The translations under genes and the position numbers were made by a program. Below the pieces are notes generated by a model. That model did no database searches. It was not told the origin of the DNA and worked only from the letters and a program-made list of their open reading frames with translations. A stretch of DNA of 64,000 nucleotides from Parcubacteria group bacterium Athens0714_16 (GTDB taxonomy: Bacteria > Patescibacteriota > Minisyncoccia > Phycocordibacterales > 21-14-all-36-13): positions 70,461 to 134,460 of the forward strand of contig VMGX01000001.1 in assembly GCA_007376805.1 (NCBI GenBank), in the 5' to 3' direction. Positions within the stretch are counted from its first letter, which is position 1. Every line of letters begins with the position of its first letter. Shown here one piece after another: positions 1 through 64,000 of this stretch.

Positions 1-104
1 AAGATCGTTAACCCTTGGAAATAAGTTTGAAGAAAGTTCTGTTATTAATAAACTTACCATAGCTTATATAATATAATAAAAAAAAACTTTATGGTAGGTG
101 AAAA

Positions 105-126
105 AGCCCGTTCAGGGCTTTTTCAC
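105..126. terminator. GC hairpin agcccgttcagggct followed by T-run
   Basis: Stem-loop plus TTTTT read directly in the sequence. Confidence 0.4.
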
Positions 127-182
127 CAATTTTTTAAATCTTTGGTAATGAAATTTAAAAACTATGTTAATTAATATAAAAA

Positions 183-207
183 GCCCCCAATTCGTGGGGG
201 CTTTTTA
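183..207. terminator. Bidirectional rho-independent terminator (gcccccaattcgtgggggc flanked by A-run and T-run)
   Basis: Perfect 7-bp GC stem with A/T runs on both sides. Sits just 3' of the stop of the minus-strand ORF 214..1245. Confidence 0.55.
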
Positions 208-213
208 AAAAAA

Positions 214-1245
214 TTATATGAGAGTATATTTTCCGTCTTTTGTTTTCTTAAAACATTTTGGATCTTGTAAATTAACAATGATTGTATTTTCCTTTACATA
301 TCTCTCTTTCAAAACATTTTCTATAATTTCATCCTTTGTCATTGGACCATTTTGTTTCAACATTTGGTTTATAACATCTTTTACAACACCAACCATATAG
401 CCCCATTCTTTTAGTGCATACAATCCTCTACCAACCAAAACAAATCTTGGATCTTTTATTAATTCATTGTGACAAGTAGCAACGTGCGCTTTTTTATTAA
501 ACATTTCACCTATTTTTCTTGTTACTTCAGCAAAGTGCATTGGTGAACCATGTTGTCTTATTATCAAATAAGCATAATCTCTCATTCCTTTTGCATTTAT
601 GTTTGAAGATGAAGACAGCCCCCATTCTCCTAATTGGTTTTTACCTACATTTTTTGAAATTAACAACCATCTCTTTAATGTCTCACTGTCTGAAACGTAT
701 TTTTTAGGAACATCACTTACAAGTTTTGAAAATAACTTCAATATTTCTTCTTCAGAGATTAAATCATTTTCTGCAATTTCACCATTGAGTTTTATCAAAG
801 CACTATGAACCTTGTCAGCTAAGTTTTTATCAATATACCATCTTGGATTAAAATTTTCAGTTTCTTTTTCTTTTGTGAATTCATCTCCCAAAACTAACAA
901 AAGATGTATGTGGTTTTTTTCATCTTCTTTTGCTGAAAGATTTTCAAAAAGATGGTCTTCATGTACTACACCACCAAGCGAATCAATCGCAGACAAAAGT
1001 TCATCAAAGATTTTTCTCTCTTTTGAAATCAGACCTGATTGCTTAATTTTACCCAAAGCATAGTTTTCTATTTGTCTTACTCTTTCTCTTGTTATTCCAT
1101 AATTTTGTCCTATGGCTTCTAGGGTCATTCTTTTTGAGTCTGCACCTAATCCATAACGACTAATCACAACAGTACAAGCGCGTTCTGGTAACGTCTCTAT
1201 TAATTTCTTCGTTATTTGCTTTGGTTTTGTTTGTAATACACTCAT
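214..1245 (-). CDS. DNA-binding protein with N-terminal sigma-70 region-4-like HTH and C-terminal HARE-HTH-like domain
   Basis: N-terminus LPERACTVVISRYGLG...TLEAIGQNYGITRERVRQIENYALGKIK matches the sigma-70 region 4 pattern. C-terminus MRDYAYLIIRQHGSPMHFAEVTRKI...DPRFVLVGRGLYALKEWGY resembles the HARE-HTH of the RNAP delta subunit. Confidence 0.5.
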   Translation of the reverse strand: MSVLQTKPKQITKKLIETLPERACTVVISRYGLGADSKRMTLEAIGQNYGITRERVRQIENYALGKIKQSGLISKERKIFDELLSAIDSLGGVVHEDHLFENLSAKEDEKNHIHLLLVLGDEFTKEKETENFNPRWYIDKNLADKVHSALIKLNGEIAENDLISEEEILKLFSKLVSDVPKKYVSDSETLKRWLLISKNVGKNQLGEWGLSSSSNINAKGMRDYAYLIIRQHGSPMHFAEVTRKIGEMFNKKAHVATCHNELIKDPRFVLVGRGLYALKEWGYMVGVVKDVINQMLKQNGPMTKDEIIENVLKERYVKENTIIVNLQDPKCFKKTKDGKYTLI

Positions 1246-1446
1246 ATTTTTATAATTTATATACTTATAATATTATTGCGTTTTTTAAAGATATCACAAA
1301 AATGACCCCCTGTCAAACTTTTAAAATGATGCCCCTTTCTGCGTCTTTTTATGCAATTTGTCTATACAGAATACATATAAGTAAATACCATGTCAACTCT
1401 TTTGAATTTTATCGAGGGCGGTGCGCTAAAATAGAATTGAGCTAGA

Positions 1447-4083
1447 TTAGATAGTAACAATATTTACAAGTTTCCCTTTGATATATATAGTTTTTTTGAT
1501 TTTTTTGTCCCCCACCCATTTTAGAACCACTTCCGATGAAAGAGCTTTTTCTTTTATTTCATCTTCACCAAGACCGTTATCCACAGTAAACTTATCTCTA
1601 ATTTTGCCATCCACTTGAACAACAACAATAAAGTTTTCGTTTTCTTTTATTTCGTCATATTTAGGCCATTCACTTTTTTGGATAGATTCTTTTTCCCCCA
1701 TCTCTGCCCACAATTCTTCTGTCACGTGTGGTGCAAATGGAGAAAAAATTTTCAAAAACTTTTTATAATTTTCTTTACTAATTCCATTCTTATCATAAAC
1801 GAAGTTTACAAACATCATCATGGAACTTACAGCAGTATTAAATTTTATGTTTTCAATGTCTTCTCCAACTTTTTTTATTGTTTTATTTAAATAATTATTT
1901 ACACCCTCGTTTTCATTATCAACTATTTTTTCCGAAAGCCCACAAACTCTTTCAATAAATCTAACCATTCCAACAACTCCATTTGTGCTCCAACTTGTTT
2001 CCTGGTCGTAGGGGCCAACAAACATTTCATAAAGTCGAAATGCATCTACTCCAAATTTTTTAACAACATCTTCTGGATTAATAACATTACCTCTGGACTT
2101 TGACATTTTTTCTCCACCTTCACCAAGAATCATTCCATGGGAGGTTCTTCTCACGTATGGCTCGTCAGTCGGAACCAAGCCGATATCAAACAAAAATTTA
2201 TGCCAAAAACGAGAGTACAAAAGGTGCAACGTTGTATGTTCCATTCCCCCGTTATACCAATCTACAGGAGTCCAATATTTTAATTTATCCATGCTTGCAA
2301 ACTCTTTGTCATTTTTGTTATCTGCATATCTCAAATAATACCAAGATGAACCAGCCCAGTTTGGCATTGTATCTGTTTCTCTTTTTGCAGGACCTCCGCA
2401 TTTTGGACATTTTACATTTACCCATTCTTTTATATCAGCCAATGGTGATTCTCCGTTATCATTCGGCTCATATTTTTTTACATCAGGAAGTTCAAGTGGA
2501 AGTTTTTCATCAACAACCCATCCTGGATTTAAAATTTCACCTTCATTAAATTTTTGATTTTGGATTTCTGATTTTGAATTTGGAACTTCTTTGGAATTTG
2601 GTGCTTGTAATTTGGAATTTTCCATTGATTTTTTGCACAATTCACAAAAAATCAATGGTATTGGTTCTCCCCAATACCTTTGTCTTGAAAAAATCCAATC
2701 GCGTAATTTATAAGTTGTTTTGAGTTCCCCACCAACAAATTTTGTAATTTCTTTAATCGCTTCTTCACTTTTCATTCCATCAAATTTTCCTGAATTCCTT
2801 AATACACCAAACTCTGTCCATATCTCATTACCAGCAAGAATCTTTTTAGTTTTTTCATCAATCGCAGTTGTAGTATCAAAATTATGAAATCCTGTCGGGA
2901 AAATTCCTCCAACCACAGGACTATTTGGATATGGATTGATTACGTTTATTATTTCAATTTTATCTGCGTTTATCTGCGATTTTTTATCTGCGTTCATCTG
3001 CGATGCGAATGCAAAGTCGCGTTCGTCATGTGCCGGAACCGCCATTATTGCTCCGGTCCCATAACCAGCTAAAACATAATCAGCTATAAAAACTGGAATT
3101 TCTTTTTTGTTTGCAGGATTTATTGCTTTAATCCCTTTTAATTCAATACCTGTTTTTTGTTTGCCTTCAGCCGTTCTGTCTATATCTTTCTTTTTTGCTG
3201 TTTCAGAAATATATTTTTCAACTTCTTTAAAATTTGAGATTTGAGATTTGAGTTTTGAGATTATTTCATGTTCTGGCGCCAAAACTAAATATGTAGCGCC
3301 AAACAAAGTGTCTGGTCGAGTTGTAAATACATTTACTTCATTTTTATTTTCAGATTTGAGATTTGAGATTTTAGATTTTATTTCAAAAGCAATCTCTGCT
3401 CCCTCACTTTTCCCTATCCAATTTCTCTGTTGAATTTTTATTTTTTCCAAAAATTCTGTTTTGTCCAAATCATCATATAATCTTTCAGCATATTTTGTTA
3501 TGGCTAACATCCATTGTTCCTTTTCTCTTTTTTCAACTGGCCCACCACATCTTTCACAAACACCATTAACAACTTCTTCATTAGCTAAACCAATTTTACA
3601 ACTCAAACACCAATTTATTGGCATCTTTTTTTTATAAGCGAGACCGTGTTTAAAAAATTGTAAAAATATCCACTGAGTCCATTTGTAATATTCAGGACTT
3701 GAAGTATTAATTTCACGAGACCAATCAAATGAAAACCCCAGCGATTTTAATTGTTTTCTAAAATTGTCTGTATTTTTTTTAGTTATTATTTTTGGATTTA
3801 CACCTGTTTTAATCGCATAGTTTTCCGTCGGTAAACCAAAAGCGTCCCATCCAATTGGATAAAGCACATTAAATCCTTCGGCTCTTTTTTTTCTGGCAAC
3901 AACGTCCATGGCCGTATAACCTCGTGCATGACCAACATGAAGTCCCTCTCCAGATGCATATGGAAATTCTATTAAACAATAATATTTGGGTTTTTTCTTA
4001 TCTTCCGTTGTTTTGTTTATTTCATCTTTCTCCCAAATCTTTTGCCATTTGCTTTCTATTTTTGAATGATTGTATTTCCCCAT
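1447..4083 (-). CDS. leuS: Leucine--tRNA ligase
   Basis: 878-aa ORF. HVGHARGYTAMDVVARKKRAEGFNVLYPIGWDAFGLP (HIGH region) and KMSKSRGN motifs. Contains low-complexity and NADK-repeat insertions. Confidence 0.95.
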   Translation of the reverse strand: MGKYNHSKIESKWQKIWEKDEINKTTEDKKKPKYYCLIEFPYASGEGLHVGHARGYTAMDVVARKKRAEGFNVLYPIGWDAFGLPTENYAIKTGVNPKIITKKNTDNFRKQLKSLGFSFDWSREINTSSPEYYKWTQWIFLQFFKHGLAYKKKMPINWCLSCKIGLANEEVVNGVCERCGGPVEKREKEQWMLAITKYAERLYDDLDKTEFLEKIKIQQRNWIGKSEGAEIAFEIKSKISNLKSENKNEVNVFTTRPDTLFGATYLVLAPEHEIISKLKSQISNFKEVEKYISETAKKKDIDRTAEGKQKTGIELKGIKAINPANKKEIPVFIADYVLAGYGTGAIMAVPAHDERDFAFASQMNADKKSQINADKIEIINVINPYPNSPVVGGIFPTGFHNFDTTTAIDEKTKKILAGNEIWTEFGVLRNSGKFDGMKSEEAIKEITKFVGGELKTTYKLRDWIFSRQRYWGEPIPLIFCELCKKSMENSKLQAPNSKEVPNSKSEIQNQKFNEGEILNPGWVVDEKLPLELPDVKKYEPNDNGESPLADIKEWVNVKCPKCGGPAKRETDTMPNWAGSSWYYLRYADNKNDKEFASMDKLKYWTPVDWYNGGMEHTTLHLLYSRFWHKFLFDIGLVPTDEPYVRRTSHGMILGEGGEKMSKSRGNVINPEDVVKKFGVDAFRLYEMFVGPYDQETSWSTNGVVGMVRFIERVCGLSEKIVDNENEGVNNYLNKTIKKVGEDIENIKFNTAVSSMMMFVNFVYDKNGISKENYKKFLKIFSPFAPHVTEELWAEMGEKESIQKSEWPKYDEIKENENFIVVVQVDGKIRDKFTVDNGLGEDEIKEKALSSEVVLKWVGDKKIKKTIYIKGKLVNIVTI
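2951..3000. repeat. Tandem ATCTGCG iteron array (4 units, ~11-nt period) inside leuS coding sequence, translated in-frame as SQMNADKKSQINADK
   Basis: ttatctgcgtttatctgcgattttttatctgcgttcatctgcg read directly. The same iteron occurs at 6762-6866, 28384-28478, 44917-44958 and 58606-58612. Confidence 0.7.
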
Positions 4084-4090
4084 TTTATTT

Positions 4091-4145
4091 ACCCTATTAA
4101 ATAATTCGCCCGAAAGTGAATTCCTGTAAACAGGATTTAACGGGG
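4091..4145. repeat. Degenerate MITE/REP-like element with inverted termini ACCCTATTAAAT / ATTTAACGGGGT
   Basis: Inverted termini related to the ACCCTGTTAAAT TIR family. Inner palindrome cctgtaaacagg. Immediately upstream of the leuS start. Confidence 0.45.
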
Positions 4146-4343
4146 TTAATTATACAATAAATTTCTTGTTTAAAAAATGACTAAAAATTAATTGTTGTAA
4201 AAAAAATATTTTTTGATACTATGTGGATTCGGTTTTATGGTTTTTGGATTTAAAACCGAAAGAACGTTAAAAAAGGACATGGTGATGAACAAAAGGGCTA
4301 GTACAAGGAACTAGTATCCTGGCAATCGCCAACATTTTTTGTA

Positions 4344-4366
4344 AGGGGCAATCAAAAATTGCCCCT
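4344..4366. terminator. Hairpin aggggcaat...attgcccct
   Basis: 8-bp GC-rich stem with flanking T/A runs in the leuS upstream intergenic region. Confidence 0.35.
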
Positions 4367-4490
4367 CTTTATTTGGTTTGCAAAATAAAAATATTATGAT
4401 AAATTACAGACGCGACCCTTCTTGGATTATGTGGAAAACGTCCAGGGGTACGGCTCAAATCTCCGAGCTAGAGGAGAGATAAAAACGGCG

Positions 4491-4530
4491 AAAAGGGGTG
4501 TTTGCGAATAGATGCAAACACCCCACTTTT
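4491..4530. terminator. Rho-independent terminator (aaaaggggtgtttgc...gcaaacaccccactttt) downstream of minus-strand gene 4570..5685
   Basis: Long perfect stem with T-run on both strands. Confidence 0.55.
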
Positions 4531-4569
4531 ATTTTCCAATGGTTTCGTCACTAGAAAATACTACTGAGC

Positions 4570-5685
4570 TTAATTCAAAAGTGGTTTTGGATATGGTGGA
4601 TATAAATCTTTATCTATTGTTCTTTCAAAACAAGTTTTTCCTTCTTTATGATCCCATGATTCATTTACTCCACCTGCAGGATAAGGACGAGACGCTACAG
4701 ATACATCCTTTCCATAATAATAATCCATCATCGGCATAACTCCTCCACCATTAGAATATTCTACCCAGCCCTTAGGAATTGGTAACGAAAATGTCGCACA
4801 AAGTTCAAATTTAAGTTTATCTTTTACAAAATATTCGTAAGTATTTCCTTTTTCAAACTCAGGATCAACTGGTAATGAATATCCCGATATTGGATTAGCA
4901 AGATCAGAAAGTTTTTCGGGTAATTTTTCTTTTGATTGCCAATAATATATAACTTGATACTGAATACTTTGAAGATCACCTATTCGTCTATCGTCCATTC
5001 TAAGTTTTCTTTGATTTGAGGGGCTTCCCATAATCATAAAACTGAAAATAACCGCTCCGATAACAAGAACTGCCCCAACTATTGCAAAAATTAAACTCGT
5101 TTTAGAAGAAGAATTTTTTTCTCTAAGTAAGAAGATGTAATATGCTCCAACTAAACCGGCAACTACAAGTGCAATTATTACTTTCAAAATAAATCGCGTA
5201 GTTATTTCACCAGAAATAAAATATCTTATGAGAGTAACCAAATCCACCATGATAACTACCGTGGAAAGAAATAAAATAATATACGTCACCCATTTTTTTA
5301 TAACTTCATCTGTGTGACCTATAATTCCTTTTGCATATTTTCTCCAAAAATAAGAGACAACAATAAAAACTGGGAAAAATATAATAAGTGTTGCGAGTGC
5401 TATACGAATGCTTTCATATTCATATAGAGAATATCCGTACTGATAACTTGCATTTAAAACATCCGGAAAATTTTTGTTGAGTGTTTCAAAAACTAGATTA
5501 AGAAATGATGTAACAGAAGTTATTAATGTTATTAATAATCCTAAGCACAAAAAGAAAAAACCTACATTTAATTTTGGTTTGTTTGATTCCATAATAGGTA
5601 TATTGTAGCATTTTTCTAAAAATCTAAAAAAACAATAAAACAAAGCAAAATAAGGATTTTTACAAATAGAAATAAAGAAGTTCAA
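4570..5685 (-). CDS. Polytopic membrane protein with C-terminal extracytoplasmic domain (hypothetical)
   Basis: Multiple hydrophobic helices followed by a ~160-aa soluble C-terminal region. The true start may be the internal Met (MESNKPK) at ~5592. Confidence 0.5.
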   Translation of the reverse strand: MNFFISICKNPYFALFYCFFRFLEKCYNIPIMESNKPKLNVGFFFLCLGLLITLITSVTSFLNLVFETLNKNFPDVLNASYQYGYSLYEYESIRIALATLIIFFPVFIVVSYFWRKYAKGIIGHTDEVIKKWVTYIILFLSTVVIMVDLVTLIRYFISGEITTRFILKVIIALVVAGLVGAYYIFLLREKNSSSKTSLIFAIVGAVLVIGAVIFSFMIMGSPSNQRKLRMDDRRIGDLQSIQYQVIYYWQSKEKLPEKLSDLANPISGYSLPVDPEFEKGNTYEYFVKDKLKFELCATFSLPIPKGWVEYSNGGGVMPMMDYYYGKDVSVASRPYPAGGVNESWDHKEGKTCFERTIDKDLYPPYPKPLLN

Positions 5686-5720
5686 AATAATTTTTTTAAA
5701 CTATCTGGAGGTACCTTAAA

Positions 5721-6119
5721 ATGACAAAGACAAATAAGTCAGTTGTTTTTGGATTATTATTAACAGGGCTTTTAACTTTTTTAATACCTGTGCTAAACGG
5801 GTTAACAAAAAAAGCCCCCATAATAACCACACCAAACAATGTGGTAAAAACTCTGTTGAAAGGAACAATCGCAGAAAAGCCAGAGTTTTATATTGGTATT
5901 GGTGGCTATGTGAAAATTAGAGTTTCCTACAACAAGGTGTCTGCAACAGACGACACCAAAATTGATTGTTACATTTTCTCAAACAACCCCGACTATATGC
6001 AAATTGGAGATTCTGTAACTTTTCGAAAAATTGATATTGCTTATAGGTTCACTTTTGAAGAGCATCAAAGTTCATTTGGTTTAATAACAAAAATTAAAGA
6101 CACATCGTATTCCTATTAA
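5721..6119 (+). CDS. Small secreted/membrane-anchored hypothetical protein
   Basis: GGAGG Shine-Dalgarno 8 nt upstream of the ATG. N-terminal hydrophobic signal. Terminator immediately downstream. Confidence 0.5.
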   Translation: MTKTNKSVVFGLLLTGLLTFLIPVLNGLTKKAPIITTPNNVVKTLLKGTIAEKPEFYIGIGGYVKIRVSYNKVSATDDTKIDCYIFSNNPDYMQIGDSVTFRKIDIAYRFTFEEHQSSFGLITKIKDTSYSY

Positions 6120-6123
6120 GCCA

Positions 6124-6168
6124 AAACTCGCGTTGTTTTTTAACAACAACGCGAGTTTTTTATTTCCC
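6124..6168 (+). terminator. Rho-independent terminator (aaaactcgcgttgtt...caacaacgcgagtttttt)
   Basis: 15-bp stem plus T-run directly after the stop of 5721..6119. Confidence 0.65.
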
Positions 6169-6180
6169 AAAAAATAAGGC

Positions 6181-6260
6181 CTGTCCGCCTCTGGCGGAAG
6201 TGGAGCGACTATATTTTTTGAGGATCCAGCTCCACTTTTGTAACTTATTTTTATTAAATT
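6181..6260. repeat. Dispersed repeat copy A (ccgcctctggcgg hairpin plus AGTGGAGC...GCTCCACT hairpin)
   Basis: 35 nt (gcgactatattttttgaggatccagctccactttt) are identical to the reverse complement of 62853-62887. Confidence 0.6.
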
Positions 6261-6381
6261 ATTAAACTCAAAGAAAATTTCTTTATTTTAGAATTACACC
6301 TGAAAACGAAAACAAAAGTGGGGCTGTGGTAAAATAAAAAACCCTATCATTCGCTTTCGCTACTAGATAAGGTTTGACCAC

Positions 6382-6630
6382 TTAAATTATTTTAAAAATT
6401 ATTAACAAGATAAATATAACACCAGCAATCACAAACACATCTCTGATTACACAACTCCAATTCCCGACACGAAACCAAAACTTTTTCTTTTTTCGCAGGC
6501 CGGAATTTTCCGGCATATGGTCAAGAAATCTGTTTTGTTTATAGAGATTCCTTCGCTTTGATTCAGAAACTTGAATCAAAAAATGAGCTCCAAGCGCTAA
6601 AACAAATAATATTAAAACAAAAATTTTCAT
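6382..6630 (-). CDS. Small hypothetical membrane protein
   Basis: 82-aa ORF with two hydrophobic segments. No recognisable motif. Confidence 0.3.
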   Translation of the reverse strand: MKIFVLILFVLALGAHFLIQVSESKRRNLYKQNRFLDHMPENSGLRKKKKFWFRVGNWSCVIRDVFVIAGVIFILLIIFKII

Positions 6631-6761
6631 AAGAACTATCCTCCAAAAAGTTGTTTTTCTATTACAAGATTATCACAGTATTACAATATTGTCAACCTTT
6701 GGTTTTTTGTTTTTAACTATTCAACCATTTAGCTAAATTAGAAAATAGTTTTTTGTTTTAT

Positions 6762-6866
6762 TATCTGCGTTTACCCTGTTAAATAAATTTGCTCAAGCAA
6801 ATTTTCTACTTTGTAGAATTTAACAGGGTTAATCTGCGGTTTTGTTATCTGCATTCATCTGCGGAA
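6762..6866. mobile_element. Miniature inverted-repeat element (57 bp, TIR ACCCTGTTAAAT) flanked on both sides by ATCTGCG iterons
   Basis: ttatctgcgtttACCCTGTTAAATaaatttgctcaagcaaattttctactttgtagaATTTAACAGGGTtaatctgcggttttgttatctgcattcatctgcgg. The TIRs are identical to those bracketing the GIY-YIG ORF at 58628-58915. Confidence 0.6.
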
Positions 6867-6867
6867 T

Positions 6868-7965
6868 TCAAATCTTGAATTCAACGACATCCCCGTCTTT
6901 AACAACATATTCCTTCCCTTCCGTACGAACAAGCCCTTTTGCTTTTGCATTTGCATGTGAACCGGCGTCAACTAAATCTTTCCAATTTATAATTTCTGCA
7001 CGAATAAATTTATCTTTGAAATCAGTGTGAATTGCCATCCCCGCCTCTGGCGCACTTGAATTTCTTTTTATAGTCCACGCCCTCGTCTCATCCTCGCCTG
7101 TCGTCAAAAATGTTATCAAGTCCAAAGCCGAGTACCCTTTTTTAATCAACTCATTTGTTCCGTCATCAAAAACATTTAATTCCTTTCTAAATTCTTTTGC
7201 GTCCTCAACACTCAAGTCCTTCAACTCGTTTTCAATTCCGGCATCAACAATAACAAACTCTGAGCCAGAATCTTTAAAAAACTTCATTAACTTTTCATAT
7301 CTCTCATCTTTTATCTCACACACATCCTTACAACCACTTTTTTTATTTAAAACATAAATTATTTTTTTTGTAGTCAAAAGGTTTAATGTCTTCAAAACTT
7401 CCCTTTCTTCTTTTTCTAAATCAAGTGTTGACGCGAGTTTCCCCTCGTCTAAAACTGCATATACTTTTTTAAAAACCCCTTCTTCAAAAATTGCTTTCTT
7501 ATCTCCCTTCTTAATATCCTTCGCGAGAGTATTAATTCTTTTTGAAACGACTTGAAAATCAGACATTATTAATTCCAAATTTATTATTTCAATATCTTTG
7601 AGCGGGTCTATTTCATTATGAACATGTGTTATATTTTTATCTTCAAATATTCTCACAACCTCCGCAATTGCATCGGTTTCTCTTATGTTCGCCAAAAATT
7701 GATTTCCAAGCCCCTCGCCTTCCGACGCTCCTTTCACAAGCCCCGCAATATCAACAAATTCCACAACCGCTGGAATTTTCTTTTTTGAATTTGAAAATTT
7801 ATTTAATATCTCAACTCGTTCATCGGGCACAGGAACAATCCCCACGGATGGGTCAATTGTGCAGAAAGGATAATTCTCCGCCGGAACGGACTTTTTCGTC
7901 AGCGCATTAAATAGCGTGGACTTCCCCACGTTTGGTAGCCCTACGATTCCTATTGAAATATTCAT
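6868..7965 (-). CDS. ychF: Ribosome-binding ATPase YchF (Obg-family GTPase with TGS domain)
   Basis: N-terminal IGIVGLPNVGKSTLFNALT P-loop, NYPFCTIDP, C-terminal TGS (VRTEGKEYVVKDGDVVEFKI). Confidence 0.9.
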   Translation of the reverse strand: MNISIGIVGLPNVGKSTLFNALTKKSVPAENYPFCTIDPSVGIVPVPDERVEILNKFSNSKKKIPAVVEFVDIAGLVKGASEGEGLGNQFLANIRETDAIAEVVRIFEDKNITHVHNEIDPLKDIEIINLELIMSDFQVVSKRINTLAKDIKKGDKKAIFEEGVFKKVYAVLDEGKLASTLDLEKEEREVLKTLNLLTTKKIIYVLNKKSGCKDVCEIKDERYEKLMKFFKDSGSEFVIVDAGIENELKDLSVEDAKEFRKELNVFDDGTNELIKKGYSALDLITFLTTGEDETRAWTIKRNSSAPEAGMAIHTDFKDKFIRAEIINWKDLVDAGSHANAKAKGLVRTEGKEYVVKDGDVVEFKI

Positions 7966-7988
7966 ACAAACATTAAATCACGAAAACA

Positions 7989-8516
7989 CTAAATCGCGAA
8001 ATCAAAAACTTTTACAGGAATTCTTTTTTTATTAGCTTTCTCAATAGTATCTTCTGTGCCAGCACCTTTACTTTCTTTTGTCTTTATATGAAATGCTATC
8101 AACTCATCAGAAAAATCTACAATCTTAGAATTACGTTCATAATACATTGTCTTTTTTGTTTCTTCTGTAAAATTTGTGTCAAAATTTTCCACTAATGCTT
8201 CCGAATTAATTTTTTTTAATTGTGTTAATTGTTTTATAAGATTTTCAGCTTGTTCTTGTGTGATAGTTCCTAAACGAGCATGTTTTCTATAGTGTTCCGA
8301 ATATTTTTCAAGTGTGGTCGGAAGAAAAATTTTTATTTTGTTTGCCTTAGGATCAAATCTGAATGCTTCATCAAGAGCAATGTAATCAACACCTAGCGCT
8401 CCACCAGAAACAATTCCATCTCCACGCTGAATAATTTCTCGCACAACTTTGCGAACTTTGTTTTCAATTTCTTGATTAGTTTTACGCCAACCACCACTAA
8501 TTCCAACCCATTTCAT
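7989..8516 (-). CDS. Rossmann-like SLOG/DprA-like domain protein (hypothetical)
   Basis: GDGIVSGGALGVDYIALDEA resembles the SLOG/DprA nucleotide-binding motif. Weak. Confidence 0.3.
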   Translation of the reverse strand: MKWVGISGGWRKTNQEIENKVRKVVREIIQRGDGIVSGGALGVDYIALDEAFRFDPKANKIKIFLPTTLEKYSEHYRKHARLGTITQEQAENLIKQLTQLKKINSEALVENFDTNFTEETKKTMYYERNSKIVDFSDELIAFHIKTKESKGAGTEDTIEKANKKRIPVKVFDFAI

Positions 8517-8621
8517 TTCTAAAATATACCAAATTTTCTATGAATTTGATAATTATTTTTTATTTGATTTGTCGGTTATAATAATCACATATTAAAAACT
8601 TACCTTTCATACTCTTTCAAA

Positions 8622-9314
8622 ATGAACACGGAACAAAATAAATATTGGGAAAATGTTTGGTCTAAAAAAGATTTGTTTCTAATCTCTTTATTCATATTGC
8701 TTGTGTTCGCACCATTTGTTGTAATAGCACTTTTAATAAATACCGAACTGGTTTTTAGAATGATGATAATAAATCTTGGTTCATTTTTTGCTATAACATC
8801 TGTTATTTTTACTTATTCAAAAAGAAAAGGTGTAAATATTAAAGAATTTGTTTTTAAAACTCCTGGTTTCAAATGGATGTTTATTGCGGTTCTAATTGCT
8901 TTGGGAGTTGTAATAATTGGCGGGGGTTTATCAAGTGCTTTTTCTAAATTATTAAATTTAGAATCCAGCGATTCGGGTTTAATAAATACGGTTTCAAGCG
9001 GTAAGTTGTGGTTAGATTTAATAAATCTCAAACTTATAGTGGGAATATTAATTCCTTTTGCGGAAGAATTATTTTTTAGAGGATTAATTTTTAGATATTT
9101 AAGACAAAAAAATTCTTTTGTTATGTCAGCACTTTTGAGTTCATTAATTTTTACACTCGCCCACCTTGACCCAACATCAATCTTTTTTACATTTTTGTTA
9201 GGATTTTCAAGTGCTTGGGTATTAGAAAAAACGAAGTCATTAATTCCTTCATTTCTAATTCATATGGGAGCTAACACCTTAGCAATAAACCTCCTCCTTC
9301 TTTCTATTTTTTAG
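8622..9314 (+). CDS. CPBP family intramembrane metalloprotease (CAAX protease/Abi)
   Basis: EELFFRG, FTLAHL and HMGANT motifs in a polytopic membrane protein. Confidence 0.8.
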   Translation: MNTEQNKYWENVWSKKDLFLISLFILLVFAPFVVIALLINTELVFRMMIINLGSFFAITSVIFTYSKRKGVNIKEFVFKTPGFKWMFIAVLIALGVVIIGGGLSSAFSKLLNLESSDSGLINTVSSGKLWLDLINLKLIVGILIPFAEELFFRGLIFRYLRQKNSFVMSALLSSLIFTLAHLDPTSIFFTFLLGFSSAWVLEKTKSLIPSFLIHMGANTLAINLLLLSIF

Positions 9315-9340
9315 GAGTTCAAAAATTAAGTAAAAACAAT

Positions 9341-10519
9341 TTATTTTTGCCCAATTATTTGGCTCATTTGTTGTATCGCTTCAGAAAGTTCTTCTTGAGT
9401 ATAAAAATTTTTATTATTTTTAATAGCTTCGTCTATCTCACTTTTTCTTGTAATTCCACACCTAAGAGTATTTGGATTACCTCCCGAGTGGTGTATCTGA
9501 TGTCGAATATATGTCAGATCAGGAATATCTGTACGTTCTACGCCTTTTTCATTTACATAGATTCTACTTTTTATATTTCCAATTTTCACATCTTTTATAT
9601 GTTTTTTCTGTTTCTTTTCTAAACAACTGTATAAAAAAATAAAAAGTAACTCATCTTCAATTCCGTTTATCAGGCCTTCTTTTAATACTTCAGTCATCCC
9701 ATTATTTTTCTGAAAAGAAAAAATTTTTTTGTTTAATTGTTCATCTAAGGCGGGAAAAACAAAATATGGGTCATGGGTAGTAATAATAACTTGGTGGTTT
9801 GGAAAACTTGCTATTTTTTCCAAGGTCGAATTCAGAGTTCTTTTTAGTTTGGGATGTAAATAAATTTCTGGTTCTTCAAATAAAATAAGAATTTGTTCAC
9901 CAATCAATGAATTATTTTCTAATAAAACATCCATATACGCCTTTAGAACAGAAAGAATTATCAATCTTTGTGTTCCCTGCCCAATTTCATTCAAGTTTCT
10001 CTCTTGTCCTTCTTCATTAACGACAATTTTGTCTATAAAAGATTGTATGATTATTTTTGAGTCCAATTCATTATTAGTAGGGTTTATATTGATTTTGTGT
10101 GTATTACACCCAGTAAAACTTTCAAGATTGATATTTGTTTTGTCTTCTGTATTTTTTAATATTTTTTTAATATTTTTTGAAATGTTTTCATCCAATTTAA
10201 TTTTTAAATTAATGTTTGAAAATAGTTTTGATAAGCTTTCTACCAACCATGTCGTTTTGGCCGTATGCTTCAAGACATCTTCGGATGGTTTTATATTTTC
10301 AGCTTTTATATAAATAATTTGTTCGTCTTTTAGTTTTATTTCTTCATCAAGATCATTAACAAACTTTGTGTTTTTACCAATAATTTCGTTTATAAAATTT
10401 GTTTTTCCAGAATTATTTTCTCCAGTGATTACAGTAATTTGTCCTAGTTCTAAAATAAAATTTTCAGGAATAGTTTTATTTTGTTTTGTAATTTCTATTT
10501 TTTTTATCATGTTATTCAA
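9341..10519 (-). CDS. AAA_21/ABC-type ATPase (defence-associated ATPase family) with uncharacterised ~130-aa C-terminal domain
   Basis: Walker A GENNSGKT, Q-loop/signature-like GQGTQR, Walker B ILILFEEPE, H-loop ITTHDP. Last gene of the MTase-MTase-HNH-ATPase operon. Confidence 0.75.
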   Translation of the reverse strand: MNNMIKKIEITKQNKTIPENFILELGQITVITGENNSGKTNFINEIIGKNTKFVNDLDEEIKLKDEQIIYIKAENIKPSEDVLKHTAKTTWLVESLSKLFSNINLKIKLDENISKNIKKILKNTEDKTNINLESFTGCNTHKININPTNNELDSKIIIQSFIDKIVVNEEGQERNLNEIGQGTQRLIILSVLKAYMDVLLENNSLIGEQILILFEEPEIYLHPKLKRTLNSTLEKIASFPNHQVIITTHDPYFVFPALDEQLNKKIFSFQKNNGMTEVLKEGLINGIEDELLFIFLYSCLEKKQKKHIKDVKIGNIKSRIYVNEKGVERTDIPDLTYIRHQIHHSGGNPNTLRCGITRKSEIDEAIKNNKNFYTQEELSEAIQQMSQIIGQK

Positions 10520-10619
10520 AATGGTTTATAATATTTCTATAATACACCACAACAAACTTGACACAAGTGCAAAAACCCTTTAAAAAGTTGAAAGATTGTG
10601 AATACCTGTGGATAACTAT

Positions 10620-11867
10620 TTATTCTAATTTGATTTTATACCACTTAAATAATTTTTCTAAGTCAAAAATAATACCAACCTTTTCAAGATGTTTTTTTCG
10701 ATTCTCAAATAAATTTTTAATAAAATCCTTTCTTTCTGTATCAACCGCGAGATGAATTTTTCTATGACAATTTGGACAAAGACAAATAATATTTTCTGTA
10801 ATATCTATACTAACATCAAATCTTTTTCTTTCAGAAAATGGTATCAAATGGTGCGCTTCAACATAATTTTTATTATTTGATTTTGAATTAAATGTCATGT
10901 GAGCATTATTATATTCGCATAAATAATTACTATTCTTTTTTGAAAATTCTTTCATGTTTTGACTAGAAAACAATATTTCATCGTCTGTATCTAAATCAAA
11001 ATTTTCTTTTTTCCATTCTTCAATAATCTTTCTTTTTTCTTCAAAAGAAAACCCTTCTTTTTGTAATTTTATTGATAAATTGCTTATTTTTAAGTTTCTG
11101 TTACTTATATTTTTTTCTGATATTTCAATATTTTTGTATTGTTCATCTACGAAGAAAAAATTTGATCTTAGTTTCCCTTTATTATTTTCAATTTCAGATT
11201 TATAATAATCTATTTTAAATGGCGTAAATAAACCAAATTTACTAATATAATAAAAAAGTGGCAATCTAAATTGGTCATTTTTCCTAAAAGATTTTTTTTG
11301 GACTAATCTTGGATTGTAGTTAAACACAGCTCCTATAATATCATTGTATTTGGTTAATTTTCTTTTTATCAACATAGGAGTTTTTTCTATTATATCCATA
11401 GAAATAAATCTATGATTAAAATCAAGTGAACCCCGAGCATCAATGGCTCCTGTAAAAAACATTGTTTTATATGTATCGTCTATATCTATAAGCCATTTTT
11501 CTATAATCCCGTATATATAAACTGACAGATCAACTGTGTTTGGTATTAACAAATCATTTTCTATCACAATAGATACTCCGTTTTTTATTCTTTGACTTTT
11601 ATCTTGTAAACTTGACCTGCTTATATCTTTATTTAATATGACCTCATAGTCATCACCCAAAAAATTTTCTAATTTTTTCTTATGAAGATAATAATATTCA
11701 TTGATGTTTTTCTCTAGTTTATTTTTACTTCTTTTTCCTTTTATGTATGCACTGTATGCTAAAATTTTATTATCATTCAATATAATAAAATGAGCATATA
11801 TCATTCCAAGAACAAAAGATGTTTGTATATTAGTATTTTCTATTTTTAATAACTCACTGAATTTCAT
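10620..11867 (-). CDS. HNH nuclease-domain protein (415 aa, HNH at C-terminus; candidate restriction endonuclease or Septu PtuB-like effector)
   Basis: C-terminal AHHLIPFSERKRF...IICLCPNCHRKIH HNH motif. Large N-terminal domain without recognisable motifs. 15-bp gap to the upstream MTase. Confidence 0.7.
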   Translation of the reverse strand: MKFSELLKIENTNIQTSFVLGMIYAHFIILNDNKILAYSAYIKGKRSKNKLEKNINEYYYLHKKKLENFLGDDYEVILNKDISRSSLQDKSQRIKNGVSIVIENDLLIPNTVDLSVYIYGIIEKWLIDIDDTYKTMFFTGAIDARGSLDFNHRFISMDIIEKTPMLIKRKLTKYNDIIGAVFNYNPRLVQKKSFRKNDQFRLPLFYYISKFGLFTPFKIDYYKSEIENNKGKLRSNFFFVDEQYKNIEISEKNISNRNLKISNLSIKLQKEGFSFEEKRKIIEEWKKENFDLDTDDEILFSSQNMKEFSKKNSNYLCEYNNAHMTFNSKSNNKNYVEAHHLIPFSERKRFDVSIDITENIICLCPNCHRKIHLAVDTERKDFIKNLFENRKKHLEKVGIIFDLEKLFKWYKIKLE

Positions 11868-11882
11868 ATAATTTTTTAACTT

Positions 11883-12563
11883 TTAAAATAACTTTTCTTG
11901 AATGTCATAATCTTTGATTCTTTTTTCCGTCATCTGACAATATTTTTTATTTATATCACCAACTATAAAATTACGAGCCTTTTTCTTACTTGCTACAGCT
12001 GTTGTACCAGAACCAACACAAGGATCTAATACAATATCACCTTTATTTGAACTCACATCTATTAAATATTCAAAAAGTTTCAATGGTTTTTGAGTTAAAT
12101 GTATTTTACTGCTACCATTCGGCATTTTTATAACTGTATTTTTATATTTTTCATTAAATGTTGCTCCTCTTTTTTTAAAATATATAAAAGATTCTACACC
12201 ACTAAGCCAAACGTGTTTTGAATTCATAGGACTGGGATTGGTTTTTTCCCAAATCATGAGACGAACAGAATAATTTTTGGAATTAAAATAATCAAAAATT
12301 TCTGATATCTGTTCTTTACCACAAAAAATATAACCACTACCTCTTGTAACTCTGTCTATCTCTACCAAAAAATCTCTTAATTCAAAGGTTTTTTTATTTG
12401 CTTCTCCTTTATCTAAATTTCTTAATCCGTTTGATTTTTTATTAACTTTTTCATAAGGTATATCAGTTAATACCAGATCAATAAAATTATTATCAATCAT
12501 TCTTAATAACAAAATTGCATCTTTTTGGTAAATCTTATTTAACTGAATGGTTTCTTTTTTCAT
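11883..12563 (-). CDS. Beta-class DNA methyltransferase (N4-cytosine or N6-adenine)
   Basis: Motif IV DIPY (DPPY-like) precedes motif I DPCVGSGTT. Overlaps the upstream Dcm gene by 29 nt. Confidence 0.8.
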   Translation of the reverse strand: MKKETIQLNKIYQKDAILLLRMIDNNFIDLVLTDIPYEKVNKKSNGLRNLDKGEANKKTFELRDFLVEIDRVTRGSGYIFCGKEQISEIFDYFNSKNYSVRLMIWEKTNPSPMNSKHVWLSGVESFIYFKKRGATFNEKYKNTVIKMPNGSSKIHLTQKPLKLFEYLIDVSSNKGDIVLDPCVGSGTTAVASKKKARNFIVGDINKKYCQMTEKRIKDYDIQEKLF

Positions 12564-13593
12564 ATCTTAATATATGTTTTGCAATTGCTTCCCCAAGTAA
12601 CGGTGGCACAGCATTCCCTATTTGTTTTATAATTGAAGACTTATTCCCAAAAAATATAAAATCATCTGGAAATGATTGAATTCTTGCCGCCTCTCTGGGA
12701 GTTATTGCTCTATGTAAAAATGGGTGTGAATTTTTTCCATTAGAAGGGGTATCAAATCTTGTTACAATAGTTGGACTGGGTTTATTTTTTTCTAATCTAC
12801 CCCATGTTTGTCCAAAAGTTGATGATATTTTTTCACTTAGAAACTCCTTTCCTTTCTCTGGTGGAATTCTTTTTAATCTATCGATGGCAATTTCAGAGTG
12901 TTTTGTGGCAACATGATTAAATAACTTTTTTGAATTTTTCCTCATTTTCTTTTGATACTTGCTTCTAGATTCTATTTTATATTCTGACTCAAAATTACCA
13001 TCGCCAGAATTTAAATACGACAAATCTGAGATTGCTTCCCAAACAGTAATTTTTCTATTAGTATTTTTTTCTGGCAACAAAAGTTTATCTTTTAATGATC
13101 CTATAAATATTGCTCTTTTTCTGTTTTGTGGAACCCCAAAATCAGAAGCGTCCAAAATACCAAAAGATATTTTATATCCAACCTTTGTTAATTCATTTAA
13201 AATTTGTTTTTTAAAATATCCACCTTGTTCTGTTAAAATAGTAGGCACATTTTCCATAACAAAATAAGTTGGTTTAAAAAATTTAATATATTTTATATAT
13301 TCTTTGAATAAAAAATTTCTTTCATCGTTTAATCCAGCTCTTTTTCCTTTTAATGAAAAGCCCTGACACGGTGGTCCACCAATAATTACATCTACATTTT
13401 TTATTTTCGATTTGATTTTTTGAGGTTTTATATTTCTTATATCTCCAACAAATATTTCCGTATTTTTATGATTTCTTTTCATTGATTCAGCAATCATTTT
13501 GTCATATTCCAATGCACCGACAATACAAAAACCCGCCATTTCAAAACCACGGCTTAATCCACCAACACCAGAAAATAAATCCAAAACTTTCAT
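12535..13593 (-). CDS. DNA (cytosine-5)-methyltransferase
   Basis: Motif I LFSGVGG, motif IV GGPPCQGFS, ENV motif. Confidence 0.9.
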   Translation of the reverse strand: MKVLDLFSGVGGLSRGFEMAGFCIVGALEYDKMIAESMKRNHKNTEIFVGDIRNIKPQKIKSKIKNVDVIIGGPPCQGFSLKGKRAGLNDERNFLFKEYIKYIKFFKPTYFVMENVPTILTEQGGYFKKQILNELTKVGYKISFGILDASDFGVPQNRKRAIFIGSLKDKLLLPEKNTNRKITVWEAISDLSYLNSGDGNFESEYKIESRSKYQKKMRKNSKKLFNHVATKHSEIAIDRLKRIPPEKGKEFLSEKISSTFGQTWGRLEKNKPSPTIVTRFDTPSNGKNSHPFLHRAITPREAARIQSFPDDFIFFGNKSSIIKQIGNAVPPLLGEAIAKHILRYEKRNHSVK

Positions 13594-13809
13594 TTTTTAA
13601 TAATTGTATCAGAAAAAATTTATTACTACTTCATTTTACCATTTTAAAATAATTATAAAAACAAAAACAATCGTCTTACTGCGATTGTCTTTATAACCTC
13701 TAGATTAGCTCTGCGCTTAGACCGTACTCACTAAATCATAAAATTATCCAGCAATATACAAACGGTTTGGCTCTCAGGTGGTCTCTAGAATTTTTAAGTT
13801 AAATATGTC

Positions 13810-13978
13810 TTACACTAAAATAGCATATGGAGCATTTATCCTAGTCCACATTACAGATTTTTTAGCATTTTCTAAAGAAGAATAACCTTCGCTCCAACAA
13901 ACAATTTCTCCATTAACAGCCTTTAGATGCCAGTGGTATAGTTTATCTTTACCAATATAAATTTCAAATTTAATCATG
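13810..13978 (-). pseudogene. Frameshifted DUF1508 (YegP-like) small protein
   Basis: MIKFEIYIGKDKLYHWHLKGC* then, in +1 frame, AVNGEIVCWSEGYSSLENAKKSVMWTRINAPYAILV*. An extra G in the GGG run at ~13919-13922 splits a 55-aa DUF1508-like domain. Confidence 0.45.
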
Positions 13979-14023
13979 TTAAATTTTAATTTAATTCTTA
14001 TAATTTTACGGCCCGCTCACAAA

Positions 14024-14057
14024 AACAAAAAACGAGACCATTCGGCCTCGTTTTTTG
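14024..14057. terminator. Hairpin aacgagaccattcggcctcgtt with flanking A/T runs
   Basis: Stem-loop plus TTTTTT read in the sequence. Confidence 0.5.
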
Positions 14058-14252
14058 TAAGATAATTTTTAAAAAAATTCAAAACATGGTCGAAGGTAGC
14101 TAATTTTTTGGTTCAAATCAATTTTTTTGTTGTTGAACCTTCGATAACTAAGTCTCTTTTTTAATTTTTAATGAATCGTATAGGGCATTATACCATACTC
14201 AAGCAAAAAATGCAAGTAAATTTATTCACAAAAATAGAAAAGTATTTACGCT

Positions 14253-14672
14253 CTACCCCCTTGAAATTGAGTTAATGATTTTATAAACACAAAACAAAGA
14301 AAGCAGTATTGGAATTAAAACAGATATTCCAAAGGCAACCGCAAAAAGAATATGTTGGAAACTTCCTATAACTACCACTCCGTTTGGTTGGAGTGTAATA
14401 GTAAATATCAAAAAAATATAGGGGATAAACGAACCTAAAATTATACGATTTATATAAATAAGATTTTTTTCTGATAAATTATTTTTAGAGAGTTCAAAGA
14501 AAAAATAAGAAGTTACATATAATGCTATTGGAAGAAAAAATTCAACAAATGTTTCAAATTGTCTCCCCGGAGAATAGGACATAATAGTTGGAAACAAAAG
14601 AACAACAACAAGAAGCGTTTTGAATCTATTTTGGATGTCATTTAATATTTCTTTTTGTTTTTCATTTAACAT
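14253..14672 (-). CDS. Hypothetical membrane protein (4 TM)
   Basis: Hydrophobic 139-aa ORF preceded by the conserved promoter-like module (TGGTAGAAT). Confidence 0.4.
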   Translation of the reverse strand: MLNEKQKEILNDIQNRFKTLLVVVLLFPTIMSYSPGRQFETFVEFFLPIALYVTSYFFFELSKNNLSEKNLIYINRIILGSFIPYIFLIFTITLQPNGVVVIGSFQHILFAVAFGISVLIPILLSLFCVYKIINSISRG

Positions 14673-14826
14673 ATTATTCAGTGCACCAATATCTATATTC
14701 TACCACTTTGAAAAAAATTGAATAACATCATCTCCACGTCCCACAAAACCTTTAAAAACTCCCAAAATCTCTATACAACCATTTAATTAAATGATTGAAT
14801 ACAAAAAAACTATTCAATTATTTAAT

Positions 14827-14868
14827 CCTGCCCCGTAGCCCAGCCCCGGGCTGGTGGTACTGGGGTGG
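14827..14868. repeat. GC-rich hairpin element (CCCCGTAGCC-CAGCCCCGGGCTGG-TGGTACTGGGG) inserted in the centre of the 26-nt palindromic repeat
   Basis: Member of a 4-copy family (16237-16272, 18911-18943, 61329-61359) with conserved outer arms CCCGTAGC / GYTACTGGG and covarying inner stems. Confidence 0.55.
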
Positions 14869-15216
14869 ATTAGAGAAAGTATCCGTATCCTCTAAAAACC
14901 CCATGCAACCATTCAATTGAATTAGAGAAAGTATTTCTCAACATTATTTTTGTCTGTTTTTGTATACAACCATTCAATTGAATTAGAGAAAGCATCCGTA
15001 TTCCCCCAAAACTTCTATACAACCATTCAATTGAATTAGAGAAAGCATTTCTCAACATTATTTTTGTCTGTTTTTGTATACAACCATTCAATTGAATTAG
15101 AGAAAGTACCCGTATCCTCTAAAAACCTCCATACAACCATTCAATTGAATTAGAGAAAGCATTTCTCAACATTATTTTTGTCTGTTTTTGTATACAACCA
15201 TTCAATTGAATCTTTA
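14868..15216. repeat. Higher-order tandem repeat: 26-nt unit CAACCATTCAATTGAATTAGAGAAAG alternating with two spacer types (A ~27 nt, B 35 nt), ~3 copies of a ~115-bp super-unit
   Basis: Direct reading. Spacer B (catttctcaacattatttttgtctgtttttgtata) is identical three times. Spacer A variants are near-identical. Overlaps the 3' end of the Fic ORF. Confidence 0.8.
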
Positions 15217-16136
15217 TCTCTTGAATTACTATCTGCAACAAACAAGGTCAAAGCTGTAAGAGTTGGCGGTGTTAATTTAGATAAATTTAAAATACCGGCT
15301 TTTTTCAAAAACCATATAAAAGCATACGCTCCCGTTCTTTTGTTTCCATCAACAAGCGGATGATTTTTTACTATAAAATATAAAATGTGTGCAGCTTTTT
15401 CTTCTACTGTAGGGTATAAATCTTTTTTATCAAACGATTGAAAAATTGAACCAACAATTCCTTCTATACTTCCATCAACACGTTCTTGTCCAAACAAATC
15501 ACCCGCTAAATTCTTTTTAGTAAGTTCTTTTTTAAAATCAGAAAAAGCATTAAACAATTCTTGAGCTACAAAAACTATTCGTTTTTTAGTCGCACCTTTT
15601 TGTGGTAAATAAGATTTGTCGTAGGCGTCAAGCGACAACCATGTGTTTGCAAAAGCAGAAATCAATTCAATCATACTGGCATGATCAACGCTTGAACTCG
15701 CGGGAAGTGAGTGCTTAATATTTTCAACCGCTTTTTGAAATTGCGTATAGTTTTTTGCAATTTGTTTTTTGTTTATTACATAGCCATCAACAATATATTG
15801 ACGAAGTGTTTTGGTTGCCCATTTACGAAATTCAATCGCTACTCTCGAATTTGTTCTATAACCAATTCCTAAAATAACATCGAGTGAATAAAGTGTGATT
15901 GGTTTATCAGAATTTGCATTATGCATTTTTTGCATATTGCTTTTTTCTTCAATTTCACCATCTCTAAATATATTCTTTATGTGACGAGATACCACAGATT
16001 GATCAACACCAAAAAGATCCACAATTTGCGCTTGCGTTGCCCAAATAGTTTCGTGTGTAAAATCACCTTTTAATTCTATGGAACCACTTTTGGTTTGATA
16101 TACAACAATATCTTTAGTTTTTTTAACTTTTTTCAT
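15150..16136 (-). CDS. Fic/Doc family protein with RhuM-like N-terminal domain
   Basis: Fic motif HPLVDGNKRTGAYAF. N-terminal region matches the RhuM-type pattern (TKSGSIELKGDFTHETIWATQAQIVDLFGVDQSVVSRHIKNIF). C-terminal ~25 codons run into the tandem repeat. Confidence 0.75.
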   Translation of the reverse strand: MKKVKKTKDIVVYQTKSGSIELKGDFTHETIWATQAQIVDLFGVDQSVVSRHIKNIFRDGEIEEKSNMQKMHNANSDKPITLYSLDVILGIGYRTNSRVAIEFRKWATKTLRQYIVDGYVINKKQIAKNYTQFQKAVENIKHSLPASSSVDHASMIELISAFANTWLSLDAYDKSYLPQKGATKKRIVFVAQELFNAFSDFKKELTKKNLAGDLFGQERVDGSIEGIVGSIFQSFDKKDLYPTVEEKAAHILYFIVKNHPLVDGNKRTGAYAFIWFLKKAGILNLSKLTPPTLTALTLFVADSNSRDKDSIEWLYTKTDKNNVEKCFL

Positions 16137-16149
16137 TTTTTTATATAAA

Positions 16150-16400
16150 AGTATTTATATTCTACCACTTTGAAAATTTTTTAAAAAATTTGAATAACCC
16201 TCCAAATTTTCTAAAAACCTCCATACAACCATTCAATCCTGCCCTGTAGCCAACTTGTTGTGGTACTGGGGTGAATTAGAGAAAGTATCCGTATCCTCTA
16301 AAAACCTCCATGCAACCATTCAATTGAATTAGAGAATACATCCGTTAAGTTTTTGTATATAACCATTCAATTGAATTAGAGAATAGAGAGAACGGAAAGG
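16150..16400. repeat. Promoter-like conserved module plus copies of the 26-nt palindromic repeat and a GC hairpin element (16237-16272)
   Basis: tattctaccactttgaaaattttttaaaaaatttgaataaccctccaaatt is shared with 14690-14740 and 17900-17950. caaccattcaattgaattagagaa occurs twice. Confidence 0.6.
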
Positions 16401-16444
16401 AAACAAAAAATAAATCGATGCAATAACAAACTACAACCCAAAAA

Positions 16445-16723
16445 TTATAAACCTGAGATTATGTTTGAAATAAAATTTGGCAACGATTTTGATATTGAAT
16501 AATAAACGAGTAAGCTTCTCTGATCAGGTGAGAGTATTTCAACGGCTTCCAAAAGTTTTATATGTTTTGAGGTGGCTTGAATAGAAATCTTTAATTCCTC
16601 GGCTATGTCACCCACCGATGCTTCGCCTTCTTTTTTAATAAATGAAATAATTGCTAGCCGACGATAATTCGCCAACGCCTTGATTGATCTCTCTAATTTT
16701 TTAAATTGTTTTGCTTCAATCAT
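16445..16723 (-). CDS. ArsR/SmtB-family winged-HTH transcriptional regulator
   Basis: LANYRRLAIISFIKKEGEASVGDIAEELKISIQATSKHIKLLEAVEIL matches the ArsR HTH pattern. Confidence 0.55.
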   Translation of the reverse strand: MIEAKQFKKLERSIKALANYRRLAIISFIKKEGEASVGDIAEELKISIQATSKHIKLLEAVEILSPDQRSLLVYYSISKSLPNFISNIISGL

Positions 16724-16825
16724 TTTTTATATTTTTAACTTTTAATATTCCAAAAATATTTTTTGTTTTTGTAATTAATTCTAAAATATTTTTACTGAAT
16801 ATATTATATCTCTCAAAAATCCACC

Positions 16826-16910
16826 ATACAACCATTCAATTGAATTAGAGAATACATCCGTTAAGTTTTTGTATACAACCATTCAATTGAATTAGAGAAA
16901 GCATTTATAA
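16826..16910. repeat. Two further copies of the 26-nt palindromic repeat CAACCATTCAATTGAATTAGAGAA upstream of the ArsR-like gene
   Basis: Direct reading. Spacer catccgttaagtttttgtata is shared with 16340-16362. Confidence 0.6.
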
Positions 16911-17043
16911 AAACGCCTGCTCGCCTTTGGAGAGAACGGGTAATTAAATTAGAAAATAGAAAGAAAATAAATCTATCCCCCTATTCGCTACAATTAGGGG
17001 ATAGATAATGCAAAAAATAAACGGGTCTATTTTTAAAAATTTT

Positions 17044-17886
17044 CTATAAAAAATACATATCTTGTCCATAACCACCAACACCAATATATTCTGCCTCGCC
17101 TTTCAAAATAGATTCGTATGGCTTACAAGCAAAACATCCTTTTTCTCCGCGAGGACAATTGAAAATTTCTTTTTCTCTGGCCTCTTTAACTTTTAAAGCA
17201 ATCGCAAGCACTTTTTCTTTGGCTTCATCAATATTTGGCAATTTCATTTCTATTGGTTCGTCATCTTTATCAAGATACCAATATGATGCTCCTGAAATTT
17301 TTCTTTTTTGTAATGCATTTAAAAGCAAGAGGTAGATTGGAAGCTGAAGTGAATCTTCGGCTTCGTCATTTTTACCAGTTTTAAAATCAATGATACGAAC
17401 ACTGTCATTTTTTTCAACATATTCCAACCAATCAATAAGCCCACAAAGTATTATATTTTCATCTTCGGAAAGATAAAAATTTGGTGGCATATTATTATGT
17501 CCATCTTTTATTTTTACAGTTTTTCTTGCAATAGGTCCCGGATTTTTTATAACCCGTTCTATCATTTCAACTCCTCTTTTTTTAAATTCATTTTCTTCGT
17601 CATCATTTTTAAATCCGCCTTTTTTACCAGATACTTGCGACCAAGCATTTTCAAAATCGGCTAAAAAATCTCGCTTCATTCTTTCTTCAACTGGAATATT
17701 TTTTGATGATTCAAGTGTGGTATGCACTGCCTGACCAAGAGAAAGATACGGATTAACTATATTTATTTTTCTCCCAGTTTTTGGGTCTTTATAAATATTG
17801 TGCAAATAATAAGCCCGTGGACATTTCAAAAAATCCCCCATTGAAGAATGCGATACCCATATTGACTTGTATTTATCTGGCGTCAT
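17044..17886 (-). CDS. PD-(D/E)XK nuclease, Cas4/RecB-C-terminal-like with 4-Cys cluster
   Basis: N-terminal Cys (LKCPRAY), IDFKTGK (D/E-x-K), C-terminal CPRGEKGCFAC (Cx6Cx2C) typical of Cas4-type Fe-S nucleases. Confidence 0.6.
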   Translation of the reverse strand: MTPDKYKSIWVSHSSMGDFLKCPRAYYLHNIYKDPKTGRKINIVNPYLSLGQAVHTTLESSKNIPVEERMKRDFLADFENAWSQVSGKKGGFKNDDEENEFKKRGVEMIERVIKNPGPIARKTVKIKDGHNNMPPNFYLSEDENIILCGLIDWLEYVEKNDSVRIIDFKTGKNDEAEDSLQLPIYLLLLNALQKRKISGASYWYLDKDDEPIEMKLPNIDEAKEKVLAIALKVKEAREKEIFNCPRGEKGCFACKPYESILKGEAEYIGVGGYGQDMYFL

Positions 17887-17899
17887 TGTTTTAAATAAT

Positions 17900-18080
17900 T
17901 ATTTATATTTTACCACTTTAAAAATTTTTTAAAAAATTTGAATAACCCTCCAAATTCCACAAAATTCTTTAATTCTTTAATTTCTCTATTCAACCATTTA
18001 ATTAAATGATTGAATACAAAAAAACTATTCAATTATTTCCTACAAAAACGGACGAGTAATTAAATTAGAAAATAGTTTCT
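17900..18080. repeat. Promoter-like conserved module plus stem-loop module (ttaaatgattgaatac aaaaaaa ctattcaattattt)
   Basis: Near-identical to 14690-14826. Contains TGGTAAAAT/TGGTAGAAT extended -10-like sequence on the minus strand ~22 nt upstream of the ATG. Confidence 0.6.
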
Positions 18081-18099
18081 GGTATTAAATATAATAAAA

Positions 18100-18121
18100 A
18101 CCCGCTTCTCTCGGAAGCGGG
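18100..18121. terminator. Hairpin cccgcttctctcggaagcggg with A-run on plus and T-run on minus
   Basis: Would terminate a minus-strand transcript covering 18122-18470. Confidence 0.5.
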
Positions 18122-18505
18122 CATGGCCACAAAGGCCTAGGGTCAAACCATGTAGTGTGGAATTTGTTCGTTTCTGCTCGTCCTCAAATCCAGGACCCAA
18201 TCTGGTTATCTGATTTTCGAGACAGTACAACCCTTAAACAATTCCGAATGATCGAGTGTTTCACTATAATTTTAAATATTTCATTTCGGGTTTGCACTCC
18301 ATATTTAAAATTTCTAGCTATCCCTGTCTAGCGGGAACCCATAGGAACCTAAGTAAAGATTTTCATTCTCTCCCCGTCCCATGAGAGAGAACATCGATGA
18401 ATTTGGGACAAAAGTCCATATCACTATTCTTATTTGTCCCATCTAAGAATAATGAACCGTAGATACATTATAGCAGATACAAAAAATGTGTCAATACGCA
18501 AAAAT

Positions 18506-18796
18506 TTAATCACTCAAATATTTGTGCATAGTAGTATCTTCCGGTATTGTCCATGCTCCTTCACGCAAAGGAATGATGAGTGTCTTTATATAAAAAACTC
18601 TCATGTTTTTATACCGTCTTGATTTTTCTATAACAACGGTACAAACATCTTTTTCATCGGCAGAAACTAATTCTGCAAGTTTTTTTGCATTGGAGTTCAA
18701 CATATCAACGATTTCCTTCACATAAGGAGAATTGTCAGTATATCCGACAACCCAAAATAATATTTTTTCAGAAAGTGAATAAAAAAGATTTTTCAT
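18506..18796 (-). CDS. Hypothetical protein
   Basis: 96-aa ORF, no recognisable motif. Confidence 0.35.
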   Translation of the reverse strand: MKNLFYSLSEKILFWVVGYTDNSPYVKEIVDMLNSNAKKLAELVSADEKDVCTVVIEKSRRYKNMRVFYIKTLIIPLREGAWTIPEDTTMHKYLSD

Positions 18797-19004
18797 TTCA
18801 ACACCTACTTTTGTTTATATTTTATTGAACTTTTCGCTGTATATAATACATGAATATATTATTTTGTCAATATTTAGTAATAGGTTTTCTCATTCTCTAA
18901 TCCAATTTATCCCGTAGCCAACTTGTTGTGGTACTGGGACAGGATTAGAGAATGGAAAAAACAAAAAAATTATGAATTAAAAATCTCATTAAGAGCTTTT
19001 TAAT

Positions 19005-20282
19005 TTAAACATTCATCCCTGCAACATAGCCCGTGGTCCAACAAAGTTGTAAAGAGAAACCCCCCGACGGACGATTGATGTTGAGTAAATCGCCTGTGAT
19101 ATAAAGATTTGGATGAATACGAGAACGCATTGTTCTCATATCAATTTCAGTTAGTAATACTCCACCGTCCGAAACAACTGCCCTATCAAAACCCATCAGA
19201 CCAGTGACCGTGAGTGGCATTGCTTTTAGTAAATCAACAATTTTTTTACGTTCATCTTTTTCTACACTATGAACTTTTTTTTCAAGATCTAAACCTAATT
19301 TAGGAAGTAATAACTCAAGCGCTGGAGATAATCCATGTGGTGCAATTTCTGGTAAAACATTTTTGAGAGTTTTATTTTTATTTTTATTAAAAGTTCTAAC
19401 AATTTCTTTTTCAAGTGCCCCAAGGTCAGTGTGAGGATATGTATCAATTTTTGCAGTAACAACTCCAGCTCTCAATAATTCCTTAACCTGTCGTGCGCTG
19501 TTTAAAATAAGTGGCCCTGACAAACCAAAGTGAGTAAAAAGAATTTTTCCCATTTTACTAAATTTTTTCACACCATCAAGAAAAAAAGTAATTTTCATAA
19601 ATGATAAAGTCACGCCCGACAAATCTTTAACCCATTTTTCACGTACTGCAAAAGGCACAATATCCGGTGATGCTTCTTTAACCTTATGCCCGAGCAATTT
19701 AAGCCAAGCAAAACCATCCCCTGTCGCACCCAACTCTGGATGTGAAAAACCACCTGTCGCTAAAATTAAAGAATTACAAAAATATTTTTCCTTACCAACA
19801 ACAACTCCAGATATTCTGTCATTGTCTTTTTGAATTTTATTAACTCCATGTCCAAGTCTGACAACAACACCATTATCACGCATAAATTTTTCTAACACGC
19901 GGAAAACATCTTCAGCTTTTTGAGTTGAAGGAAAAACACGCTTTCTTGCTTCAGTCACAAGTGGCAAACCACGTTTTTCAAAAAAAGAAAATGTCTCTTT
20001 TACACCAAATCGCGCAAATGCTGAATATAGAAAATCTTTAGCAGTGCCATAATGTCTAATGAAAACTTCATGATCTTCTTCTGCGTTTGTAATATTACAG
20101 CGACCACCACCGGTTGCTTTGAGTTTGTCGCCCAAATGATTATTTTTTTCTATAAGCAAAACACGAAGTCCGCGTTCGCCAGCAAAACCTGAAGCCATCA
20201 TTCCTGATGGCCCTCCTCCTACAACAATAACATCAAATGTATTGTTAGAATTTTTTGAATTTGGACTAGAATTTTTAAACAT
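19005..20282 (-). CDS. HI0933-family NAD(P)/FAD-dependent oxidoreductase (BaiN/aminoacetone oxidase-like)
   Basis: N-terminal dinucleotide-binding VIVVGGGPSGMMASGFAGERGLRVLLIEKN plus GGGRCNITN. Confidence 0.8.
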   Translation of the reverse strand: MFKNSSPNSKNSNNTFDVIVVGGGPSGMMASGFAGERGLRVLLIEKNNHLGDKLKATGGGRCNITNAEEDHEVFIRHYGTAKDFLYSAFARFGVKETFSFFEKRGLPLVTEARKRVFPSTQKAEDVFRVLEKFMRDNGVVVRLGHGVNKIQKDNDRISGVVVGKEKYFCNSLILATGGFSHPELGATGDGFAWLKLLGHKVKEASPDIVPFAVREKWVKDLSGVTLSFMKITFFLDGVKKFSKMGKILFTHFGLSGPLILNSARQVKELLRAGVVTAKIDTYPHTDLGALEKEIVRTFNKNKNKTLKNVLPEIAPHGLSPALELLLPKLGLDLEKKVHSVEKDERKKIVDLLKAMPLTVTGLMGFDRAVVSDGGVLLTEIDMRTMRSRIHPNLYITGDLLNINRPSGGFSLQLCWTTGYVAGMNV

Positions 20283-20292
20283 AAAATAATTA

Positions 20293-20511
20293 TTATTTTA
20301 TGCCTTTTAACTCACTTTCATATTTTTTTGCAATTTCCATCGCAACAGTCATTTGGTCTCTTCCTTTCTTAACCTCTTCCTGAATTTCTTGAGCAATTTT
20401 CATTAAAAGTTCTGGGTTTTCATCAATCATTTTTTCCGCCTTCTCTCTTTGGTCTTCTGGCAACTTCTTCAATTGCATCTTCATTAAATTTTTCATTATA
20501 AAATTTTTCAT
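20293..20511 (-). CDS. Small hypothetical helical protein
   Basis: 72-aa charged ORF. Start overlaps the upstream stop by 4 nt. Confidence 0.35.
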   Translation of the reverse strand: MKNFIMKNLMKMQLKKLPEDQREKAEKMIDENPELLMKIAQEIQEEVKKGRDQMTVAMEIAKKYESELKGIK

Positions 20512-20942
20512 AATATTTCAATTTTTAAATTTTCCGTAAAAACATCTATCCTTAACTTTATCTTTTTAATTATCTCTGTTATCTCCTCTGGATTATGTTT
20601 TTTCGTATCTTTAATATTCCATTGGATAATCTGTTTATTTGGTTTTGTTTTCCCAAAAATCTTTTTAGGCACATCGTCTGCGACTATGACAATCAGATTT
20701 TGCCAAAGGAGAAGTTTACTGCTTAATCCTTGTGGTTTACCTTTCATCGGAACTCCAAGTTTTTTGGCTATTTTTATTGTCTCTAAATTTAATGAAGTCC
20801 CTTTTATTAAACCCGCGGATTTTACTTTTATTTTTTTGTTTTTATTTATTTTTTTAAAATAACCTTCAGCTATTTTGCTTCTGAATCTGTTATATTTACA
20901 TACAAATAACAAATTTATTTGTTTTGAATTTTTAGTATACAT
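20508..20942 (-). CDS. Low-molecular-weight phosphotyrosine phosphatase / ArsC-like protein
   Basis: N-terminal P-loop LLFVCKYNRFRS (CX5R-S). Size 144 aa typical of LMW-PTP. Confidence 0.5.
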   Translation of the reverse strand: MYTKNSKQINLLFVCKYNRFRSKIAEGYFKKINKNKKIKVKSAGLIKGTSLNLETIKIAKKLGVPMKGKPQGLSSKLLLWQNLIVIVADDVPKKIFGKTKPNKQIIQWNIKDTKKHNPEEITEIIKKIKLRIDVFTENLKIEIL

Positions 20943-20978
20943 GTTAAAAAATACTTTCCCTACAGTGAGTTTTTAAAG

Positions 20979-23099
<2,121 letters not shown>

Positions 23100-23299
23100 T
23101 TATGGTTAAAAATAAAAATATCGCCACTTTGCGATGGTGTTATTATAGCAAAAATTCCTTTATTTTGAAAGGAATTTTTGTCATTTCTGTGCATAAATTC
23201 AAAAGCCCTGGGAGGGCTTTTGAATCCATAATGTGGTCGTTTTTTAAGGTATTATTTTAGTTTAAAAAATTATATATTTAAAAACTGACACTCTTCTTG

Positions 23300-23324
23300 A
23301 AAACCTCATTTAGAGGTTTTCAAG
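23300..23324. terminator. Hairpin gaaaacctcatttagaggttttc immediately 3' of the stop of 23325..24866
   Basis: 9-bp perfect stem. A second hairpin is at 23197-23222 (aaagccctgggagggcttt). Confidence 0.5.
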
Positions 23325-24866
23325 TTAAATTACCTTATCTATATAGTAATCCACCGGAGCAAAATCATCAGTTAAAATTGGTACATCTATTTTAATTTCT
23401 TTTTTCCAAACACGTTGTAAATATTTATTCAATTCTGGGTCATTACTACTGAAAATTTGTTTTCCTGCCTGCGCAGGCAGGTCTTTTGTTTTTAATGCTA
23501 TCAAAATTATATTTTGGACTTCTTCTCCATTGTTATTTTCGCCGACTGGAAAAACATAAACGTGCGGGAAAATATTTTTATATGTTGCATATTCAGCTCT
23601 CAAAAATTTTCCACTCTCGCCTTCAATTGAAGAAATGAGATTTAAAACAACAACCCCATTTTCATTTAAAATATCATATTTTTTTTGAACCGCTTCTTTG
23701 GTAGTTAACTGATATGGAATAGAATATCGAGAACCGAAAGCGTCGCCAAAAATAACATCATACTTTTCTTTCCCTACTAAGCGGGCAAGCGTTTTATTTA
23801 AATAAACTCTCCCATCTTCATGATAAATGGTTAATCTTGGATTCTCTTTCAAATTAAAATATTTTTTTGCGAGTTCAGTAATTTTTGAATCAATTTCAAC
23901 AACATCAATCGTTGCATCGGGATATTTTAGTAAATAATCTTTTGGATATGAATACCCGGCCCCACCAAATACTAATGATTTTTTAAAATTGGGATTAAAA
24001 TATTTTGCCAAATGAAAATATTTTGAATATTCGTTTACTAATTCATCACTGTCTAAAAACATAGACGAGTGGTTTTCGTTGTTTATCCCCATTACACGAA
24101 CAATCCTGTCTGTCTTTATGTCTTTGTGTTCAGAAATTAAAATACGATTATAGGTAGTATCAACATCTATAAACCCATTTTTTTCAGATAAAGAATTGAA
24201 TTGGTTAAATGATATCCAGCTGGCCAAAACAAATATCAAGACAAATACTTTTCCTATCAAATTTCGTTTTGAATAAATTAATATGGAAACAATTATTAAA
24301 ACAAAAACTAAAATGAGCAACATCTTATTTGTTCCAAACTGTGGAATTAAATAAAAGCCGGCTAGAAATGTTCCAAATATACTTCCGGCAGTAGACAGTG
24401 CATAAAGCGTTCCTATAGTTGAACCAGATGTATCTAAACTATTTATTTTTAATTTTGCAGAATAAGGAGAAACCATCCCCAACAAAACACTTGTTGGTAA
24501 GAATAAAATTAGAGATGCTAAAACAGAGCCAGTTTTAATATTCAATGAACTGTTTTGTAAAATAAGAAGTAGCGGTTCTTTAATTAAGACAGTTAGACCA
24601 ATAAAAATTGCCGACAAAAAAACAATTAGAGACAAATTAGAAAAACTTGGATTTTTGTCTGCAATTTTTCCACCAAAATAATAGCCTAAACTTAAACTCC
24701 CCAAAATAATTCCAATTAAACTAGTCCAAACAAAAATTGATGTTCCAAAAAATGGCCCAAGCACTCTTGAACCAACAAGCTCAAACACCATAACAACGGC
24801 GCCACAAATAAACACGGATATTTCTAAAATGTATTTTTTCATTTTATTTATAAACAAAAATTGCAA
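23325..24866 (-). CDS. Membrane-anchored spermidine synthase-like (polyamine aminopropyltransferase) protein
   Basis: N-terminal ~220 aa with multiple TM helices. C-terminal methyltransferase-fold spermidine synthase motifs (VVEIDSKITELAKKYF, HEDGRVYL). Confidence 0.7.
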   Translation of the reverse strand: MQFLFINKMKKYILEISVFICGAVVMVFELVGSRVLGPFFGTSIFVWTSLIGIILGSLSLGYYFGGKIADKNPSFSNLSLIVFLSAIFIGLTVLIKEPLLLILQNSSLNIKTGSVLASLILFLPTSVLLGMVSPYSAKLKINSLDTSGSTIGTLYALSTAGSIFGTFLAGFYLIPQFGTNKMLLILVFVLIIVSILIYSKRNLIGKVFVLIFVLASWISFNQFNSLSEKNGFIDVDTTYNRILISEHKDIKTDRIVRVMGINNENHSSMFLDSDELVNEYSKYFHLAKYFNPNFKKSLVFGGAGYSYPKDYLLKYPDATIDVVEIDSKITELAKKYFNLKENPRLTIYHEDGRVYLNKTLARLVGKEKYDVIFGDAFGSRYSIPYQLTTKEAVQKKYDILNENGVVVLNLISSIEGESGKFLRAEYATYKNIFPHVYVFPVGENNNGEEVQNIILIALKTKDLPAQAGKQIFSSNDPELNKYLQRVWKKEIKIDVPILTDDFAPVDYYIDKVI

Positions 24867-25431
24867 ACTTTTTCCACATCTCTAAAAAAATATCTTTTGA
24901 TACAAAAATATTTTTACCTTGTTCTATTGATTCTGAATTTGGTTCATTATAAAAAAAACCTACAATATTTTTGTTTCTCTTTTCATATCCAGTTAAAACA
25001 ATCAAATGACCTCCTTTTTGTTCGTTTACATTTCTAAAAATTGAGACTATTACGGGATTGTTGTTTTTTATTTGTTCACATATTTTGTTTAGTGCATTTT
25101 CAGAAAATGTATTTTCGTGTTCATTTACAAACATATCTTCATTTTCATAATTCATTGAACGACTTCTAAATTCTTGATTATACGAACTGACTCCATAATT
25201 TCTTATCAAAGAAGTTAAAGATTTATGAACCCAATATCCATTTATAAAACCTTTTATAAAGATACCCTCATCAAATAATTTGCTTAGTTTTGGAGTTTCA
25301 AAATCAGTATCTTTATAAAAATAATCTATTATCATTTTTATAGAAACAATTCCACATCCTGATTTTTTCCAATAATCCTCTTCCACGTCTAATATTTGAG
25401 AATAATAAGGTACATCTAATATCTTTTTCAT
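24844..25431 (-). CDS. Peptidase C39-like domain protein
   Basis: VPYYSQ...SGCGIVS pattern typical of C39_2-like cysteine peptidase domains. Confidence 0.45.
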   Translation of the reverse strand: MKKILDVPYYSQILDVEEDYWKKSGCGIVSIKMIIDYFYKDTDFETPKLSKLFDEGIFIKGFINGYWVHKSLTSLIRNYGVSSYNQEFRSRSMNYENEDMFVNEHENTFSENALNKICEQIKNNNPVIVSIFRNVNEQKGGHLIVLTGYEKRNKNIVGFFYNEPNSESIEQGKNIFVSKDIFLEMWKKFAIFVYK

Positions 25432-25440
25432 GATAGAAAA

Positions 25441-27819
25441 TTATCTAACATTCCATCCATTTTTAAAATTTAATTTGGATGTAACGTTTTCCATTATATG
25501 ATTAACTTCTTCATCGGTGAGTGTTTTTTCCTGTGACTGAAAAACTAATCGAAACGCGTATGAAACCTTATCTTCTTTTTTATATTCATCAAATAATTTA
25601 TTTTGAACAAGTAAACTTCCGGCATTTTCTCTGACAATATTTAAAATTTCCTCACTTTTTATTTCGACTGGAACCCAAACGGCAATATCTCTCAAAACGA
25701 AAGGATATTGAGAAATGTTTTTATACTTTATTACTGTATCCTTGTAATTTTCAGAAAATTCTTTAAACAATTTTTCATATGAATTAACTTCTGGAAGTTT
25801 TTCAATTATTTCTTCCAAGTCAACTCTAAAAAAATAACTTTTTCCATCATCAAATTCTGGTGCAATAACTTTTGTTTGTAAAATTTCTAAAAGTTTATTT
25901 TTAATTTCTTCAATATAATCTTTTACATTTTTTATACCTTTTTTTCTTATACCAAAAGACAAAAAGAGTTTTTCTCCAGTTTTTTCATAAATTTTACCTA
26001 TTTCAAAAATTTTTATTTCATCAAGCGCAAGTAAATCAGAATACACTGAATTAAAATCCAAATTTTGATTGAATTGTTTTTTTGTAGTATCTCTCAGAAA
26101 TTTTTTATCAATAGCAAGTGGATTCAATAATTCAACTTCCCCACTATCAACAAATGCATAATTATAAACCTCTGAAAATCCTTCGTTTATAAAAAAGTTT
26201 TTAATTAAGTTTGAATAATAAAATATCTTGTCCTTTTTTGCATCAGAATCCTTTTTTTGTAAATCATAAGAAATATTTTCATAACCAAATATTCTTCCTA
26301 TTTCTTCTGCCAAATCTTCTTTTATTCTAATATCATTTCTATAATAAGGAATCGTTAAAACATATCTTTCTTCATTATCTGTAAATCTTCTATAACCAAC
26401 GATCGTTTTGAAAGAAAGATTATCTTCTATATTCTGAACATCAACTTTATTCCCGTTAAACCTTGAAGTATGTAAAACCTTTCCATCTCCTAAATATAAA
26501 CCACAATGATCAACGCCTTCCTGAACTTTCGTACCTTTTATAAAATCTACCGTTTCATAATGAATTTTTCCATTCCCCGTATTCGAAAAAACGATATCAC
26601 CAAATTGCGCTTCTTTTTCAGAAATTTCTTTTCCAAAAACATATTGGTCAACAGAAACTCTTGGAATTTGTATTCCTGCTTGTGCAAACAAATACGCTGT
26701 TAAAGACGAACAATCAAAATAATTTGGTGCATCAAAACTCACACTTGCGCCAAACTTATACGGCTTACCTTCAAGCGTAGGAATAATTTTTTTAATTTCA
26801 TCAAGTGGTTTTATTTTTTTGTATTCAAAACCAAGTTTATCTAAAATTTTTTCAAATTCCTTTTCTTTAATTTCAGTCCCTAAAATTTTATTAATTTCAT
26901 CAATTGAAATTCCTATTTTGTATGGATTTGATTTTCTTGGATATTCATCCAAAATATCTTCGCTCACTCTACCGCCAGATAATTCAGAAGCGAGTTGAGA
27001 CAATCTTTGCATTGCTATAAAAACCAACTCAGGACTTATGTCTGCTTCAAATCTTTTTGATGCTTCTGTTTGTAATCCTAATTTTTTAGATGTTTTTCTT
27101 ATACTCTTTGGATTAAAACTACACACAGATAAAACAATATTTTTTGTTTTTTCGTCTATACCCGTATCAATTCCTCCTTTTATTCCCGCAATATCAAGTG
27201 GCTTTTTGCCGTCGTGAATTACTAAAATTTCTTCATCCAAAATATAATTATTTTCATCTAAGGTAGTGATTTTTTCACCTTTGTCTGCAAATTTTATTGA
27301 AATATTTTTTTTGTTGTTTGTTCCGATGGCTAATTTATCAAAATCAAAAGCATGAACTGGCTGTCCTGTTTCCATCATTACAAAATTTGTTGTATCAACA
27401 ATATTATTTATTGATTTTTGTCCAAATTTTGATAATTTTTCTTTGAGCCAATCTGGTGACTCTTTTACTTGAACATCAACAACAAGTCGTTTTGTTGCTC
27501 GTCTGCATTCGTTTGGATTTTCAATTTTTAAAGTTAAAAAATCAGATGATTTTAAACTTTTGTCTGTTTGTAATTTATTTAAATCTGGAAATTTTGTTTT
27601 TAAGTCAAAAAGCATTTCTATTTCACGTGTAATCCCAAAATAAGAAAGCGAATCGTGAGCTCTGTTTGGTAATATGTCTATATCAAAAATAAAATCATCT
27701 TTGTCTTTTGAAATTTCAGAAATTTCATATGAATGCATCGTAAGAGTGTCCTTTATTTTTTCAGGACTAGGTAATTTTTCGTCAAAATATTCTTGAAGCC
27801 ACTTATAAGAAATTAACAT
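25441..27819 (-). CDS. pheT: Phenylalanine--tRNA ligase beta subunit carrying an inserted NlpC/P60 domain
   Basis: B1 (MLISYKWLQEYF), B3/4 (NIVDTTNFVMMETGQPVHAFDFDKL), B5 (ISIDEINKILG), B6 entry (LTIPYYRNDIRIKEDLAEEIGRIFGYENI). Residues ~355-470 between B5 and B6 are NlpC/P60-like (FDCSSLTAYLF...GDIVF...HCGLYLGDGKVLHTS). Confidence 0.9.
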   Translation of the reverse strand: MLISYKWLQEYFDEKLPSPEKIKDTLTMHSYEISEISKDKDDFIFDIDILPNRAHDSLSYFGITREIEMLFDLKTKFPDLNKLQTDKSLKSSDFLTLKIENPNECRRATKRLVVDVQVKESPDWLKEKLSKFGQKSINNIVDTTNFVMMETGQPVHAFDFDKLAIGTNNKKNISIKFADKGEKITTLDENNYILDEEILVIHDGKKPLDIAGIKGGIDTGIDEKTKNIVLSVCSFNPKSIRKTSKKLGLQTEASKRFEADISPELVFIAMQRLSQLASELSGGRVSEDILDEYPRKSNPYKIGISIDEINKILGTEIKEKEFEKILDKLGFEYKKIKPLDEIKKIIPTLEGKPYKFGASVSFDAPNYFDCSSLTAYLFAQAGIQIPRVSVDQYVFGKEISEKEAQFGDIVFSNTGNGKIHYETVDFIKGTKVQEGVDHCGLYLGDGKVLHTSRFNGNKVDVQNIEDNLSFKTIVGYRRFTDNEERYVLTIPYYRNDIRIKEDLAEEIGRIFGYENISYDLQKKDSDAKKDKIFYYSNLIKNFFINEGFSEVYNYAFVDSGEVELLNPLAIDKKFLRDTTKKQFNQNLDFNSVYSDLLALDEIKIFEIGKIYEKTGEKLFLSFGIRKKGIKNVKDYIEEIKNKLLEILQTKVIAPEFDDGKSYFFRVDLEEIIEKLPEVNSYEKLFKEFSENYKDTVIKYKNISQYPFVLRDIAVWVPVEIKSEEILNIVRENAGSLLVQNKLFDEYKKEDKVSYAFRLVFQSQEKTLTDEEVNHIMENVTSKLNFKNGWNVR

Positions 27820-27841
27820 AATTGATTTTTAATTTATCTTT

Positions 27842-28672
27842 CTAAAATTGATTTACCAATCTCAAATCTCCAGAATAAAGCATCCTTATATCTGGAATTT
27901 CGTATTTAAGCATAACCAATCTGTCTATACCAACCCCAAATGCGAAACCCTGCCACTCTTGTGGATTAATCCCACAATTTTCTAAAACCTTTGGATGAAC
28001 CATGCCCGCACCCATTATTTCTATCCACCCGGTTCCCTTACATATTGAACAACTTGAATTTATTTTTTTATCTTTTGCACATTTAAAACATGTCATATCA
28101 ACTTCAAGTCCCGGTTCAACGAATGGGAAATAACTTGGTCGAAAACGAATATCAATTTTTGCTTCAAAAAATTTTTCTAAAAATTCCTTCAAAACACCTC
28201 TAAGATTAGCGAGTGTAGTATTTGGAGTAATCATAAGTCCTTCCAATTGATAAAACTGTGCTTCATGTGTTGCATCCGTTGCTTCATATCTAAAACATTT
28301 TCCGGGAGCAATAATTTTTATAGGAGGTTTATTTTTCTCCATATATCTAATCTGAACAGGAGAAGTGTGTGTTCTTAACAACGCAGATTCTCGCAGATTT
28401 TCACGCAGATTTACGCCAATGTTTTTATCTGCATTCATCTGCGTTTTTTTATCTGCGTTTATCTGCGTCTTAATCCAAAAGGTATCCCACATATCTCGTG
28501 CTGGATGATTTGCAGGAATATTTAGTGCATCAAAATTATGATATTCATCTTCCATGTGTGGCCCATCCACTATTTCAAATCCCAAATCATCAAATATTTG
28601 AGCTATTTTCATCATTGCCAATGACAATGGATGATAATGTCCTTTTTCTTTGTTTTTGTCTTGTGGCTCCAT
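27842..28672 (-). CDS. pheS: Phenylalanine--tRNA ligase alpha subunit (short form lacking N-terminal coiled coil)
   Basis: HPARDMWDTFWI, FRPSYFPFVEPGLEVDM, GAGMVHPKVLENCGI motifs. Contains the NADK-repeat insertion. Confidence 0.85.
   Translation of the reverse strand: MEPQDKNKEKGHYHPLSLAMMKIAQIFDDLGFEIVDGPHMEDEYHNFDALNIPANHPARDMWDTFWIKTQINADKKTQMNADKNIGVNLRENLRESALLRTHTSPVQIRYMEKNKPPIKIIAPGKCFRYEATDATHEAQFYQLEGLMITPNTTLANLRGVLKEFLEKFFEAKIDIRFRPSYFPFVEPGLEVDMTCFKCAKDKKINSSCSICKGTGWIEIMGAGMVHPKVLENCGINPQEWQGFAFGVGIDRLVMLKYEIPDIRMLYSGDLRLVNQF
28384..28478. repeat. ATCTGCG iteron array in inverted arrangement (3x CGCAGAT then 4x ATCTGCG) inside pheS, translated in-frame (INADKKTQMNADKNIGVNLRENLRES)
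   Basis: Direct reading of cgcagattctcgcagattttcacgcagatttacgccaatgtttttatctgcattcatctgcgtttttttatctgcgtttatctgcg. Confidence 0.7.
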
Positions 28673-28740
28673 TACAATAACAATTCTATATCAAATTTAT
28701 TTATTTTCAAAATAAAAATATTTTCTTGATAAGTTGTAAT

Positions 28741-28778
28741 TTTGTCTCAATTTACGCTATAGCGTAAATTGAGACAAA
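28741..28778. promoter_or_regulatory. Perfect 38-bp palindrome tttgtctcaATTTACGCTATAGCGTAAATtgagacaaa
   Basis: Perfect dyad symmetry. Shares the 20-bp core ATTTACGCTATAGCGTAAAT with the palindrome at 29166-29199 on the other side of ORF 28782..29147. Confidence 0.6.
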
Positions 28779-28781
28779 AAA

Positions 28782-29147
28782 TTAATTATCTTCAATTGGT
28801 TTATTTAATTTAAATATTCTAAATTTATCTTTCAAGCCAATTTCTTGTAAATAATTAATGAAATATTTGGGTAGCGGTGATGGCCCAGCCCAAACACTTC
28901 TCTGTATCAAAATAAAACCAAGATTTATTAATTGGCGACGAAACCAATCTCTTTCCCTTTTTAAGGTATCCGGTATGTCATACACTAAAAGTAAATTTTT
29001 AGGACTATTTTCCTTCAAATCAGATGTAAATGAATTAAGATATTCTCTTTTAATATATTTTCTTTTTTTCTCACAATTGTTAGAAACAGGGATTCCTATT
29101 AAATTTACCGTTAATCCTTTATATTTAAATTTTTTTCTTTCAGCCAT
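28782..29147 (-). CDS. Small Cas2/VapD-fold-like hypothetical protein
   Basis: LLVYDIPDTLKRERDWFRRQLINLGFILIQRSVW resembles the Cas2/VapD core pattern (VYDI..RR..v.k.L..yG.r.Q.SV). No CRISPR array or cas1 nearby. Confidence 0.35.
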   Translation of the reverse strand: MAERKKFKYKGLTVNLIGIPVSNNCEKKRKYIKREYLNSFTSDLKENSPKNLLLVYDIPDTLKRERDWFRRQLINLGFILIQRSVWAGPSPLPKYFINYLQEIGLKDKFRIFKLNKPIEDN

Positions 29148-29165
29148 AATGAATCATTATATCAA

Positions 29166-29199
29166 AATCCCCATTTACGCTATAGCGTAAATGGGGATT
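29166..29199. promoter_or_regulatory. Perfect 34-bp palindrome aatccccATTTACGCTATAGCGTAAATggggatt
   Basis: Perfect dyad symmetry. Same 20-bp core as 28741-28778. Confidence 0.6.
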
Positions 29200-29267
29200 A
29201 AAAATAGTTTCAAAGAAATTTATATATTTTAAAAGTAATTGAAAATTTTGCTATCCACAAATATTAT

Positions 29268-29296
29268 TTGACCATACCCCCCTGGGGGTATATACT
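29268..29296 (+). promoter_or_regulatory. Sigma70-type promoter TTGACC-17-TATACT whose spacer is a CsoR-type operator palindrome ATACCCCCCTGGGGGTAT
   Basis: TTGACC 29268-29273, palindrome 29274-29291, TATACT 29291-29296, ATG of csoR at 29306 (near-leaderless). GC-rich ATACCC...GGGTAT dyad matches known CsoR operators. Confidence 0.7.
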
Positions 29297-29305
29297 TGTT
29301 TCCAT

Positions 29306-29572
29306 ATGAAAAACACAAATAAACAAAAAATTATTAAACGACTTAAAATTCTTGAAGGACAAATTCGTGGGCTTCAAGAAATGGTAATGAAAGATGTATA
29401 CTGTATAGATGTAATAACTCAAACATCAGCAGTAAAACAAGGTCTTTCAAATGTGGAGGATCTACTATTAGAAAATCATTTAGGAAGTTGTATTTTGAAT
29501 CAGTTAAAGTCGGGACAAACAAACAAGGCAAAGAATGAAATTCTAAAAGTTTATAAACTAAAAAGAAAATAA
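29306..29572 (+). CDS. csoR: Copper-sensing transcriptional repressor CsoR/RcnR family
   Basis: 88 aa. LKILEGQIRGLQEMVMKDVYCIDVITQTSAVKQGL with the conserved Cys and H-x-x-x-C region. Confidence 0.7.
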   Translation: MKNTNKQKIIKRLKILEGQIRGLQEMVMKDVYCIDVITQTSAVKQGLSNVEDLLLENHLGSCILNQLKSGQTNKAKNEILKVYKLKRK

Positions 29573-29573
29573 C

Positions 29574-31889
29574 ATGCATAACGAAACATATAATATAAAA
29601 GGGATGCACTGTGCCTCATGTGCTAGTACTATCGAAAAAACTTTCAAAAAAGTTGACGGTGTAAACTCCGTTGAAGTTAATTACGGAACAGAAAAGGCAA
29701 AAATATCCTTTGACCCACTAAAAACAAATCCCACTACCCTTTCCAAACATATCGAACCATTTGGATATTCATTGATTATACCAATGGCAAATACCTCGAC
29801 TTCATTTAGTGCCGGTGAAATGGGAATATCAGAAAATGAACATGCAAAACATTTGGGTCTAAATCAATCAAAAAACGAAAAACTTGCTGAATTGAAAGAT
29901 ATGAAAAATAAAGTTATATCTGTTATCCCTCTCACTATTTTTAGTAGCTTCGTATTAGCGTGGGAAACTCTTTCTCAATTTAATATTGTTCCTACTATCC
30001 CGTATTTTTGGGAAGAATTTTTTCATCATTTACTCCCAATAATGGCTACCTATACTTTGTTCGTTGTTGGAAAACCATATCTTTTAGGATTTTATCGTTT
30101 TCTTCGTTATGGCAAAGCCAATATGGATACTCTGATAGGAATCGGAACATCCGTTGCTTTTATTTTTAGTTTTATTGTTTCTGCTTTTGAAGAAAGTTTA
30201 AGATCCTTTATAAATGTAGAGCAGAGTTATTACGACGTGACAATTATTGTTATTGCCTTTATTACCCTCGGTAAATATCTTGAAGCTCGTTCAAAATTAA
30301 AAACAGGTGACGCCATAGAAAAATTATTAAATCTGCAAGCAAAAACTGCACTTGTTATTCGTGAAGGAAAAGAAGTTGAAATATCAATAGACCAAGTCCT
30401 ACACGGAGATTTGATAATTGTAAAACCAGGAAATTCAATACCTGTTGACGGTATTATTACAGATGGCACTTCCTTTATAGATGAAGCAATGATCACTGGT
30501 GAACCAATGCCCGTTTCAAAAAAAATTGGAGATGCTGTCGTGGCTGGAACAATAAACACAAATGGTTCGTTTACTTTTAGAACAACAAAAGTTGGTTCAG
30601 AAACTTTGCTTGCTAAAATAATAAAAATGGTTGAAGAAGCACAAGGAAGTAAGGCACCTATACAGGCATTAGCAGATAAAATTTCTGGCGTTTTTGTTCC
30701 AATTGTTTTAGTTTTGTCTTTTGTTTCTTTGGGACTTTGGCTTGTTGTTGGTTCAAGCTACCTCGGTTTTTCGCAAGCACTTTCTTTTGGCCTAGTTTCT
30801 TTCGTGGGCATTCTTGTTATAGCTTGCCCTTGTGCACTTGGTCTCGCAACACCAACGGCAATTATTGTTGGTGTAGGAAAGGGTGCGAGAGAAGGAATAC
30901 TTGTTAAAGACGCCGGAACACTTGAAAAACTTCACAAAGTAAATGTAATTGTTGTTGATAAAACTGGAACACTTACACGCGGGAAACCAGAACTTGTTTC
31001 AATAAAAAATCTTTCCGACAAAAGTGATGATGAACTAATATCAATTATTGCTTCTCTTGATAGTCAGTCATCTCATCCTGTCGCCCACGCAACTGTTTCC
31101 TATGCACGAGAAAAAAATATTCCATTTCAACCAGTAACTTCTTTTGAATCAATCAAAGGAAAAGGATCAAGAGGAATAATTAATGGCAATGAATATTATG
31201 TTGGCAGTCCAAAATTTTTGGCAGATTTTAATATTTCCTTTGACATTTCTTCTTTAGAAAAAGAAACATTAGAAGGTAAAACACCTGTAATTTTAATTAA
31301 AGAAAAAAATATTCTAGGCGTAGTAATGGTTGCAGATGCAATAAAACCAGAAGCTGTTGAATCAATAAAAAATCTTCATAAACTTGGTATAAAAATAATC
31401 ATGGTTACTGGAGATAATAAAAATACTGCTGATTATATTGCAAAGCAAATTGGTATTGATGAGGTTGTTGCAGAAGTAATGCCAGAAGATAAATTAAATA
31501 AAATAAAAGAATTACAGTCACAAGGAAAAATCGTTGCGATGGCTGGTGATGGAGTGAATGATGCCCCCGCCCTTGCTCAAGCTGATGTGGGTATAGCAAT
31601 GGCAACTGGGACTGACGTGGCAATAGAAACTGCTGGCATCACACTTTTGCATGGTGATATTTCAAAACTAGTAAAAGCTATTCGTTTATCCAAATTAACA
31701 ATGCGTGGGATTAAACAAAATCTTTTCTGGGCGTTTGTTTACAATATTGTAGGGATACCACTTGCAGGAGGTTTGTTTTATCCAATTTTTGGTTGGATGT
31801 TAAGTCCAGTTTTTGCCGGATTCGCAATGGCAATGTCCAGCGTATCGGTTGTCGGTAATTCACTTAGATTAAAAGTAAAAAAATTATAA
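29574..31889 (+). CDS. copA: Copper-translocating P1B-type ATPase
   Basis: N-terminal HMA MHCASCASTIE, CPC (ACPCALGLATP), DKTGTLT, TGEP, GDGVNDAPAL, MxxSS. Confidence 0.9.
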   Translation: MHNETYNIKGMHCASCASTIEKTFKKVDGVNSVEVNYGTEKAKISFDPLKTNPTTLSKHIEPFGYSLIIPMANTSTSFSAGEMGISENEHAKHLGLNQSKNEKLAELKDMKNKVISVIPLTIFSSFVLAWETLSQFNIVPTIPYFWEEFFHHLLPIMATYTLFVVGKPYLLGFYRFLRYGKANMDTLIGIGTSVAFIFSFIVSAFEESLRSFINVEQSYYDVTIIVIAFITLGKYLEARSKLKTGDAIEKLLNLQAKTALVIREGKEVEISIDQVLHGDLIIVKPGNSIPVDGIITDGTSFIDEAMITGEPMPVSKKIGDAVVAGTINTNGSFTFRTTKVGSETLLAKIIKMVEEAQGSKAPIQALADKISGVFVPIVLVLSFVSLGLWLVVGSSYLGFSQALSFGLVSFVGILVIACPCALGLATPTAIIVGVGKGAREGILVKDAGTLEKLHKVNVIVVDKTGTLTRGKPELVSIKNLSDKSDDELISIIASLDSQSSHPVAHATVSYAREKNIPFQPVTSFESIKGKGSRGIINGNEYYVGSPKFLADFNISFDISSLEKETLEGKTPVILIKEKNILGVVMVADAIKPEAVESIKNLHKLGIKIIMVTGDNKNTADYIAKQIGIDEVVAEVMPEDKLNKIKELQSQGKIVAMAGDGVNDAPALAQADVGIAMATGTDVAIETAGITLLHGDISKLVKAIRLSKLTMRGIKQNLFWAFVYNIVGIPLAGGLFYPIFGWMLSPVFAGFAMAMSSVSVVGNSLRLKVKKL

Positions 31890-31949
31890 GATTATTATTA
31901 ACTTTCAGCCATAGGCTGATCCGCCTCTGGCGGAAATTAAAAAATTAAT

Positions 31950-32186
31950 ATGACATATGGACTATATAATGGGTTGGGGTTCGGAAATATGATGGGTTTT
32001 TGGGGAGGTGGAATTATGATGATTATTTTTTGGGGAATAATTATTTATTTTATTGTTTGGCTTGTTCGTAGTAACAAAACAAGTGAAGTAGATAATAAAA
32101 AAGCCCTTGATATTCTTAAAGAAAGATATGCGCGAGGAGAAATAGAAAAAAAAGAATTTGAAGAAAAGAAAAAAGATTTAAATTAA
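31950..32186 (+). CDS. SHOCT-domain small membrane protein
   Basis: TM helix followed by ALDILKERYARGEIEKKEFEEKKKDL (SHOCT-like). Confidence 0.5.
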   Translation: MTYGLYNGLGFGNMMGFWGGGIMMIIFWGIIIYFIVWLVRSNKTSEVDNKKALDILKERYARGEIEKKEFEEKKKDLN

Positions 32187-32243
32187 AACATTAGAAATTT
32201 ATTTTCGATCGAAATGACAAAATAATAATAAAAATATATAATT

Positions 32244-32417
32244 ATGTTTAATATATTTAAAGAAAAATGCCCAGTTTGTAAGATGGAACTTGAAAAAGGT
32301 AAAGTTTATCCTGAAGACGCTGGTAAAAAGTTTTGTTCAGAAAATTGCAAACAAGAATATAAAAAACAATTAATACAAAGACAATTACATCATCCCGGTG
32401 GCGGATGTTGTCATTAA
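32244..32417 (+). CDS. TRASH/YHS-type metal-binding zinc-ribbon protein (57 aa, not in ORF track)
   Basis: MFNIFKEKCPVCKMELEKGKVYPEDAGKKFCSENCKQEYKK...HHPGGGCCH: CxxC...FCSxxC plus Cys/His tail. Located in the copper island. Confidence 0.5.
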   Translation: MFNIFKEKCPVCKMELEKGKVYPEDAGKKFCSENCKQEYKKQLIQRQLHHPGGGCCH

Positions 32418-32449
32418 AAAATCGAATAAGTTAAAACTAATTAAAAAAT

Positions 32450-32671
32450 ATGAAACTGTCAAAATTAATGCATGTAGCTAGCGTTATAATTGGTCTTGCT
32501 GGGGTAATTACATTTGCATCCGCGATTCTCAGCGGTGCTGATAATCTTGTATTTGGAATTACAAAATTGGATGCACTATTATGTTCTGCCATCCTTGTTC
32601 TTATTGCAATTTGGCTATCAATTGGAACGATTCATCACATAATACTTGAGAAACGAGGAGATATCATTTAA
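32450..32671 (+). CDS. Small membrane protein (2 TM), hypothetical
   Basis: Hydrophobic 73-aa ORF. Confidence 0.3.
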   Translation: MKLSKLMHVASVIIGLAGVITFASAILSGADNLVFGITKLDALLCSAILVLIAIWLSIGTIHHIILEKRGDII

Positions 32672-32727
32672 TAACTCAATCATTAAAAAAATATAAAATT
32701 ATAATAAAAGAGTTATAATAATTACTA

Positions 32728-33150
32728 TTGTTAATTTATATGTCATCTTTGTTAAAAAAAACCATTGCATCATTTGTTCTGTTATCATTTTTGATAATTG
32801 TGTTTTTTAGTTTTGTTGTAATGATGCACGAACCTAATGGGGGCATGTCTAAAAACTGTCTTTTTTCAACGGTTGATGTTTCTCTTTGTCCGCAGGATGC
32901 ATTGGTTATGGTTTTTCACCATATTTCTTCTTATCAATCATTCATTAACATACCAATAGATTTTGGTATTTCAATATTAGTTATTTTTTTACTTTTTGTT
33001 TTATATACAATTCTAACAACATTTATAAATTCGTCTCAATTTAAATTAGTTTCTATTGGTATTTCTTATAGCCCCCCGCAAGAAACTTCACACGAAAGAA
33101 AAATAGCGCGCTGGGTGGCTCTACACGAAAATAGTCCTACTATTTTTTAG
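32728..33150 (+). CDS. Hypothetical membrane protein
   Basis: 140 aa, two hydrophobic segments, Cys/His-containing loop (CLFSTVDVSLCPQDALVMVFHH). Confidence 0.3.
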   Translation: MLIYMSSLLKKTIASFVLLSFLIIVFFSFVVMMHEPNGGMSKNCLFSTVDVSLCPQDALVMVFHHISSYQSFINIPIDFGISILVIFLLFVLYTILTTFINSSQFKLVSIGISYSPPQETSHERKIARWVALHENSPTIF

Positions 33151-33286
33151 GGTGCTAATACAAAATCCTTTATTTTCTTTTGTATAAAACAAAAGAATAA
33201 CAAGTCGAACAAGTTTTGTATTACGCATCCATGATCCCTTAATTAAAGGGGTCTTTTATTTCTAATTTATTCTCTAATAATCAAAT

Positions 33287-33778
33287 ATGAAAAATACAAT
33301 AATAACAGGTGTGATTATAGTGCTCGGACTGATTGGTCTCATGATTTGGGGTAAAAGTAATCAAACAGCGGAAATTCCAAAAAATTCTGATGCAATAAGT
33401 TCTTTAACAACATCAGAAAAATTATATGATTTTGGAACAATCTCCATGAAAAATGGACTGGTTAATCATGTGTTCAAAGTTACAAATCCATCAAACAAAG
33501 ATATATTCGTAAAAAAAGTTAGTACTTCGTGTATGTGCACGCAGGCATATATTGGAAGCGCGGGTGGAGAAAAAGGACCTTTCGGTATGGAAGGTATGGG
33601 ATATGTTCCACCGGCAAATGAAATCATCAAAGCGGGAGAATCTAAAGATATAAAGGTCGTATACGATCCAAATGCTCACGGACCGGCGGGCGTAGGAGTA
33701 ATTGATAGATTTATTTATCTCGTAGAAACAAATGGTGAAACTACACAGCTTGAAATAAAAGCAATAGTAACTCCATAA
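33287..33778 (+). CDS. DUF1573-like secreted protein
   Basis: YDFGTISMKNGLVNHVFKVTNPSNKDIFVKKVSTSCMCTQ matches the DUF1573 signature (FG.i..g...h.F...N.G...l.i..v..SCgCT). Confidence 0.55.
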   Translation: MKNTIITGVIIVLGLIGLMIWGKSNQTAEIPKNSDAISSLTTSEKLYDFGTISMKNGLVNHVFKVTNPSNKDIFVKKVSTSCMCTQAYIGSAGGEKGPFGMEGMGYVPPANEIIKAGESKDIKVVYDPNAHGPAGVGVIDRFIYLVETNGETTQLEIKAIVTP

Positions 33779-33783
33779 AACTT

Positions 33784-34563
33784 ATGAAAAGAACACTAAT
33801 ATTTCTTTCTGTTTTAATCGTAGTCATTATCGGGCTTGTAATACTCAAAAACAGCACAGCTACTTCTTCTTTAATTTGGAACTTGAGCAATAACGGCGTG
33901 TGGCTTTTGCCACTTATTTTAGTGTCGGCTATTCTTGACAGTGTTCATCCTTGTTCATTTTCTATTCTTCTAATTACTATCGCATTTCTTTTTGGGATGC
34001 AAATGACTAGAAAAAAAATTCTACAAATCGGTGGAACATACATAGCTGGAATCTTTACAGCATACCTTTTGATAGGCCTTGGTATTCTTAAAATATTACA
34101 TCTATTCAACACACCACACTTCATGGGCAAACTCGGAGCTACACTTTTGATTGTCTTTGGAATTATAAATCTTGTAAATTATCTTTTCCCAAAATTTCCA
34201 CTCAAACTCAAAATTCCAAGTGTCTCGCATACTGCAATGGGACGACTAATGGAAAAAGCATCTTTCCCAGCTGCATTTGGATTGGGACTTTTGGTTGGCA
34301 TATGTCAATTTCCATGCATGGGTGGTCCATACCTAATGGTTATTGGTTTACTTCGTGATCAAGTCACATATTTCAGTGGTTTTGGTTATCTCGTACTCTA
34401 TAATTTAATTCTCATATTACCTCTCATAGCCGTGCTTTGGATTACGGCAGACAAAACAATCGTAGATAAAATACAAGAATGGAAAAAAACAAATATGAAA
34501 GGAGTAAAATTTTGGGCGGGTCTTGCCATGATTATTATAGGCATCTTAATCTTCTTCATTTAA
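33784..34563 (+). CDS. CcdA/DsbD-like transmembrane thiol-disulfide electron transporter
   Basis: Two conserved membrane-embedded Cys (HPCSF, FPCMGGP) in a 6-TM protein. Confidence 0.6.
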   Translation: MKRTLIFLSVLIVVIIGLVILKNSTATSSLIWNLSNNGVWLLPLILVSAILDSVHPCSFSILLITIAFLFGMQMTRKKILQIGGTYIAGIFTAYLLIGLGILKILHLFNTPHFMGKLGATLLIVFGIINLVNYLFPKFPLKLKIPSVSHTAMGRLMEKASFPAAFGLGLLVGICQFPCMGGPYLMVIGLLRDQVTYFSGFGYLVLYNLILILPLIAVLWITADKTIVDKIQEWKKTNMKGVKFWAGLAMIIIGILIFFI

Positions 34564-34567
34564 ATTT

Positions 34568-35104
34568 ATGAAAACTTTTAACGAGGCGGAAACAAAACCG
34601 CCAACAATTGATGAATTTCTCATTAAAATAGAATCATTAAAAGAAAAAGCTGGAGTTGATTTATCAACGGCAGAAGATTTGAGTTTGGCCGTTATGAATT
34701 TAATTAGTTTGGAAGAACATTTTTTCTTTACTGGCATAAAAACAAAGCAAAACGAATATTTTGACACCTCACTGGAAATTCGAAATATCCGAAAAGAATT
34801 GTTGGCAGATCTCATGCCAAACCATGAAGGAGAAACGTGGTGTATATCTAAACATTTGCTTTCAACAACAATGCGACTTATTGAGGTAGGTAATAAACTT
34901 CAATCCGAAAATAAAAAAGATGAAGCAAGAAAAATGTTTGAAAGAGCCTATAAAATATATTCGATTTTTTGGGCCTTAAAATTAAAATTAATCACTGGGG
35001 GAAAAATACAAAAAACAGCCAAAGATAGTTCCGCAACACTCAATACAAATAGTTCACAACTCGAGGATTTGGTAACTAAACTTGCTGATTGTTGTAATGA
35101 ATAA
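34568..35104 (+). CDS. Hypothetical soluble helical protein
   Basis: 178 aa, no recognisable motif. Translationally coupled to neighbours. Confidence 0.4.
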   Translation: MKTFNEAETKPPTIDEFLIKIESLKEKAGVDLSTAEDLSLAVMNLISLEEHFFFTGIKTKQNEYFDTSLEIRNIRKELLADLMPNHEGETWCISKHLLSTTMRLIEVGNKLQSENKKDEARKMFERAYKIYSIFWALKLKLITGGKIQKTAKDSSATLNTNSSQLEDLVTKLADCCNE

Positions 35105-35144
35105 ATATTAAAATATTTTTAAAAATATTCACTTAAATAAAATT

Positions 35145-36140
35145 ATGAAAAATGAAAATTTAGAAGATAAAATATCAAAAAAAATTACTTCGTTTATAAC
35201 ACCAATGCCCATAGCAATTATTATCGCCGCGGCCTTAATTTCTATGGCGTGGGTATATAACACTAGTTTAAAAAATTCTGACAATACACAGAAAACGAAT
35301 GGCGCATCAGAAAAAGTTCAAATATCCGAATTAGAGGAAAGTGTGTTGCCGGCCGATGGAGTTATATTGCCAGTAAGTTGGGGGGATTTGGGACCTAAAC
35401 TTATAAATGTTGGGGCAATTGATGCTAATAAATTTCAAGCAATATATGAACAAAAAAATGCTTTTACAGATGAATACAAAAATTTGCTTATCGGAAAAAA
35501 TGACGGCAAACTCAAAATAACAAGTGAAAATGCCGGATATATTTTGAACTTATTTTGGGCACTTGGTCTAGCAAGCAAAAACACTATTTTAGAATCAGGT
35601 GAAATGTCAGATCCAAAATATGGTGGAGCTGGAAACTTTGCGTCTACTGGCGGTTGGACGATAGCTAAAGGAAACCCAATGGACCATTATAGTAAACATA
35701 AATTCTTTGATCTGACTCCAGAACAACAAGCCCTAGTAGATAAAGTATCACGAGGTATATACAGACCATGCTGTGGCAATTCAACCCATTTCCCTGATTG
35801 TAATCATGGGATGGCAATGCTTGGACTCTTAGAACTTATGGCGTCACAAGGTGTAAATGAACAAGATATGTGGAAAACAGCATTGATAGTAAATTCATAC
35901 TGGTTCCCTGATACATACATTACAATCGCAACATACATGAAAAATAAAGGGATTGATTGGAAAGATGTAAGCCCACAAGAAATATTAGGATTTGATTATT
36001 CTAGTGCTCAAGGATATGCAAAAATTGCGTCTCAGGTTGTTCAACCAGAACAACGTAGCGGAGGAAGTGGATGTGGTGTTGATACAGGTGAATCAACTCC
36101 TGTTCAACAAAGACAACAAAGTGGATGTGGTGTGCAGTAA
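35145..36140 (+). CDS. Hypothetical membrane-anchored extracytoplasmic protein with Cys motifs
   Basis: N-terminal TM, RPCCGNSTHFPDCNHG motif, C-terminal repeated SGCGV. Confidence 0.4.
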   Translation: MKNENLEDKISKKITSFITPMPIAIIIAAALISMAWVYNTSLKNSDNTQKTNGASEKVQISELEESVLPADGVILPVSWGDLGPKLINVGAIDANKFQAIYEQKNAFTDEYKNLLIGKNDGKLKITSENAGYILNLFWALGLASKNTILESGEMSDPKYGGAGNFASTGGWTIAKGNPMDHYSKHKFFDLTPEQQALVDKVSRGIYRPCCGNSTHFPDCNHGMAMLGLLELMASQGVNEQDMWKTALIVNSYWFPDTYITIATYMKNKGIDWKDVSPQEILGFDYSSAQGYAKIASQVVQPEQRSGGSGCGVDTGESTPVQQRQQSGCGVQ

Positions 36141-36218
36141 TCTAAAACCGACAAAAAACACCATTAAATTAAAAACCCCGTTCTGGGGTTTTTAATTTAA
36201 TGGTATAATTGTTTTCTT

Positions 36219-37247
36219 ATGCCACAACAAAAAACTTATATATTCCACGTTAATGGTATGCACTGCAAAGCATGTGTATTATTAACAGAAAGTGAGCTTG
36301 GTGAAATACCAGAAATATCCCACGTAAAAGCATCCCTAAAAAATCTCGAAGTTAAGGTGACGGGTGAATTTGGAAACAAAGAGCCTGAATTTATTGCAGA
36401 AGATTTGAGTAAAATATTGAAACCACATGGTTATACACTTTCTCTCGAAAAACAAAAACATTTTGTTAAATGGTCAGATTTTCGTATCGCTATTCCGATT
36501 GCGTTGGTATTTATTGTATTGTTTATAATCTTACAAAAATTAGGCATCGTTAACTTAATAACAACATCAGATGTTAGTTACGGCACAGCGTTTGTGGTTG
36601 GTCTTATTGCATCTGTTTCCACGTGTATGGCAGTGGTTGGGGGAATAGTTCTTTCTATGTCAACAAACTTTGCAAAAGAAGGCGACCATATACGCCCACA
36701 AATTTTATTTCATGTTGGACGACTTGTATCATTTTTTATTCTTGGAGGTTTGGTTGGTGCACTTGGTTCAGCATTTCAACTTGGAACAATCGGAACATTT
36801 ATTCTTAGTTTTATTGTTGCAATAGTTCTTCTCATTCTTGGTATTAATCTTCTCGATGTATTTCCCTGGGCTAAAAAGCTTCAGCCAACAATGCCAAGTT
36901 TTGTAGGAAAACATATTCATGGGCTTAAAAACTTTAATCACACTCTCACACCACTTCTAGTCGGTGTAGCAACATTCTTTTTGCCCTGTGGTTTTACTCA
37001 ATCAATGCAAATTTATACATTAAGCACGGGAAGTTTTTTAACTGGATCGTTAATTATGTTTGCGTTCTCACTTGGAACACTCCCGGTGCTTTCACTTTTG
37101 GGTTTTAGTTCACTTGGTATTCATAAAAAAACTCAATCTGGTGTATTCTTTAAAACAGCCGGCCTTATTGTAATATTCTTTGGTATTTTCAATTTAATAA
37201 ATGCACTAGCCGCTTCTGGTATTATTTCACCAATCTTTAATTTTTAA
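36219..37247 (+). CDS. HMA (heavy-metal-associated) domain fused to DsbD_2/CcdA-like membrane domain
   Basis: N-terminal MHCKACV HMA motif. Membrane domain with STCMAVVGG and LPCGFTQSM conserved Cys. Confidence 0.6.
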   Translation: MPQQKTYIFHVNGMHCKACVLLTESELGEIPEISHVKASLKNLEVKVTGEFGNKEPEFIAEDLSKILKPHGYTLSLEKQKHFVKWSDFRIAIPIALVFIVLFIILQKLGIVNLITTSDVSYGTAFVVGLIASVSTCMAVVGGIVLSMSTNFAKEGDHIRPQILFHVGRLVSFFILGGLVGALGSAFQLGTIGTFILSFIVAIVLLILGINLLDVFPWAKKLQPTMPSFVGKHIHGLKNFNHTLTPLLVGVATFFLPCGFTQSMQIYTLSTGSFLTGSLIMFAFSLGTLPVLSLLGFSSLGIHKKTQSGVFFKTAGLIVIFFGIFNLINALAASGIISPIFNF

Positions 37248-37254
37248 TCAAATT

Positions 37255-37662
37255 ATGAAAACAATCACAACATCTGTAGTTTTAGCAATAATTATAATTG
37301 GAGGAGCAATTCTTCTTGGTGGTGGAAATAACAAAAATTCAAATGACCAAAATACAAACCCCTCACAAATTGTTAACAACGTAAGCGTGATTGATGGCAA
37401 ACAAATTATTGAAATTCGTGCAAAGGGTGGATATTCTCCCAGAACAACAACTGCTAAGGCAGATATACCAACTGTTATAAAAATTGAGACGCAGGGAACG
37501 TTTGATTGTTCGTCGGCATTGGTTATTCCAAGCTTGGGTTATCGAGAAAACCTCCCACCCTCAGGAGAAACTCTCATTGATTTACCCCCACAAAAAGCTG
37601 GTTCAAAATTGCAGGGCTTGTGTACAATGGGAATGTATAATTTCATAATAAATTTTGAATAA
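37255..37662 (+). CDS. Small secreted hypothetical protein
   Basis: N-terminal TM/signal, Cys residues (FDCSS, LCTMGMY). Confidence 0.4.
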   Translation: MKTITTSVVLAIIIIGGAILLGGGNNKNSNDQNTNPSQIVNNVSVIDGKQIIEIRAKGGYSPRTTTAKADIPTVIKIETQGTFDCSSALVIPSLGYRENLPPSGETLIDLPPQKAGSKLQGLCTMGMYNFIINFE

Positions 37663-37664
37663 AC

Positions 37665-37703
37665 AAAAATAAAAGCCGTTAAGAAATTCTTAACGGTTTT
37701 TAT
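37665..37703 (+). terminator. Rho-independent terminator (aaagccgttaagaaattcttaacggttttt)
   Basis: 11-bp stem plus T-run after the last gene of the copper island. Confidence 0.6.
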
Positions 37704-37725
37704 TGTTTGGAGCCGCCTCCTTGAA

Positions 37726-38148
37726 CTATTGGTTTTTAATATATTTTTTATTTCTCCATTGCCTACCTTTACTTGCGTGGTTTAAATTTTTAAAATTTGG
37801 AGTTAATGAATGGCAGTTTGGACATAACAATCTTAAATTACTTTCTAAATTATTTTCAGAATTTCCATCAATATGGTCAATTTCTATAGGGACTTTCTTG
37901 GATTTTGGATGTTTTTTGTTCCACCCACACTGCGAACAGTGTTCTCCATATTTTTCCGATAGATATCTTTTCAAATGTTTTGATACATTTCTAGTATGTA
38001 TTCCTACGTTTCCATTTTTATTTCCAAGTTTCCATTCTTTTATATATTTTTTATATTGAGCAACAAATTGACATTTATTTGAACAATATTTTAATTGCCA
38101 ACGATTTATCAGATTTACACCACAATTGCTACATATCCCTTTTTTCAT
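37726..38148 (-). CDS. Free-standing HNH endonuclease
   Basis: N-terminal Cys-rich (CSNCG...C..KC) and EIDHIDGNSENN...LRLLCPNCH HNH motif. Confidence 0.7.
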   Translation of the reverse strand: MKKGICSNCGVNLINRWQLKYCSNKCQFVAQYKKYIKEWKLGNKNGNVGIHTRNVSKHLKRYLSEKYGEHCSQCGWNKKHPKSKKVPIEIDHIDGNSENNLESNLRLLCPNCHSLTPNFKNLNHASKGRQWRNKKYIKNQ

Positions 38149-38214
38149 ACATTAAGTATACCATCTCTTATATGAAAAATGGTATACAGCGATAAATGAT
38201 AATTACTACTCTTG

Positions 38215-38287
38215 AGCCGAAAGAGGGATTCGAACCCACGACATCCACTTTACAAAAGTGGCGCTCTACCAACTGAGCTATTTCGGC
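38215..38287 (-). tRNA. tRNA-Thr (anticodon UGU)
   Basis: GCCGAAA-TA-GCTC-AGTTGGTA-GAGC-G-CCACT-TTTGTAA-AGTGG-ATGTC-GTGGG-TTCGAAT-CCCTC-TTTCGGC-T. 7-bp acceptor stem perfect. T-stem has one T:T mismatch. No encoded CCA. Confidence 0.7.
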
Positions 38288-38292
38288 ACACA

Positions 38293-38709
38293 CTAAACTA
38301 TTGTATTATCAATATCAGGTCTATTCTCATTACTTTCTCTTTTAAAATCAGCAATGTCATTAAGAAATGAAGAAACCTCCCCGTCTCGTCTTAAAACTTT
38401 CTTACCCATAATTATATTAACTATTTTTGAATCACTATTTTTCACCTTTTTTACTGCAATATGAAAAATTCTAACAACAAAAGTTTTTATTTCTTCGTAA
38501 ATAAAAAAAACAAATCTAATTGCATTTCTTCTATTAAAGTATGATGCGTAAAAATTTAATATAGACAAATGTTTCTTTGTTTTTCTTTCAAGATGATTTT
38601 TAATGTTCTCTGATATAACAACTCTGTCTTTTTGAAACTCAAAAATTTTAAAACAAAAAAGCATCGTAAGCCCAAGCAAAGATATTATAAATAAAATATA
38701 AACAAACAT
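38293..38709 (-). CDS. Hypothetical membrane protein
   Basis: 138-aa ORF with N-terminal TM helix. Confidence 0.35.
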   Translation of the reverse strand: MFVYILFIISLLGLTMLFCFKIFEFQKDRVVISENIKNHLERKTKKHLSILNFYASYFNRRNAIRFVFFIYEEIKTFVVRIFHIAVKKVKNSDSKIVNIIMGKKVLRRDGEVSSFLNDIADFKRESNENRPDIDNTIV

Positions 38710-38713
38710 ATTT

Positions 38714-39301
38714 TTATCTTCCCATTACAGAAAAACGAGTAAATCTTGTTATTTCTATTTTTTCACCAAATTTTTGTGTTGCTGATTCTACCAAATTTCT
38801 TATAGTGCTATCAGGATTTTTTATAAAACTTTGTTCCAAAAGAACTTTGTCTTTAAAATATGAGTGCAACTTTCCCTCTAAAATTTTTTCTCGTAATTCT
38901 GCTGGTTTATTTTTAACTTCCTCTTCAAAAACCTCAGATGCTGTTTTTTTGTCTGCCTCTGTTATTTCTCCCATTGTTAAAAACGTAGGATTCATAGCAA
39001 CAACTTGCATTGCCACATTATACGCAAAATCTTTAAATTCTTGATTTCTTGCAACAAAATCTGTCTCGCACACGACTTCAACCATCGCCGCAACTGTTCC
39101 GTCTGTGTGAACATATGTTGAAATTAAACCAGCACCAATTTTTCTATCAGATTTTTTTGATGTAACTTCACTCCCCTTTTTCTGTAATACAACCAATGCT
39201 TTCGCCATATCACCACCAACACTCTCAAGTGCTTTTTTACATTGCATTATCGAAACACCGGTTTTATCACGAAGTTCTTTTATGAGTTCTGTTGTAATCA
39301 T
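38714..39301 (-). CDS. tsf: Elongation factor Ts (short form)
   Basis: MITTELIKELRDKTGVSIMQCKKALESVGGDMAKALVVLQKKG UBA-like N-terminus, dimerisation domain. Confidence 0.9.
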   Translation of the reverse strand: MITTELIKELRDKTGVSIMQCKKALESVGGDMAKALVVLQKKGSEVTSKKSDRKIGAGLISTYVHTDGTVAAMVEVVCETDFVARNQEFKDFAYNVAMQVVAMNPTFLTMGEITEADKKTASEVFEEEVKNKPAELREKILEGKLHSYFKDKVLLEQSFIKNPDSTIRNLVESATQKFGEKIEITRFTRFSVMGR

Positions 39302-39335
39302 ATTTTAAAAAATTAGAGTAGACCAAATAAAAAAA

Positions 39336-40058
39336 TTATACTTTAGATTTTGTAGCGTTTTGTGCAGACTTGCAAGCTTCTACTATTTGATTAACAAAAA
39401 AAGTTACACTGGCTAAGGAAGAATCGTTTGCTGGAATTGGATAATCTATATCAGTAAAATCACAATCCGAACTGCAAAGAGCCACTATTGGTATCTTTTT
39501 TATTATTGCTTCTGCAACAGCATTTTTTTCTTTTCTGGAATCAATTACAAATAAAGCGGAGGGTAAATTAGGCATTGAGACAATACCACCAAAACTTTCT
39601 TCGAGTTTTTTAATTTCCCTATCCATAAGCAATCTCTCTTTTTTTGTATGTTTTGAAAATTCACCCTTTTCTTTTTTTTCTTTCATATCAACCAATCTTT
39701 TAACTCTTTTTTTTATTTCAGAAAAATTTGTTAATGTCCCACCAATCCATCTACCTGCAACATATGGTTGAAGAGCACCTTCTGCACCATATTGAATAAC
39801 ATTTTTAAATTCATTTTTACCAGAAACAAAAACGATTTGTTTGCCATTTTCAACAATAGATTTTACAAATTCTTTCGCTTCTTCAAGTGCTTTTTCTGTT
39901 TTTTCTAAATCAAAAATTTCTACTCTATTTTTTGCACCAAATATATATTTCTTTGCTGATGGGTGTCTTCTTGATTTTGAATAACCATAATGAGCTCCAG
40001 ATTTAAACATCTGTTCAATAGTAGCGTTGTTTTCTGTTTTTTCCATTTTCTTTTCCAT
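39336..40058 (-). CDS. rpsB: 30S ribosomal protein S2
   Basis: MFKSGAHYGYSKSRRHPSAKKYIFGAKNRVEIFDLEKT... Confidence 0.9.
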   Translation of the reverse strand: MEKKMEKTENNATIEQMFKSGAHYGYSKSRRHPSAKKYIFGAKNRVEIFDLEKTEKALEEAKEFVKSIVENGKQIVFVSGKNEFKNVIQYGAEGALQPYVAGRWIGGTLTNFSEIKKRVKRLVDMKEKKEKGEFSKHTKKERLLMDREIKKLEESFGGIVSMPNLPSALFVIDSRKEKNAVAEAIIKKIPIVALCSSDCDFTDIDYPIPANDSSLASVTFFVNQIVEACKSAQNATKSKV

Positions 40059-40153
40059 TTATAAATTAATACACCGCAAAAGTTTACCAGAAGAAGCGTT
40101 ATTTTGCAACAGTTCTTTGTTGGTTTACTTTTATGCTATTTAACCATCAGATT

Positions 40154-41110
40154 TCAATTTTGTTCCTCAACTGGGTTCTGGAGTTTATCAATAATATCTT
40201 CCATATGACCAGCCATTATATTTTCAATATTATGCCAAGATTCTTTAATACGATGGTCTGTAATTCTATCTTGTAAATAATTATAAGTCCTTATTTTTTC
40301 AGATCTATCACCAGAACCAATTTGTGATTTTCTTTCTGCTGATAATTTTTTTGCCTCTTCTTCTTGATGTGCTACTTCAAGTCTTGCTTGCAAAATACTC
40401 ATAGCTTTTTCACGATTTTTTAACTGACTTCTTTCTTCTGTACATCTCACAGCAATTCCGGTTGGTTTGTGTATGAGGCGAACAGCAGTTTCAACCTTGT
40501 TTACATTTTGCCCACCAGCACCTCCAGAACGAGAAAATTCCATTTCAATATCCGAAGGATTTATTTCTACACTACTTTTCTTTCTAATTGGTAAAACCGC
40601 AACGGATGCAGTTGAGGTATGTATTCTTCCGGATTTTTCTGTCGCTGGAATTCTTTGAACACGGTGCACTCCCGTTTCATAACGCATTTTTTTATAAACA
40701 TCCTTCCCTCTTATTTCAAAAATTACTTCTTTATAACCACCAAGTGAGTTTCTCGATTCATCTATTTTTTTAAAACTCCACCCATTAAATTCGGCAAATT
40801 TTTCATACATCAAAGATAAATCTTCTGCAAAAATAGACGCCTCGTCTCCACCCGCACCCGCACGAACTTCTATAATTATTTCATTCGGAAATTCCTCTTC
40901 TTCTTTTTCAGATAAAATAATGTCTTGAATTTGTTTTTCTATGGCTTCTTTTTGAATCACAACCGAAGACAGTTCGTTTTCAGCGAGCTCTTTCATATCA
41001 ACATCTTTCATCATTTTTCTTATTTCTTCTTCTTCTTTGAAAAGTCGTTCGTATTCCTTTGTTAGAAAAGATGTTTTTGGATTCTTTTTTAATTCTTCTA
41101 TGTTTTCCAT
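40154..41110 (-). CDS. prfA: Peptide chain release factor 1
   Basis: PAT (PxT) codon-recognition motif in [16 protein letters not shown] and GGQ in [21 protein letters not shown]. Confidence 0.85.
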
Positions 41111-41176
41111 AATTTATATTATACAACAGAAAAAGCGTTCCGTTTTAAAACAGATACGCTTTTTGCTTTTTCTTAG

Positions 41177-41425
41177 TTATTTTTTAGTCTTTGGAGTTTT
41201 TTTAACCTCTTTTTTTGTTGTTTCCGCTTTTGCCATTCTTGTTTTAAATTTCTCAACTCTTCCTGCTGTATCAACTATCTTTTCATTTCCTGTATAAAAT
41301 GGATGACAAGCACCACAAATTTCCACATCTATCTTTTCTAATGTAGATCCTACTTCAAATTTGTTTCCACAAGCACAAGTTACCTTCGCTTTTGGGTAAT
41401 ATTTTGGATGAATGTCTTTTTTCAT
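41177..41425 (-). CDS. rpmE: 50S ribosomal protein L31 (with Lys-rich C-terminal tail)
   Basis: [28 protein letters not shown]...[10 protein letters not shown]. Start moved to the internal Met (codon 20 of the tracked ORF). Confidence 0.85.
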
Positions 41426-41506
41426 AACTAAATTAGAATAGCATAAAAAAATAAAAAAACAACTATAAAAAAGAGGTGTCAAATAAATTCAACACCTCAA
41501 AACAAA

Positions 41507-42493
41507 CTACAATACCGCCACCGAACGAACAGACCCATCACCCCAGTGACTGTCAGAATTGCCACAACTAACGTGAGAAAGTCCACCATTAGTGGAATTA
41601 CCACCAAACAAACAAATCGTCAAATGGCCAAAAAATTCATCATACCGGCACCAAGTGTTTGTGTTGCCATCATTTTTACGAGGCATGTGTTGGTACATTT
41701 GTGGAATCACATTGGCTTCAATTGTTTTTTCAAAACGGATTTGTTTAATTTTTAAATCTAACAAATCAGCTACGTGTGGTTTGAGCTGTGTTTCAAACTC
41801 ATCTGCAGAAATATTGAATCTAGATTCCCACGGAATGTTAGAATCATATTTAATTTTTTCTTCCTTTCTTAGTTTGAGTATGACCGAACTGAGAAAGTTA
41901 TCATTTTCATACATCTGCGAACCACTTGTATATTGTGGTTTACAACGTGTATCAATGAGTAGAGTTACACCGTCTGTTTCAACAATTTTTAGTGTAATTA
42001 AATTACCGTTGATATTATGAAGAATTTTACCAGCAGTAACATTTTCGTAAAACCAATCATTAGGTTTTATTTTCCAGCCGGGATAATTATTCTTTGGCAT
42101 AAATGCCATTTTTGGAATAAAATGTGGTTCAAGCATTAAACTTTTCCAATATTGAATTTTCTTCTTTCCATATTTTTGCAAATTCTCTGCAAATTGGGTT
42201 AAATCAAATTCCTTACCGAAGAAAGCTAAATGTGCTTTCTTCTCTGACTCAAGTATTGCATTGAGCCAGGAGGGATATTTAATTTCAGATTTCATCATTG
42301 ATTTAAACAAAGAAAAAATTTCTTCTGCTAAAATTTCTCCGTTTTGACTTAAAATTTTATTTAAATCATTTATGGAAAAATTCTCATAACACTGAAGTAA
42401 TTTAATCGCTCTAGATGTTGCCGGAATAATTGCACGAAGTGTTTCGGCAAATTTTCCGATTTCATTTGGGGTTGTTCCATTCTTTTCAGACAT
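41507..42493 (-). CDS. Hypothetical protein
   Basis: 328-aa ORF, no recognisable motif. Confidence 0.45.
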   Translation of the reverse strand: MSEKNGTTPNEIGKFAETLRAIIPATSRAIKLLQCYENFSINDLNKILSQNGEILAEEIFSLFKSMMKSEIKYPSWLNAILESEKKAHLAFFGKEFDLTQFAENLQKYGKKKIQYWKSLMLEPHFIPKMAFMPKNNYPGWKIKPNDWFYENVTAGKILHNINGNLITLKIVETDGVTLLIDTRCKPQYTSGSQMYENDNFLSSVILKLRKEEKIKYDSNIPWESRFNISADEFETQLKPHVADLLDLKIKQIRFEKTIEANVIPQMYQHMPRKNDGNTNTWCRYDEFFGHLTICLFGGNSTNGGLSHVSCGNSDSHWGDGSVRSVAVL

Positions 42494-42717
42494 GGCTGTT
42501 CCTCCTTATTTTTGTTATTAAAATATTTAAAAGAACTTGAATTTATATCAAATTCTCTGTTTTAAATGATATAACAAATCATCAAAAAAGTCAAATTTTT
42601 TCCAAAAGACTCCCCCTCGAAGAAAAAACTTATTTAAAATATGTGCACAACTACGGAGGCAAAAAACAAAGGAGGCGTTGAATAAATTCAACGCCTCAAA
42701 CAAAATTAATTACTTGT

Positions 42718-42783
42718 CCCGTTAAATGCGGAGCATATTTAACTGGGATGGATGAAAAAGCTCATTCAGAGCTTTTCATTCAT
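42718..42783. repeat. Mini palindromic element CCCGTTAAAT-9nt-ATTTAACTGGG plus terminator module GAAAAGCTCATTCAGAGCTTTTC overlapping the stop of 42780..44138
   Basis: Near-identical copy at 47166-47225. Related terminator hairpin at 44199-44220. Confidence 0.55.
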
Positions 42784-44138
42784 TGATTAAGTATATCAAT
42801 CTGTTTCTGATACATATCAGCAAGATCCATAACTTCATCTCCATAGAATGAATATGCTGGTTTTGATGCATTTGTCCATCCCGCAAAATATCTCAACGCC
42901 GCGAGATTTTCAGAGCTTCTGGTTCCCTTCTTTGCTCCATTATCAGCCAACAACATTGCAGAAGCGGTAAATGCGTCAAAAGGATCCCATGGATTTGGAA
43001 CACTATGCCCAGTTAAACTTGCAATCCTTTTTTCATACATAACCCAAGTAGAAGGAATAAATTGTGCTGGTCCCATTGCTCCTCCCCACCCATACCATGG
43101 TTTTTTAGAAACGGGCATCATGTCGGGATCAAAACCCAATCTTTCGGTTATTTGTTGGAACACAGGTCTGTCTCTGGTTGGATGCATGTCGGTTTTCCAA
43201 TTTCCCGTTCCAACGTTTTGTCCAAGATTTGATTCCTCAGCTATAACACCTAAAATAAACGCGGGTCTAACCCCTGTTTTTTTACCAACGAGTGTTGCAT
43301 ATTCAAGTGCCTTTTCAAAAGATATGGCAGTAGAACCTCTAAGTGTGAACAGCTCTGAACGGATTTCTGCTGCGGATTTTTGTTTGGCTTTTAATATTTT
43401 TTGGTATATTGCCTCTTCTCCCTTACTTACATTCAAAATTTGTTTTTTTTCTGCTTTTTGTTGTTCTATTTTCTTTTTTTCTCTATCTTGAATGTTTTTT
43501 AATTCTATTTCTGCCGTTCTCTTGTCAACTAAAGATTCTTTTTGCACATTTGTTACTGTTTTTGTTTCTTCTATCTGTGAAAATGAATCTGAAAGAGCGG
43601 TTTCAATTGATGAAAACATATCAACATCCTCAAAAAAATCAGATAAATTTTTATTACTCAAAATAACTTCAACTAATGAAAAAGAATCTATTTCATTTCT
43701 TTTTTTAAGTAGCTGAGCCAAAGATTTTTTTTCTTTTATTATTTTTTCATTCAAAGAAACAATTGTTGTTTCCTTTCCTCTAATATCAACGGAAAGTTTT
43801 GATATGGTTATCTCTCTCGCACGAATGCTTAATTCTGATTTTTTTATTTCAGCATCTATAATTGCAATATCTCTTTCTAATGATTGTGATTGTGCTTTTT
43901 TACTATCTAGAATTGCCTGTTGATGTGCTATCTCTTGTTCAAGTACTGTTAATTCACTTTCAAGCTGATTTCTACGAGAACTTACTTGTTCTTGTGCCGT
44001 TTGTGCAAAAACTACATTACCAAAAGATAATGTCATCAAAAATATAACCGCTGAAAGAATAAGCGGATGATTGTGTTTCCACATATTGCTTAATATTATA
44101 CTAAACTTATTGAATAAAACGAAAACTTTTTTACACAA
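42780..44138 (-). CDS. Secreted coiled-coil protein with C-terminal MltB-like lytic transglycosylase domain
   Basis: Signal/TM, long coiled coil, then GVIAEESNLGQN...GGAMGPAQFIPSTW (AQF.PsTW motif of MltB-type lytic transglycosylases). Confidence 0.65.
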   Translation of the reverse strand: MCKKVFVLFNKFSIILSNMWKHNHPLILSAVIFLMTLSFGNVVFAQTAQEQVSSRRNQLESELTVLEQEIAHQQAILDSKKAQSQSLERDIAIIDAEIKKSELSIRAREITISKLSVDIRGKETTIVSLNEKIIKEKKSLAQLLKKRNEIDSFSLVEVILSNKNLSDFFEDVDMFSSIETALSDSFSQIEETKTVTNVQKESLVDKRTAEIELKNIQDREKKKIEQQKAEKKQILNVSKGEEAIYQKILKAKQKSAAEIRSELFTLRGSTAISFEKALEYATLVGKKTGVRPAFILGVIAEESNLGQNVGTGNWKTDMHPTRDRPVFQQITERLGFDPDMMPVSKKPWYGWGGAMGPAQFIPSTWVMYEKRIASLTGHSVPNPWDPFDAFTASAMLLADNGAKKGTRSSENLAALRYFAGWTNASKPAYSFYGDEVMDLADMYQKQIDILNQ

Positions 44139-44201
44139 AAAAGAGACATAACGTCTCTTTTTTAATTCAAAAAAATAAAAAATTATGGATTGAAAAGCTC
44201 A

Positions 44202-44846
44202 TTAAGAGCTTTTCAATTCTTCTCCCTCTTTTTCTTCCTTACCCTTCTTTTCAACTTCAATTGATGATAAGTCTGCTTCAACAACAGGAGCTTCTTCTTC
44301 CTCTTTTGGTTGTTCAACCAAAACAATAATTTCTTCTGGTTCTTCTGTGGTCCTTACACCTGCTGAGAATTTTAAATCTTTAATCGCAATATGGCCATCA
44401 ATCTCAGTAATACTTGATACATCAACAATAATTTCGTGAGGTAAATTACTTGGTTCTGCCTCAACTTCAATTTCGTGCAAAATTTTAACAAGCGCACCAC
44501 CAAGGTTTTTAACAGCTGGTGATTCACCAATAAATTCAATCGGTATCGAAACTGTAACTGTTTGTCCTTTTTCTACAACATAAAAATCAGCGTGTACGGG
44601 TTCATCTGAAACAGGATGTAACTGAACATCGTGTATAAGTGCTTGCATTTCTGTATTTCCATTTTTTATATTAAAAACTCCTGATTCACCAACTTCTTTC
44701 CACATTTTTTTAAATTGAATCATAGAAACAAGCACGGGTGTAGATTCCGTTTTTTTACCATAATAAACAGCTGGCATATTGCCCTCATTTCTTATTTCTT
44801 CTGGTGTTTTTATATTATCTCTCTTTTTTACTTCAAGTGTTTTCAT
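44202..44846 (-). CDS. rplY: 50S ribosomal protein L25 / general stress protein Ctc
   Basis: LEVKKRDNIKTPEEIRNEGNMPAVYYGKKTESTPVLV... Start moved to the internal Met (codon 16 of the tracked ORF). Confidence 0.8.
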   Translation of the reverse strand: MKTLEVKKRDNIKTPEEIRNEGNMPAVYYGKKTESTPVLVSMIQFKKMWKEVGESGVFNIKNGNTEMQALIHDVQLHPVSDEPVHADFYVVEKGQTVTVSIPIEFIGESPAVKNLGGALVKILHEIEVEAEPSNLPHEIIVDVSSITEIDGHIAIKDLKFSAGVRTTEEPEEIIVLVEQPKEEEEAPVVEADLSSIEVEKKGKEEKEGEELKSS

Positions 44847-44916
44847 AATAATTAACAGGTGTAAGTATACCGAAAATAACCAAGAAAGCAAGAAAACAAA
44901 GAAGCAAAAAACATCT

Positions 44917-44958
44917 GCGTCTATCTGCGATTTTTTATCTGCCTGAATCTGCGTTCAA
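44917..44958. repeat. ATCTGCG iteron array (4 units) forming the 3' end of fba and the fba-rplY spacer
   Basis: catctgcgtctatctgcgattttttatctgcctgaatctgcg. The last 7 codons of fba (FLNADSGR) are encoded by the iterons. Confidence 0.65.
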
Positions 44959-45819
44959 AAAATTAAACAATTTCATTCTTTCTTCCACCACCTTTTCCAT
45001 CGCCAATACGACACTTTTCATTATTTTATACGGTGCTATTTCGTCAGGATTTTCTTGAAGAAATAATTGAATTGCTTTTTTGTATGCCAATCTTATTTCT
45101 GTGTTTATATGTATGATGGAAATTCCAGCTTTTATAGCTTTTTTAAAATCTTCATCGGTTGTCCCTGAACCACCGTGTAGAACTAACGGTACACCTGCTT
45201 CTTTTCTTATTTCTTTTATAAGTTCTATATTTAGAGACGGATCTTTCCCAACCCCCAACATACCATGAATATTGCCAACGGCTGGTGCAAACAAATCAAT
45301 CCCGGTTTTTTTAACAAAATATTTTGCGTCTGTTGGTTTTGTTAATGAGTTTTCATCTAAATTTACATCTTCTGGTATTTCATCCAAAATTTTTGACGAA
45401 GAGCCTATAAATCCAAGTTCTGCTTCAACTAAAATTTTTGGATTAGTTTTTTTAACATATTCAACACACTGTTTTGTTATTTTTATATTTTCTTCAGTAC
45501 TCAACTTTGCTCCATCAAAAATTACAGAATCAAAACCAGCATCTACAACTTCTTTAACCCTTTCAAAAGAATATGTATGGTCAGCATTTAAAAAAATTGG
45601 ATAGTTGTGTTCTTCGCGTAAACTTTTAACCAACGCTACAACTTGTTTAATTCCGATAAAATCTCTTTCTCCTTCTGATACACCAATTATCACTGGTAAA
45701 TTAAGTTTTTTCGCTACATTAAAAACAGCATGCAATCCTTCAATATTTGAAATATTAAAATGTCCAACGGCAACACCTGTCTTTTCAGCATTTTCTATTG
45801 TTTTCTTTAATGTTTCCAT
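44935..45819 (-). CDS. fba: Class II fructose-bisphosphate aldolase family protein
   Basis: GHFNISNIEGLHAV, LNADHTYS, PAVGNIHGM, LVLHGGSGTTDEDF motifs. Confidence 0.8.
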   Translation of the reverse strand: METLKKTIENAEKTGVAVGHFNISNIEGLHAVFNVAKKLNLPVIIGVSEGERDFIGIKQVVALVKSLREEHNYPIFLNADHTYSFERVKEVVDAGFDSVIFDGAKLSTEENIKITKQCVEYVKKTNPKILVEAELGFIGSSSKILDEIPEDVNLDENSLTKPTDAKYFVKKTGIDLFAPAVGNIHGMLGVGKDPSLNIELIKEIRKEAGVPLVLHGGSGTTDEDFKKAIKAGISIIHINTEIRLAYKKAIQLFLQENPDEIAPYKIMKSVVLAMEKVVEERMKLFNFLNADSGR

Positions 45820-45890
45820 GGTTAATATTGTACCACATGATTTCCACTAATTTTTTAATTAATGTGCAAAATTCATGCTAATATTTATGT

Positions 45891-46898
45891 ATGGGATTAT
45901 TTACTAAAAAACAATTTGATTTTATCGGGATCGGAGATATAACAAACGATGCATTTATTCGCGTTAAAGAAGCAAATATTTCGTGCGACGAACAAAATAA
46001 AAAATGCCAAATTTGTTTAAACTTTGCAGACAAAATTGCCTACGATCATGTGACTGTAGTAAAAGGTGTTGGGAACGCTTCAAACGCATCCGTATGCGCA
46101 CATAGATTGGGTTTGAGTTCTTCGATTGTTGCAAATGTTGGTGATGATGAAAATGGACTGGCATGTGTAGAAACATTAAAAAACGAAGGTGTTGGCACTG
46201 AATTTATAAAAATCCAAAAAGGAAGAGAAACAAATTATAATTATTTAATTTTATACGAAGAAGAAAGAACAATACTTTCAAAACATAGGGAGTATGATTA
46301 TAAACTTCCAAATATCGGCTCACCAAAATTTGTTTATTTTAGTTCTCTTGGAGAAGATACGATTGATTACCACAACGAAATTGCAAATTATATTGAAAAA
46401 CATCCAGAAATAAATTTTGTATTCCAGCCCGGAACATTTCAAATAAAACTCGGCTACGAACCATTAAAAAAAATATATCAGTTGAGTAAATTATTTTTCT
46501 GCAACAAAATGGAAGCAAAAAGAATTTTAGAAACAGAAGAAGACAATATAACCGAATTACTTAAAATGATGTACAACAGAGGACCTAAAATTGTTGTTAT
46601 AACAGATGCAATAAATGGTGCATATTCATATGATGGAAATGAGGTGTGGAAAATCCCAATGTATCCTGATCCAAAACCACCAATCGACAGAACGGGTGCT
46701 GGTGATGCATTTTCAGCAACATTTACTTCAGCAATCGCACTTGGAAAAACAATCAAAGAAGCTCTTATGTGGGGACCAATCAATTCCATGTCTGTTGTTC
46801 AATATGTTGGAGCACGAAGAGGACTTTTAACTCGTGAAGCATTAGAAAAATACCTTGCTGAAGCACCTTTATTCTATAAACCCGAAAGATTTCTATAA
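45891..46898 (+). CDS. PfkB-family carbohydrate/sugar-phosphate kinase
   Basis: GGNASNASVCAHRLGL, DRTGAGDAFSATF (PfkB signature 2). Confidence 0.7.
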   Translation: MGLFTKKQFDFIGIGDITNDAFIRVKEANISCDEQNKKCQICLNFADKIAYDHVTVVKGVGNASNASVCAHRLGLSSSIVANVGDDENGLACVETLKNEGVGTEFIKIQKGRETNYNYLILYEEERTILSKHREYDYKLPNIGSPKFVYFSSLGEDTIDYHNEIANYIEKHPEINFVFQPGTFQIKLGYEPLKKIYQLSKLFFCNKMEAKRILETEEDNITELLKMMYNRGPKIVVITDAINGAYSYDGNEVWKIPMYPDPKPPIDRTGAGDAFSATFTSAIALGKTIKEALMWGPINSMSVVQYVGARRGLLTREALEKYLAEAPLFYKPERFL

Positions 46899-46906
46899 CC
46901 ACAAAA

Positions 46907-46935
46907 AACACGGCTCAATAAAGCCGTGTTTTTTA
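46907..46935 (+). terminator. Rho-independent terminator (acacggctcaataaagccgtgttttttaat)
   Basis: 8-bp stem plus T-run after the pfkB-like stop. Confidence 0.6.
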
Positions 46936-47211
46936 ATATTAAAAAGAAAGTTTAAAAACACTTGACTTTCTTTTTAATATATGATATTATTATACCAGAT
47001 ACTTAGATTACAGCACCAGCCAACTTGCGGAGTGAGAAATACTCACACCCACCAAAAAAACGGCTGTGATCTAAAAAAACAAATTCCCACATAAAAGCCT
47101 CGTTGCAAACTTCCAATCATCTGCAACGAGGCTATCTTTTTTTAAACAAAAAAAATATTACTTGTCCCGTTAAATACAAAGTATATTTAATTGGGATGGA
47201 TCAAAAATCTC

Positions 47212-48213
47212 TTAATAAGATTCTTGATTTCTTTTAATAACTTTCACAATCGCTTTTTTAATTGATTCGACATCAAGTCCATAATGTTTAATTAATTCAG
47301 CCGAAGAACCTGATTGTCCAAATTTATTATTTATTCCAACAAATTCAATTGGTACTGGATATGTTTTTGCCAAAAATTCTGCAACCGCAGAACCCATACC
47401 TCCTGCAATTTGATGATCTTCAACTGTAACAATCGCCCCCGTTCTTTTTGCAACACCTAAAATTAATTCTTCATCCATTGGTTTAACGGTGTGATTATTT
47501 ACAACCAAAACTTGTATTCCCTCTTTCTCTAATTCTTTTGCACAAAGCAACGCATTATAAACAAGATATCCAATCGCAATAATTGTAACTACCGGATTAC
47601 TAGAATCCCACAAAATATCTGCCTTTCCAATTTTAAAAGGAGAATCCTCTGTGGTTATAACCGGCACCTTGCTTCTGTCGAAACGCATATAAACAGGTTT
47701 ATTATGTTCAATCATTTCACCAACAGCTTTTTTTGCTTCTTCATAATCGCATGGAACAATTACAGTTACATTTGGTAAAATTCGCATGAGTGCAATATCT
47801 TCAAGTGATTGATGTGTCGCACCATCTTCACCAACGGCAATACCAGCATGTGAACCAATCATTTTTACAGGAACATTGTTTAGTGCAATTGTGGTTCTTA
47901 TCTGTTCCCAATTCCTCCCGGGACTAAAAGCAGCAAACGAAGTCATAAAAGGAATTTTGCCATAACAAGCAAGACCAGAAGCAACTGTTGCCAAGTTTTG
48001 TTCAGCAACACCAACTTCAAAATATCTTTCAGGAAATCTTTCTTCAAACTGAGTTAATCTTATTGAATCAGATAAATCCGCAGATAAAGCAACAACTTTC
48101 CTATTTTTCTCCCCAGCAAAAAGAAGCCCTTGCCCAAAACCGTCACGAATGTATTTTTTTTCTACATCCGCATCAAAAAGTTTTGGGTTTAAATGTTTGG
48201 TTCTATTTAGCAT
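47212..48213 (-). CDS. Transketolase, C-terminal (pyrimidine-binding) subunit
   Basis: RDGFGQGLLFAGEKN..., FEVGVAEQNLATVASGLA, C-terminal TK_C domain. Split-transketolase arrangement. Confidence 0.85.
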   Translation of the reverse strand: MLNRTKHLNPKLFDADVEKKYIRDGFGQGLLFAGEKNRKVVALSADLSDSIRLTQFEERFPERYFEVGVAEQNLATVASGLACYGKIPFMTSFAAFSPGRNWEQIRTTIALNNVPVKMIGSHAGIAVGEDGATHQSLEDIALMRILPNVTVIVPCDYEEAKKAVGEMIEHNKPVYMRFDRSKVPVITTEDSPFKIGKADILWDSSNPVVTIIAIGYLVYNALLCAKELEKEGIQVLVVNNHTVKPMDEELILGVAKRTGAIVTVEDHQIAGGMGSAVAEFLAKTYPVPIEFVGINNKFGQSGSSAELIKHYGLDVESIKKAIVKVIKRNQESY

Positions 48214-48418
48214 ATTCGAAATGATTATACTTGTTTTTTGTTTATTAAATTTTTATTACGATTACAAAAATGAAAAATGTAAATCTCAAAATGTAAAATG
48301 ACAATCAAAAATGTCAAAATCATTTTATAACTTTGCATTGTCATTTTTCATTTTGATTTTTTAATTTTCAATTCTTATTATTATAAAATCCGATACTTAC
48401 AACAAAACATACAAAAAA

Positions 48419-49231
48419 CTAACCAGAACTCAGTTCCAACAAAAATCTCTCTCCCTGTTCCTTATTTGGTGCAATGCCATGCCACTTGTAATCATTTTCA
48501 ATTTCTTTTATTCCCTTCCCAGGAATTGTGTGGGCAATGATTACAGTTGGTTTGCCACGAGAAATTTTTGCCATTTCAACGGCATCAATAAATTTTACAA
48601 AATCATGCCCGTCAACCTCAATAACATTCCAATTGAACGCCTCATATTTATTTCTCAATGATTCTAATGGCATTACATTCTCTGTTCTGCCGGTGATTTG
48701 GATATTATTTCTATCTATAATTCCTATTAAATTATCTATTTTATATTTTCCGGCAAACATTACAGATTCCCAAAGATTTCCTTCCTGATGTTCCCCGTCG
48801 GACATTATGCAATATGTGTAAAAATCTTTTCCATCCATTTTTGCTCCAAGTGCAATACCACACGCCTGTCCTAAACCACAACCAAGCGGACCAGACGTAG
48901 TTTCCATTGATGGCAAAAATTTTCTGTCTGGGTGACCTTGAAAAATTGTTCCAAATTTTCGCAAACCATTTTCTAATTCATCTACAGAAAAATATCCAGC
49001 ATGAGCCATAGCAGAATATCTCGCAGGAACAATATGACCGTTTGATAAAATTAATCTATCTCTCTCGGGCCAGGCCGGCTCTTTTGGTTTATGTTTTAAT
49101 ATATGAAAATAAAAAGCAGTAAATATGTCCGCCATACCAAGAGACCCACCTGTGTGCCCTGATTCAGCAGAAACAAGAGATTTTATAATTGTTTTACAAA
49201 CTTCATTCGCAATTTTTTTTAATTCAATCAT
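48419..49231 (-). CDS. Transketolase, N-terminal (TPP-binding) subunit
   Basis: HTGGSLGMADIFTAFYF, SNGHIVPARY, GPLGCGLGQACGIALG, SDGEHQEGNLWE. Confidence 0.85.
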   Translation of the reverse strand: MIELKKIANEVCKTIIKSLVSAESGHTGGSLGMADIFTAFYFHILKHKPKEPAWPERDRLILSNGHIVPARYSAMAHAGYFSVDELENGLRKFGTIFQGHPDRKFLPSMETTSGPLGCGLGQACGIALGAKMDGKDFYTYCIMSDGEHQEGNLWESVMFAGKYKIDNLIGIIDRNNIQITGRTENVMPLESLRNKYEAFNWNVIEVDGHDFVKFIDAVEMAKISRGKPTVIIAHTIPGKGIKEIENDYKWHGIAPNKEQGERFLLELSSG

Positions 49232-49233
49232 CT

Positions 49234-49923
49234 TTATGTTTTAGGAATAGCTAAATTTTTTAATTCTTCAAATGCTTCTTCAATATTATCTGCGTCAAAA
49301 ATTGCAGAACCAGATATTAATTTATTTGCACCAGCATCAACAAGAAGTTGTATTGTTTCCCTATTAACACCTATATCAACAGAGATTGGTAGGTTTGGAT
49401 ACTTATTTCTTAAATCTTTTATTTTTTCATAAATCCTCTCGTCTAATTCAACCCCGTGATGCCCAATTTTATCATTACCCATAAATTGCACGAAATTTAT
49501 TTTTTCTATTAGTGGATATATTTTTTCATTTGGAGTACTCGGGTTCAGAGAAATTCCAACCGCAATATTAGAATTTTTTATTTTTTCTATTATTTTTTCA
49601 ATTTCATTTGTGCTTTCAATATGAATTATTAAATTTATAGCACCAATATTAATCCAATTATCAATCGTTTTCTCTGGATTTTGTATCATCAAATCCATTT
49701 CAAAATTAAAATCTTGCCAGAATGGCATTCCTTCTTCTTGTTCAATTATTTTTTTAAAATCTAAATCATTTTTGTTTATGTAAGGCCATGTTGTAACTGG
49801 AGCAAAAAAACCATCCACAATATCAATTTGAACCAGTGGAGCAATATCTCTAACCATAGATAATTGTTCACTGAGATGTTCAAAGCTTTCGGGTATAATA
49901 GCTGGTATTATTTCATTTTCCAT
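49234..49923 (-). CDS. rpe: Ribulose-phosphate 3-epimerase-like protein
   Basis: TIM-barrel pattern VQIDIVDGFFAP, ...HIES..., MGNDKIGHHG, SVDIGVN. Start codon is 3 nt after the transketolase N-subunit stop. Confidence 0.55.
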   Translation of the reverse strand: MENEIIPAIIPESFEHLSEQLSMVRDIAPLVQIDIVDGFFAPVTTWPYINKNDLDFKKIIEQEEGMPFWQDFNFEMDLMIQNPEKTIDNWINIGAINLIIHIESTNEIEKIIEKIKNSNIAVGISLNPSTPNEKIYPLIEKINFVQFMGNDKIGHHGVELDERIYEKIKDLRNKYPNLPISVDIGVNRETIQLLVDAGANKLISGSAIFDADNIEEAFEELKNLAIPKT

Positions 49924-50058
49924 CCCGTTAGAGGTAGGAAATCTTTAGATTTCCGTAGTTAATTTTAATAAATAATGACTTTTTGATATATAACATTCTA
50001 CCACTTCCCGTGGTTATATTAACTGTATAACTTCTAACGGGATTCCATAATTATGTTT

Positions 50059-51216
50059 TCACTTGGTGGCTCCGAAACTAAGTGACTCTATTTCTTTTAT
50101 TCTACGAACATGTCTTTCTTCTTTAGAAAACGGTGTGTCCAACCAAAGTTTCGCTACCGTTTTTGCTTCTTCTTCTGTAATAAATCTTGCGCCTAGAGAT
50201 AAAATATTTGCATCGTTGTGTTCACGAGATAATTTTACAACTTCAGTATCTCCACCATAATAAACCGCCGTCCTAACATTTTTAAACCTATCCGATATCA
50301 TAGCTTCCCCCTGTCCAGAACCACCCAAAATTATTCCTTTTGAATTGTCTGGATTATTTGAAATTTCTTTCGCAACGAAAGAAACAAAATCTGTGTAGTC
50401 ATCAGCTTCATCGTATTTATAGGCACCCTTATCAATAACATCATAGCCAAGATTTTTAAGAAATTTTACTAATTTACCCTTCAACTCAAACCCGGCATGG
50501 TCAGTTCCTATAAATATTTTTGTTTTTGTTGTTGTTTTTGATTTGGTTTTTATTCGAGTATCACTTTCTCCATTACCGATAAAATTTTTATACCAAGGCA
50601 TTACTTTTATGTGTTTATGAACATATCTACGATATAGCCAAAATAAAACAACGGCAGATATGATTATAAAAGCCAGAGTATCAAAAAAGTATCTAGAACT
50701 TTTTATCGCTCCGCCAAAATAATAACCAACAGCAATAATTGCACTAACCCACACTAACTGCCCAAAAAAGACACCGGTCATAGCTTTTTTATAACTTGCT
50801 CCGAGAGCCCCGCCTGCTATCAAAACAGCTTCAGGAATACCTGGAATCGGAATTAATTTTGTTACAAGAAGTGTTTTTACTATATGTTCCTTAAATAATG
50901 GTGTCCATTCATTTTCTCCCAACTCATCCTCTGTCTTTATCTTTTTAATAACCTTTCTATAGAAACGAAATTTTTCAAGAAAAGAAAACCCCGATTTGGC
51001 CAGAAAAAAAATTATTGAATCTGTTAAAAGTCTCATTGAAACACAGATAGCAAGAACAATGAAAGGATTAAATACCCCCAGTGACGAAAGTATCCCAGCA
51101 AAAAAAGCGATATATGTGGTATCAACAAGAGATACTATTATGAGAATTGGATAACCATAACTAATAAGCCATTCAAAAACATCTTTTCCTAAAATTACTT
51201 CTTGGCCTGTTATCAT
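50059..51216 (-). CDS. Fusion protein: N-terminal DedA/SNARE-associated membrane domain + C-terminal ribose-5-phosphate isomerase B (RpiB/LacAB)
   Basis: Membrane part LIPIPGIPEAVLIAGGALGASYKKAMTGVFFGQL (DedA-like). Soluble part KIFIGTDHAGFELKGKLVKFLKNLGYDVIDKG...ILGGSGQGEAMISDRF...ILSLGARF (RpiB). Confidence 0.7.
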   Translation of the reverse strand: MITGQEVILGKDVFEWLISYGYPILIIVSLVDTTYIAFFAGILSSLGVFNPFIVLAICVSMRLLTDSIIFFLAKSGFSFLEKFRFYRKVIKKIKTEDELGENEWTPLFKEHIVKTLLVTKLIPIPGIPEAVLIAGGALGASYKKAMTGVFFGQLVWVSAIIAVGYYFGGAIKSSRYFFDTLAFIIISAVVLFWLYRRYVHKHIKVMPWYKNFIGNGESDTRIKTKSKTTTKTKIFIGTDHAGFELKGKLVKFLKNLGYDVIDKGAYKYDEADDYTDFVSFVAKEISNNPDNSKGIILGGSGQGEAMISDRFKNVRTAVYYGGDTEVVKLSREHNDANILSLGARFITEEEAKTVAKLWLDTPFSKEERHVRRIKEIESLSFGATK

Positions 51217-51344
51217 TTACCCTGTTAAACAAAATTTGAACATTTTCAAATTTTAATTTTAAATTATTTTTTTAAAAACATAGACTTTTATCTTTCTAAT
51301 TTTTGTAGAGCATACACCACACATATTACAAACCCTATTTAAAA

Positions 51345-52100
51345 TTATTTCGCTTTATTTTCAGTTTCACCAAATTTTTCAAACGCCCTAAGTACTTCCA
51401 ATGGAACAGCAAATACGACCGTATTTGATTGATCGGAACTTATATCATTTATTGATTGTAATGTTCGTAAATGTAACGCACCCGTTGATCCAGAAAGTAT
51501 GTTCGCAGCTTTTGCCATATTTTTTGCCGACATAACTTCTCCCTCAGCCTTTATAATAACAGCACGCCTTTCTCTTTCTGCTTCTGCTTGTTTTCCTATT
51601 ATTCTTTCCATGTCCGGTGGCAAAACAACATCTTTCAATTCAACATCATCAACTCTTATGCCCCAAGCATCACTCGCCTTACTAACAATGCTTTTTATTT
51701 TTTCAGAAACTTTTTCTCTCTGACCCAGAAGTTCATCTAATTCTACTTCCCCAACAACATTTCGCATTGTTGTTTGTGCTAATTGAGATACTGCGTGATA
51801 AAAATTTTCAACTTCCAAAATCGCTTTTGATACATCTGAAACTTTATAATAAATAACAGCCGTGACTCCAACCGGGATATTATCTTTTGTTATTGCTTTT
51901 TGTTCCGGCACTTCAACGGCCTTAACTCGCACATCAACTATTTTTAATTTTTGAAATATAGGAACAACCAATCTCCACCCGGGCTGTTTAATGCCCGTAT
52001 ACTTGCCAAGCTTAAACATAACCCCTCTTTCATATTGGTTAACTTGTTTTATAAACAAAAACAGAAGCGCTATGATTATTAAAATAAAGAAATAAAACAT
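51345..52100 (-). CDS. SPFH/band-7 (stomatin/prohibitin-like) membrane protein
   Basis: N-terminal TM, YERGVMFKLGKYTGIKQPGWRLVVPIFQKLKIVDVRV, IPVGVTAVIYYKV. Confidence 0.8.
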   Translation of the reverse strand: MFYFFILIIIALLFLFIKQVNQYERGVMFKLGKYTGIKQPGWRLVVPIFQKLKIVDVRVKAVEVPEQKAITKDNIPVGVTAVIYYKVSDVSKAILEVENFYHAVSQLAQTTMRNVVGEVELDELLGQREKVSEKIKSIVSKASDAWGIRVDDVELKDVVLPPDMERIIGKQAEAERERRAVIIKAEGEVMSAKNMAKAANILSGSTGALHLRTLQSINDISSDQSNTVVFAVPLEVLRAFEKFGETENKAK

Positions 52101-52396
52101 AAATTAAAATTATATTATTTAATAACATAATTATAACACGAAAAAGCGTTTGTAAACCAAGAGTTTCAAAGACAAAAAAAGACCAAATTCTCATTAAAAA
52201 TAAGAATTTTATAGATATATTCCCTTATTTTCTTAAGAGTATATTAAATAAAGTTATGACAACACTAAAGCATCCTGATAAAAATGCAATTCTTGTGGGT
52301 CTATCTGTAATAAATTTTTTCATATTTTTGTTGCTATATTACTATTACATATATATTTTACACCAAACTCAAAATAAGAAATAGTGCAACTGTTAA

Positions 52397-53071
52397 TTAC
52401 TTTGCTCTCGGCCAAATTGTATTCGCCCTTGGATAAATCTTTGTTAGGGGATGTGTTTTGCAGTCGTGTTTTCTTGCTCCACAGATTTCTTGTCCATATC
52501 TTACAAGTTTGAAAGAAAAATCATTCCAATATTTTTTTGGCAAAATTTCCATTAAGTCTTTTTCTATTTTTTCTGGATTTTTGTTATCAGTTAAATCAAA
52601 TTTAATTGATAATCTCCTGACGTGTGTATCCACAACGATCCCTTCAACAACATTAAAAACATTATTCAATACCACATTTGCCGTCTTTCTCCCAACTCCC
52701 GGAATTTTGAGCAAATCTTCCATATTATTTGGAATATGACCACTAAAATCTATTTTTATCATTTTTGCTGCTGATAAAATATTTTTTGTTTTATTTTTAT
52801 AATATCCAGTTGATTTTATATCTTTTTCAAACTCCGTTTTTTTGGCACTAACATAATCATCTAATTTTTTATACTTTTTAAATAATTTTTTTGTAACCAT
52901 ATTAACTCTCTTGTCTGTACATTGGGCAGACAAAATAACAGAAACCAATAGTTCCCAATTATTTTTATAACCAAGAGATGTTCCTTGTTCGTCTATAAAT
53001 AGTCTATTCAAAACTTTGGCTATTTTTATAGCCCTATTCTTTCGTTCCTTGAATTTTTTCGATGCCATCAT
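52397..53071 (-). CDS. nth: Endonuclease III
   Basis: HhH-GPD LVSVILSAQCTDKRVN, IPGVGRKTANVV, C-terminal 4Fe-4S CGARKHDCKTHPL. Start set at the internal MMASKK. Confidence 0.8.
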   Translation of the reverse strand: MMASKKFKERKNRAIKIAKVLNRLFIDEQGTSLGYKNNWELLVSVILSAQCTDKRVNMVTKKLFKKYKKLDDYVSAKKTEFEKDIKSTGYYKNKTKNILSAAKMIKIDFSGHIPNNMEDLLKIPGVGRKTANVVLNNVFNVVEGIVVDTHVRRLSIKFDLTDNKNPEKIEKDLMEILPKKYWNDFSFKLVRYGQEICGARKHDCKTHPLTKIYPRANTIWPRAK

Positions 53072-53528
53072 TTCTTTTTCTAAAATTAACAAAAAATATA
53101 ATACCAAAAATTAATAAAGAAACAGAAAGAAAAGTAGACAACAAACAATATGTACAAAGTGCCTTAATAACAAAAATTTGTAAATAAACAAACCATATGG
53201 ACATTAAAAAACCAACGATAGAAAAAACTGATAAATATTTCAAAACAATTTCTTTTCTTTTGACAAAAGAAAACACGGCAAAGCAGAAAATAGAAAAATA
53301 ATACAGAAAACCCAAAATTGGAACCGGAATGCCTAAAATCACAGAATATTGACTGGTCAAAACAATGTCACATCCTTCAACCAAAAGACACAACGCAGGA
53401 TTACCTTTGAAATGTTCTACAGTAAGAAAAACAGAATCAATGATTCCCACAAAACTAAGAACCATAAATAAAATTATTATAAAAACAAAAAACTTATTCC
53501 ATATTTTGTCGTCGGTTTTGTTCATCAT
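53034..53528 (-). CDS. Vitamin K epoxide reductase (VKOR)-family membrane thiol oxidoreductase
   Basis: Loop Cys pair CLLVEGCD and TM CXXC (ALCTYCLLS). 4-5 TM helices. Confidence 0.6.
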   Translation of the reverse strand: MMNKTDDKIWNKFFVFIIILFMVLSFVGIIDSVFLTVEHFKGNPALCLLVEGCDIVLTSQYSVILGIPVPILGFLYYFSIFCFAVFSFVKRKEIVLKYLSVFSIVGFLMSIWFVYLQIFVIKALCTYCLLSTFLSVSLLIFGIIFFVNFRKRNDGIEKIQGTKE

Positions 53529-53536
53529 ATTTTTTA

Positions 53537-54712
53537 TTAGAGAGAAAGAATTGACTTTTGAAAAATTTCTTCTACTTCATCCGTTGTAATCACTCCAACT
53601 TTTACAGGTAAGGTGCCATCTTCAATAAAACCGTCAACGTCCAGTGTATTCTTATTTTTTTGCTTATCAATTTTTATTCCAAGATATTCCATTTCTGAAC
53701 ATATTTTTGAGCGGATTATATCAGATCCTTCACCTATGGCTCCTGAAAAAATTAGCATATCCAAACCATTCAACAGAGCAGAATAAGCACCTATAAATTC
53801 TTTCACATCACCAGAATATATATCTAAAGTAAGAATAGCATTTTTATCCCCACTTTCTGCTAAACTTACAATTTTTCTGGTATCTCCCTGCCCGCTAAGA
53901 CCAAGTAAACCACATTTTGTATTTAAATAATTTTCTAATTCCTCAAAATTTAAATTTTCTTTTTTGGCAAAATAAATCAAAGCCCCCGGATCTATATTCC
54001 CCACCCTTGTTCTCATTGTGAGACCTTCCAGTGGAGTAAATCCCATTGAAGTATTAAAACTTTTCCCATTTTTTACTGCTGTAACACTCGAACCACTCCC
54101 AAGGTGACAAATTATTATATTTTGGGGAACCTTTTTTTCTTTTTGTTCAATCTTTCTAATTATTGAGCTCGCCGATATTCCGTGGTATCCATATCTGCGA
54201 ATATCATATTTCTCTGTATCTGATTTTTTAATGCTGTAATATCTGAAACGCTCCAACATATCAACATGAAACTTACTATCAGAAACCCCAATCAATTTAC
54301 TTTTCCCAAACTCTTTCATCAAATATTCAATTTCTTTTATAACTGGTTCTATATGAAGAGGAGCGCTTTCTTTTACATTAATTAATTCTTTTAGATATTT
54401 ATCATCAATAATTTTGTCTTCTAAAAAATGTCTACCGGGAGCAACAATTCTTAACCCAATTGTGTTTATATCTTTTTTATTTTGCAAAATATTTTTTTCT
54501 TTTAAAAAATTAAAAAAATACTCCGTTGAGTTTAAAAAATCTTTTTCTACTATGGCAATTTTTTCTTTGGAACCCTTGTGTGTTATTGATAACGAAAAAT
54601 TATTATCACAACATCTCTCAAAATGTGTGTAAGCCACTTTTTCATCACCAATATAAAAACCATGTCTCTTTGAAACACTTCCTGCATTTATAATTAATGT
54701 TTTTTTATCCAT
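53537..54712 (-). CDS. ackA: Acetate kinase
   Basis: LIINAGSVS, RYGYHGISA, IICHLGSGSSVTAVKNGKSFNTSMGFTPLEGLTMRTRVGNIDPGAL. Start set at the internal MDKKTLII. Confidence 0.85.
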   Translation of the reverse strand: MDKKTLIINAGSVSKRHGFYIGDEKVAYTHFERCCDNNFSLSITHKGSKEKIAIVEKDFLNSTEYFFNFLKEKNILQNKKDINTIGLRIVAPGRHFLEDKIIDDKYLKELINVKESAPLHIEPVIKEIEYLMKEFGKSKLIGVSDSKFHVDMLERFRYYSIKKSDTEKYDIRRYGYHGISASSIIRKIEQKEKKVPQNIIICHLGSGSSVTAVKNGKSFNTSMGFTPLEGLTMRTRVGNIDPGALIYFAKKENLNFEELENYLNTKCGLLGLSGQGDTRKIVSLAESGDKNAILTLDIYSGDVKEFIGAYSALLNGLDMLIFSGAIGEGSDIIRSKICSEMEYLGIKIDKQKNKNTLDVDGFIEDGTLPVKVGVITTDEVEEIFQKSILSL

Positions 54713-54747
54713 ATTTTTGTTTTGTTGTTTTGTTGATTTAGTGATTT

Positions 54748-57105
54748 CTATGATTGCCCCCACTTCCAATTTTCTATTTCTTCCATATCAACTCCGTGTT
54801 TTTTTATATATTCTGTATGTTCTAATAACTTATTTTCATATTTTTTAACAAGCTCATCTGCTTTGTTTTTTTCTATATTTCCTTTTTGACTTAGTTTTCT
54901 AAATACATCCATTGCCAAATTAAATCTATCTGTTTTGTTTCTTACATGCATATCAAAAGGTGTTGTTGTTGAACCATTTTCTACATAACCACGGATTATA
55001 AATCTTTCTGAATCAACGCCATAATCAAATAAAATTTGTTTCATTGATTGTGGATATCCGTGAAAATTTATTATCACAGGTTTATCAGTTGTAAAATATT
55101 CATCAAATTCCTTTTTAGAAACTATTTTACCAGTTGGGCCCAAACCAGTTGGCGACATTGCCATTATATTTACAAATCTAATTTTGATTTGTGGTAATTC
55201 TTTTTTTATAACATCAACAGATGCAAGAGCTTCTGTGGTTAAGTAATCCCCAACCGAAGTTATAACAATGTTTGGATTTTCATCACTAGCAAAATCCCAA
55301 ATCATTATTCCATTTTCCAATTCTTTTTTGGCTAAATTTGGTGTGAGCCACCTAGGTTCTACTTTTTTACCAGCAACTAAAATATTTATTTCATTTTTTG
55401 ATGACAACATTTTTTCAAGAACAGCTAGCGTGCTATTTCCATCCGGTGGAAAATATACATTTACAAAATCTTCTTGTCTCTGCAACATATCATCTATAAA
55501 TCCAGGATTTTGGTGTGAAAAACCATTATGTTCCTGTCTCCAACCAGATGAAGTTAAAATGTAGTTAAACGAAGAAATATCTCCACGCCATTTTGTTTTT
55601 CTCGCTATTTTCAAAAACTTTGCATATTGATCAGCCATACTTGAAACAATCTGTATAAATGCTTCGTATGATGCAAAAATTCCATGTCTTTTTGTTAGAA
55701 CATATCCTTGCATTAAACCTTGTAAAGAGTGTTCACTTAACATTTCCATAACTCTGCCATCTTGTTTTAAATCTTTGTCCCAACTTTCTACTGGCCATAC
55801 AAAAGCTCTTGATGTGGTTTTGAAAACTTCATCAAGTTTATTTGAATATGTTTCATCGGGAGAAAATAAACGAAAATTTTTATTTTTTTCATTTAATTTA
55901 AAAACTTCATTTAAATACAAACCGGCTCTTCTCATCGAACTTGAACCAATTGTTCCTGGGATCGAGGAATCCTCACTAAATTTATCCACTTCCGGAAGTT
56001 TTAATGATTTGTATTCCGTCCTGTCCCCCATACAATATTTACTATCCCCCATTCTCAATTTTTTATCAGGAATTATTTCTTTTATTTCTTCACAAAAACC
56101 ATTTTTCTTATCAAATAATTCACCAAAATTATATGATTTTAACCAATTTTCAATTGCTTTGAGAGTTTCTGGATTTTCTTTTGCATCCGGACCAATAACT
56201 TGATGTGATAAACAATTTCCTTCTATTTTTTGTCCGTCCAATTCTTTTATTCCTGTCCATCCTTTTAGTGTTTTCAAAATTATCATCGGAAATCTTGGGG
56301 GAATAATTTCTTTTTCATTTCTTGCTTGATTTTGTATTTCCTTTATTTTTTTATAACAACCATTTAATGTTTCAAACATTTTTTCATAAACATTTTCTAC
56401 ATCATTCCATCCATCAACAATAAACGGTTCGTAACCATAACCACTAAAAAGATTTGTAAGCTCTTCGTTAGACATTCTCCCAAAAACAGTTGGCCCTGAA
56501 ATTTTATATCCATTTAAATGAAGAATAGGTAAAACTGCACCATTTGTTTTTGGATCAACAAATTTATTTAAATGCCATGCAGTTGCAGTTGGGCCAGTTT
56601 CAGCTTCCCCATCTCCTATAAGGGCACATGTTATTAGGTCTGGATTGTCTAAAACTGAGCCATAAGCAGTTGATAACGCATATCCAAGCTCTCCTCCTTC
56701 CAAAATGACTCCAGGGGTCTCTGGGTTGCTGTGACTTGGAAATCCATATGGCCAAGAAAAATTTTTAGAAATATACCCAACGCCTTTTTCGTCTCGTGTA
56801 GCTTCGGAATAATATTTTTCTAACGTTCCTTCAATAAATAAATTTGATTGAAGTGCCGGAAATCCGTGTCCGGGACCAAGAATAAATAAAACATCGTTTG
56901 AATATTTTTTTACAAGTGCATTCAAATTTGCGTAGACAAAATTTATTCCTGGACAAGAACCCCAATGACCAAGCAAACGAGGTTTTATATCTTCGAGCTT
57001 TAATTCTCTCTCTAAAAGAAAATTGTCTTGTAAATAAATTTGAACAGCAGACAGGTAATTCGCCACTCTTGTGTATTTTTTTATTGATTCAATTGTATTA
57101 TTCAT
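54748..57105 (-). CDS. xfp: Xylulose-5-phosphate/fructose-6-phosphate phosphoketolase
   Basis: 785 aa. GHWGSCPGINFVYANLNALV, GPGHGFPAL, TPP-binding GDGEAETGP. Confidence 0.9.
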   Translation of the reverse strand: MNNTIESIKKYTRVANYLSAVQIYLQDNFLLERELKLEDIKPRLLGHWGSCPGINFVYANLNALVKKYSNDVLFILGPGHGFPALQSNLFIEGTLEKYYSEATRDEKGVGYISKNFSWPYGFPSHSNPETPGVILEGGELGYALSTAYGSVLDNPDLITCALIGDGEAETGPTATAWHLNKFVDPKTNGAVLPILHLNGYKISGPTVFGRMSNEELTNLFSGYGYEPFIVDGWNDVENVYEKMFETLNGCYKKIKEIQNQARNEKEIIPPRFPMIILKTLKGWTGIKELDGQKIEGNCLSHQVIGPDAKENPETLKAIENWLKSYNFGELFDKKNGFCEEIKEIIPDKKLRMGDSKYCMGDRTEYKSLKLPEVDKFSEDSSIPGTIGSSSMRRAGLYLNEVFKLNEKNKNFRLFSPDETYSNKLDEVFKTTSRAFVWPVESWDKDLKQDGRVMEMLSEHSLQGLMQGYVLTKRHGIFASYEAFIQIVSSMADQYAKFLKIARKTKWRGDISSFNYILTSSGWRQEHNGFSHQNPGFIDDMLQRQEDFVNVYFPPDGNSTLAVLEKMLSSKNEINILVAGKKVEPRWLTPNLAKKELENGIMIWDFASDENPNIVITSVGDYLTTEALASVDVIKKELPQIKIRFVNIMAMSPTGLGPTGKIVSKKEFDEYFTTDKPVIINFHGYPQSMKQILFDYGVDSERFIIRGYVENGSTTTPFDMHVRNKTDRFNLAMDVFRKLSQKGNIEKNKADELVKKYENKLLEHTEYIKKHGVDMEEIENWKWGQS

Positions 57106-57198
57106 TAGTATAATAATAACATTTTTTTAATTTAACAAAAATAAATAAAAAAGGTGCGTTAGTAAAAACTAACGCACCAAGAGAAAAAGAAAAAAGGA

Positions 57199-57975
57199 TT
57201 AAGGTAAAGAAAGAAATAGCTGACGAGGACCATCGTACGGATGCGTACGGTCAACATTGTCAGAGTCAGCGCACAGCTCCGCATCACCATCAAACCAGCT
57301 GCCAATCACGAGATAGCCGTCGAACCATAAAGATGAAGTCCGTGTCCAACCATTTCTGTCCATAAAATAACCCTTCGTGAATCTGTGAAAACCTGTAGCA
57401 CGAAGGTACTCACGATATTTCATGAATTGTATTTTTTTCTCAATTGTCGTGTTATACGACATATTAAGCAAATCTGGTTCATCTCCGCCCTTGTGAGCAA
57501 AGACAACTAAACCAGATTGAAGTGTACGAACTTGTAGTTTTTCAGACTCACGGTCAATGTTTTTAGCAACCGGATTTTTGTATTTGTATAGATTTACAGG
57601 ACTGTCCGGTTTGTTAAAGAATTTCTGTATGCAATCCATGATTTGGTCTTCATATTGCGACAAATCGTCAACCATAATTACTGGAAAGTCTGGATTTTCT
57701 GGAAATGTTATTCCAGACAAATCCAGCGTGATTCCATATACTTCTTGGTAGTATTTTTCAAGAAGTGGGAGTTGGGTGAGGATTGATTCAGATTGAAATG
57801 GGATATTAAGTTTTTTACAAACATCAGTTAAAAGTTTCCTTGTTTGCGTTTTATTACTTAATATTTTTTTCGCAAGATCAAAAGGTATGTTTTGAAATAC
57901 TCTCCCAAATTCGTGCTGAAGATCCAACACCTGTTGGGTTGTTGCTTTTTTAGGGCTTGTTCCATGTCTTTCCAT
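57199..57975 (-). CDS. Hypothetical protein (compositionally GC-richer than surroundings)
   Basis: 258-aa ORF, no recognisable motif. Visibly higher G+C than flanking genes. Confidence 0.45.
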   Translation of the reverse strand: MERHGTSPKKATTQQVLDLQHEFGRVFQNIPFDLAKKILSNKTQTRKLLTDVCKKLNIPFQSESILTQLPLLEKYYQEVYGITLDLSGITFPENPDFPVIMVDDLSQYEDQIMDCIQKFFNKPDSPVNLYKYKNPVAKNIDRESEKLQVRTLQSGLVVFAHKGGDEPDLLNMSYNTTIEKKIQFMKYREYLRATGFHRFTKGYFMDRNGWTRTSSLWFDGYLVIGSWFDGDAELCADSDNVDRTHPYDGPRQLFLSLP

Positions 57976-58140
57976 GGTCTGTTCTCCTTTTTTTTATTTA
58001 AAAAATTATTTAAAAGAGCTTATTTGAAATATAAATATTCCAAAACTCTCTACAATAGATAATAGCACAACAAAATTAATTTGTCAAAAACTTTTGCAAA
58101 TCAAAAAAACCACGATTTTATTCGTGGCTTTTTGTTAAAG

Positions 58141-58566
58141 TTACTTTATTGTTACATCAAATACCTTTTGGTCTACTGGGGCAACATCTATCTCCCATTC
58201 ACGTAGATAATAGAAATTAATTTTTGTATCCCCTGTTTTCAAGGTCTTGAATTGAAATTTTTCTGTTCCACCCGCTCCTACGATTTGTTCATCTCCATTT
58301 TGTTCTTGTTGTACAAAATTTTTGTTTACAAATTCTATATAATTTTCATCAAAATCTGAAACCCACGAATAACCAGTCGTTGGATTTGATTCAAGAAGAA
58401 TTTCAAAATTTTCTCCAATTTTAACTTCTATATCATTTACAACATTTTCAATTGTATTATTGATTGTTTCTTCTTCTAAACCCTTTTTGTCAGAATAAAA
58501 AAACATCGAACCAAAAATAATTATCGCCAACGCAAAATATATATATATTGTTTTTTTGTTTTCCAT
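58141..58566 (-). CDS. Chagasin-family (I42) protease inhibitor, membrane-anchored
   Basis: N-terminal TM. LLESNPTTGYSWV ... VGAGGTEKFQFKTLKTGDTKINFYYLREWE matches the chagasin signature. Confidence 0.6.
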   Translation of the reverse strand: MENKKTIYIYFALAIIIFGSMFFYSDKKGLEEETINNTIENVVNDIEVKIGENFEILLESNPTTGYSWVSDFDENYIEFVNKNFVQQEQNGDEQIVGAGGTEKFQFKTLKTGDTKINFYYLREWEIDVAPVDQKVFDVTIK

Positions 58567-58626
58567 ATTGAAACGTAGATTACCGCAAATAAAAACGCAA
58601 ATCCACGCAGATTAAATAAAATTAAT

Positions 58627-58881
58627 TCACCCTGTTAAATAAGACTTGAGACGATTTTTAATAAACATTTTTCCCAAGTGTGTTTTCAAGTATTTTTCTC
58701 TATGTGTAGCATCGTCCCGACCTAGACATGCTTCATAGTATATCAATTTTATAGGTATTCTGTTCTTTGTTGATTCTACGAGTCCTTTTTTATGCTTCTC
58801 AAGTCTTAATTTTAAATCTTTTGTATACCCCGTATAAAACTTTTTATCTTTACTCGATTTTAATACATAAACATAATACAT
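58627..58881 (-). CDS. GIY-YIG nuclease family protein (YhbQ/UPF0213-like, 84 aa)
   Basis: YYVYVLKSSKDKKFYTGYTKDLKLRLEKHKKG...IKLIYYEACLGRDDATHREKYLK: GIY...YIG(YTG) beta-hairpin, conserved Arg, Glu. Confidence 0.7.
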   Translation of the reverse strand: MYYVYVLKSSKDKKFYTGYTKDLKLRLEKHKKGLVESTKNRIPIKLIYYEACLGRDDATHREKYLKTHLGKMFIKNRLKSYLTG

Positions 58882-58915
58882 ATCACCTTTGATTAAAAAT
58901 TATTTAACAGGGTAA
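58628..58915. mobile_element. 284-bp element: 12-14-bp terminal inverted repeats ACCCTGTTAAATAA bracketing a GIY-YIG nuclease ORF
   Basis: Left attcACCCTGTTAAATAAgac (58626-58645), right aattATTTAACAGGGTaaag (58899-58918). The ORF fills the interior. CGCAGAT iteron sits immediately outside the left end. Confidence 0.6.
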
Positions 58916-60071
58916 AGTAATAAAGACCCATCGCAATTAAAATAACACCTTCTACTAATGTCGCCCATTTTGTAAATTTAGGTGATGTTAACCATATATC
59001 CATTTTATATATTGCAATAAGAAATACGATTATTTCATCTATTAAATAAAATACAATAAATATACCTATATAAAACAACGTGCCAAAATTTGAGATTCCT
59101 CTTTCAGCTAAAATACCCGCAAAAGAAACAGGGACTGCTGCTGAACAAGGAAATTCAATTAAAGTAACCAAACCAGAAAATACAACCACACCGAGAAGTA
59201 TCTGCAAAACCTTGTTTGTCTCACCAAACATATTTTTAATTTTTGTTGCCGCTGATGAAATAATTTTTGAATCAGACGATTCACAAACCAAGCCCTGTTT
59301 TCTAATTCTTATAAATTCTTTTATAAAATAAATCCCGCCAGCCAATCCAACAAACCCAACCACCAATTCAATTGTTTGGATGTAAGAACTAACTAAAACA
59401 AAGAGACGGTGCCAGAGAATAATCAATAAACCATAAACAAGGGCCGTAACAACAAGATATGCTCCTCCATATAAAATTATTTTCTTTCTCGAACGAAGTT
59501 TGAGAACAAGCCCAAGTATTAAAATAAGTGCACCAAGCGAACACACGTTCACACCGTCAAGTGTCCCAAGAACGACCGAGAGTGCCACAAGAGAATAATT
59601 TTTTACATTAATTTTCCCTAAAATTGGTAAATTTACAGACGAATCCTTAGCTCCGTCTTCGGTTTTAATAACGCCCGTAGTTTTTAATTGATTTTGAATT
59701 GATGTCTCTATATCTTTTCCTATTTTATCTTCTGAATCAAAACCGGCAAAAAAATCTTTCCCTACAAATGTAAGTGGAACAACACCAAAATATTCCCCCT
59801 TTTTAATTTCTTCCAATTTTTTAAACATCGGACTTATATTTGCCTCAATATCAACTGCGTATCTGTTTATTATAAGTCCTTCATATTTCCCTTCTATTTT
59901 GTCTAAAAATGCATTTTCCGCAATACAGTGTGGACATGTTTCACTATAATAGAAATCCAAATTTAATTCTGATTTTATTTCTTGTGCATGAACACGACCA
60001 AAAGAAATAAAAAATAAACCCAGAATTAAGCTGAGGGCAAAAAAAACAAAAAATTTATCCTTGAATTTCAT
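58893..60071 (-). CDS. Thioredoxin-like domain fused to CcdA/DsbD-like transmembrane domain
   Basis: Signal peptide, SETCPHCIAENAF (CxxC thioredoxin motif), membrane domain with VCSLGAL and FPCSAAVP conserved Cys. Confidence 0.6.
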   Translation of the reverse strand: MKFKDKFFVFFALSLILGLFFISFGRVHAQEIKSELNLDFYYSETCPHCIAENAFLDKIEGKYEGLIINRYAVDIEANISPMFKKLEEIKKGEYFGVVPLTFVGKDFFAGFDSEDKIGKDIETSIQNQLKTTGVIKTEDGAKDSSVNLPILGKINVKNYSLVALSVVLGTLDGVNVCSLGALILILGLVLKLRSRKKIILYGGAYLVVTALVYGLLIILWHRLFVLVSSYIQTIELVVGFVGLAGGIYFIKEFIRIRKQGLVCESSDSKIISSAATKIKNMFGETNKVLQILLGVVVFSGLVTLIEFPCSAAVPVSFAGILAERGISNFGTLFYIGIFIVFYLIDEIIVFLIAIYKMDIWLTSPKFTKWATLVEGVILIAMGLYYFTLLNNF

Positions 60072-60081
60072 AGTATTAAGT

Positions 60082-60492
60082 TTATTTTAACATATTTATG
60101 TCGTCAACGCTTATCCAAGCAGACATCATACCAAAACCTTTTTTATTTATTTCAAAAGGTTTTATTTTCTTTGGTTTTTTAATAAAAACCAAAATACAAT
60201 ATTTTTTATCTTTAATTTTTTCAAAAAAATCATCCTTTTCTTTTTTCAATATACCTATTTCCTTGTGATATTTATTTAATATTTTGGTTATTTTTATGGG
60301 TGTTAAATCAGAAAATTGAATACAACTTGAAACCACGACCTGAACTGTAATTGGTTCTCCAGAATTTTTGAAATACACAACATCATCCGAAGTAATCACA
60401 CCCCATGGTACACGCCTTGTTTGATACCATCGAGATTCTATCGTTTTCTCTCCAGATAATATTTTTGGGACAAAGCCCCAAGACTTTTTCAT
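60082..60492 (-). CDS. ASCH (PUA-like) domain protein
   Basis: KILSGEKTIESRW... pattern. Start set at internal Met 14 of the tracked ORF. Confidence 0.45.
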   Translation of the reverse strand: MKKSWGFVPKILSGEKTIESRWYQTRRVPWGVITSDDVVYFKNSGEPITVQVVVSSCIQFSDLTPIKITKILNKYHKEIGILKKEKDDFFEKIKDKKYCILVFIKKPKKIKPFEINKKGFGMMSAWISVDDINMLK

Positions 60493-60591
60493 TATTGCTA
60501 TGTGGACCATCCTGTAGTAATGATATAACAATTCTTGGTTTATTCAACCATCAAAAAACATCCAATAAATTGGATGTTTTTTTGAGTAAAA

Positions 60592-60648
60592 TTTTTACAG
60601 TTAACTGTAAAAATAATTTTATCCAAAATTACAGTTAGCTGTAATTTT
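60592..60648. promoter_or_regulatory. Two related 16-20-bp palindromes TTTACAGTTAACTGTAAAA and ATTACAGTTAGCTGTAATTT, 36 bp apart
   Basis: Direct reading. Upstream of the minus-strand ASCH gene, downstream of the zinc-ribbon gene terminator (60555-60588). Confidence 0.45.
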
Positions 60649-60675
60649 TAGTACAGTTGTTATTTTCAAAAAATA

Positions 60676-61290
60676 TTATTTCTTCTTTGACACCTTTTTT
60701 ACTGTTTTCTTGATCTTTGGAGTTTCTACTTTTTTAATAGGTTTTTTCGTGTCAATAATTTCCTTCGATACCTCTGGTGATAAACTTTTTAAAATTTTAT
60801 CCAATTTAGTATTTAGTATTTCAAACTGTTTTTGAAATTGGTCTGTATTTTTATTCCCGCCATTATCATTTTTTTCAAAACAATTACTACAGTAAACTGG
60901 TTTGCCATTTGTTGGTTGAAATGGAACTTCACATCTATTTCCACATCCAGAACATACAGTTGAATACATTTTTTTCTCTCCAAAACTAGATTTGCCGGAA
61001 TCTCTTCCACCAAATCTTTTTGGACCTGATTTTAATTCTGAATTTCCTCCTTTATTTCTGAAACAATCACTACAATAAACTGGTTTATCGCCAGTCGGTT
61101 TGAAAGGAACTTCACACGCATTGCCACATTCAGAACATGTTGTTTTAAACATATCCATTTTTTCTTTTCTATTATCAAAACCTCCACCGCCTCTTTCATT
61201 TCTACCACCAAAACTTCTTTCGCCGGAATTTCTTCCACCAAATTTTTTACCACCCCCACTAGATCTATTATCTCTACCAAAATTTTTCAT
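60676..61290 (-). CDS. Gly/Arg-rich protein with two tandem CxxC-x17-CxxC zinc ribbons and Lys-rich tail
   Basis: FGGRNSGERSFGGRNERGGGG, then twice C(S/T)xCGNxCEVPF(K/Q)PTxGKPVYCSxCF. Confidence 0.5.
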   Translation of the reverse strand: MKNFGRDNRSSGGGKKFGGRNSGERSFGGRNERGGGGFDNRKEKMDMFKTTCSECGNACEVPFKPTGDKPVYCSDCFRNKGGNSELKSGPKRFGGRDSGKSSFGEKKMYSTVCSGCGNRCEVPFQPTNGKPVYCSNCFEKNDNGGNKNTDQFQKQFEILNTKLDKILKSLSPEVSKEIIDTKKPIKKVETPKIKKTVKKVSKKK

Positions 61291-61375
61291 AATTTAATTT
61301 ATTTTTTATTATTAATATTTTTTACTCGTCCCGTAGCGAGCTTTGCTCTGCTACTGGGATTGTTTTATTGTTTTA

Positions 61376-61606
61376 TTACTCTTCGTGATGAGAAGCAAGC
61401 CAGTCCATTAATTTTTTTCTGTGTTTATCAACCGTCCAATCACCTTTGTCTTTAAAAAGTGTTGGATATGCTTCTTTAAATTTTTGTAATATTTTTAACG
61501 TCGCATGAGGAAATCCATCCGGAATATTTTTATTGTATTCTTCAGCAAATTTAGAAAGTGGCACTTCAACGAAGTTTATAGCCGTGTCATCGATTTTATT
61601 TTTCAT
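61376..61606 (-). CDS. Small hypothetical protein
   Basis: 76-aa ORF, no motif. Confidence 0.35.
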   Translation of the reverse strand: MKNKIDDTAINFVEVPLSKFAEEYNKNIPDGFPHATLKILQKFKEAYPTLFKDKGDWTVDKHRKKLMDWLASHHEE

Positions 61607-61748
61607 TTAGTAATACTACCACAGATTTACTAAATTATCAAGATTTAGAAAAGTCGCACTTGGCGGTGAAACCGCCAAGTGCTATACATAGGACGGCTAC
61701 GGGCGAGGGACAACCCCACAAAAACTTTTATCAAATTTCATCACTGAG

Positions 61749-61819
61749 CTGGGGGATAGGGACTCGAACCCCAATAACATCCTCCAGAGGGATGTGTCCT
61801 ACCATTAGACGATCCCCCA
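61749..61819 (-). tRNA. tRNA-Gln (anticodon CUG)
   Basis: TGGGGGA-TC-GTCT-AATGGTA-GGAC-A-CATCC-CTCTGGA-GGATG-TTAT-TGGGG-TTCGAGT-CCCTA-TCCCCCA-G. U1:A72 pair. All stems pair (one G:U). Confidence 0.75.
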
Positions 61820-62164
61820 GTTCAGAGATTAAATTATTTTATTTTTAATTTTAATTCTTTTTTTTGTCTTTTGCAGTTTTATTAGTTTGCCCATAGGACG
61901 GCTACGGCCGAGGGACGAACCCGCAAAACAATTTAAGTTTACATTTATAAACGTATTTTTTCAATAAATAAAAAACGGTGCGAGTTGACAAACTCGCACC
62001 AAACAAAAAAAGGAGATTAAAAATGGATTTAAAAAAAGTGAGTGAAAAAAGAACTCTGCTTTGATTATCCGTTCAGGAAAGCATTACGACTATATTAACA
62101 CATCAAAAAAACAATGCAATAATATAGTCGCGATAGTGGATAACCTATATAGCTTTAAAATCTC

Positions 62165-62617
62165 ATGAGAAATCTACTCAAAATTGCGTTCGGAATTATT
62201 ATAATAATTATCTTGGGTTATCTTACATATATACAACTCTATTCTCATAGCAAACCATTGTCGCCAGAAGAATCAAATTCATTAATACAAGTTTATTATC
62301 CAAAATCAAATGACACCGTTTCTTCCCCATTTGTTATAACCGGCAAGGCGAAAGGCAATTGGTTTTTTGAAGCAACTGCACCGGTTGTGTTGGTTGATTG
62401 GGATGGGTTGATAATCGCAGAAGGATATATACAAGCTAAAGGCGACTGGATGACTGAAAATTTTGTTGAGTTTGAAGGAACATTAGAATTTAAAAAACCA
62501 GAAATGGCAGAAAAAACAGATTTTGGTAAAAATGGTGCACTAATATTAAAAAAAGATAATCCATCTGGATTACCTGAAAATGACGATTCTCTGGAGATAC
62601 CTGTAAGGTTTGAATAA
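62165..62617 (+). CDS. Gmad2-like immunoglobulin-fold secreted protein
   Basis: N-terminal TM/signal. SPFVITGKAKGNWFFEATAPVVLVDWDGLIIAEGYIQAKGDWMTENFVEF matches the Gmad2 pattern. Confidence 0.5.
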   Translation: MRNLLKIAFGIIIIIILGYLTYIQLYSHSKPLSPEESNSLIQVYYPKSNDTVSSPFVITGKAKGNWFFEATAPVVLVDWDGLIIAEGYIQAKGDWMTENFVEFEGTLEFKKPEMAEKTDFGKNGALILKKDNPSGLPENDDSLEIPVRFE

Positions 62618-62627
62618 ATGAAAATTA

Positions 62628-62745
62628 TCGTTTAACGATAATTTTCATCCCTGTTCTTTAAAATCTCCGGGGGAGGTTTTAAAGAATAATGATAAATTTT
62701 AATCCTTATTTTAAAAATTATCGCTTAATGATAATTTTCATCCAC
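62628..62745. repeat. Two copies of a ~28-bp palindromic repeat (gaaaattatcgtttaacgataattttc / aaaattatcgcttaatgataatttt), ~90 bp apart
   Basis: Direct reading. Both followed by catcc. The first overlaps the stop of 62165..62617. Confidence 0.5.
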
Positions 62746-62769
62746 AATATTTTGTTAATTTTTGGGCAC

Positions 62770-62900
62770 CACAGCTCCACTTTTTTATAACAAACCATAC
62801 TTATTTTTAAGTTTTGTAACTCTCTTGTAGTTTTGTGATACTTTGTCTTTTCTAGAAAAGTGGAGCTGGATCCTCAAAAAATATAGTCGCTTCGCTCCTT
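62770..62900. repeat. Dispersed repeat copy B (inverted orientation relative to 6181-6260), includes inverted repeat cagctccactttt...aaaagtggagctg and a GC hairpin at 62920-62943
   Basis: 35-nt identity to the reverse complement of 6206-6240. cagctccactttt shared with 6228-6240. Confidence 0.6.
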
Positions 62901-63026
62901 ATTTTTTGGGAAACACAAAATCCCGCGAAGCGGGATTCTATGCAGAACTTTTGTGTTAAAGCACGCATATTTACGCACTCACATTACACATAGTATATCA
63001 TAATGAAATTCAAAGTCAACAAATAA

Positions 63027-63944
63027 TTACTTATACAAACCACTTTTTATTTCTGTTATTACCTTTTCTCCTTGTTCTTTGTATGTGGGAATTGCTTCTA
63101 TTGCTCCCTCAACTTCTTTTATTGCTTCTGAAGATCTGCCCAATTTTAGATAAGAAGATATTAAATATAACCTGTTTTGTAAATTGGTTGGATTTTTTTG
63201 TATTTCCTCTCTCTCTATTGAAATAACCTTACCGAATTGATTTGTGTCAAAATATGCTTTTATAATCATGTCGTCTGGAACAAGAACTGTTTTAAATTCT
63301 GGAACTAATAATTCCTCTGTGAGCTTGTCTTCCCCATTATAAATCGCAGCAACTGCGTATACTTTTCTTGCATCTAAATAACTTTTATCTAATTCAAAAG
63401 CGTTCTTTAACAAAACAAGTGCTTTTTCTCTTTCGTTTTTGTTTAAATATGAGGCGCCCAATTCAAACATTGTTGATTGTTTGTTAGGAGATAATACAAG
63501 AGCCCTTTCAAGATGTGTTATCGCATTATCATAAACTCTATATCTGTTAAAGAAGACACCTAGAAATACTTCGTATCTCGTGTTCTCTGGATCTTCTTGA
63601 ATTTGTTTCGTCATTTCACCACTGGCCAAATCAAAAAACTTTTGTTTCAAATTCAAATCAATATTTGCAGTCGCATAACTTGCAGACGTCTGAATTAATT
63701 GTTCACGGATCTCTGGACGCCCGAGATAGCCATAGCCCAAAGCTTTTTCAAAATAACCAATGCTTATTGCTGGATTATTTGCATTTTGTAATGCGCCTAT
63801 CATATTTGTACCAACCATCATCCCTCTCACATTGAAAAAATAAATTGAAAACAAAGTTAAAATTAAAATAAATGAAGCGCCAACACCTTTCATCCAATCA
63901 TTATGGACATTGACCGGTTTATTATTTTCTTCTTTTTCGCGCAC
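63027..63944 (-). CDS. TPR-repeat protein with N-terminal membrane anchor
   Basis: Repeated A..Y..LG...EA...... 34-residue TPR-like pattern. TM helix near the N-terminus. Confidence 0.6.
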   Translation of the reverse strand: MREKEENNKPVNVHNDWMKGVGASFILILTLFSIYFFNVRGMMVGTNMIGALQNANNPAISIGYFEKALGYGYLGRPEIREQLIQTSASYATANIDLNLKQKFFDLASGEMTKQIQEDPENTRYEVFLGVFFNRYRVYDNAITHLERALVLSPNKQSTMFELGASYLNKNEREKALVLLKNAFELDKSYLDARKVYAVAAIYNGEDKLTEELLVPEFKTVLVPDDMIIKAYFDTNQFGKVISIEREEIQKNPTNLQNRLYLISSYLKLGRSSEAIKEVEGAIEAIPTYKEQGEKVITEIKSGLYK

Positions 63945-64000
63945 ATTAAATGTGTGAATATAGGCAAGTAAAGAAAAGAAAAGAATATAACTTACTATGT

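Follow-up and report, generated by a model that had tools for sequence, protein, structure and literature searches.

The proteins and ribosomal RNAs of the CPR bacteria (Patescibacteria) are noted for odd insertions. Cyanobacteria reportedly carry heptamer-based arrays (STRR) as well as small dispersed repeats, which are very small nested mobile repeats. The Rickettsia palindromic elements (RPE) are dispersed palindromic repeats which lie in frame in unrelated housekeeping genes of a small-genome bacterium and also in its spacers; their peptides are thought to be compatible with the fold of the host protein, and no transposase is known for them (PMC10969869). The protein family PF05635 has been described as encoded in large intervening sequences of the 23S rRNA (PMC10053308).

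Here we analyze a window of 64,000 nt from Parcubacteria bacterium Athens0714_16, a member of the Paceibacteria (CPR). The original prediction held that short ATCTGCG arrays are inserted in frame into conserved enzymes of this bacterium and resemble RPE. The resemblance is supported, as the arrays are likewise found in frame in housekeeping genes of a small-genome bacterium and also in spacers. However, they measure 41-90 nt as against about 100-150 nt for RPE, they are built of a 7-nt unit in a fixed 10/14/10 spacing with half copies being common, they are found in rRNA genes (16S and 23S) as well and with the same sequence across phyla, and they have a candidate parent cassette, a GxxExxY gene with CGCAGAT-array ends. 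Moreover they belong to another phylum (Patescibacteria) and appear to have no sequence relation to RPE. The array works like an RPE but is not an RPE member: it is a heptamer-built element which measures 41 nt as a half copy and about 86 nt when complete, set apart by length, build and host.

The arrays also share features with bacterial MITEs (Correia, ERIC, Nezha, BOX and others). Both are short and ORF-less, nest in one another and are occasionally fused in frame with host genes; inverted ends are found in the complete array copies, and ORF-bearing kin with the same ends are candidates. In contrast to MITEs, the arrays have no target-site duplication and replace native bases, and their candidate parents encode a PD-(D/E)XK or GIY-YIG nuclease or a four-helix-bundle protein instead of a DDE, serine or HUH transposase. 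With the 23S intervening sequences that carry an ORF (PF05635/TIGR02436 "IVS protein", Avd-like) they have in common the insertion at rRNA helix tips and the stem-forming inverted ends, but the array repeat is also found in protein-coding genes, where it is translated, and an excision of the array inserts from rRNA by RNase III would be hypothetical. The STRR differ in that they consist of other heptamers and are strictly tandem with a period of 7. Plasmid and phage iterons are direct repeats of about 17-22 bp at an origin by rep with an AT-rich unwinding region, whereas the copies studied here are dispersed with no rep nearby. The term "iteron" used in the original prediction is descriptive only, and a replication-origin or Rep-binding role is without any support. 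REP/REPIN-RAYT systems consist of extragenic palindromes which flank a single-copy, IS200/IS605-like RAYT gene; many array copies are intragenic. We also rejected an intein or intron, as no Rfam intron is present in the window and the peptides of 15-29 aa are too short and lack intein motifs.

Results

The repeat unit

The heptamer ATCTGCG is found 21 times on both strands of the window, as compared to 2.18 expected occurrences (sd 1.7), and none of 100 dinucleotide shuffles reached this number. All sites listed in the original prediction are present in the window sequence and translation gives the peptides it stated for LeuS, PheS and the end of Fba, but the repeat does not have a plain period of 11 nt. 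Four heptamers make up an array of 41 nt, ATCTGCG-N3-ATCTGCG-N7(xTTTTTT)-ATCTGCG-N3-ATCTGCG, which is the real unit and has a heptamer spacing of 10/14/10. Three complete 41-nt copies are located in the window at 2962-3002, 28427-28467 and 44913-44953. They are 82-91% identical across 45 nt, and have sharp edges and unrelated flanks. We collected 54 distinct 41-nt arrays with unrelated flanks, drawing on metagenome contigs and three sister MAGs besides the window. The single heptamers at positions 41913, 48079, 49288 and 54193 are no more than chance predicts.

No Rfam family matches the arrays, whether in the window (gathering thresholds) or in the array region of Lutibacter (E values up to 1); the array core has no match in viral contigs and the Lutibacter palindrome has none in the plasmid collection. 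Our literature searches gave no account of arrays of this type in CPR genomes.

Sites in leuS, pheS and fba

The leuS gene (1447-4083, minus strand, 878 aa) contains a half element at 2962-3002 (plus strand), that is, a 41-nt four-heptamer ATCTGCG array without the opposite arm. It is read antisense as SQMNADKKSQINADK (LeuS aa 361-375), and its RNA is unstructured (fold z +1.3). In H52 (L028), leuS has the array at the same position. The LeuS protein of the relative L052, with 804 aa, lacks the segment and reads FAKKFNIPIVEVI where the window protein has FA+SQMNADKKSQINADK+IEIINVI. Further repeat-derived segments of the window LeuS are also missing from this shorter protein, and in H52 and KR11 LeuS carries an extra array-flanked insert of about 170 aa which is absent in the window LeuS.

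The pheS gene (27842-28672, minus strand, 276 aa, short Paceibacteria form) carries a complete palindromic copy at 28382-28467 with two arms and a 6-nt loop. The original prediction had recognized an imperfect inverted repeat here; this is correct, and in addition the CGCAGAT arm (28382-28420) has besides its three perfect CGCAGAT a fourth, degenerate heptamer CGCCAAT, with a spacing of 10/12/10. The ATCTGCG arm is located at 28427-28467. The copy folds as a rod-like hairpin (-40 kcal/mol, z = -8.2) and is read on the minus strand as TQINADKKTQMNADKNIGVNLRENLRESA (PheS aa 69-97). Two PheS proteins from relatives, P0007 (251 aa) and P0008 (253 aa), are 84-90% identical outside the gap and lack the segment; they read KPENSKLLLRTH where the window PheS has K+29 aa+LLRTH. 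Empty sites are found in L049 and L052. Comparison of filled and empty sites reveals that 18 nt of native sequence were replaced in pheS and 12 nt in leuS; at both of these resolved sites there is replacement and no target-site duplication.

The PheS segment is absent from every solved PheS structure. In the AlphaFold model pLDDT is below 50 over residues 58-99, including the insert (aa 69-97), so that the insert appears as a low-confidence loop, as expected for a flexible loop in such a model. Among 120 Paceibacteria homologues this loop has between 4 and 60 residues, 43 of the homologues having only 7, and at least three unrelated repeat-peptide types are found in it in different lineages.

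At fba (44935-45819, minus strand, class II aldolase, 294 aa) an array of four heptamers (44913-44953, plus strand) overlaps the 3' end of the gene, and its remainder lies in the fba-rplY(L25) spacer. The array provides the final 7 codons (LNADSGR) and the TAA stop, the Fba C-terminus being KLFNF-LNADSGR. The array-free Fba of L052 terminates with KLFNNL. In SO_2017 (L020) an array with a nested hairpin is found at the same fba position. The frame of the fba copy differs from the frame used in LeuS and PheS (the NADK frame), and the copy only supplies the stop.

Presence and absence among relatives

Relatives L049, L052 and L053 have 0-1 heptamers in 40 kb and empty sites in pheS, leuS and fba. 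The array segments are lineage-specific because close relatives with 84-90% identical proteins do not have them. The alignments thus show lineage-specific presence and absence of the arrays, as well as presence/absence polymorphism between related genomes at all three genes, and the predicted lineage-specific insertion into conserved enzymes is borne out for the LeuS and PheS segments and for the Fba tail. Most in-gene copies are, on the other hand, common to species which are only about 80-85% identical in their DNA. Insertions are therefore mostly old, and recent movement of the arrays is putative.

Host genes and reading frame

In sister genomes the array is also present in ValS, MiaA, TsaD, MnmA, LigA, RNase HII, 16S rRNA and 23S rRNA. 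The full set of protein hosts comprises LeuS (two sites), PheS, ValS, MiaA, TsaD, MnmA, LigA, RNase HII and one unknown ORF; a translated extra peptide in frame, as in RPE, is found in LeuS, PheS and eight further proteins of the sister genomes. The reading frame is strongly biased. All of the 21 arrays inside ORFs of at least 150 aa are in the NADK frame. When counted as independent genic sites (about 12), 11 use this antisense frame, and RNase HII uses a second antisense frame (P = 5e-5, even against an expectation of 1/3). The two sense frames are open in 47-51 of the 54 arrays and are used at none of the about 12 genic sites. The NADK frame is stop-free and encodes a hydrophilic peptide ([ST]Q[IM]NADKK...); the sense frames would encode hydrophobic peptides of the ICVYLRFFICV type. 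Between the window and H52 silent changes are found in 3 of 40 codons within the element as against 278 of 909 elsewhere (P = 0.001). The same array is also present in spacers and rRNA genes, which suggests that its identity is kept at the DNA level and not at the peptide level.

Complete copies (in pheS, TsaD and others) are palindromes with four C-type heptamers, a loop and four A-type heptamers, and in leuS and fba there is one arm only, with no inverted counterpart. The complete copies and the rRNA inserts fold to long rods in which the helices have 7-9 bp and the internal loops are regular (z from -7.4 to -8.2). Hairpins which abut many of the arrays were checked as possible target-site inverted duplications; the 10-bp palindrome at TsaD is located in native-looking codons.

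In the 23S rRNA of H52, inserts built of arrays are found at three helix tips. One of them, 146 nt long, stands in place of a 6-nt loop at about positions 283-288 of the LSU model; the other two are array inserts as well. The 16S rRNAs of H52 and KR11 contain the array as well. Helix-tip inserts with stem-forming ends, as known from rRNA intervening sequences, are thus found in related loci, the window itself having no rRNA gene. A GIY-YIG gene in the KR11 16S rRNA was considered as being bracketed by ATCTGCG arms; this was rejected, as it has its own inverted ends CTCAACACTTTTTTT.

Spacer copies and a GIY-YIG cassette in the window

A spacer site had been predicted at 6762-6866. It is present and is an array at 6763-6863 (plus strand) which is interrupted by a different hairpin element of 57 nt: heptamer 1 (6763-6769) lies on one side of this element and heptamers 2-4 (6832-6863) on the other. 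The array lies immediately 3' of the stop codon of the ORF 6868-7965 (minus strand). Its orthologue in KR11 (L040 2581-2621) is uninterrupted. The nested element (6773-6829, plus strand) is ORF-less, sits in the N3 spacer between two heptamers, folds with z -6 and has the ends ACCCTGTTAAAT and ATTTAACAGGGT. The predicted heptamer at 58606-58612 is also present, but it is not isolated and belongs to a degenerate four-heptamer array at 58574-58612 (minus strand) with one exact and three near heptamers.

This degenerate array is found 15 nt past the right end of a GIY-YIG nuclease cassette (58629-58913, minus strand) with an 84-aa GIY-YIG ORF at 58627-58881 (PF01541 in the gene record). The cassette has 12-nt inverted ends, ACCCTGTTAAAT (58913-58902, minus strand) and ATTTAACAGGGT (58640-58629), and its left end doubles as the last codons (FTLLNNF and stop) of the upstream ORF 58893-60071. 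A second miniature with these ends, ACCCTATTAAAT...ATTTAACGGGGT, is located at 4091-4146 (plus strand), 8 nt upstream of the leuS start codon, and in the PheS of SO_2017 the same type of miniature is translated in frame and adds 20 aa. The elements at 6773-6829 and 4091-4146 reproduce the GIY-YIG cassette (58629-58913) in miniature and without its ORF. As this parent lies in the window, the nested ACCCTGTTAAAT element has an ORF-bearing parent with the same ends, and the principle of a cassette with miniatures is realized inside the window.

Arrays in other phyla and around nuclease genes

The same array is found in Lutibacter (37 of 41 nt identical to a window copy) and other Bacteroidota, and complete four-heptamer arrays with at most one mismatch are present in a Planctomycetia MAG and a Cloacimonadota MAG. 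CGCAGAT arrays further form the terminal inverted repeats of small cassettes with a GxxExxY (PD-(D/E)XK) nuclease gene in three phyla. GxxExxY genes bracketed in this way are located on contigs of Firmicutes, Planctomycetaceae, Flavobacteriaceae and Prevotellaceae and are 75-85% identical to each other. In one cassette (L116) the inverted repeat is perfect (39/39), and the left arm of another (L069), CGCAGAT-N2-CGCAGAT-A7-CGCAGAT, is like the window arrays. The cassette ends have a period of 9-10, as against the 10/14/10 spacing of the arrays. About 0.5 Mb of Paceibacteria DNA was sampled for GxxExxY genes and contained none, so that this sample gave no mobilizing enzyme from within the clade.

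Flanking heptamer arrays are also found at all of nine further GxxExxY or four-helix-bundle genes from Bacteroidota, Proteobacteria, Cyanobacteria, Cloacimonadota and Patescibacteria. The units are element-specific and the arrays are inverted in eight of the nine cases. On cyanobacterial plasmids, inverted heptamer arrays flank three of four four-helix-bundle genes, the exception being Nostoc (L111), where the two flanking arrays are unrelated to each other; these four loci suggest a link between STRR and heptamer-flanked cassettes. In H52, a TIGR02436 gene lies between inverted heptamer arrays. The ORFs found between arrays encode GxxExxY, four-helix-bundle, toxin-antitoxin and GIY-YIG proteins, and no Y1 transposases. 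Our literature searches gave no account of array-flanked GxxExxY or four-helix-bundle cassettes. The cassette-like arrays of Lutibacter were also considered as integron attC sites; this reading was abandoned because the R'/R'' core (GTTRRRY) is not visible in them.

Discussion

We consider it probable that the ATCTGCG arrays are miniature, ORF-less and non-autonomous copies of a small mobile nuclease cassette, which persist where translation tolerates them. The parent cassette would have arrays of the 7-nt unit as terminal inverted repeats. A complete copy would then be a palindrome of four CGCAGAT, a short loop and four ATCTGCG as in pheS, and many copies would have kept one arm as in leuS and fba. 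Copies would have landed in spacers, 16S and 23S rRNA genes and protein-coding genes across a clade of tiny, groundwater-dwelling Paceibacteria. Most insertions would hit genes because these genomes are small and gene-dense, and the persisting ones would be the harmless ones. In rRNA, the palindrome would lengthen a helix tip. In proteins, the survivors would be those in tolerant surface loops which are read in the antisense stop-free frame as a hydrophilic, probably disordered peptide. Resident copies would stay alike through exchange between copies (ectopic gene conversion), and arrays would also offer landing sites to another family of cassettes, that of the GIY-YIG element.

We infer that a nuclease encoded by the cassette acted in trans to spread the arrays, the prime suspect being the PD-(D/E)XK GxxExxY protein, and that the spread was by break-and-copy repair and not by cut-and-paste transposition. 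Some observations speak against our explanation, among them the different spacing of the cassette ends, the lack of GxxExxY genes in the sampled Paceibacteria DNA and the age of most insertions. The lack of a target-site duplication and the replacement of 12-18 nt are atypical for DDE-type MITEs, and half copies have no inverted repeat at all. In addition, two unrelated ORF families have a common flanking design, so that the ORFs could be cargo and not the mobilizing enzyme.

The palindromic copies could instead benefit the host at the RNA level, with translation being incidental: their hairpins could serve RNA processing, stability or termination, for example as sites for RNase III or by protecting 3' ends, in the manner of REP/BIME or of intervening sequences in rRNA. 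The long rods formed by complete copies and rRNA inserts would fit, as would the copy right after a stop codon (6763-6863), the one across the fba stop, and the 23S inserts at helix tips, which include the region of classical intervening-sequence sites. Yet half copies such as that in leuS are structureless and equally conserved, a strong hairpin within the pheS coding sequence is likelier a burden than a benefit, close relatives have no copy, and there is no general tie to operon ends; we regard such a role as unlikely. That the arrays are binding sites for a chromosomal protein of replication, segregation or nucleoid organization, spread because the cell uses them, is suggested by paired heptamers 10 bp apart, which corresponds to one helical turn, by an architecture kept even in non-coding copies and across phyla and by the unusually conserved silent sites of the element. 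We strongly doubt this explanation, as there is no rep or par gene and no origin context near any copy, copies lie within unrelated ORFs and rRNA genes, and such arrays are all but absent from sister genomes at 84-90% protein identity. Moreover, the same heptamers are the inverted ends of horizontally moving GxxExxY cassettes, and these ends explain the conserved architecture without a host function. The arrays may still be of some use to the host.

A third reading places selection at the protein level, with NADK-type linkers or interaction motifs being recruited by tRNA-related enzymes. The constant reading frame agrees with it, and hosts are indeed enriched in tRNA and translation enzymes (LeuS, PheS, ValS, MiaA, TsaD, MnmA), but such a bias is expected of a streamlined genome rich in these genes. 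The same DNA is present in spacers and rRNA, the peptide is predicted to be disordered, the fba and RNase HII copies are in other frames, and the loop of PheS contains three or more unrelated types of repeat peptide in different lineages and is only 7 residues long in 43 of 120 homologues. A selected peptide module is thus very unlikely. That each array arose locally and independently, through slippage of a short motif during replication, might be considered in view of plain tandem heptamers in LeuS (AAATCTC, 4-5 times, period 7), which do look like slippage products. Slippage would, however, yield uniform periods, whereas the arrays share a non-uniform 10/14/10 spacing, a T6 spacer and their spacer bases at no fewer than a dozen unrelated sites and in four phyla, which makes this origin highly improbable. 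Finally, all data come from metagenome assemblies, in which repeats may produce chimeras. That the arrays are artefacts of assembly or binning is nonetheless hardly conceivable: the frames are open across the arrays, and orthologous positions are occupied in three independently assembled sister MAGs and many metagenome contigs, the assemblies with orthologous copies (Athens0714_16, H52-bin030_1, KR11_S3.mb.10, SO_2017_GW3_13 and Hainich contigs) coming from different studies and sites.

Miniature copies of a nuclease cassette therefore remain our preferred explanation for the arrays. More tentatively, and with considerable doubt, we propose that heptamer arrays could be the ends by which a large, so far undescribed class of tiny cassettes is recognized; these cassettes would move between phyla and carry a GxxExxY, a GIY-YIG or a four-helix-bundle "IVS protein" gene. 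A nuclease would make the break and repair would copy the element in, and this would explain the missing target duplications, the replaced bases and the leuS flank which was co-transferred in L021. If true, ORF-less remnants of such cassettes would account for the classical 23S intervening sequences, for heptamer arrays such as the cyanobacterial STRR and for the translated insertions of essential CPR proteins. In that case, the near-identical array which Paceibacteria share with Lutibacter would be a mark of gene flow between a lineage of episymbionts and possible hosts.

The arrays may mislead gene callers, alignments and marker-gene phylogenies. The finding links three subjects which are mostly kept separate, namely palindromic repeats within reading frames, intervening sequences of rRNA, and the widespread ORFs of the GxxExxY and four-helix-bundle types, and offers a testable candidate for how such elements move. 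It provides a second small-genome lineage, unrelated to Rickettsia, in which selfish DNA would lengthen essential aminoacyl-tRNA synthetases and tRNA-modification enzymes. For the insertions of the CPR bacteria it suggests one concrete origin, a mobile heptamer-array repeat which is tolerated in a single reading frame.

Results

The array and its copies in the window

ATCTGCG repeats are present in leuS, pheS, fba and intergenic DNA as originally predicted, with 21 heptamers on both strands of the window (G+C 31.6%). Shuffles that preserve dinucleotides give an expectation of 2.18, and all 100 stayed below 21. The predicted unit of about 11-nt period has to be replaced: the repeat finder instead gives ATCTGCG-N3-ATCTGCG-N7-ATCTGCG-N3-ATCTGCG, 41-45 nt long and mostly with xTTTTTT as N7. 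Full copies lie at 2958-3002, 28423-28467 and 44909-44953 (82-91% mutual identity), and spacer arrays at 6763-6863 and 58574-58612. No two copies have related flanks, which makes the array edges sharp. The pheS copy has CGCAGAT heptamers as a second arm opposite the first and folds as a whole into a rod in which internal loops part 7-9-bp helices (-40 kcal/mol, z = -8.2); the leuS copy, with its one arm, gives no fold (z = +1.3).

Three further repeats were seen. ORFs 47212-48213 and 48419-49231 are separated by a spacer with an AT-rich palindrome of AAAATGN heptamers (48256-48386; arms of 65 nt with 1 nt between them), which may also be an array-type element. An inverted 44-nt pair (6199-6242 and 62853-62896, 93% complementary, 56 kb apart) has resembling sequences in sister-genome contigs L020, L029 and L048. 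Direct repeats of several families (35-114 nt, core CAACCATTCAATTGAATTAGAGAA) are found between 14700 and 18100, upstream of ORFs 15150-16136, 16445-16723 and 17044-17886.

Translated segments and their absence from relatives

The genes leuS (1447-4083), pheS (27842-28672) and fba (44935-45819) are all on the minus strand, and each reads the array antisense. It adds SQMNADKKSQINADK to LeuS and TQINADKKTQMNADKNIGVNLRENLRESA to PheS, and Fba ends in ...KLFNF-LNADSGR* with its stop codon within the array; the gene translations agree with the in-frame segments first proposed. The window PheS shows 100% identity to that of Parcubacteria group bacterium Athens0714_16. In a scan with one genome per species, the array core occurs many times in three sister MAGs, H52-bin030_1 (H52), KR11_S3.mb.10 (KR11) and Paceibacterota SO_2017_GW3_13 (SO_2017), which share 78-86% DNA identity with the window and carry the array at the same leuS, pheS and fba positions. 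Slightly more distant relatives are without all three segments, as expected of the lineage-specific insertions that were suspected. In place of the window's K, 29 aa and LLRTH, the PheS proteins P0007 (251 aa) and P0008 (253 aa) have KPENSKLLLRTH; leaving the gap aside, their identity to the window protein is 90% and 84%. FA, SQMNADKKSQINADK and IEIINVI of the window correspond to FAKKFNIPIVEVI in the 804-aa LeuS of the syntenic contig L052, whose Fba ends in KLFNNL*; contigs L049, L052 and L053 contain one ATCTGCG in 40 kb total. At the two resolved sites, native sequence of 18 nt (pheS) and 12 nt (leuS) gave way to the element, and neither has a target-site duplication. Most in-gene copies are older than the separation of the four sister species.

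Solved PheS structures all lack such a segment, and the AlphaFold model gives the PheS insert a pLDDT below 50 throughout; the LeuS segment sits in a stretch of variable length relative to Thermus LeuS. Among 120 Paceibacteria homologues the PheS loop between DTFWxK and LLRTH has 7 residues in 43 and 10-60 in about half, and the longer loops contain at least three unrelated repeat-peptide types (NAD.../...RESA, KSEIQNSKL and NNQxPTT...SSVV). The loop is a hot spot. The window LeuS also carries KSEIQNQK-type and AAATCTC-heptamer segments, both missing from L052 LeuS. The loop contents and these extra segments therefore indicate that repeat-derived insertions in tolerant loops are a general habit of the clade.

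Within leuS, two tandem AAATCTC runs of period 7 and four to five units (3232-3258 and 3347-3380) translate as KSQISN and KISNLKSEN and bracket the editing-domain start. CCAAATT/AAATC repeats at ~2560-2640 encode NSKLQAPNSKEVPNSKSEIQNQKF, ~35 aa that L052 LeuS does not have; the same KSEIQNSKL peptide type also fills the PheS loop of other Paceibacteria. H52 (L028, 4469-5007) and likewise KR11 (L040/L106) have at the editing-domain start an in-frame insert of ~170 aa, flanked by inverted arrays SQIIADKKLQINAD ... NLRESASNLRSSA, whose cargo weakly matches DUF4178 (E 1.4e-4, under the curated cut-off).

A DNA element

The array is a DNA element and not a peptide module, since it also occurs in spacers and within sister-genome rRNA genes. 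In the H52 23S gene, array-built composite inserts occupy three helix tips, one of them with 146 nt replacing a 6-nt loop. Another of them, judging by its flanks read against the E. coli sequence, lies at the helix-45 site, the position of classical intervening sequences. The 16S genes of H52 and KR11 also have array inserts. As a whole the sister-genome rRNA genes are full of inserts (L008 4851-7279; L048 846-2658; L041 145-2126), the 23S with three array composites and an AT-rich heptamer insert, the 16S with a group I intron, array inserts and a GIY-YIG ORF that has inverted ends of its own.

When the window is compared with H52, 3 of 40 identical-residue codons within the element differ silently, versus 278 of 909 elsewhere in pheS and leuS (P = 0.001). 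This codon pattern speaks for homogenisation or constraint at the DNA level; relative to SO_2017 the element is no better conserved than the rest. In SO_2017 one and the same nested hairpin occupies an equal position in the pheS and fba arrays, for which exchange between copies is the simplest explanation, and an H52 copy in an unrelated ORF (L021) brings ~25 nt of leuS flank (DERDYAFA). Many arrays adjoin a short perfect hairpin of copy-specific sequence; in TsaD of H52 (L027, ~4440-4490) the hairpin ACATTTCGGC-TTTA-GCCGAAATGT lies in native-looking codons.

Cassettes with inverted ends

A GIY-YIG ORF of 84 aa (58627-58881), in a cassette at 58629-58913 with 12-nt inverted ends ACCCTGTTAAAT / ATTTAACAGGGT, looks like a tiny autonomous unit; the upstream ORF 58893-60071 takes its C-terminal codons from the left end. 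One ORF-less miniature sits precisely within the N3 spacer of an ATCTGCG array (6773-6829, 57 nt) and a second precedes the leuS start codon by 8 nt (4091-4146, 56-57 nt). Many more occur in the sister genomes, and in SO_2017 the PheS array includes one that is read in frame and adds 20 residues. A solo cassette end is at about 51219-51230. The KR11 16S rRNA gene contains a related GIY-YIG ORF whose inverted ends differ, as does L052 in decayed form.

The same array recurs in Lutibacter (37 of 41 positions identical to the window copy) and other Bacteroidota, there as CGCWGAT-loop-ATCTGCG palindromes between small cassettes of a polysaccharide locus. One Planctomycetia and one Cloacimonadota MAG have complete four-heptamer arrays with no more than one mismatch; other single hits outside the clade were set aside as chance matches. 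Small ORFs beside arrays encode toxin-antitoxin, GxxExxY (PF13366/TIGR04256, PD-(D/E)XK fold) and four-helix-bundle proteins (PF05635/TIGR02436), the last known as "23S rRNA intervening sequence protein" and kin of the DGR protein Avd (PMC10053308). A survey of PD-(D/E)XK families gives PDDEXK_3 an unknown function and multiple transfers from one division to another (PMC3424549).

Elements that have ends of this kind and an ORF do exist. Contig L069 has a GxxExxY gene within a palindrome, with CGCAGAT-GA-CGCAGAT-AAAAAAA-CGCAGAT on the left and four ATCTGCG-like heptamers on the right. Homologues 75-85% identical occur on Firmicutes, Planctomycetaceae, Flavobacteriaceae and Prevotellaceae contigs, and all four close homologues examined have CGCAGAT-type arrays on both sides. 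The terminal inverted repeat of L116 is perfect (39/39) and L118 has a matching pair; the flanking arrays of L117 (Flavobacteriaceae) and L115 (Planctomycetaceae) are degenerate or complex. GxxExxY genes of annotated Bacteroides, Bernardetia and Sphingomonas replicons have inverted short-unit arrays whose unit is element-specific, the Sphingomonas gene (L110, CGCGAAG arrays) lying inside an operon between fabD and fabG. Four-helix-bundle genes with element-specific short-unit arrays are found on cyanobacterial plasmids, in Cloacimonadota and in H52. One such gene, on a Picosynechococcus plasmid (L113), is again inside an operon, with cas10 and cmr3 as its neighbours and inverted GGAGATA arrays around it; the Nostoc gene (L111) is flanked by two unrelated arrays that are not inverted. 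We found no description of this array-flanked design in the literature, and no GxxExxY-type cassette gene in ~0.5 Mb of Paceibacteria DNA searched.

Discussion

What kind of element are the arrays? They are not iterons, the name under which they were first described, and REP/RAYT elements, introns and inteins were rejected as their identity. The likeness to Rickettsia palindromic elements (PMC10969869), also part of the original prediction, holds for the mode of working, yet the arrays stand outside that family. With MITEs they share small size, lack of an ORF and presence/absence polymorphism, but not target duplications. Inverted arms are limited to full copies, those in leuS and fba being single arms, and the candidate ORF-bearing relatives of the arrays lie on contigs of other phyla. 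Missing duplications, replaced bases and co-transferred flank are in line with, though no proof of, break-and-copy movement. We suggest that movement would proceed by a nuclease break and copying and not by classical transposition, and that the Paceibacteria arrays may descend from, or be mobilised by, a GxxExxY-type cassette.

The reading frames bear on how copies persist. The window and all fetched loci yield 54 distinct four-heptamer arrays, and further in-frame hosts in the sister genomes are MiaA, TsaD, MnmA, LigA, ValS, RNase HII, a second LeuS site and an unknown ORF. All 21 arrays in ORFs of at least 150 aa are in the frame giving xQ(I/M)NADKKxQ(I/M)NAD. When orthologues are collapsed to ~12 independent genic sites, 11 use this frame and one (RNase HII) the second antisense frame. 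The two sense frames, which would give ICVYLRFFICV-type peptides, are used at none of these sites though stop-free in 47-51 of the 54 arrays (P = 5e-5 for the bias, even against a one-third expectation). Such a bias is the pattern expected if arrays land at random and only harmless insertions survive. The arrays behave as small selfish palindromic DNA.

Follow-up and report, generated by a model that had tools for sequence, protein, structure and literature searches.

A 57-bp hairpin element in a heptad array downstream of ychF belongs to a widespread mobile hairpin family whose terminal repeats also enclose a small GIY-YIG nuclease gene

The 64-kb stretch of DNA analysed here (the window) carries a 57-bp hairpin element (6773..6829, without assigned strand) in the intergenic region that separates the ychF stop codon (gene at 6868..7965, minus strand) from the start of an 82-aa ORF. 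The element is set in an array of four heptads, ATCTGCG / ATCTGCG / ATCTGCA / ATCTGCG (6763..6863, plus strand), that lies right after the ychF stop, its units occupying 6763-6769, 6832-6838, 6847-6853 and 6857-6863. The element separates heptads 1 and 2, whereas heptads 2 and 3 are spaced by GTTTTGTT and heptads 3 and 4 by TTC. On the plus strand, TTT stands between the first heptad and the left arm of the element, and the dinucleotide TA at 6830..6831, which arrived with the element, brings the net insertion to 59 bp (unit + 2). The layout described in the earlier note, a 57-bp inverted-repeat element flanked on both sides by ATCTGCG, was thus found as claimed, with the correction that three of the four heptads are exact and the third is ATCTGCA. 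The locus has an identical sequence in an independent ENA assembly (L001) and is therefore not an assembly artefact.

The element consists of paired arms and two inner hairpins. The P1 arms, ACCCTGTTAAAT at 6773-6784 and ATTTAACAGGGT at 6818-6829, are perfect inverted repeats (12/12 complementary) and enclose the P2 hairpin at 6785-6804 (AAATTTGCT-CA-AGCAAATTT) and the P3 hairpin at 6805-6817 (TCTAC-TTT-GTAGA). An internal hairpin corresponding to P2 had been recognised earlier, but P3 was overlooked; in folding, the element forms a three-way junction with zero unpaired junction bases, and a 63-nt stretch containing it folds with z = -6.4 to -7.7, as RNA or DNA.

Four copies were found in the window, two of them short and complete, one with a gene and one truncated, and the arm core CCYRTTAAAT is present 11 times where 1.4 would be expected. 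The second short element, 56 bp long with one mismatch per arm (4091..4146, without assigned strand), separates an extended -10 box, TGTATAAT, from the leuS start codon; it adopts the same three-way fold, with P2 and P3 sequences unrelated to those of the 6773-6829 copy. The truncated element (51219..51254, plus strand) comprises one arm, ACCCTGTTAAAC, and one hairpin, abuts the start codon of the gene at 50059..51216 and has no partner arm. The full-length unit (58629..58913, minus strand) has the same repeats as its ends and contains an ORF for an 84-aa GIY-YIG protein (58627..58881, minus strand). The last codons and stop of this ORF, TTA ACA GGG TGA (LTG*), are the downstream repeat itself (YLTG-stop), and the upstream repeat forms the last codons (TLLNNF*) of the ORF at 58893..60071. 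The terminal repeats of 12-15 bp are common to this unit and the 57-bp element, which bears out the proposal that the latter is a miniature non-coding relative of the former.

Two syntenic relatives, L156 and L136, were taken from a metagenome scan with LeuRS and compared over the gene order ychF, DUF5671, leuS, sigma. L156 is 93% identical to the window in ychF and 76% identical in leuS, and at 8397-8470 it carries the orthologous four-heptad array right after the ychF stop, without the 57-bp element. Where L156 has heptad3-GTT-heptad4 with a spacing of 10, the window has heptad3-TA-(57 bp)-AAA-heptad4; the distance between heptads 1 and 2 of the window array is accordingly 69, compared with 10 in other arrays and 10 at the empty site. 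An unrelated hairpin was seen between heptads 1 and 2 of the L156 array. The second empty site lies 5' of leuS, where L156 reads TGTATAATTA followed directly by CAAGAATG and the window has the 56-bp element at the point of contact. The net gains at these two orthologous sites were 59 and 58 bp, unit + 2 in each case, and L136 has neither array nor element after ychF. Because the L156 array is complete without the element, the 57-bp element was recently inserted into an older array, which lies outside the mobile unit. The two empty sites further demonstrate that the element is mobile, so that the comparison of orthologous intergenic regions proposed in the earlier note upheld mobility, and the suggestion that the heptads are part of the mobile unit fails for this locus, given the element-free array of L156 and further arrays without an element at leuS, pheS and fba. 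Among 111 copies outside heptad arrays, direct repeats of 2-9 bp were not in excess at any offset, and thus no target-site duplication was found. The junction length is an inexact rule, being unit + 2 at the two orthologous sites and by the mod-3 rule of the in-frame copies described below, and unit + 3 at a bAvd gene.

A canonical array consists of four ATCTGCG heptads with spacings of 10, 12-15 and 10, and has no fold of its own. The exact heptad occurs 21 times in the window compared with 2.2 expected, a number reached in 0 of 100 shuffles, and at least six arrays are dispersed over the 64 kb, three of them overlapping coding sequence. The four-heptad array in the leuS ORF (2962..3002, plus strand) is in frame and encodes SQMNADKKSQINADK. 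An inverted pair of arrays in the pheS ORF (28382..28467, without assigned strand) is likewise in frame, giving a 27-aa insert between DTFW and LLRTHTSPVQ; this pair forms a long imperfect hairpin (z = -5.6), and in the alignment to PDB 4p71 (Pseudomonas PheS) its 27 residues face a single one. A third array (44913..44953, plus strand) covers the 3' end of fba, the class II aldolase gene, and supplies its last ~9 codons and stop. The leuS array insert is common to L156 and is absent from L136 and six other LeuRS sequences; because such inserts are present or absent between relatives, arrays are gained and lost, and are tolerated in essential genes.

The name iteron given to these heptads in the earlier note does not hold, as the arrays are dispersed, occur inside coding sequences and lack a replication-origin context. 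They do not cluster at an origin beside a rep or dnaA gene, the neighbours of the 6763..6863 array are ychF and the 82-aa ORF, and no origin-like skew change was detected at 6.8 kb in the window. The heptads could alternatively be protein-binding sites with a host function, recognised as phased direct repeats by a winged-helix regulator or a plasmid-type iteron-binding initiator, with the palindrome as an operator and the co-occurrence of the two being regulatory. Spacings of 10 and 12-15 bp, near the helical repeat, are consistent with this explanation, as is the longer motif AATCTTGWTAATCTGCGTCC, in which the WOR-3 heptad lies close to gene starts. However, besides the lack of a skew change, arrays are translated as part of leuS and pheS and vary in presence between close relatives, the half-sites of the element stand 33 bp apart with variable hairpins between them, unlike an operator, and the same stem is found beside unrelated genes in many phyla. 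Regulation through binding sites is thus highly improbable.

The association between elements and arrays extends beyond the window. Of 128 elements from other genomes, 12 carry an exact heptad within a 15-nt flank (18 flanks, at constant offsets), the background being 0.0013 per flank, so that the link with the heptads described in the earlier note is real. The register in these copies is that of the window, ATCTGCG-TTT-(element)-NA-ATCTGCG or CGCAGAT-TN-(element)-RAA-CGCAGAT, and the heptad-flanked copies belong to WOR-3-type genomes and have a different, non-hairpin interior. In the window, two of four element sites lie less than 20 bp from an array, for which rough arithmetic gives a probability below ~0.01, even if elements and arrays are both taken to be confined to intergenic DNA. 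One of these sites is the GIY-YIG unit, which is 16 bp from a degenerate four-heptad array, CGTAGAT, CGCAAAT, CGCAAAT, CGCAGAT (58574..58612, minus strand; spacing 10, 12, 10), just upstream of the start of the gene at 58141..58566. The heptad at 58606 that had been described as abutting the left repeat of the unit is present as the last member of this array, but lies 16 bp off. Arrays without an element occur in leuS, pheS and fba, and most elements elsewhere are without heptads. Other small hairpins also break heptad arrays, in L156 and in WOR-3 loci, so that the arrays appear to serve palindromic insertions in general as landing sites. A target-site preference for arrays, one of the two possibilities raised in the earlier note, is supported by the heptads in the flanks of 12 of 128 elements elsewhere and by the empty array of L156.

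The opposite relation, in which the element makes its own flanking heptads by a long target duplication and the arrays are footprints of insertion and excision within one system, would explain why WOR-3 flanks are direct repeats of 9-10 bp (ACGCAGATT) and why the array spacers TTT and TTC (AAA and GAA on the complementary strand) are similar to the trinucleotides found beside elements everywhere. This relation is, however, extremely unlikely: L156 has a complete array without an element, some genomes and genes have arrays but no element in the vicinity, and copies outside arrays lack a duplication of any length. Heptads as a target duplication or an excision footprint were accordingly rejected on the 111 copies outside arrays.

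A family scan of one genome per species, using paired arms with an interior of 25-55 nt, matched at least 120 loci. Hosts among the matches listed include Patescibacteria (many classes), Omnitrophota, WOR-3, Desulfobacterota, Gammaproteobacteria, Bacteroidota and others, and among these matches several genomes besides the source hold more than one paired-arm locus. The terminal inverted repeat of the family is 12 bp long (ACCCYGTTAAAT ... ATTTAACRGGGT). Since this stem is found in many phyla, the 57-bp element is not a lineage-specific MITE. Two resemblances of the arm were considered and rejected: GTTAAAT fits the GTTRRRY core of integron attC, but core and inverse core come in the opposite order and a cassette context is lacking; TGTTAAAT is shared with the XerD arm of dif, but the arms are 33 bp apart and not 6, and the likeness is a coincidence.

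Two inner hairpins were present in 92 of 128 copies, with 88 different interiors, and the interiors of the 128 copies fold at -0.33 kcal/nt compared with -0.15 kcal/nt for shuffles (p = 6e-20). For covariation, 17 copies were aligned without gaps over 58 nt; these had been picked because they already fold in that architecture, so that the 98% of cells that pair is a figure obtained partly by construction. The informative part of the alignment is instead its compensatory variation, together with the slid-partner control: compensatory changes were found at 13 of 26 pairs (7/9 in P2 and 5/5 in P3), and P1 is invariant at 10 of 12 pairs. The loops are mostly C-AAA-G and C-GAA-G triloops and their complements, triloops with a C-G closing pair being characteristic of DNA mini-hairpins of very high stability. 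Some loops are UUCG-like. The flanks across the family are TTY and RAA, with a small asymmetry (TTT...GAA vs TTC...AAA) of which the order of the inner hairpins is independent. The content between the repeats varies from a short loop, two small GC-rich hairpins or, in WOR-3, an AT-rich 40-nt segment to the 84-aa GIY-YIG gene. A simple origin of the miniature copies by internal deletion of the gene-bearing unit is not supported, as their interiors have nothing in common with the subterminal parts of the GIY-YIG unit beyond AATTT beside the arm; insertion of small hairpins, nested, into the loop would fit better.

Database and literature searches returned no prior record of the family. At the gathering threshold, Rfam 15 recognised two tRNAs only in the window, and four element loci searched at E up to 1 gave only chance microRNA-hairpin matches below threshold. 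Viral contigs were searched for exact copies of the heptad array, of the short element and of the gene-sized element with 0 hits, so that no phage carriage was found at this stringency, and a search of a plasmid collection gave only eight weak matches. Full-text literature searches for the repeat sequence returned primer coincidences only, and the literature on CPR palindromic repeats and on GIY-YIG with DGR held no description of this hairpin family. We therefore could not find an earlier description of this widespread family in the literature.

Thirteen of 128 short copies (~10%) lie inside long ORFs without introducing a stop, in GatA, GatB, KsgA, ribosomal protein L18 (rplR), HolB, RecG and others, where they encode (H/N)PVK...FNRV or TLLN...LTG segments. 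The unit length is 1 mod 3 in 13/13 of these in-frame copies compared with 49% of the other copies (p about 9e-5), and the inserted length is therefore unit + 2. Copies showed no bias in orientation relative to neighbouring genes (26 against 25). The lack of bias, the in-frame copies and the triloops together suggest that the element acts at the DNA level and not at the RNA level, which, within the best overall explanation, is probable.

A structured RNA, serving as a stabiliser or terminator at the ychF 3' end or as a regulator in the leuS 5' UTR and conserved for its RNA function, is very unlikely by comparison. The strong conserved fold with compensatory changes, the position of window copies in a 3' UTR and a 5' UTR, and the UUCG-like loops would all suit an RNA. 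Nevertheless, in-frame copies that follow a strict mod-3 rule are translated, and hence are neither spliced nor terminators; there is no U-tract downstream and the terminator scan was empty; and the element is present or absent between close relatives. The absence of an orientation preference, of Rfam matches at gathering or E-value thresholds, and the C-G-closed triloops of the kind typical of DNA mini-hairpins point in the same direction. Furthermore, SsnA, a nuclease of a comparable system discussed below, does not bind RNA (PMC11893778).

Homologues of the 84-aa GIY-YIG protein form more than 5,800 clusters, many of them ~80% identical. They carry PF01541 only, as a single domain, and their C-terminus is approximately KNRLKSYLTG, with 15 of 15 fetched sequences ending in ...SYL(T/M/I)G. 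The best PDB matches of the protein are GIY-YIG UPF0213 proteins, and NCBIfam has no specific family for it. The gene is enclosed by the same repeats in 5/5 distinct contigs inspected, namely the window, L122, L123, L124 and L126, the contigs beyond the window being a 0.8-Mb metagenome contig, one named Candidatus Udaeobacter by NCBI, a MAG from a genome collection and a set of DGR loci. In these four contigs the enclosing repeats are TTTACCCTGTTAAAT ... ATTTAACAGGGTGAA, and the gene is bordered by TTTACCCTGTTAAATAATTT... upstream and ...TCTTATTTAACAGGGTGAA at the gene end. In all five contigs the repeats that flank the gene are two half-sites of one stem and not complete hairpins; L122 has a complete mini-hairpin just upstream of the gene besides the enclosing arms. 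The gene is absent within 8 kb of 125 of 128 short copies. In the DGR loci (L126-L135), the GIY-YIG unit splits the bAvd gene into pieces of 71 aa and 47 aa, and an intact bAvd, 77% identical, is present in L110; comparison of the split junction with L110 gave an insertion of the 280-nt unit + 3 nt.

These gene-repeat relations bear on the classical MITE, in which the element would have arisen from an insertion sequence by deletion, and a DDE or other transposase would recognise the repeats of 12-15 bp and move it in trans, with the GIY-YIG gene as a passenger. Terminal inverted repeats, short length, multiple copies and empty sites in a relative are all features that such an element would have. 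However, no transposase-coding parent element with the same ends was found, the GIY-YIG gene being the only gene between these ends in the five contigs; the downstream repeat codes for the end of the GIY-YIG protein, tying repeat and gene more closely than a passenger would be tied; and the inner hairpins covary, which a model of transposase-recognised ends does not need. Together with the lack of a target-site duplication in the 111 copies outside heptad arrays, this makes the classical MITE unlikely, and the name MITE in its strict sense is not supported. The interpretation given in the earlier note is partly supported overall.

The closest known counterparts are the Ssn proteins, small single-domain GIY-YIG nucleases that bind a genomic hairpin repeat (NTS/SRM) as ssDNA only and cut beside it (Chenal et al. 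2025, Nat Commun, PMC11893778). This pairing of nuclease and hairpin was described in 2025, mainly in Proteobacteria; Ssn genes are typically flanked by their repeat, and the authors themselves remark on an IS-like architecture and on the analogy to REP/RAYT (PMC11893778). The present system likewise has a very small single-domain GIY-YIG protein, a gene bracketed by a hairpin-forming repeat, here by the two arms of one stem, and many genomic copies of the repeat that are rarely beside the gene. At the protein level the similarity is modest: the 84-aa sequence shares 32% identity (pairwise E = 6e-12) with the product of an Azospirillum GIY-YIG gene (L216) that has four canonical SRM hairpins around it, suggesting that the 84-aa nuclease is a distant relative of the Ssn nucleases. 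The SRM consensus, HGTCWYN(0-2)YYVSBRHN(0-5)WNVSBRGN(0-2)RNCYNB, had 0 matches in the window, and the same expression does match the expected sites in L216 and some CPR loci. The two systems further differ in architecture: the Ssn gene has complete hairpins on its sides, frequently as inverted pairs (L216), whereas the GIY-YIG gene of the present family is contained in a single hairpin with a coding downstream arm, and the short copies here carry nested inner hairpins in a three-way junction. In addition, ~10% of copies are in frame inside genes here, compared with 2% of NTS in N. meningitidis genes, and the hosts here centre on Patescibacteria, Omnitrophota and WOR-3, which are not mentioned in the Ssn study (PMC11893778). 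In the CPR locus L022, canonical SRMs and a canonical Ssn-type gene have one element of the present family alongside, and this coexistence indicates two separate systems. Judged from sequence comparison, the present pairing of enzyme and hairpin thus appears to be related to Ssn, but separate, and the family is best filed with the Ssn-type systems of nuclease and hairpin repeat, from which its motif and architecture differ.

Three other systems share single features with the family, and each fails a defining test. REP/REPIN sequences with RAYT, including the CGTC- and GTAG-tagged REPs (Di Nocera et al. 2013, PMC3733652), resemble it in being short palindromic multicopy repeats with some copies inside genes, in having a single-copy nuclease gene flanked by its own repeats and in a recognition presumed to involve ssDNA hairpins. 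The present family has a GIY-YIG protein in place of an HUH tyrosine transposase, carries neither the GTAG nor the CGTC tag, and has a stem that is conserved across phyla instead of being species-specific. Rickettsia palindromic elements (RPEs), which are 100-150 bp long, have reportedly been found in frame in conserved genes and translated as extra peptide segments, much as both the hairpin element and the heptad arrays lie in frame inside genes here; sequences and hosts differ, and we know of no RPE family with a nuclease gene nested between its arms. The 'peel and paste' transposons of the IS200/IS605 type are also similar in moving without a target duplication, in depending on folded ssDNA ends, as the present family would, and in inserting beside a short specific sequence. 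They move by an HUH transposase through a covalent intermediate and have two different subterminal hairpins as ends, not one stem formed from both ends, in contrast to the single stem and the GIY-YIG enzyme, without a covalent intermediate, of the present family.

Considering these results, we propose the following scenario. The terminal repeats would pair on a single strand, bringing the two element ends together, and the 84-aa nuclease would recognise the folded, sequence-invariant P1 stem on ssDNA, an interaction that may spread and maintain the repeats. Insertion would add the unit + 2 nt without target duplication, favouring T-rich junctions (TTT before and RAA after). At the locus described here, the 57-bp element landed just behind ychF in an older array of four heptads, between a TTT spacer and the heptad that follows it. 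Taken as a whole, the probable picture is that of a mobile DNA hairpin family with the 57-bp element as one of its non-autonomous copies, of a nuclease that acts on the P1 stem as ssDNA and thereby spreads the repeats, and of heptad arrays as separate, older landing sites. To our knowledge, GIY-YIG nucleases form no covalent intermediate, and because of this they cannot perform strand transfer alone. A broader reading, which we regard as tentative and rather doubtful at present, is that of an unrecognised class of prokaryotic mobile element driven by a GIY-YIG ssDNA nuclease and not by a transposase, the ends of which would meet at the invariant 12-bp stem on ssDNA and be cut and copied there; insertion would be free of duplication, heptamer arrays would act as landing pads, and miniature three-way-junction derivatives would lie in frame in essential genes of several candidate phyla.

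The family would extend the principle of Ssn and its hairpin repeat to streamlined candidate-phyla bacteria, with a different motif and with the nuclease gene inside its own hairpin, and the empty sites show mobility directly by comparison between relatives, a kind of evidence that was missing from the Ssn work. The invariant 12-bp stem and the highly conserved 84-aa enzyme are a candidate for a new ssDNA-cutting specificity. Very small genomes evidently tolerate two kinds of selfish repeat in core genes, including those for aminoacyl-tRNA synthetases, amidotransferase subunits and a ribosomal protein, and repeats tolerated in this way matter for annotation, protein-family alignments and phylogenomics of these lineages. 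In LeuRS, array-coded inserts also occur at other positions, in L156 and L194-L197, and one insertion there of ~190 aa is bounded by inverted arrays.

Two aminoacyl-tRNA synthetase genes in the window, leuS (2962-3002) and pheS (28382-28467), contain ATCTGCG heptad arrays in frame, and the array in pheS gives rise to an insert of 27 aa separating two universally conserved motifs. At the 3' end of the aldolase gene fba, the C-terminus of the protein and the stop codon are both encoded by a heptad array (44913-44953).

The LeuRS encoded by the closest syntenic relative, L156 (10700-11260), has an insertion of ~190 aa directly preceding the editing domain, with heptad arrays in inverted orientation at both ends, and this insertion resembles a read-through composite element. 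The LeuRS encoded in the window has an additional low-complexity insert, NSKLQAPNSKEVPNSKSEIQNQKFNEGEILNPGW, in a zinc-finger region (residues about 505-540; roughly 2460-2570). This insert is also found in L156 and partly in the locus L137, is missing from others, and may represent a third type of translated repeat. In WOR-3 loci (L044, 2570-2660; L050, 6500-6600; L090, 7670-7700; L087, 6190-6300), the heptad is embedded near gene starts in a longer conserved motif, AAATCTTGWTAATCTGCGTCC, and individual heptads are interrupted by other GC-rich hairpins.

Short copies of the main hairpin element were also found in frame within coding genes of other candidate-phyla genomes, namely those for GatA, GatB, KsgA, ribosomal protein L18, HolB and RecG (loci L005, L006, L012, L024, L053, L115 and others), where they contribute about 20 residues reading (H/N)PVK...FNRV or TLLN...LTG. 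In another locus, L075, the LTG from the element stands before FTLIELL, a pilin-type leader cleavage motif.

The GIY-YIG unit, the full-length element, likewise occurs within a gene: in the contigs L126-L135 (e.g. L126, 28-655), it cuts bAvd, a diversity-generating retroelement accessory gene, into ORFs of 71 and 47 aa. This split arrangement is repeated in contigs of many samples, and some of these contigs have a second GIY-YIG gene immediately upstream. In the locus L122, a minimal element composed of two arms and an 8-nt loop (AATTTTAA; 2936-2975) lies immediately 5' of a GIY-YIG unit, to which it is linked by GA. This juxtaposition points to the basic hairpin's loop as the site of nesting, be it of inner hairpins or of the gene.

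Canonical Ssn-type SRM hairpins (TGTCATTCCCGCGAACGCGGGAATCCAG) are present in loci from candidate phyla and other MAGs (L022, L055, L066, L071 and L079). In L022, the SRM hairpins (3699-3771 and 5180-5249) adjoin ORF 5319..5615, a canonical Ssn-like GIY-YIG gene of 98 aa, and the main family and an Ssn/SRM hairpin system thus coexist in one genome.

A simpler second hairpin family occurs in the window at 42717-42750 and 47165-47197, consisting of GTCCCGTTAAAT, a 9-nt loop and ATTTAAYTGGGAT, with a stem similar to the arm of the main family. Both copies have common flanks (TTACTTG...GGATGGAT) and are situated immediately downstream of a minus-strand gene, and a search of >200 other loci returned only two similar sites.

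A perfect palindrome, ATACCCCCCTGGGGGTAT, is located in the window at 29274-29291, immediately upstream of a small ORF (29307..29573) that is followed by an ORF of 771 aa (29574..31889). The palindrome looks like a putative CsoR-type operator preceding what we take to be a metal-efflux ATPase operon.

What the first reader, a model, noticed from the sequence alone, without database searches (positions are those of the whole stretch)
9341..13593. Four-gene defence operon: m5C MTase + beta-class N4/N6 MTase + large HNH-domain protein + AAA_21/ABC ATPase
Four minus-strand genes are tightly packed: 29-nt overlap between the MTases, 15-bp gap MTase to HNH, 100-bp gap HNH to ATPase. Two MTases of different chemistry next to a 415-aa protein with only a C-terminal HNH motif (AHHLIPF...CLCPNCHRKIH) is the layout of type IIS systems. 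Eco31I/MnlI-like enzymes need two MTases for an asymmetric site and use HNH-type cleavage domains. The ATPase has Walker A, ABC-signature-like, Walker B and H-loop motifs. This is the ATPase class of Septu PtuA, Gabija GajA and PARIS AriA. Its partner here is an HNH protein but in reversed order and with a large uncharacterised N-terminal domain. The ATPase carries a ~130-aa C-terminal region with no recognisable nuclease fold. This may be a hybrid R-M/Septu-like system or a new ATPase-assisted restriction mechanism.
Basis: partly seen in the sequence, partly recalled or inferred. Interest (0 to 1): 0.75.

Follow-up and report, generated by a model that had tools for sequence, protein, structure and literature searches.

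The report
Restriction-modification cassette beside separate defence ATPase
The four genes are real, but they form two separable defence modules: a three-gene restriction-modification cassette whose cutting enzyme has an undescribed domain combination, and next to it a single-gene ATPase that probably carries an RNA-cutting "suicide" domain.

Summary
All four minus-strand genes, their spacing and the quoted motifs are confirmed. The idea of one four-gene unit is not supported.

- **R-M cassette.** The order m5C MTase, then small beta-class N4/N6 MTase, then 415-aa HNH protein recurs in all 10 related loci that reach upstream of the HNH gene. Four of these loci come from genomes named Saccharibacteria, Campylobacterales, Spirochaetota and Arcobacteraceae. 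None of the 13 loci holding most or all of an HNH-protein homologue carries the ATPase.
- **ATPase.** Its Patescibacteria-centred family sits in about 11 unrelated neighbourhoods and never beside the HNH protein. About half of these lie beside restriction or methylase genes of four other kinds.
- **HNH protein.** The structure model (pLDDT 87.7) shows a double LAGLIDADG fold. Both catalytic acids are replaced, as in WhiA. It is fused to an McrA-type HNH nuclease, which suits a type IIS-like enzyme. I found no description of this architecture.
- **ATPase tail.** The roughly 130-aa tail has an invariant R-[N/H/D]-x3-H motif at the end of a helix. Only sub-threshold matches to three HEPN families support the assignment. 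This is the ABC-ATPase plus HEPN layout of PrrC/RloC-like abortive-infection RNases, which are reported beside R-M and RhuM/Fic genes. A RhuM-Fic gene lies 1.5 kb away here.

Verdict: two adjacent modules of known kinds. The restriction enzyme is a new architectural variant. Interest is moderate.

The parts
12535..13593 (-). C5-cytosine DNA methyltransferase (352 aa), first gene of the R-M cassette
   Evidence: PF00145 5.8e-81 and TIGR00675 1.4e-71; PADLOC MTase_II 3.4e-120. All catalytic motifs are intact. It is 62-77% identical to the gene at the same position of the cassette in L001-L004, L081-L083 and L085.
11883..12563 (-). Small beta-class N6-adenine/N4-cytosine DNA methyltransferase (226 aa), overlapping the m5C gene by 29 nt
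   Evidence: PF01555 4.5e-26. The best solved relative is M1.HpyAVI (5hek/5hfj), 4e-23 over the full length. The unusual motif IV, TDIPY, is conserved in all 8 cassette homologues checked.
11133..11867 (-). Restriction enzyme, N-terminal domain (residues about 1-245): single-chain double LAGLIDADG fold, catalytically degenerate; the presumed DNA-recognition module
10932..11132 (-). Restriction enzyme, helical linker (residues about 246-312)
   Evidence: Lower-confidence helical stretch (pLDDT 55-85) between the two domains.
10620..10931 (-). Restriction enzyme, C-terminal McrA-type HNH nuclease domain (residues about 313-415, plus stop codon)
9734..10519 (-). Separate module: ABC-type ATPase domain (residues about 1-262) of the OLD/AriA/GajA/PtuA class
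9341..9733 (-). Separate module: C-terminal domain of about 130 aa on the ATPase, HEPN-like; the predicted RNase effector
   Evidence: R339 and H344 are invariant in 58 sequences. The motif YIR[N/H/D]xIHHPEN is 99-100% conserved in 128 representatives at 50% or lower identity. The domain is found only at the C-terminus of AAA_15/AAA_21 ATPases: 746 representatives in total, with 10 longer ones checked by Pfam. No PADLOC or Pfam model covers it. Sub-threshold hits fall on three HEPN families: DUF3644, HEPN_MAE_28990 and HEPN_Apea.
9488..9505 (-). Codons for R339-H-Q-I-H-H344, the Rx4H motif
   Evidence: The motif lies at the end of predicted helix 334-343. This is where the HEPN Rx4-6H motif sits, and the residue after R is H here and N or D in relatives, as described for HEPN (PMC3710099).
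13633..13641 (-). Extended -10-like promoter motif TGGTAAAAT, 40 nt upstream of the m5C start
   Evidence: TGGTANAAT has 15 hits against 4.9 expected, and 0 of 100 shuffles reach 15. Copies sit just upstream of several gene starts. There is none before the N4/N6, HNH or ATPase genes. No terminator-like hairpin lies between 13593 and 9341.
15150..16136 (-). Context only: RhuM-Fic/DOC fusion gene 1.5 kb upstream of the cassette
   Evidence: PF13310 6.6e-17 and PF02661 4.5e-12. RhuM/Fic-Doc genes are reported to accompany R-M genes and PrrC-like ABC-HEPN genes (PMC3710099).

Best explanation
The interval holds two juxtaposed but genetically independent defence modules.

**Module A (10620-13593): a mobile three-gene type II R-M cassette, probably type IIS.**
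- An m5C MTase and a small beta-class m6A/m4C MTase each protect one strand of an asymmetric site (inferred).
- A monomeric restriction enzyme reads the site with a catalytically dead, single-chain double-LAGLIDADG domain. It cuts with one McrA-type HNH active site tethered by a helical linker, most likely at a short distance from the site (inferred).

**Module B (9341-10519): a single-gene system.**
- An OLD/AriA-class ABC ATPase acts as sensor or switch, fused to a C-terminal HEPN-like domain. The invariant Rx4H motif of that domain is predicted to be a metal-independent RNase site.
- By analogy with PrrC/RloC, the ATPase keeps the RNase silent until infection. The RNase then cleaves tRNA or another RNA and aborts the infection (inferred).

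In this genome the two modules may share one transcript, but they are not inherited together.
For: **Module A as a unit**
- The order m5C, N4/N6, HNH protein is conserved in L001-L004, L081-L083, L085 and L161, and partly in L084.
- The hosts of four loci are named as Saccharibacteria, Campylobacterales, Spirochaetota and Arcobacteraceae. Two loci, L083 and L085, appear to read a stop codon as Gly.
- The MTases are more conserved (62-77%) than the nuclease (44-69%).
- The N-terminal domain exists only in this family and is absent from IMG/VR.

**Architecture of the nuclease**
- Model pLDDT 87.7.
- Catalytic acids replaced, as in WhiA.

**Type IIS analogy**
- M1.HpyAVI is the closest solved MTase.
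- The HpyAVI/MnlI system has overlapping m5C and m6A MTase genes.
- MnlI, HphI, Eco31I and MboII are HNH type IIS enzymes.

**Module B as independent**
- No ATPase homologue in any locus holding an HNH-protein homologue.
- No HNH-protein homologue in 63 ATPase loci.
- About 11 different neighbourhoods.

**HEPN-like tail**
- Invariant R339 and H344; 99-100% conserved across 128 distant representatives.
- The position at a helix end and the N/H/D residue after R match the published HEPN description.
- The sub-threshold Pfam hits fall on three HEPN families.

**Defence context**
- R-M genes of four other kinds lie within two genes in 4 of 10 further contexts. One more context is a defence island.
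- A RhuM-Fic gene lies nearby in the window, matching the published R-M + ABC-HEPN + RhuM/Doc neighbourhood theme.
Against: - No recognition sequence, methylation type or cleavage position is known. Type IIS behaviour is inferred only from the two MTase chemistries and the domain layout.
- The small MTase is only about a third identical to M1.HpyAVI, so specificity cannot be transferred.
- The 100-bp gap has no terminator-like hairpin and no clear promoter motif. Co-transcription, and hence functional coupling in this genome, is not excluded.
- The ATPase neighbourhood sample is small, about 11 contexts.
Confidence: 0.68

Rival explanations
1. PrrC-style guard. The ATPase-HEPN-like protein is functionally coupled to whichever R-M system lies next to it. 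It is held inactive by, or monitors, the R-M proteins. It fires as an RNase when a phage anti-restriction factor disables them. The four genes would then work together here without being co-inherited.
For: - The ATPase gene sits directly after R-M genes with very short gaps in three lineages: 100 bp here, 11 bp after an Eco57I-like RM gene and 6 bp after a GIY-YIG gene.
- In two more lineages it lies next to an m5C+PDDEXK_5 pair or near a DpnI-like gene.
- PrrC is an ABC NTPase plus HEPN protein kept silent by its R-M neighbour.
- No terminator separates the HNH and ATPase genes, and the only strong promoter motif precedes the m5C gene.
Against: - About half of the contexts have no R-M gene nearby.
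- The neighbouring R-M systems are of unrelated types, so a specific protein-protein contact such as PrrC-EcoprrI is hard to picture.
- No Pfam AAA_13 (PrrC family) match.
- Defence genes cluster in islands without functional coupling.
Confidence: 0.2
2. One reading: a single integrated four-gene system, either a hybrid R-M/Septu-like system or ATP-assisted restriction. The ABC ATPase and the HNH protein would act as a PtuA/PtuB-like pair on DNA.
For: - Same strand and tight packing.
- The ATPase hits PtuA/GajA/AriA/Old models.
- Septu pairs such an ATPase with an HNH protein.
- No terminator between the genes.
Against: - The HNH protein is always with the two MTases and never with the ATPase in the related loci.
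- The ATPase never has an HNH-protein neighbour in 63 loci.
- PADLOC finds no PtuB-type match for the HNH protein. Its best hit is a type IV McrA-like model covering the HNH domain only.
- The ATPase carries its own conserved C-terminal effector-like domain.
Confidence: 0.05
3. The ATPase is not a defence protein. It would be a DNA-repair or maintenance ABC ATPase of Patescibacteria (RecF/SbcC/RecN-like), and its C-terminal domain would be a nucleic-acid-binding or dimerisation domain.
For: - Several contexts are housekeeping or DNA-metabolism neighbourhoods. Examples are DUF2130-ATPase-PDDEXK_1 or RNase_T-PIF1 helicase, DUF2779 and DciA, and DNA polymerase and ligase genes.
- The fold search shows SMC, Rad50 and UvrA among the top hits.
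Against: - There is no conserved synteny across lineages.
- Placement beside R-M genes, an integrase-bearing island and a multi-system defence island is typical of accessory defence genes.
- The best profile matches are defence ATPases.
- An invariant Rx4H pair is more typical of a catalytic site than of a binding surface.
Confidence: 0.1
4. The 415-aa protein is not the cognate restriction enzyme. It would be a McrA-like modification-dependent (type IV) nuclease, or a free-standing homing endonuclease that happens to sit beside two orphan MTases.
For: - The HNH domain is closest to EcoKMcrA and to the PADLOC mREase_IV model.
- The LAGLIDADG fold is the hallmark of homing endonucleases.
- Many members of the HphI-type HNH family lack MTase neighbours.
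Against: - Strict colinearity with both MTases in 10 of 10 informative loci across distant hosts.
- The LAGLIDADG catalytic acids are lost.
- No intron or intein context, and no viral copies.
- A methyl-dependent nuclease next to two active-looking MTases would be self-toxic unless the specificities differ.
Confidence: 0.04

Closest known systems
MnlI / HpyAVI type IIS R-M system (CCTC/GAGG)
   Same: - Two MTases of different chemistry, m5C plus a small beta-class m6A enzyme, encoded by overlapping ORFs.
- The nuclease of MnlI is an HNH type IIS enzyme.
- M1.HpyAVI is the closest solved relative of the window's small MTase, 4e-23 over the full length.
   Different: - Identity to M1.HpyAVI is only about one third, and motif IV is DIPY, not DPPY.
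- I could not compare the nuclease with R.MnlI because its sequence is not in the tools.
- None of the 77 homologues carries an MnlI or REBASE-type name.
- The recognition site is unknown.
HphI type IIS R-M system (GGTGA)
   Same: - R.HphI is an HNH enzyme with a conserved C-terminal nuclease and a variable N-terminal recognition domain.
- From my own recollection of Lubys et al. 1996 (paper not held), the HphI gene order is hphIMC-hphIMA-hphIR, the same as here.
   Different: - HphI is placed in His-Me finger group 6, while McrA and MnlI are in group 1. The window enzyme's HNH is closest to McrA.
- The HphI recognition domain 'could not be predicted reliably', so no fold comparison is possible.
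- No sequence comparison could be run.
WhiA/DUF199 and LAGLIDADG homing endonucleases (I-DmoI, I-Tsp061I, PI-SceI)
   Same: [quoted passage not shown]
- As in WhiA, the acidic residues at the end of the LAGLIDADG helices are replaced. WhiA has an arginine at one position, as does this family. The domain therefore cannot cut DNA.
   Different: - Here the degenerate LAGLIDADG domain is fused to an HNH nuclease and embedded in an R-M cassette.
- WhiA carries a helix-turn-helix domain and regulates transcription. Homing endonucleases cut with the LAGLIDADG site itself and sit in introns or inteins.
- The review of homing-endonuclease relatives lists no LAGLIDADG restriction enzyme.
PrrC / RloC / APECO1_4465-type ABC-ATPase-HEPN proteins (anticodon nucleases)
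   Same: - N-terminal ABC NTPase plus a C-terminal domain of about 100-130 aa with an Rx4-6H motif.
- Frequent placement in or beside R-M loci, together with RhuM/Fic-Doc genes. This matches the window and the homologue contexts.
- From memory, not checked here: the length of 392 aa is close to PrrC's roughly 396 aa.
   Different: - No match to Pfam AAA_13, which from memory covers PrrC. The ATPase is of the AAA_15/AAA_21 (OLD/AriA) type.
- The neighbours are type II systems of varied kinds, not a type Ic hsd operon.
- HEPN homology is not statistically established.
- No RNase or tRNA target is known.
Septu (PtuA/PtuB), Gabija (GajA), PARIS (AriA), OLD
   Same: The same broad class of ABC ATPase.
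   Different: - Matches cover only the ATPase core.
- No Toprim domain (OLD, GajA).
- No co-inherited DUF4435/Toprim partner (AriB) or small HNH partner (PtuB).
- The C-terminal domain is not covered by any PADLOC model.

Membership tests
Type II R-M system (type IIS subtype) | A separate MTase gene or genes and a nuclease gene, linked and co-inherited | tested here: met
   The three genes are colinear in 10 of 10 informative related loci from distant hosts.
Type II R-M system (type IIS subtype) | Asymmetric recognition site with cleavage at a fixed distance outside it | not testable with these tools
   Inferred only from two MTases of different chemistry and a monomer-style recognition domain tethered to one HNH site. 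Confirmation needs a methylome and cleavage mapping.
Type II R-M system (type IIS subtype) | Catalytically competent MTases and nuclease | tested here: met
   All m5C motifs are present. Motifs IV and I of the beta-class MTase are conserved. HNH catalytic residues: H340, N359, H368 and H372 are invariant and H339 is conserved in at least 90% of 49 sequences.
HNH (His-Me finger) nucleases, McrA-like group | beta-beta-alpha-metal fold with the HNH catalytic residues and Cys/His zinc ligands | tested here: met
LAGLIDADG homing endonucleases | [quoted passage not shown] | tested here: met
LAGLIDADG homing endonucleases | Acidic metal-binding residue at the penultimate position of each LAGLIDADG motif | tested here: not met
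   H/W/R occupies this position in motif 1 and R145 in motif 2, conserved across the family. The fold is shared, but this is not an active family member. It resembles WhiA in this respect.
Septu (PtuA + PtuB) | ABC ATPase co-inherited with an HNH partner | tested here: not met
   The two genes never co-occur outside this window.
OLD / Gabija GajA | ABC ATPase fused to a C-terminal Toprim nuclease | tested here: not met
   Old and GajA models match only the ATPase core, up to about residue 280. The tail has no Toprim hit.
PARIS (AriA + AriB) | AriA ATPase with an adjacent DUF4435/Toprim AriB gene | tested here: not met
   No such neighbour in the window or in homologue contexts.
PrrC-type anticodon nuclease | N-terminal ABC-type NTPase | tested here: met
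PrrC-type anticodon nuclease | C-terminal HEPN RNase domain with a catalytic Rx4-6H motif | tested here: inconclusive
   The motif is invariant and correctly placed. Only sub-threshold matches to HEPN profiles were found, and no structural match was obtained.
PrrC-type anticodon nuclease | Sequence membership (Pfam AAA_13, which from memory covers PrrC) and embedding in a type Ic hsd operon | tested here: not met
   No AAA_13 hit. The neighbours are type II systems or there are none.

The most novel reading that the evidence does not exclude
Two linked novelties remain possible.

1. The 415-aa protein founds a class of restriction enzymes that read DNA with a domesticated, inactive LAGLIDADG meganuclease scaffold and cut with a tethered HNH domain. 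It would be a natural counterpart of engineered meganuclease-nuclease fusions.
2. The neighbouring ATPase-HEPN-like protein is a generic 'R-M guardian' of Patescibacteria. It would be a PrrC-like RNase that senses failure of whatever type II R-M system it sits beside.
Probability: 0.2. Interest if true: 0.75.

Novelty: new variant of a known kind. Interest (0 to 1): 0.45.

Why it matters
- **Restriction enzyme.** If the domain assignment holds, this family adds the LAGLIDADG fold to the short list of DNA-recognition scaffolds used by restriction enzymes. It would also show a homing-endonuclease scaffold recruited as a pure reader. Inactive LAGLIDADG scaffolds have been engineered as targeting modules (my own knowledge, not checked here), so a natural fusion to a separate nuclease domain is of practical interest. 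Every member found comes from a metagenome or a metagenome-assembled genome, including lineages with an altered genetic code. Each could carry a new specificity.
- **ATPase.** The ATPase-HEPN-like family has 746 representative clusters, and no Pfam or PADLOC model covers its tail. It is a candidate widespread abortive-infection module in organisms with very small genomes, where defence systems are poorly charted.
- **Scan.** For the scan itself, the main value is corrective. Tight packing on one strand was taken for a four-gene system, but comparative context splits it into a three-gene module and a one-gene module.

Tried and rejected
2. **Profile searches of the tail against PDB sequences** gave only chance-level hits (kinesin Ncd, NDUFA13).
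3. **Pfam scans of 35 and 33 tail sequences** gave nothing significant. I report the HEPN-family hits as sub-threshold only.
4. **afdb50 fold search** for annotated relatives of the nuclease: the library was unavailable.
5. **Naming the system through characterised homologues.** Cluster look-up gave only 'HNH endonuclease' or no name at all. The HphI cloning paper is not held. The recognition site therefore could not be assigned.
6. **Rfam scan of the window** found only two tRNAs.
7. **Flanking repeats** that would mark the cassette as an insertion: only short, low-identity matches.
8. **Homing endonuclease, type IV enzyme and Septu readings** were considered and rejected, for the reasons given under the rival explanations.
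9. **Own promoter for the ATPase gene.** The gap holds only a weak TG-TATTAT-like sequence and no TGGTANAAT motif. This is left open.

Full report
**Observation**

| Gene | Coordinates | Main evidence |
|---|---|---|
| C5-cytosine MTase | 12535-13593 | PF00145 5.8e-81 |
| beta-class N6/N4 MTase | 11883-12563 | PF01555 4.5e-26 |
| 415-aa HNH protein | 10620-11867 | HNH models hit only residues 330-372 |
| ABC-type ATPase | 9341-10519 | AAA_21/AAA_15 1e-17; best PADLOC models Old, AriA, GajA, PtuA, all on the ATPase core only |

The genome is Parcubacteria group bacterium Athens0714_16, from 100% identical database entries. G+C falls to 24% across the HNH gene, against about 30-33% nearby.

**Are the four genes one unit?**

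I collected homologues of the HNH protein. About 57 are full-length, at 31-69% identity. I then fetched their loci from genomes and metagenomes.

- In every locus that extends upstream of the HNH gene, an m5C MTase and the small N4/N6 MTase precede it in the same order and orientation. These loci are L001 Saccharibacteria, L002 Campylobacterales, L003 Spirochaetota, L004 Arcobacteraceae, L081, L082, L083, L085 and L161, and partly L084.
- The MTases are 62-77% identical to the window's, and the nuclease is 44-69% identical.
- None of the 13 loci holding most or all of an HNH-protein homologue contains an ATPase homologue. This rests on tblastn at 1e-5 for L001-L005 and L081-L086 and on the Pfam gene tables for L161 and L162.
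- Conversely, none of 63 loci around ATPase homologues contains the HNH protein.

The three-gene cassette is therefore the conserved, horizontally mobile unit. The ATPase is a neighbour only in this genome. It is positive for the MTase-HNH link and negative for the ATPase.

**The nuclease**

An AlphaFold model built on 49 sequences is confident (pLDDT 87.7, pTM 0.87).

- Foldseek returns almost only those two classes.
- Two family members give weak Pfam Hom_end hits.
- The two LAGLIDADG-like helices are recognisable in sequence: FVLGMIYAHF and FFTGAIDARGS. The penultimate position, which binds the catalytic metal in homing endonucleases, is H/W/R in the first motif and a conserved arginine in the second. 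WhiA shows the same kind of loss, including an arginine at one position, and does not cut DNA.
- H340, N359, H368, H372 and C317 of the HNH domain are invariant. H339, C364 and C367 are conserved in at least 90% of the 49 sequences.

I infer that the LAGLIDADG lobes read the DNA and the HNH domain, on a helical linker, cuts it.

The N-terminal domain occurs only in this family. The full-length protein is absent from IMG/VR viral contigs, which argues against a phage homing endonuclease. In the literature I could search, I found no restriction enzyme described with a LAGLIDADG-fold reader. The 2008 fold census of type II enzymes does not mention LAGLIDADG.

**Which known system does the cassette resemble?**

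- The small MTase's closest solved relative is M1.HpyAVI (4e-23, full length). This is the m6A enzyme of the MnlI-like CCTC/GAGG system of H. pylori. Its m5C partner is encoded by an overlapping ORF.
- MnlI, HphI, Eco31I, MboII and Hin4II are the documented HNH type IIS enzymes.
- The recognition domain of HphI has resisted prediction.
- From memory, the HphI operon has the same gene order. I could not verify this.

The layout is thus that of a type IIS system. The site, the methylated bases and the cut position remain unknown. Identity to characterised enzymes is too low to transfer specificity.

**The ATPase**

Its family of about 380-400 aa proteins is mostly from Patescibacteria. I examined 10 further independent neighbourhoods.

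| Query protein | Neighbourhood |
|---|---|
| P0087 | Directly after an N6_N4 MTase and an Eco57I-like 917-aa RM enzyme; integrase-bearing island |
| P0127 | Directly after a small GIY-YIG gene, with a divergent LexA-S24-MTase gene |
| P0168 | Beside a convergent m5C MTase + PDDEXK_5 pair |
| P0150 | Two genes from a DpnI-like gene |
| P0116 | Island with three other AAA_15/21 ATPases (one with an OLD-type Toprim domain), RloB and a type III system |
| P0093, P0109 | Between DUF2130 and a nuclease plus PIF1 helicase |
| P0080, P0094, P0137 | Among unrelated or housekeeping genes |

About half of the contexts therefore have R-M genes within two genes, and these are of four other kinds. This is what one expects of a free-standing defence gene that gathers in defence islands, or of a gene that works alongside R-M in general.

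**The ATPase tail**

- In 58 sequences, the invariant residues outside the ATPase core are T276, L296, R339 and H344.
- A profile of the tail finds 746 representative clusters among 1.84 billion proteins. In every full-length hit the match lies at the C-terminal end. The 10 longer hits checked by Pfam are all AAA_15/AAA_21 ATPases.
- No PADLOC model reaches into the tail.
- Across 128 representatives the signature is HNELYG ... YIR[N/H/D]xIHHPEN, with R 99% and the last H 100% conserved.
- In the model (pLDDT 84.9), R339-H344 lies at the end of a helix. A variable insert precedes it, and before that a helix with conserved acidic residues.
- The published description of HEPN domains matches this: about 100-120 aa; Rx4-6H at the end of helix 3; N, D or H after the arginine; an upstream acidic residue; a variable insert between helices 2 and 3.
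- The only Pfam families hit by more than chance interest are HEPN families: DUF3644 (which overlaps the EC042_2821 HEPN family), HEPN_MAE_28990 and HEPN_Apea. All are at non-significant E-values of 0.02-0.05.

I therefore call the tail HEPN-like, with roughly even odds.

The same paper reports that ABC-ATPase-HEPN proteins (PrrC, RloC, APECO1_4465 types) are often found in R-M operons together with RhuM or Fic/Doc genes. The window has a RhuM-Fic fusion 1.5 kb upstream of the cassette. The family is not PrrC itself: there is no AAA_13 match and no type Ic hsd context.

**Transcription**

A motif TGGTANAAT is enriched in the window (15 hits against 4.9 expected). It sits just upstream of several gene starts, including the m5C gene. 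No such motif, and no terminator-like hairpin, lies before the ATPase gene. Co-transcription of all four genes in this genome is therefore possible. This keeps a PrrC-like functional coupling alive as a minority reading (about 0.2).

**Conclusion**

The type IIS-style R-M reading is supported. The four-gene hybrid reading is not. What is there is a conserved three-gene R-M cassette whose nuclease has an undescribed LAGLIDADG-reader plus HNH-cutter architecture. Beside it lies an unrelated single-gene ABC-ATPase with a probable HEPN RNase tail. Both belong to known kinds of system. The nuclease architecture is a new variant, and the ATPase family is an uncharacterised member of a described theme.

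Noticed in passing
window 14888-15229: Three tandem copies of a 114-nt unit (100/91/78% identity). The third copy is the 3' end of the RhuM-Fic gene (15150-16136, minus strand), so the gene end is followed by two extra diverged copies of itself.
   Followed up: partly
window 14025-14195 (minus strand): A TGGTATAAT promoter-like motif (14187-14195) and a strong terminator-like hairpin (14058-14025) bracket about 130 nt with no ORF. This is a candidate small RNA. There is no Rfam match.
   Followed up: partly
window 13810-13977 (minus strand): A 55-aa DUF1508/YegP-family ORF lies just upstream of the R-M cassette (PF07411 8e-10). It is followed by a terminator-like hairpin at 13694-13661.
   Followed up: partly
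whole window, e.g. 13633-13641, 14697-14705, 16159-16167, 17907-17915: The extended -10-like motif TGGTANAAT is enriched threefold (15 hits against 4.9 expected; 0 of 100 shuffles reach 15). Copies sit 20-45 nt upstream of gene starts, so it is probably this organism's promoter signature.
   Followed up: partly
L083 (935-3940) and L085 (1-2571): The same three-gene cassette has in-frame stop codons at invariant glycine positions of the nuclease and the small MTase. These hosts therefore appear to read a stop codon as Gly. The codon itself was not read, but UGA=Gly (code 25, as in Gracilibacteria and Absconditabacteria) would fit.
   Followed up: partly
P0007, P0050-P0052 (nuclease homologues); L183 1068-2504: Some nuclease homologues carry a C-terminal extension of about 145 aa that hits Peptidase_S24 (LexA-like). 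In L183 a LexA_DNA_bind-S24-N6_N4 MTase fusion sits next to a GIY-YIG gene and an ATPase homologue. This may be LexA-like control built into R-M proteins, or it may be a gene-call read-through artefact.
   Followed up: partly
L173 4740-9700; L175 4723-9311: In two lineages the ATPase homologue lies in a conserved run: DUF2130, ATPase, nuclease (PDDEXK_1 or RNase_T), PIF1 helicase, with gaps of 7-90 bp. This may be a different multi-gene system built around the same ATPase.
   Followed up: no
L164-L169 and L185: The ATPase homologue plus the Eco57I-like RM enzyme and an MTase lie between a phage-type integrase and a block with a Zot-like gene. IMG/VR lists this block as viral, so it may be an integrated inovirus-like element carrying defence cargo.
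   Followed up: no
window 15150-17886: Further accessory-looking genes lie upstream of the cassette: the RhuM-Fic fusion, an ArsR-type HTH (16445-16723) and a Cas4-like PDDEXK_1 nuclease (17044-17886). A SLOG/DprA-like 175-aa protein (7989-8516) and a CAAX protease (8622-9314) lie downstream of the ATPase gene.
   Followed up: partly
window 10001-12000: G+C drops to 24% over the nuclease gene, against about 30-33% in the surrounding sequence. This is consistent with acquisition of the cassette by transfer.
   Followed up: no
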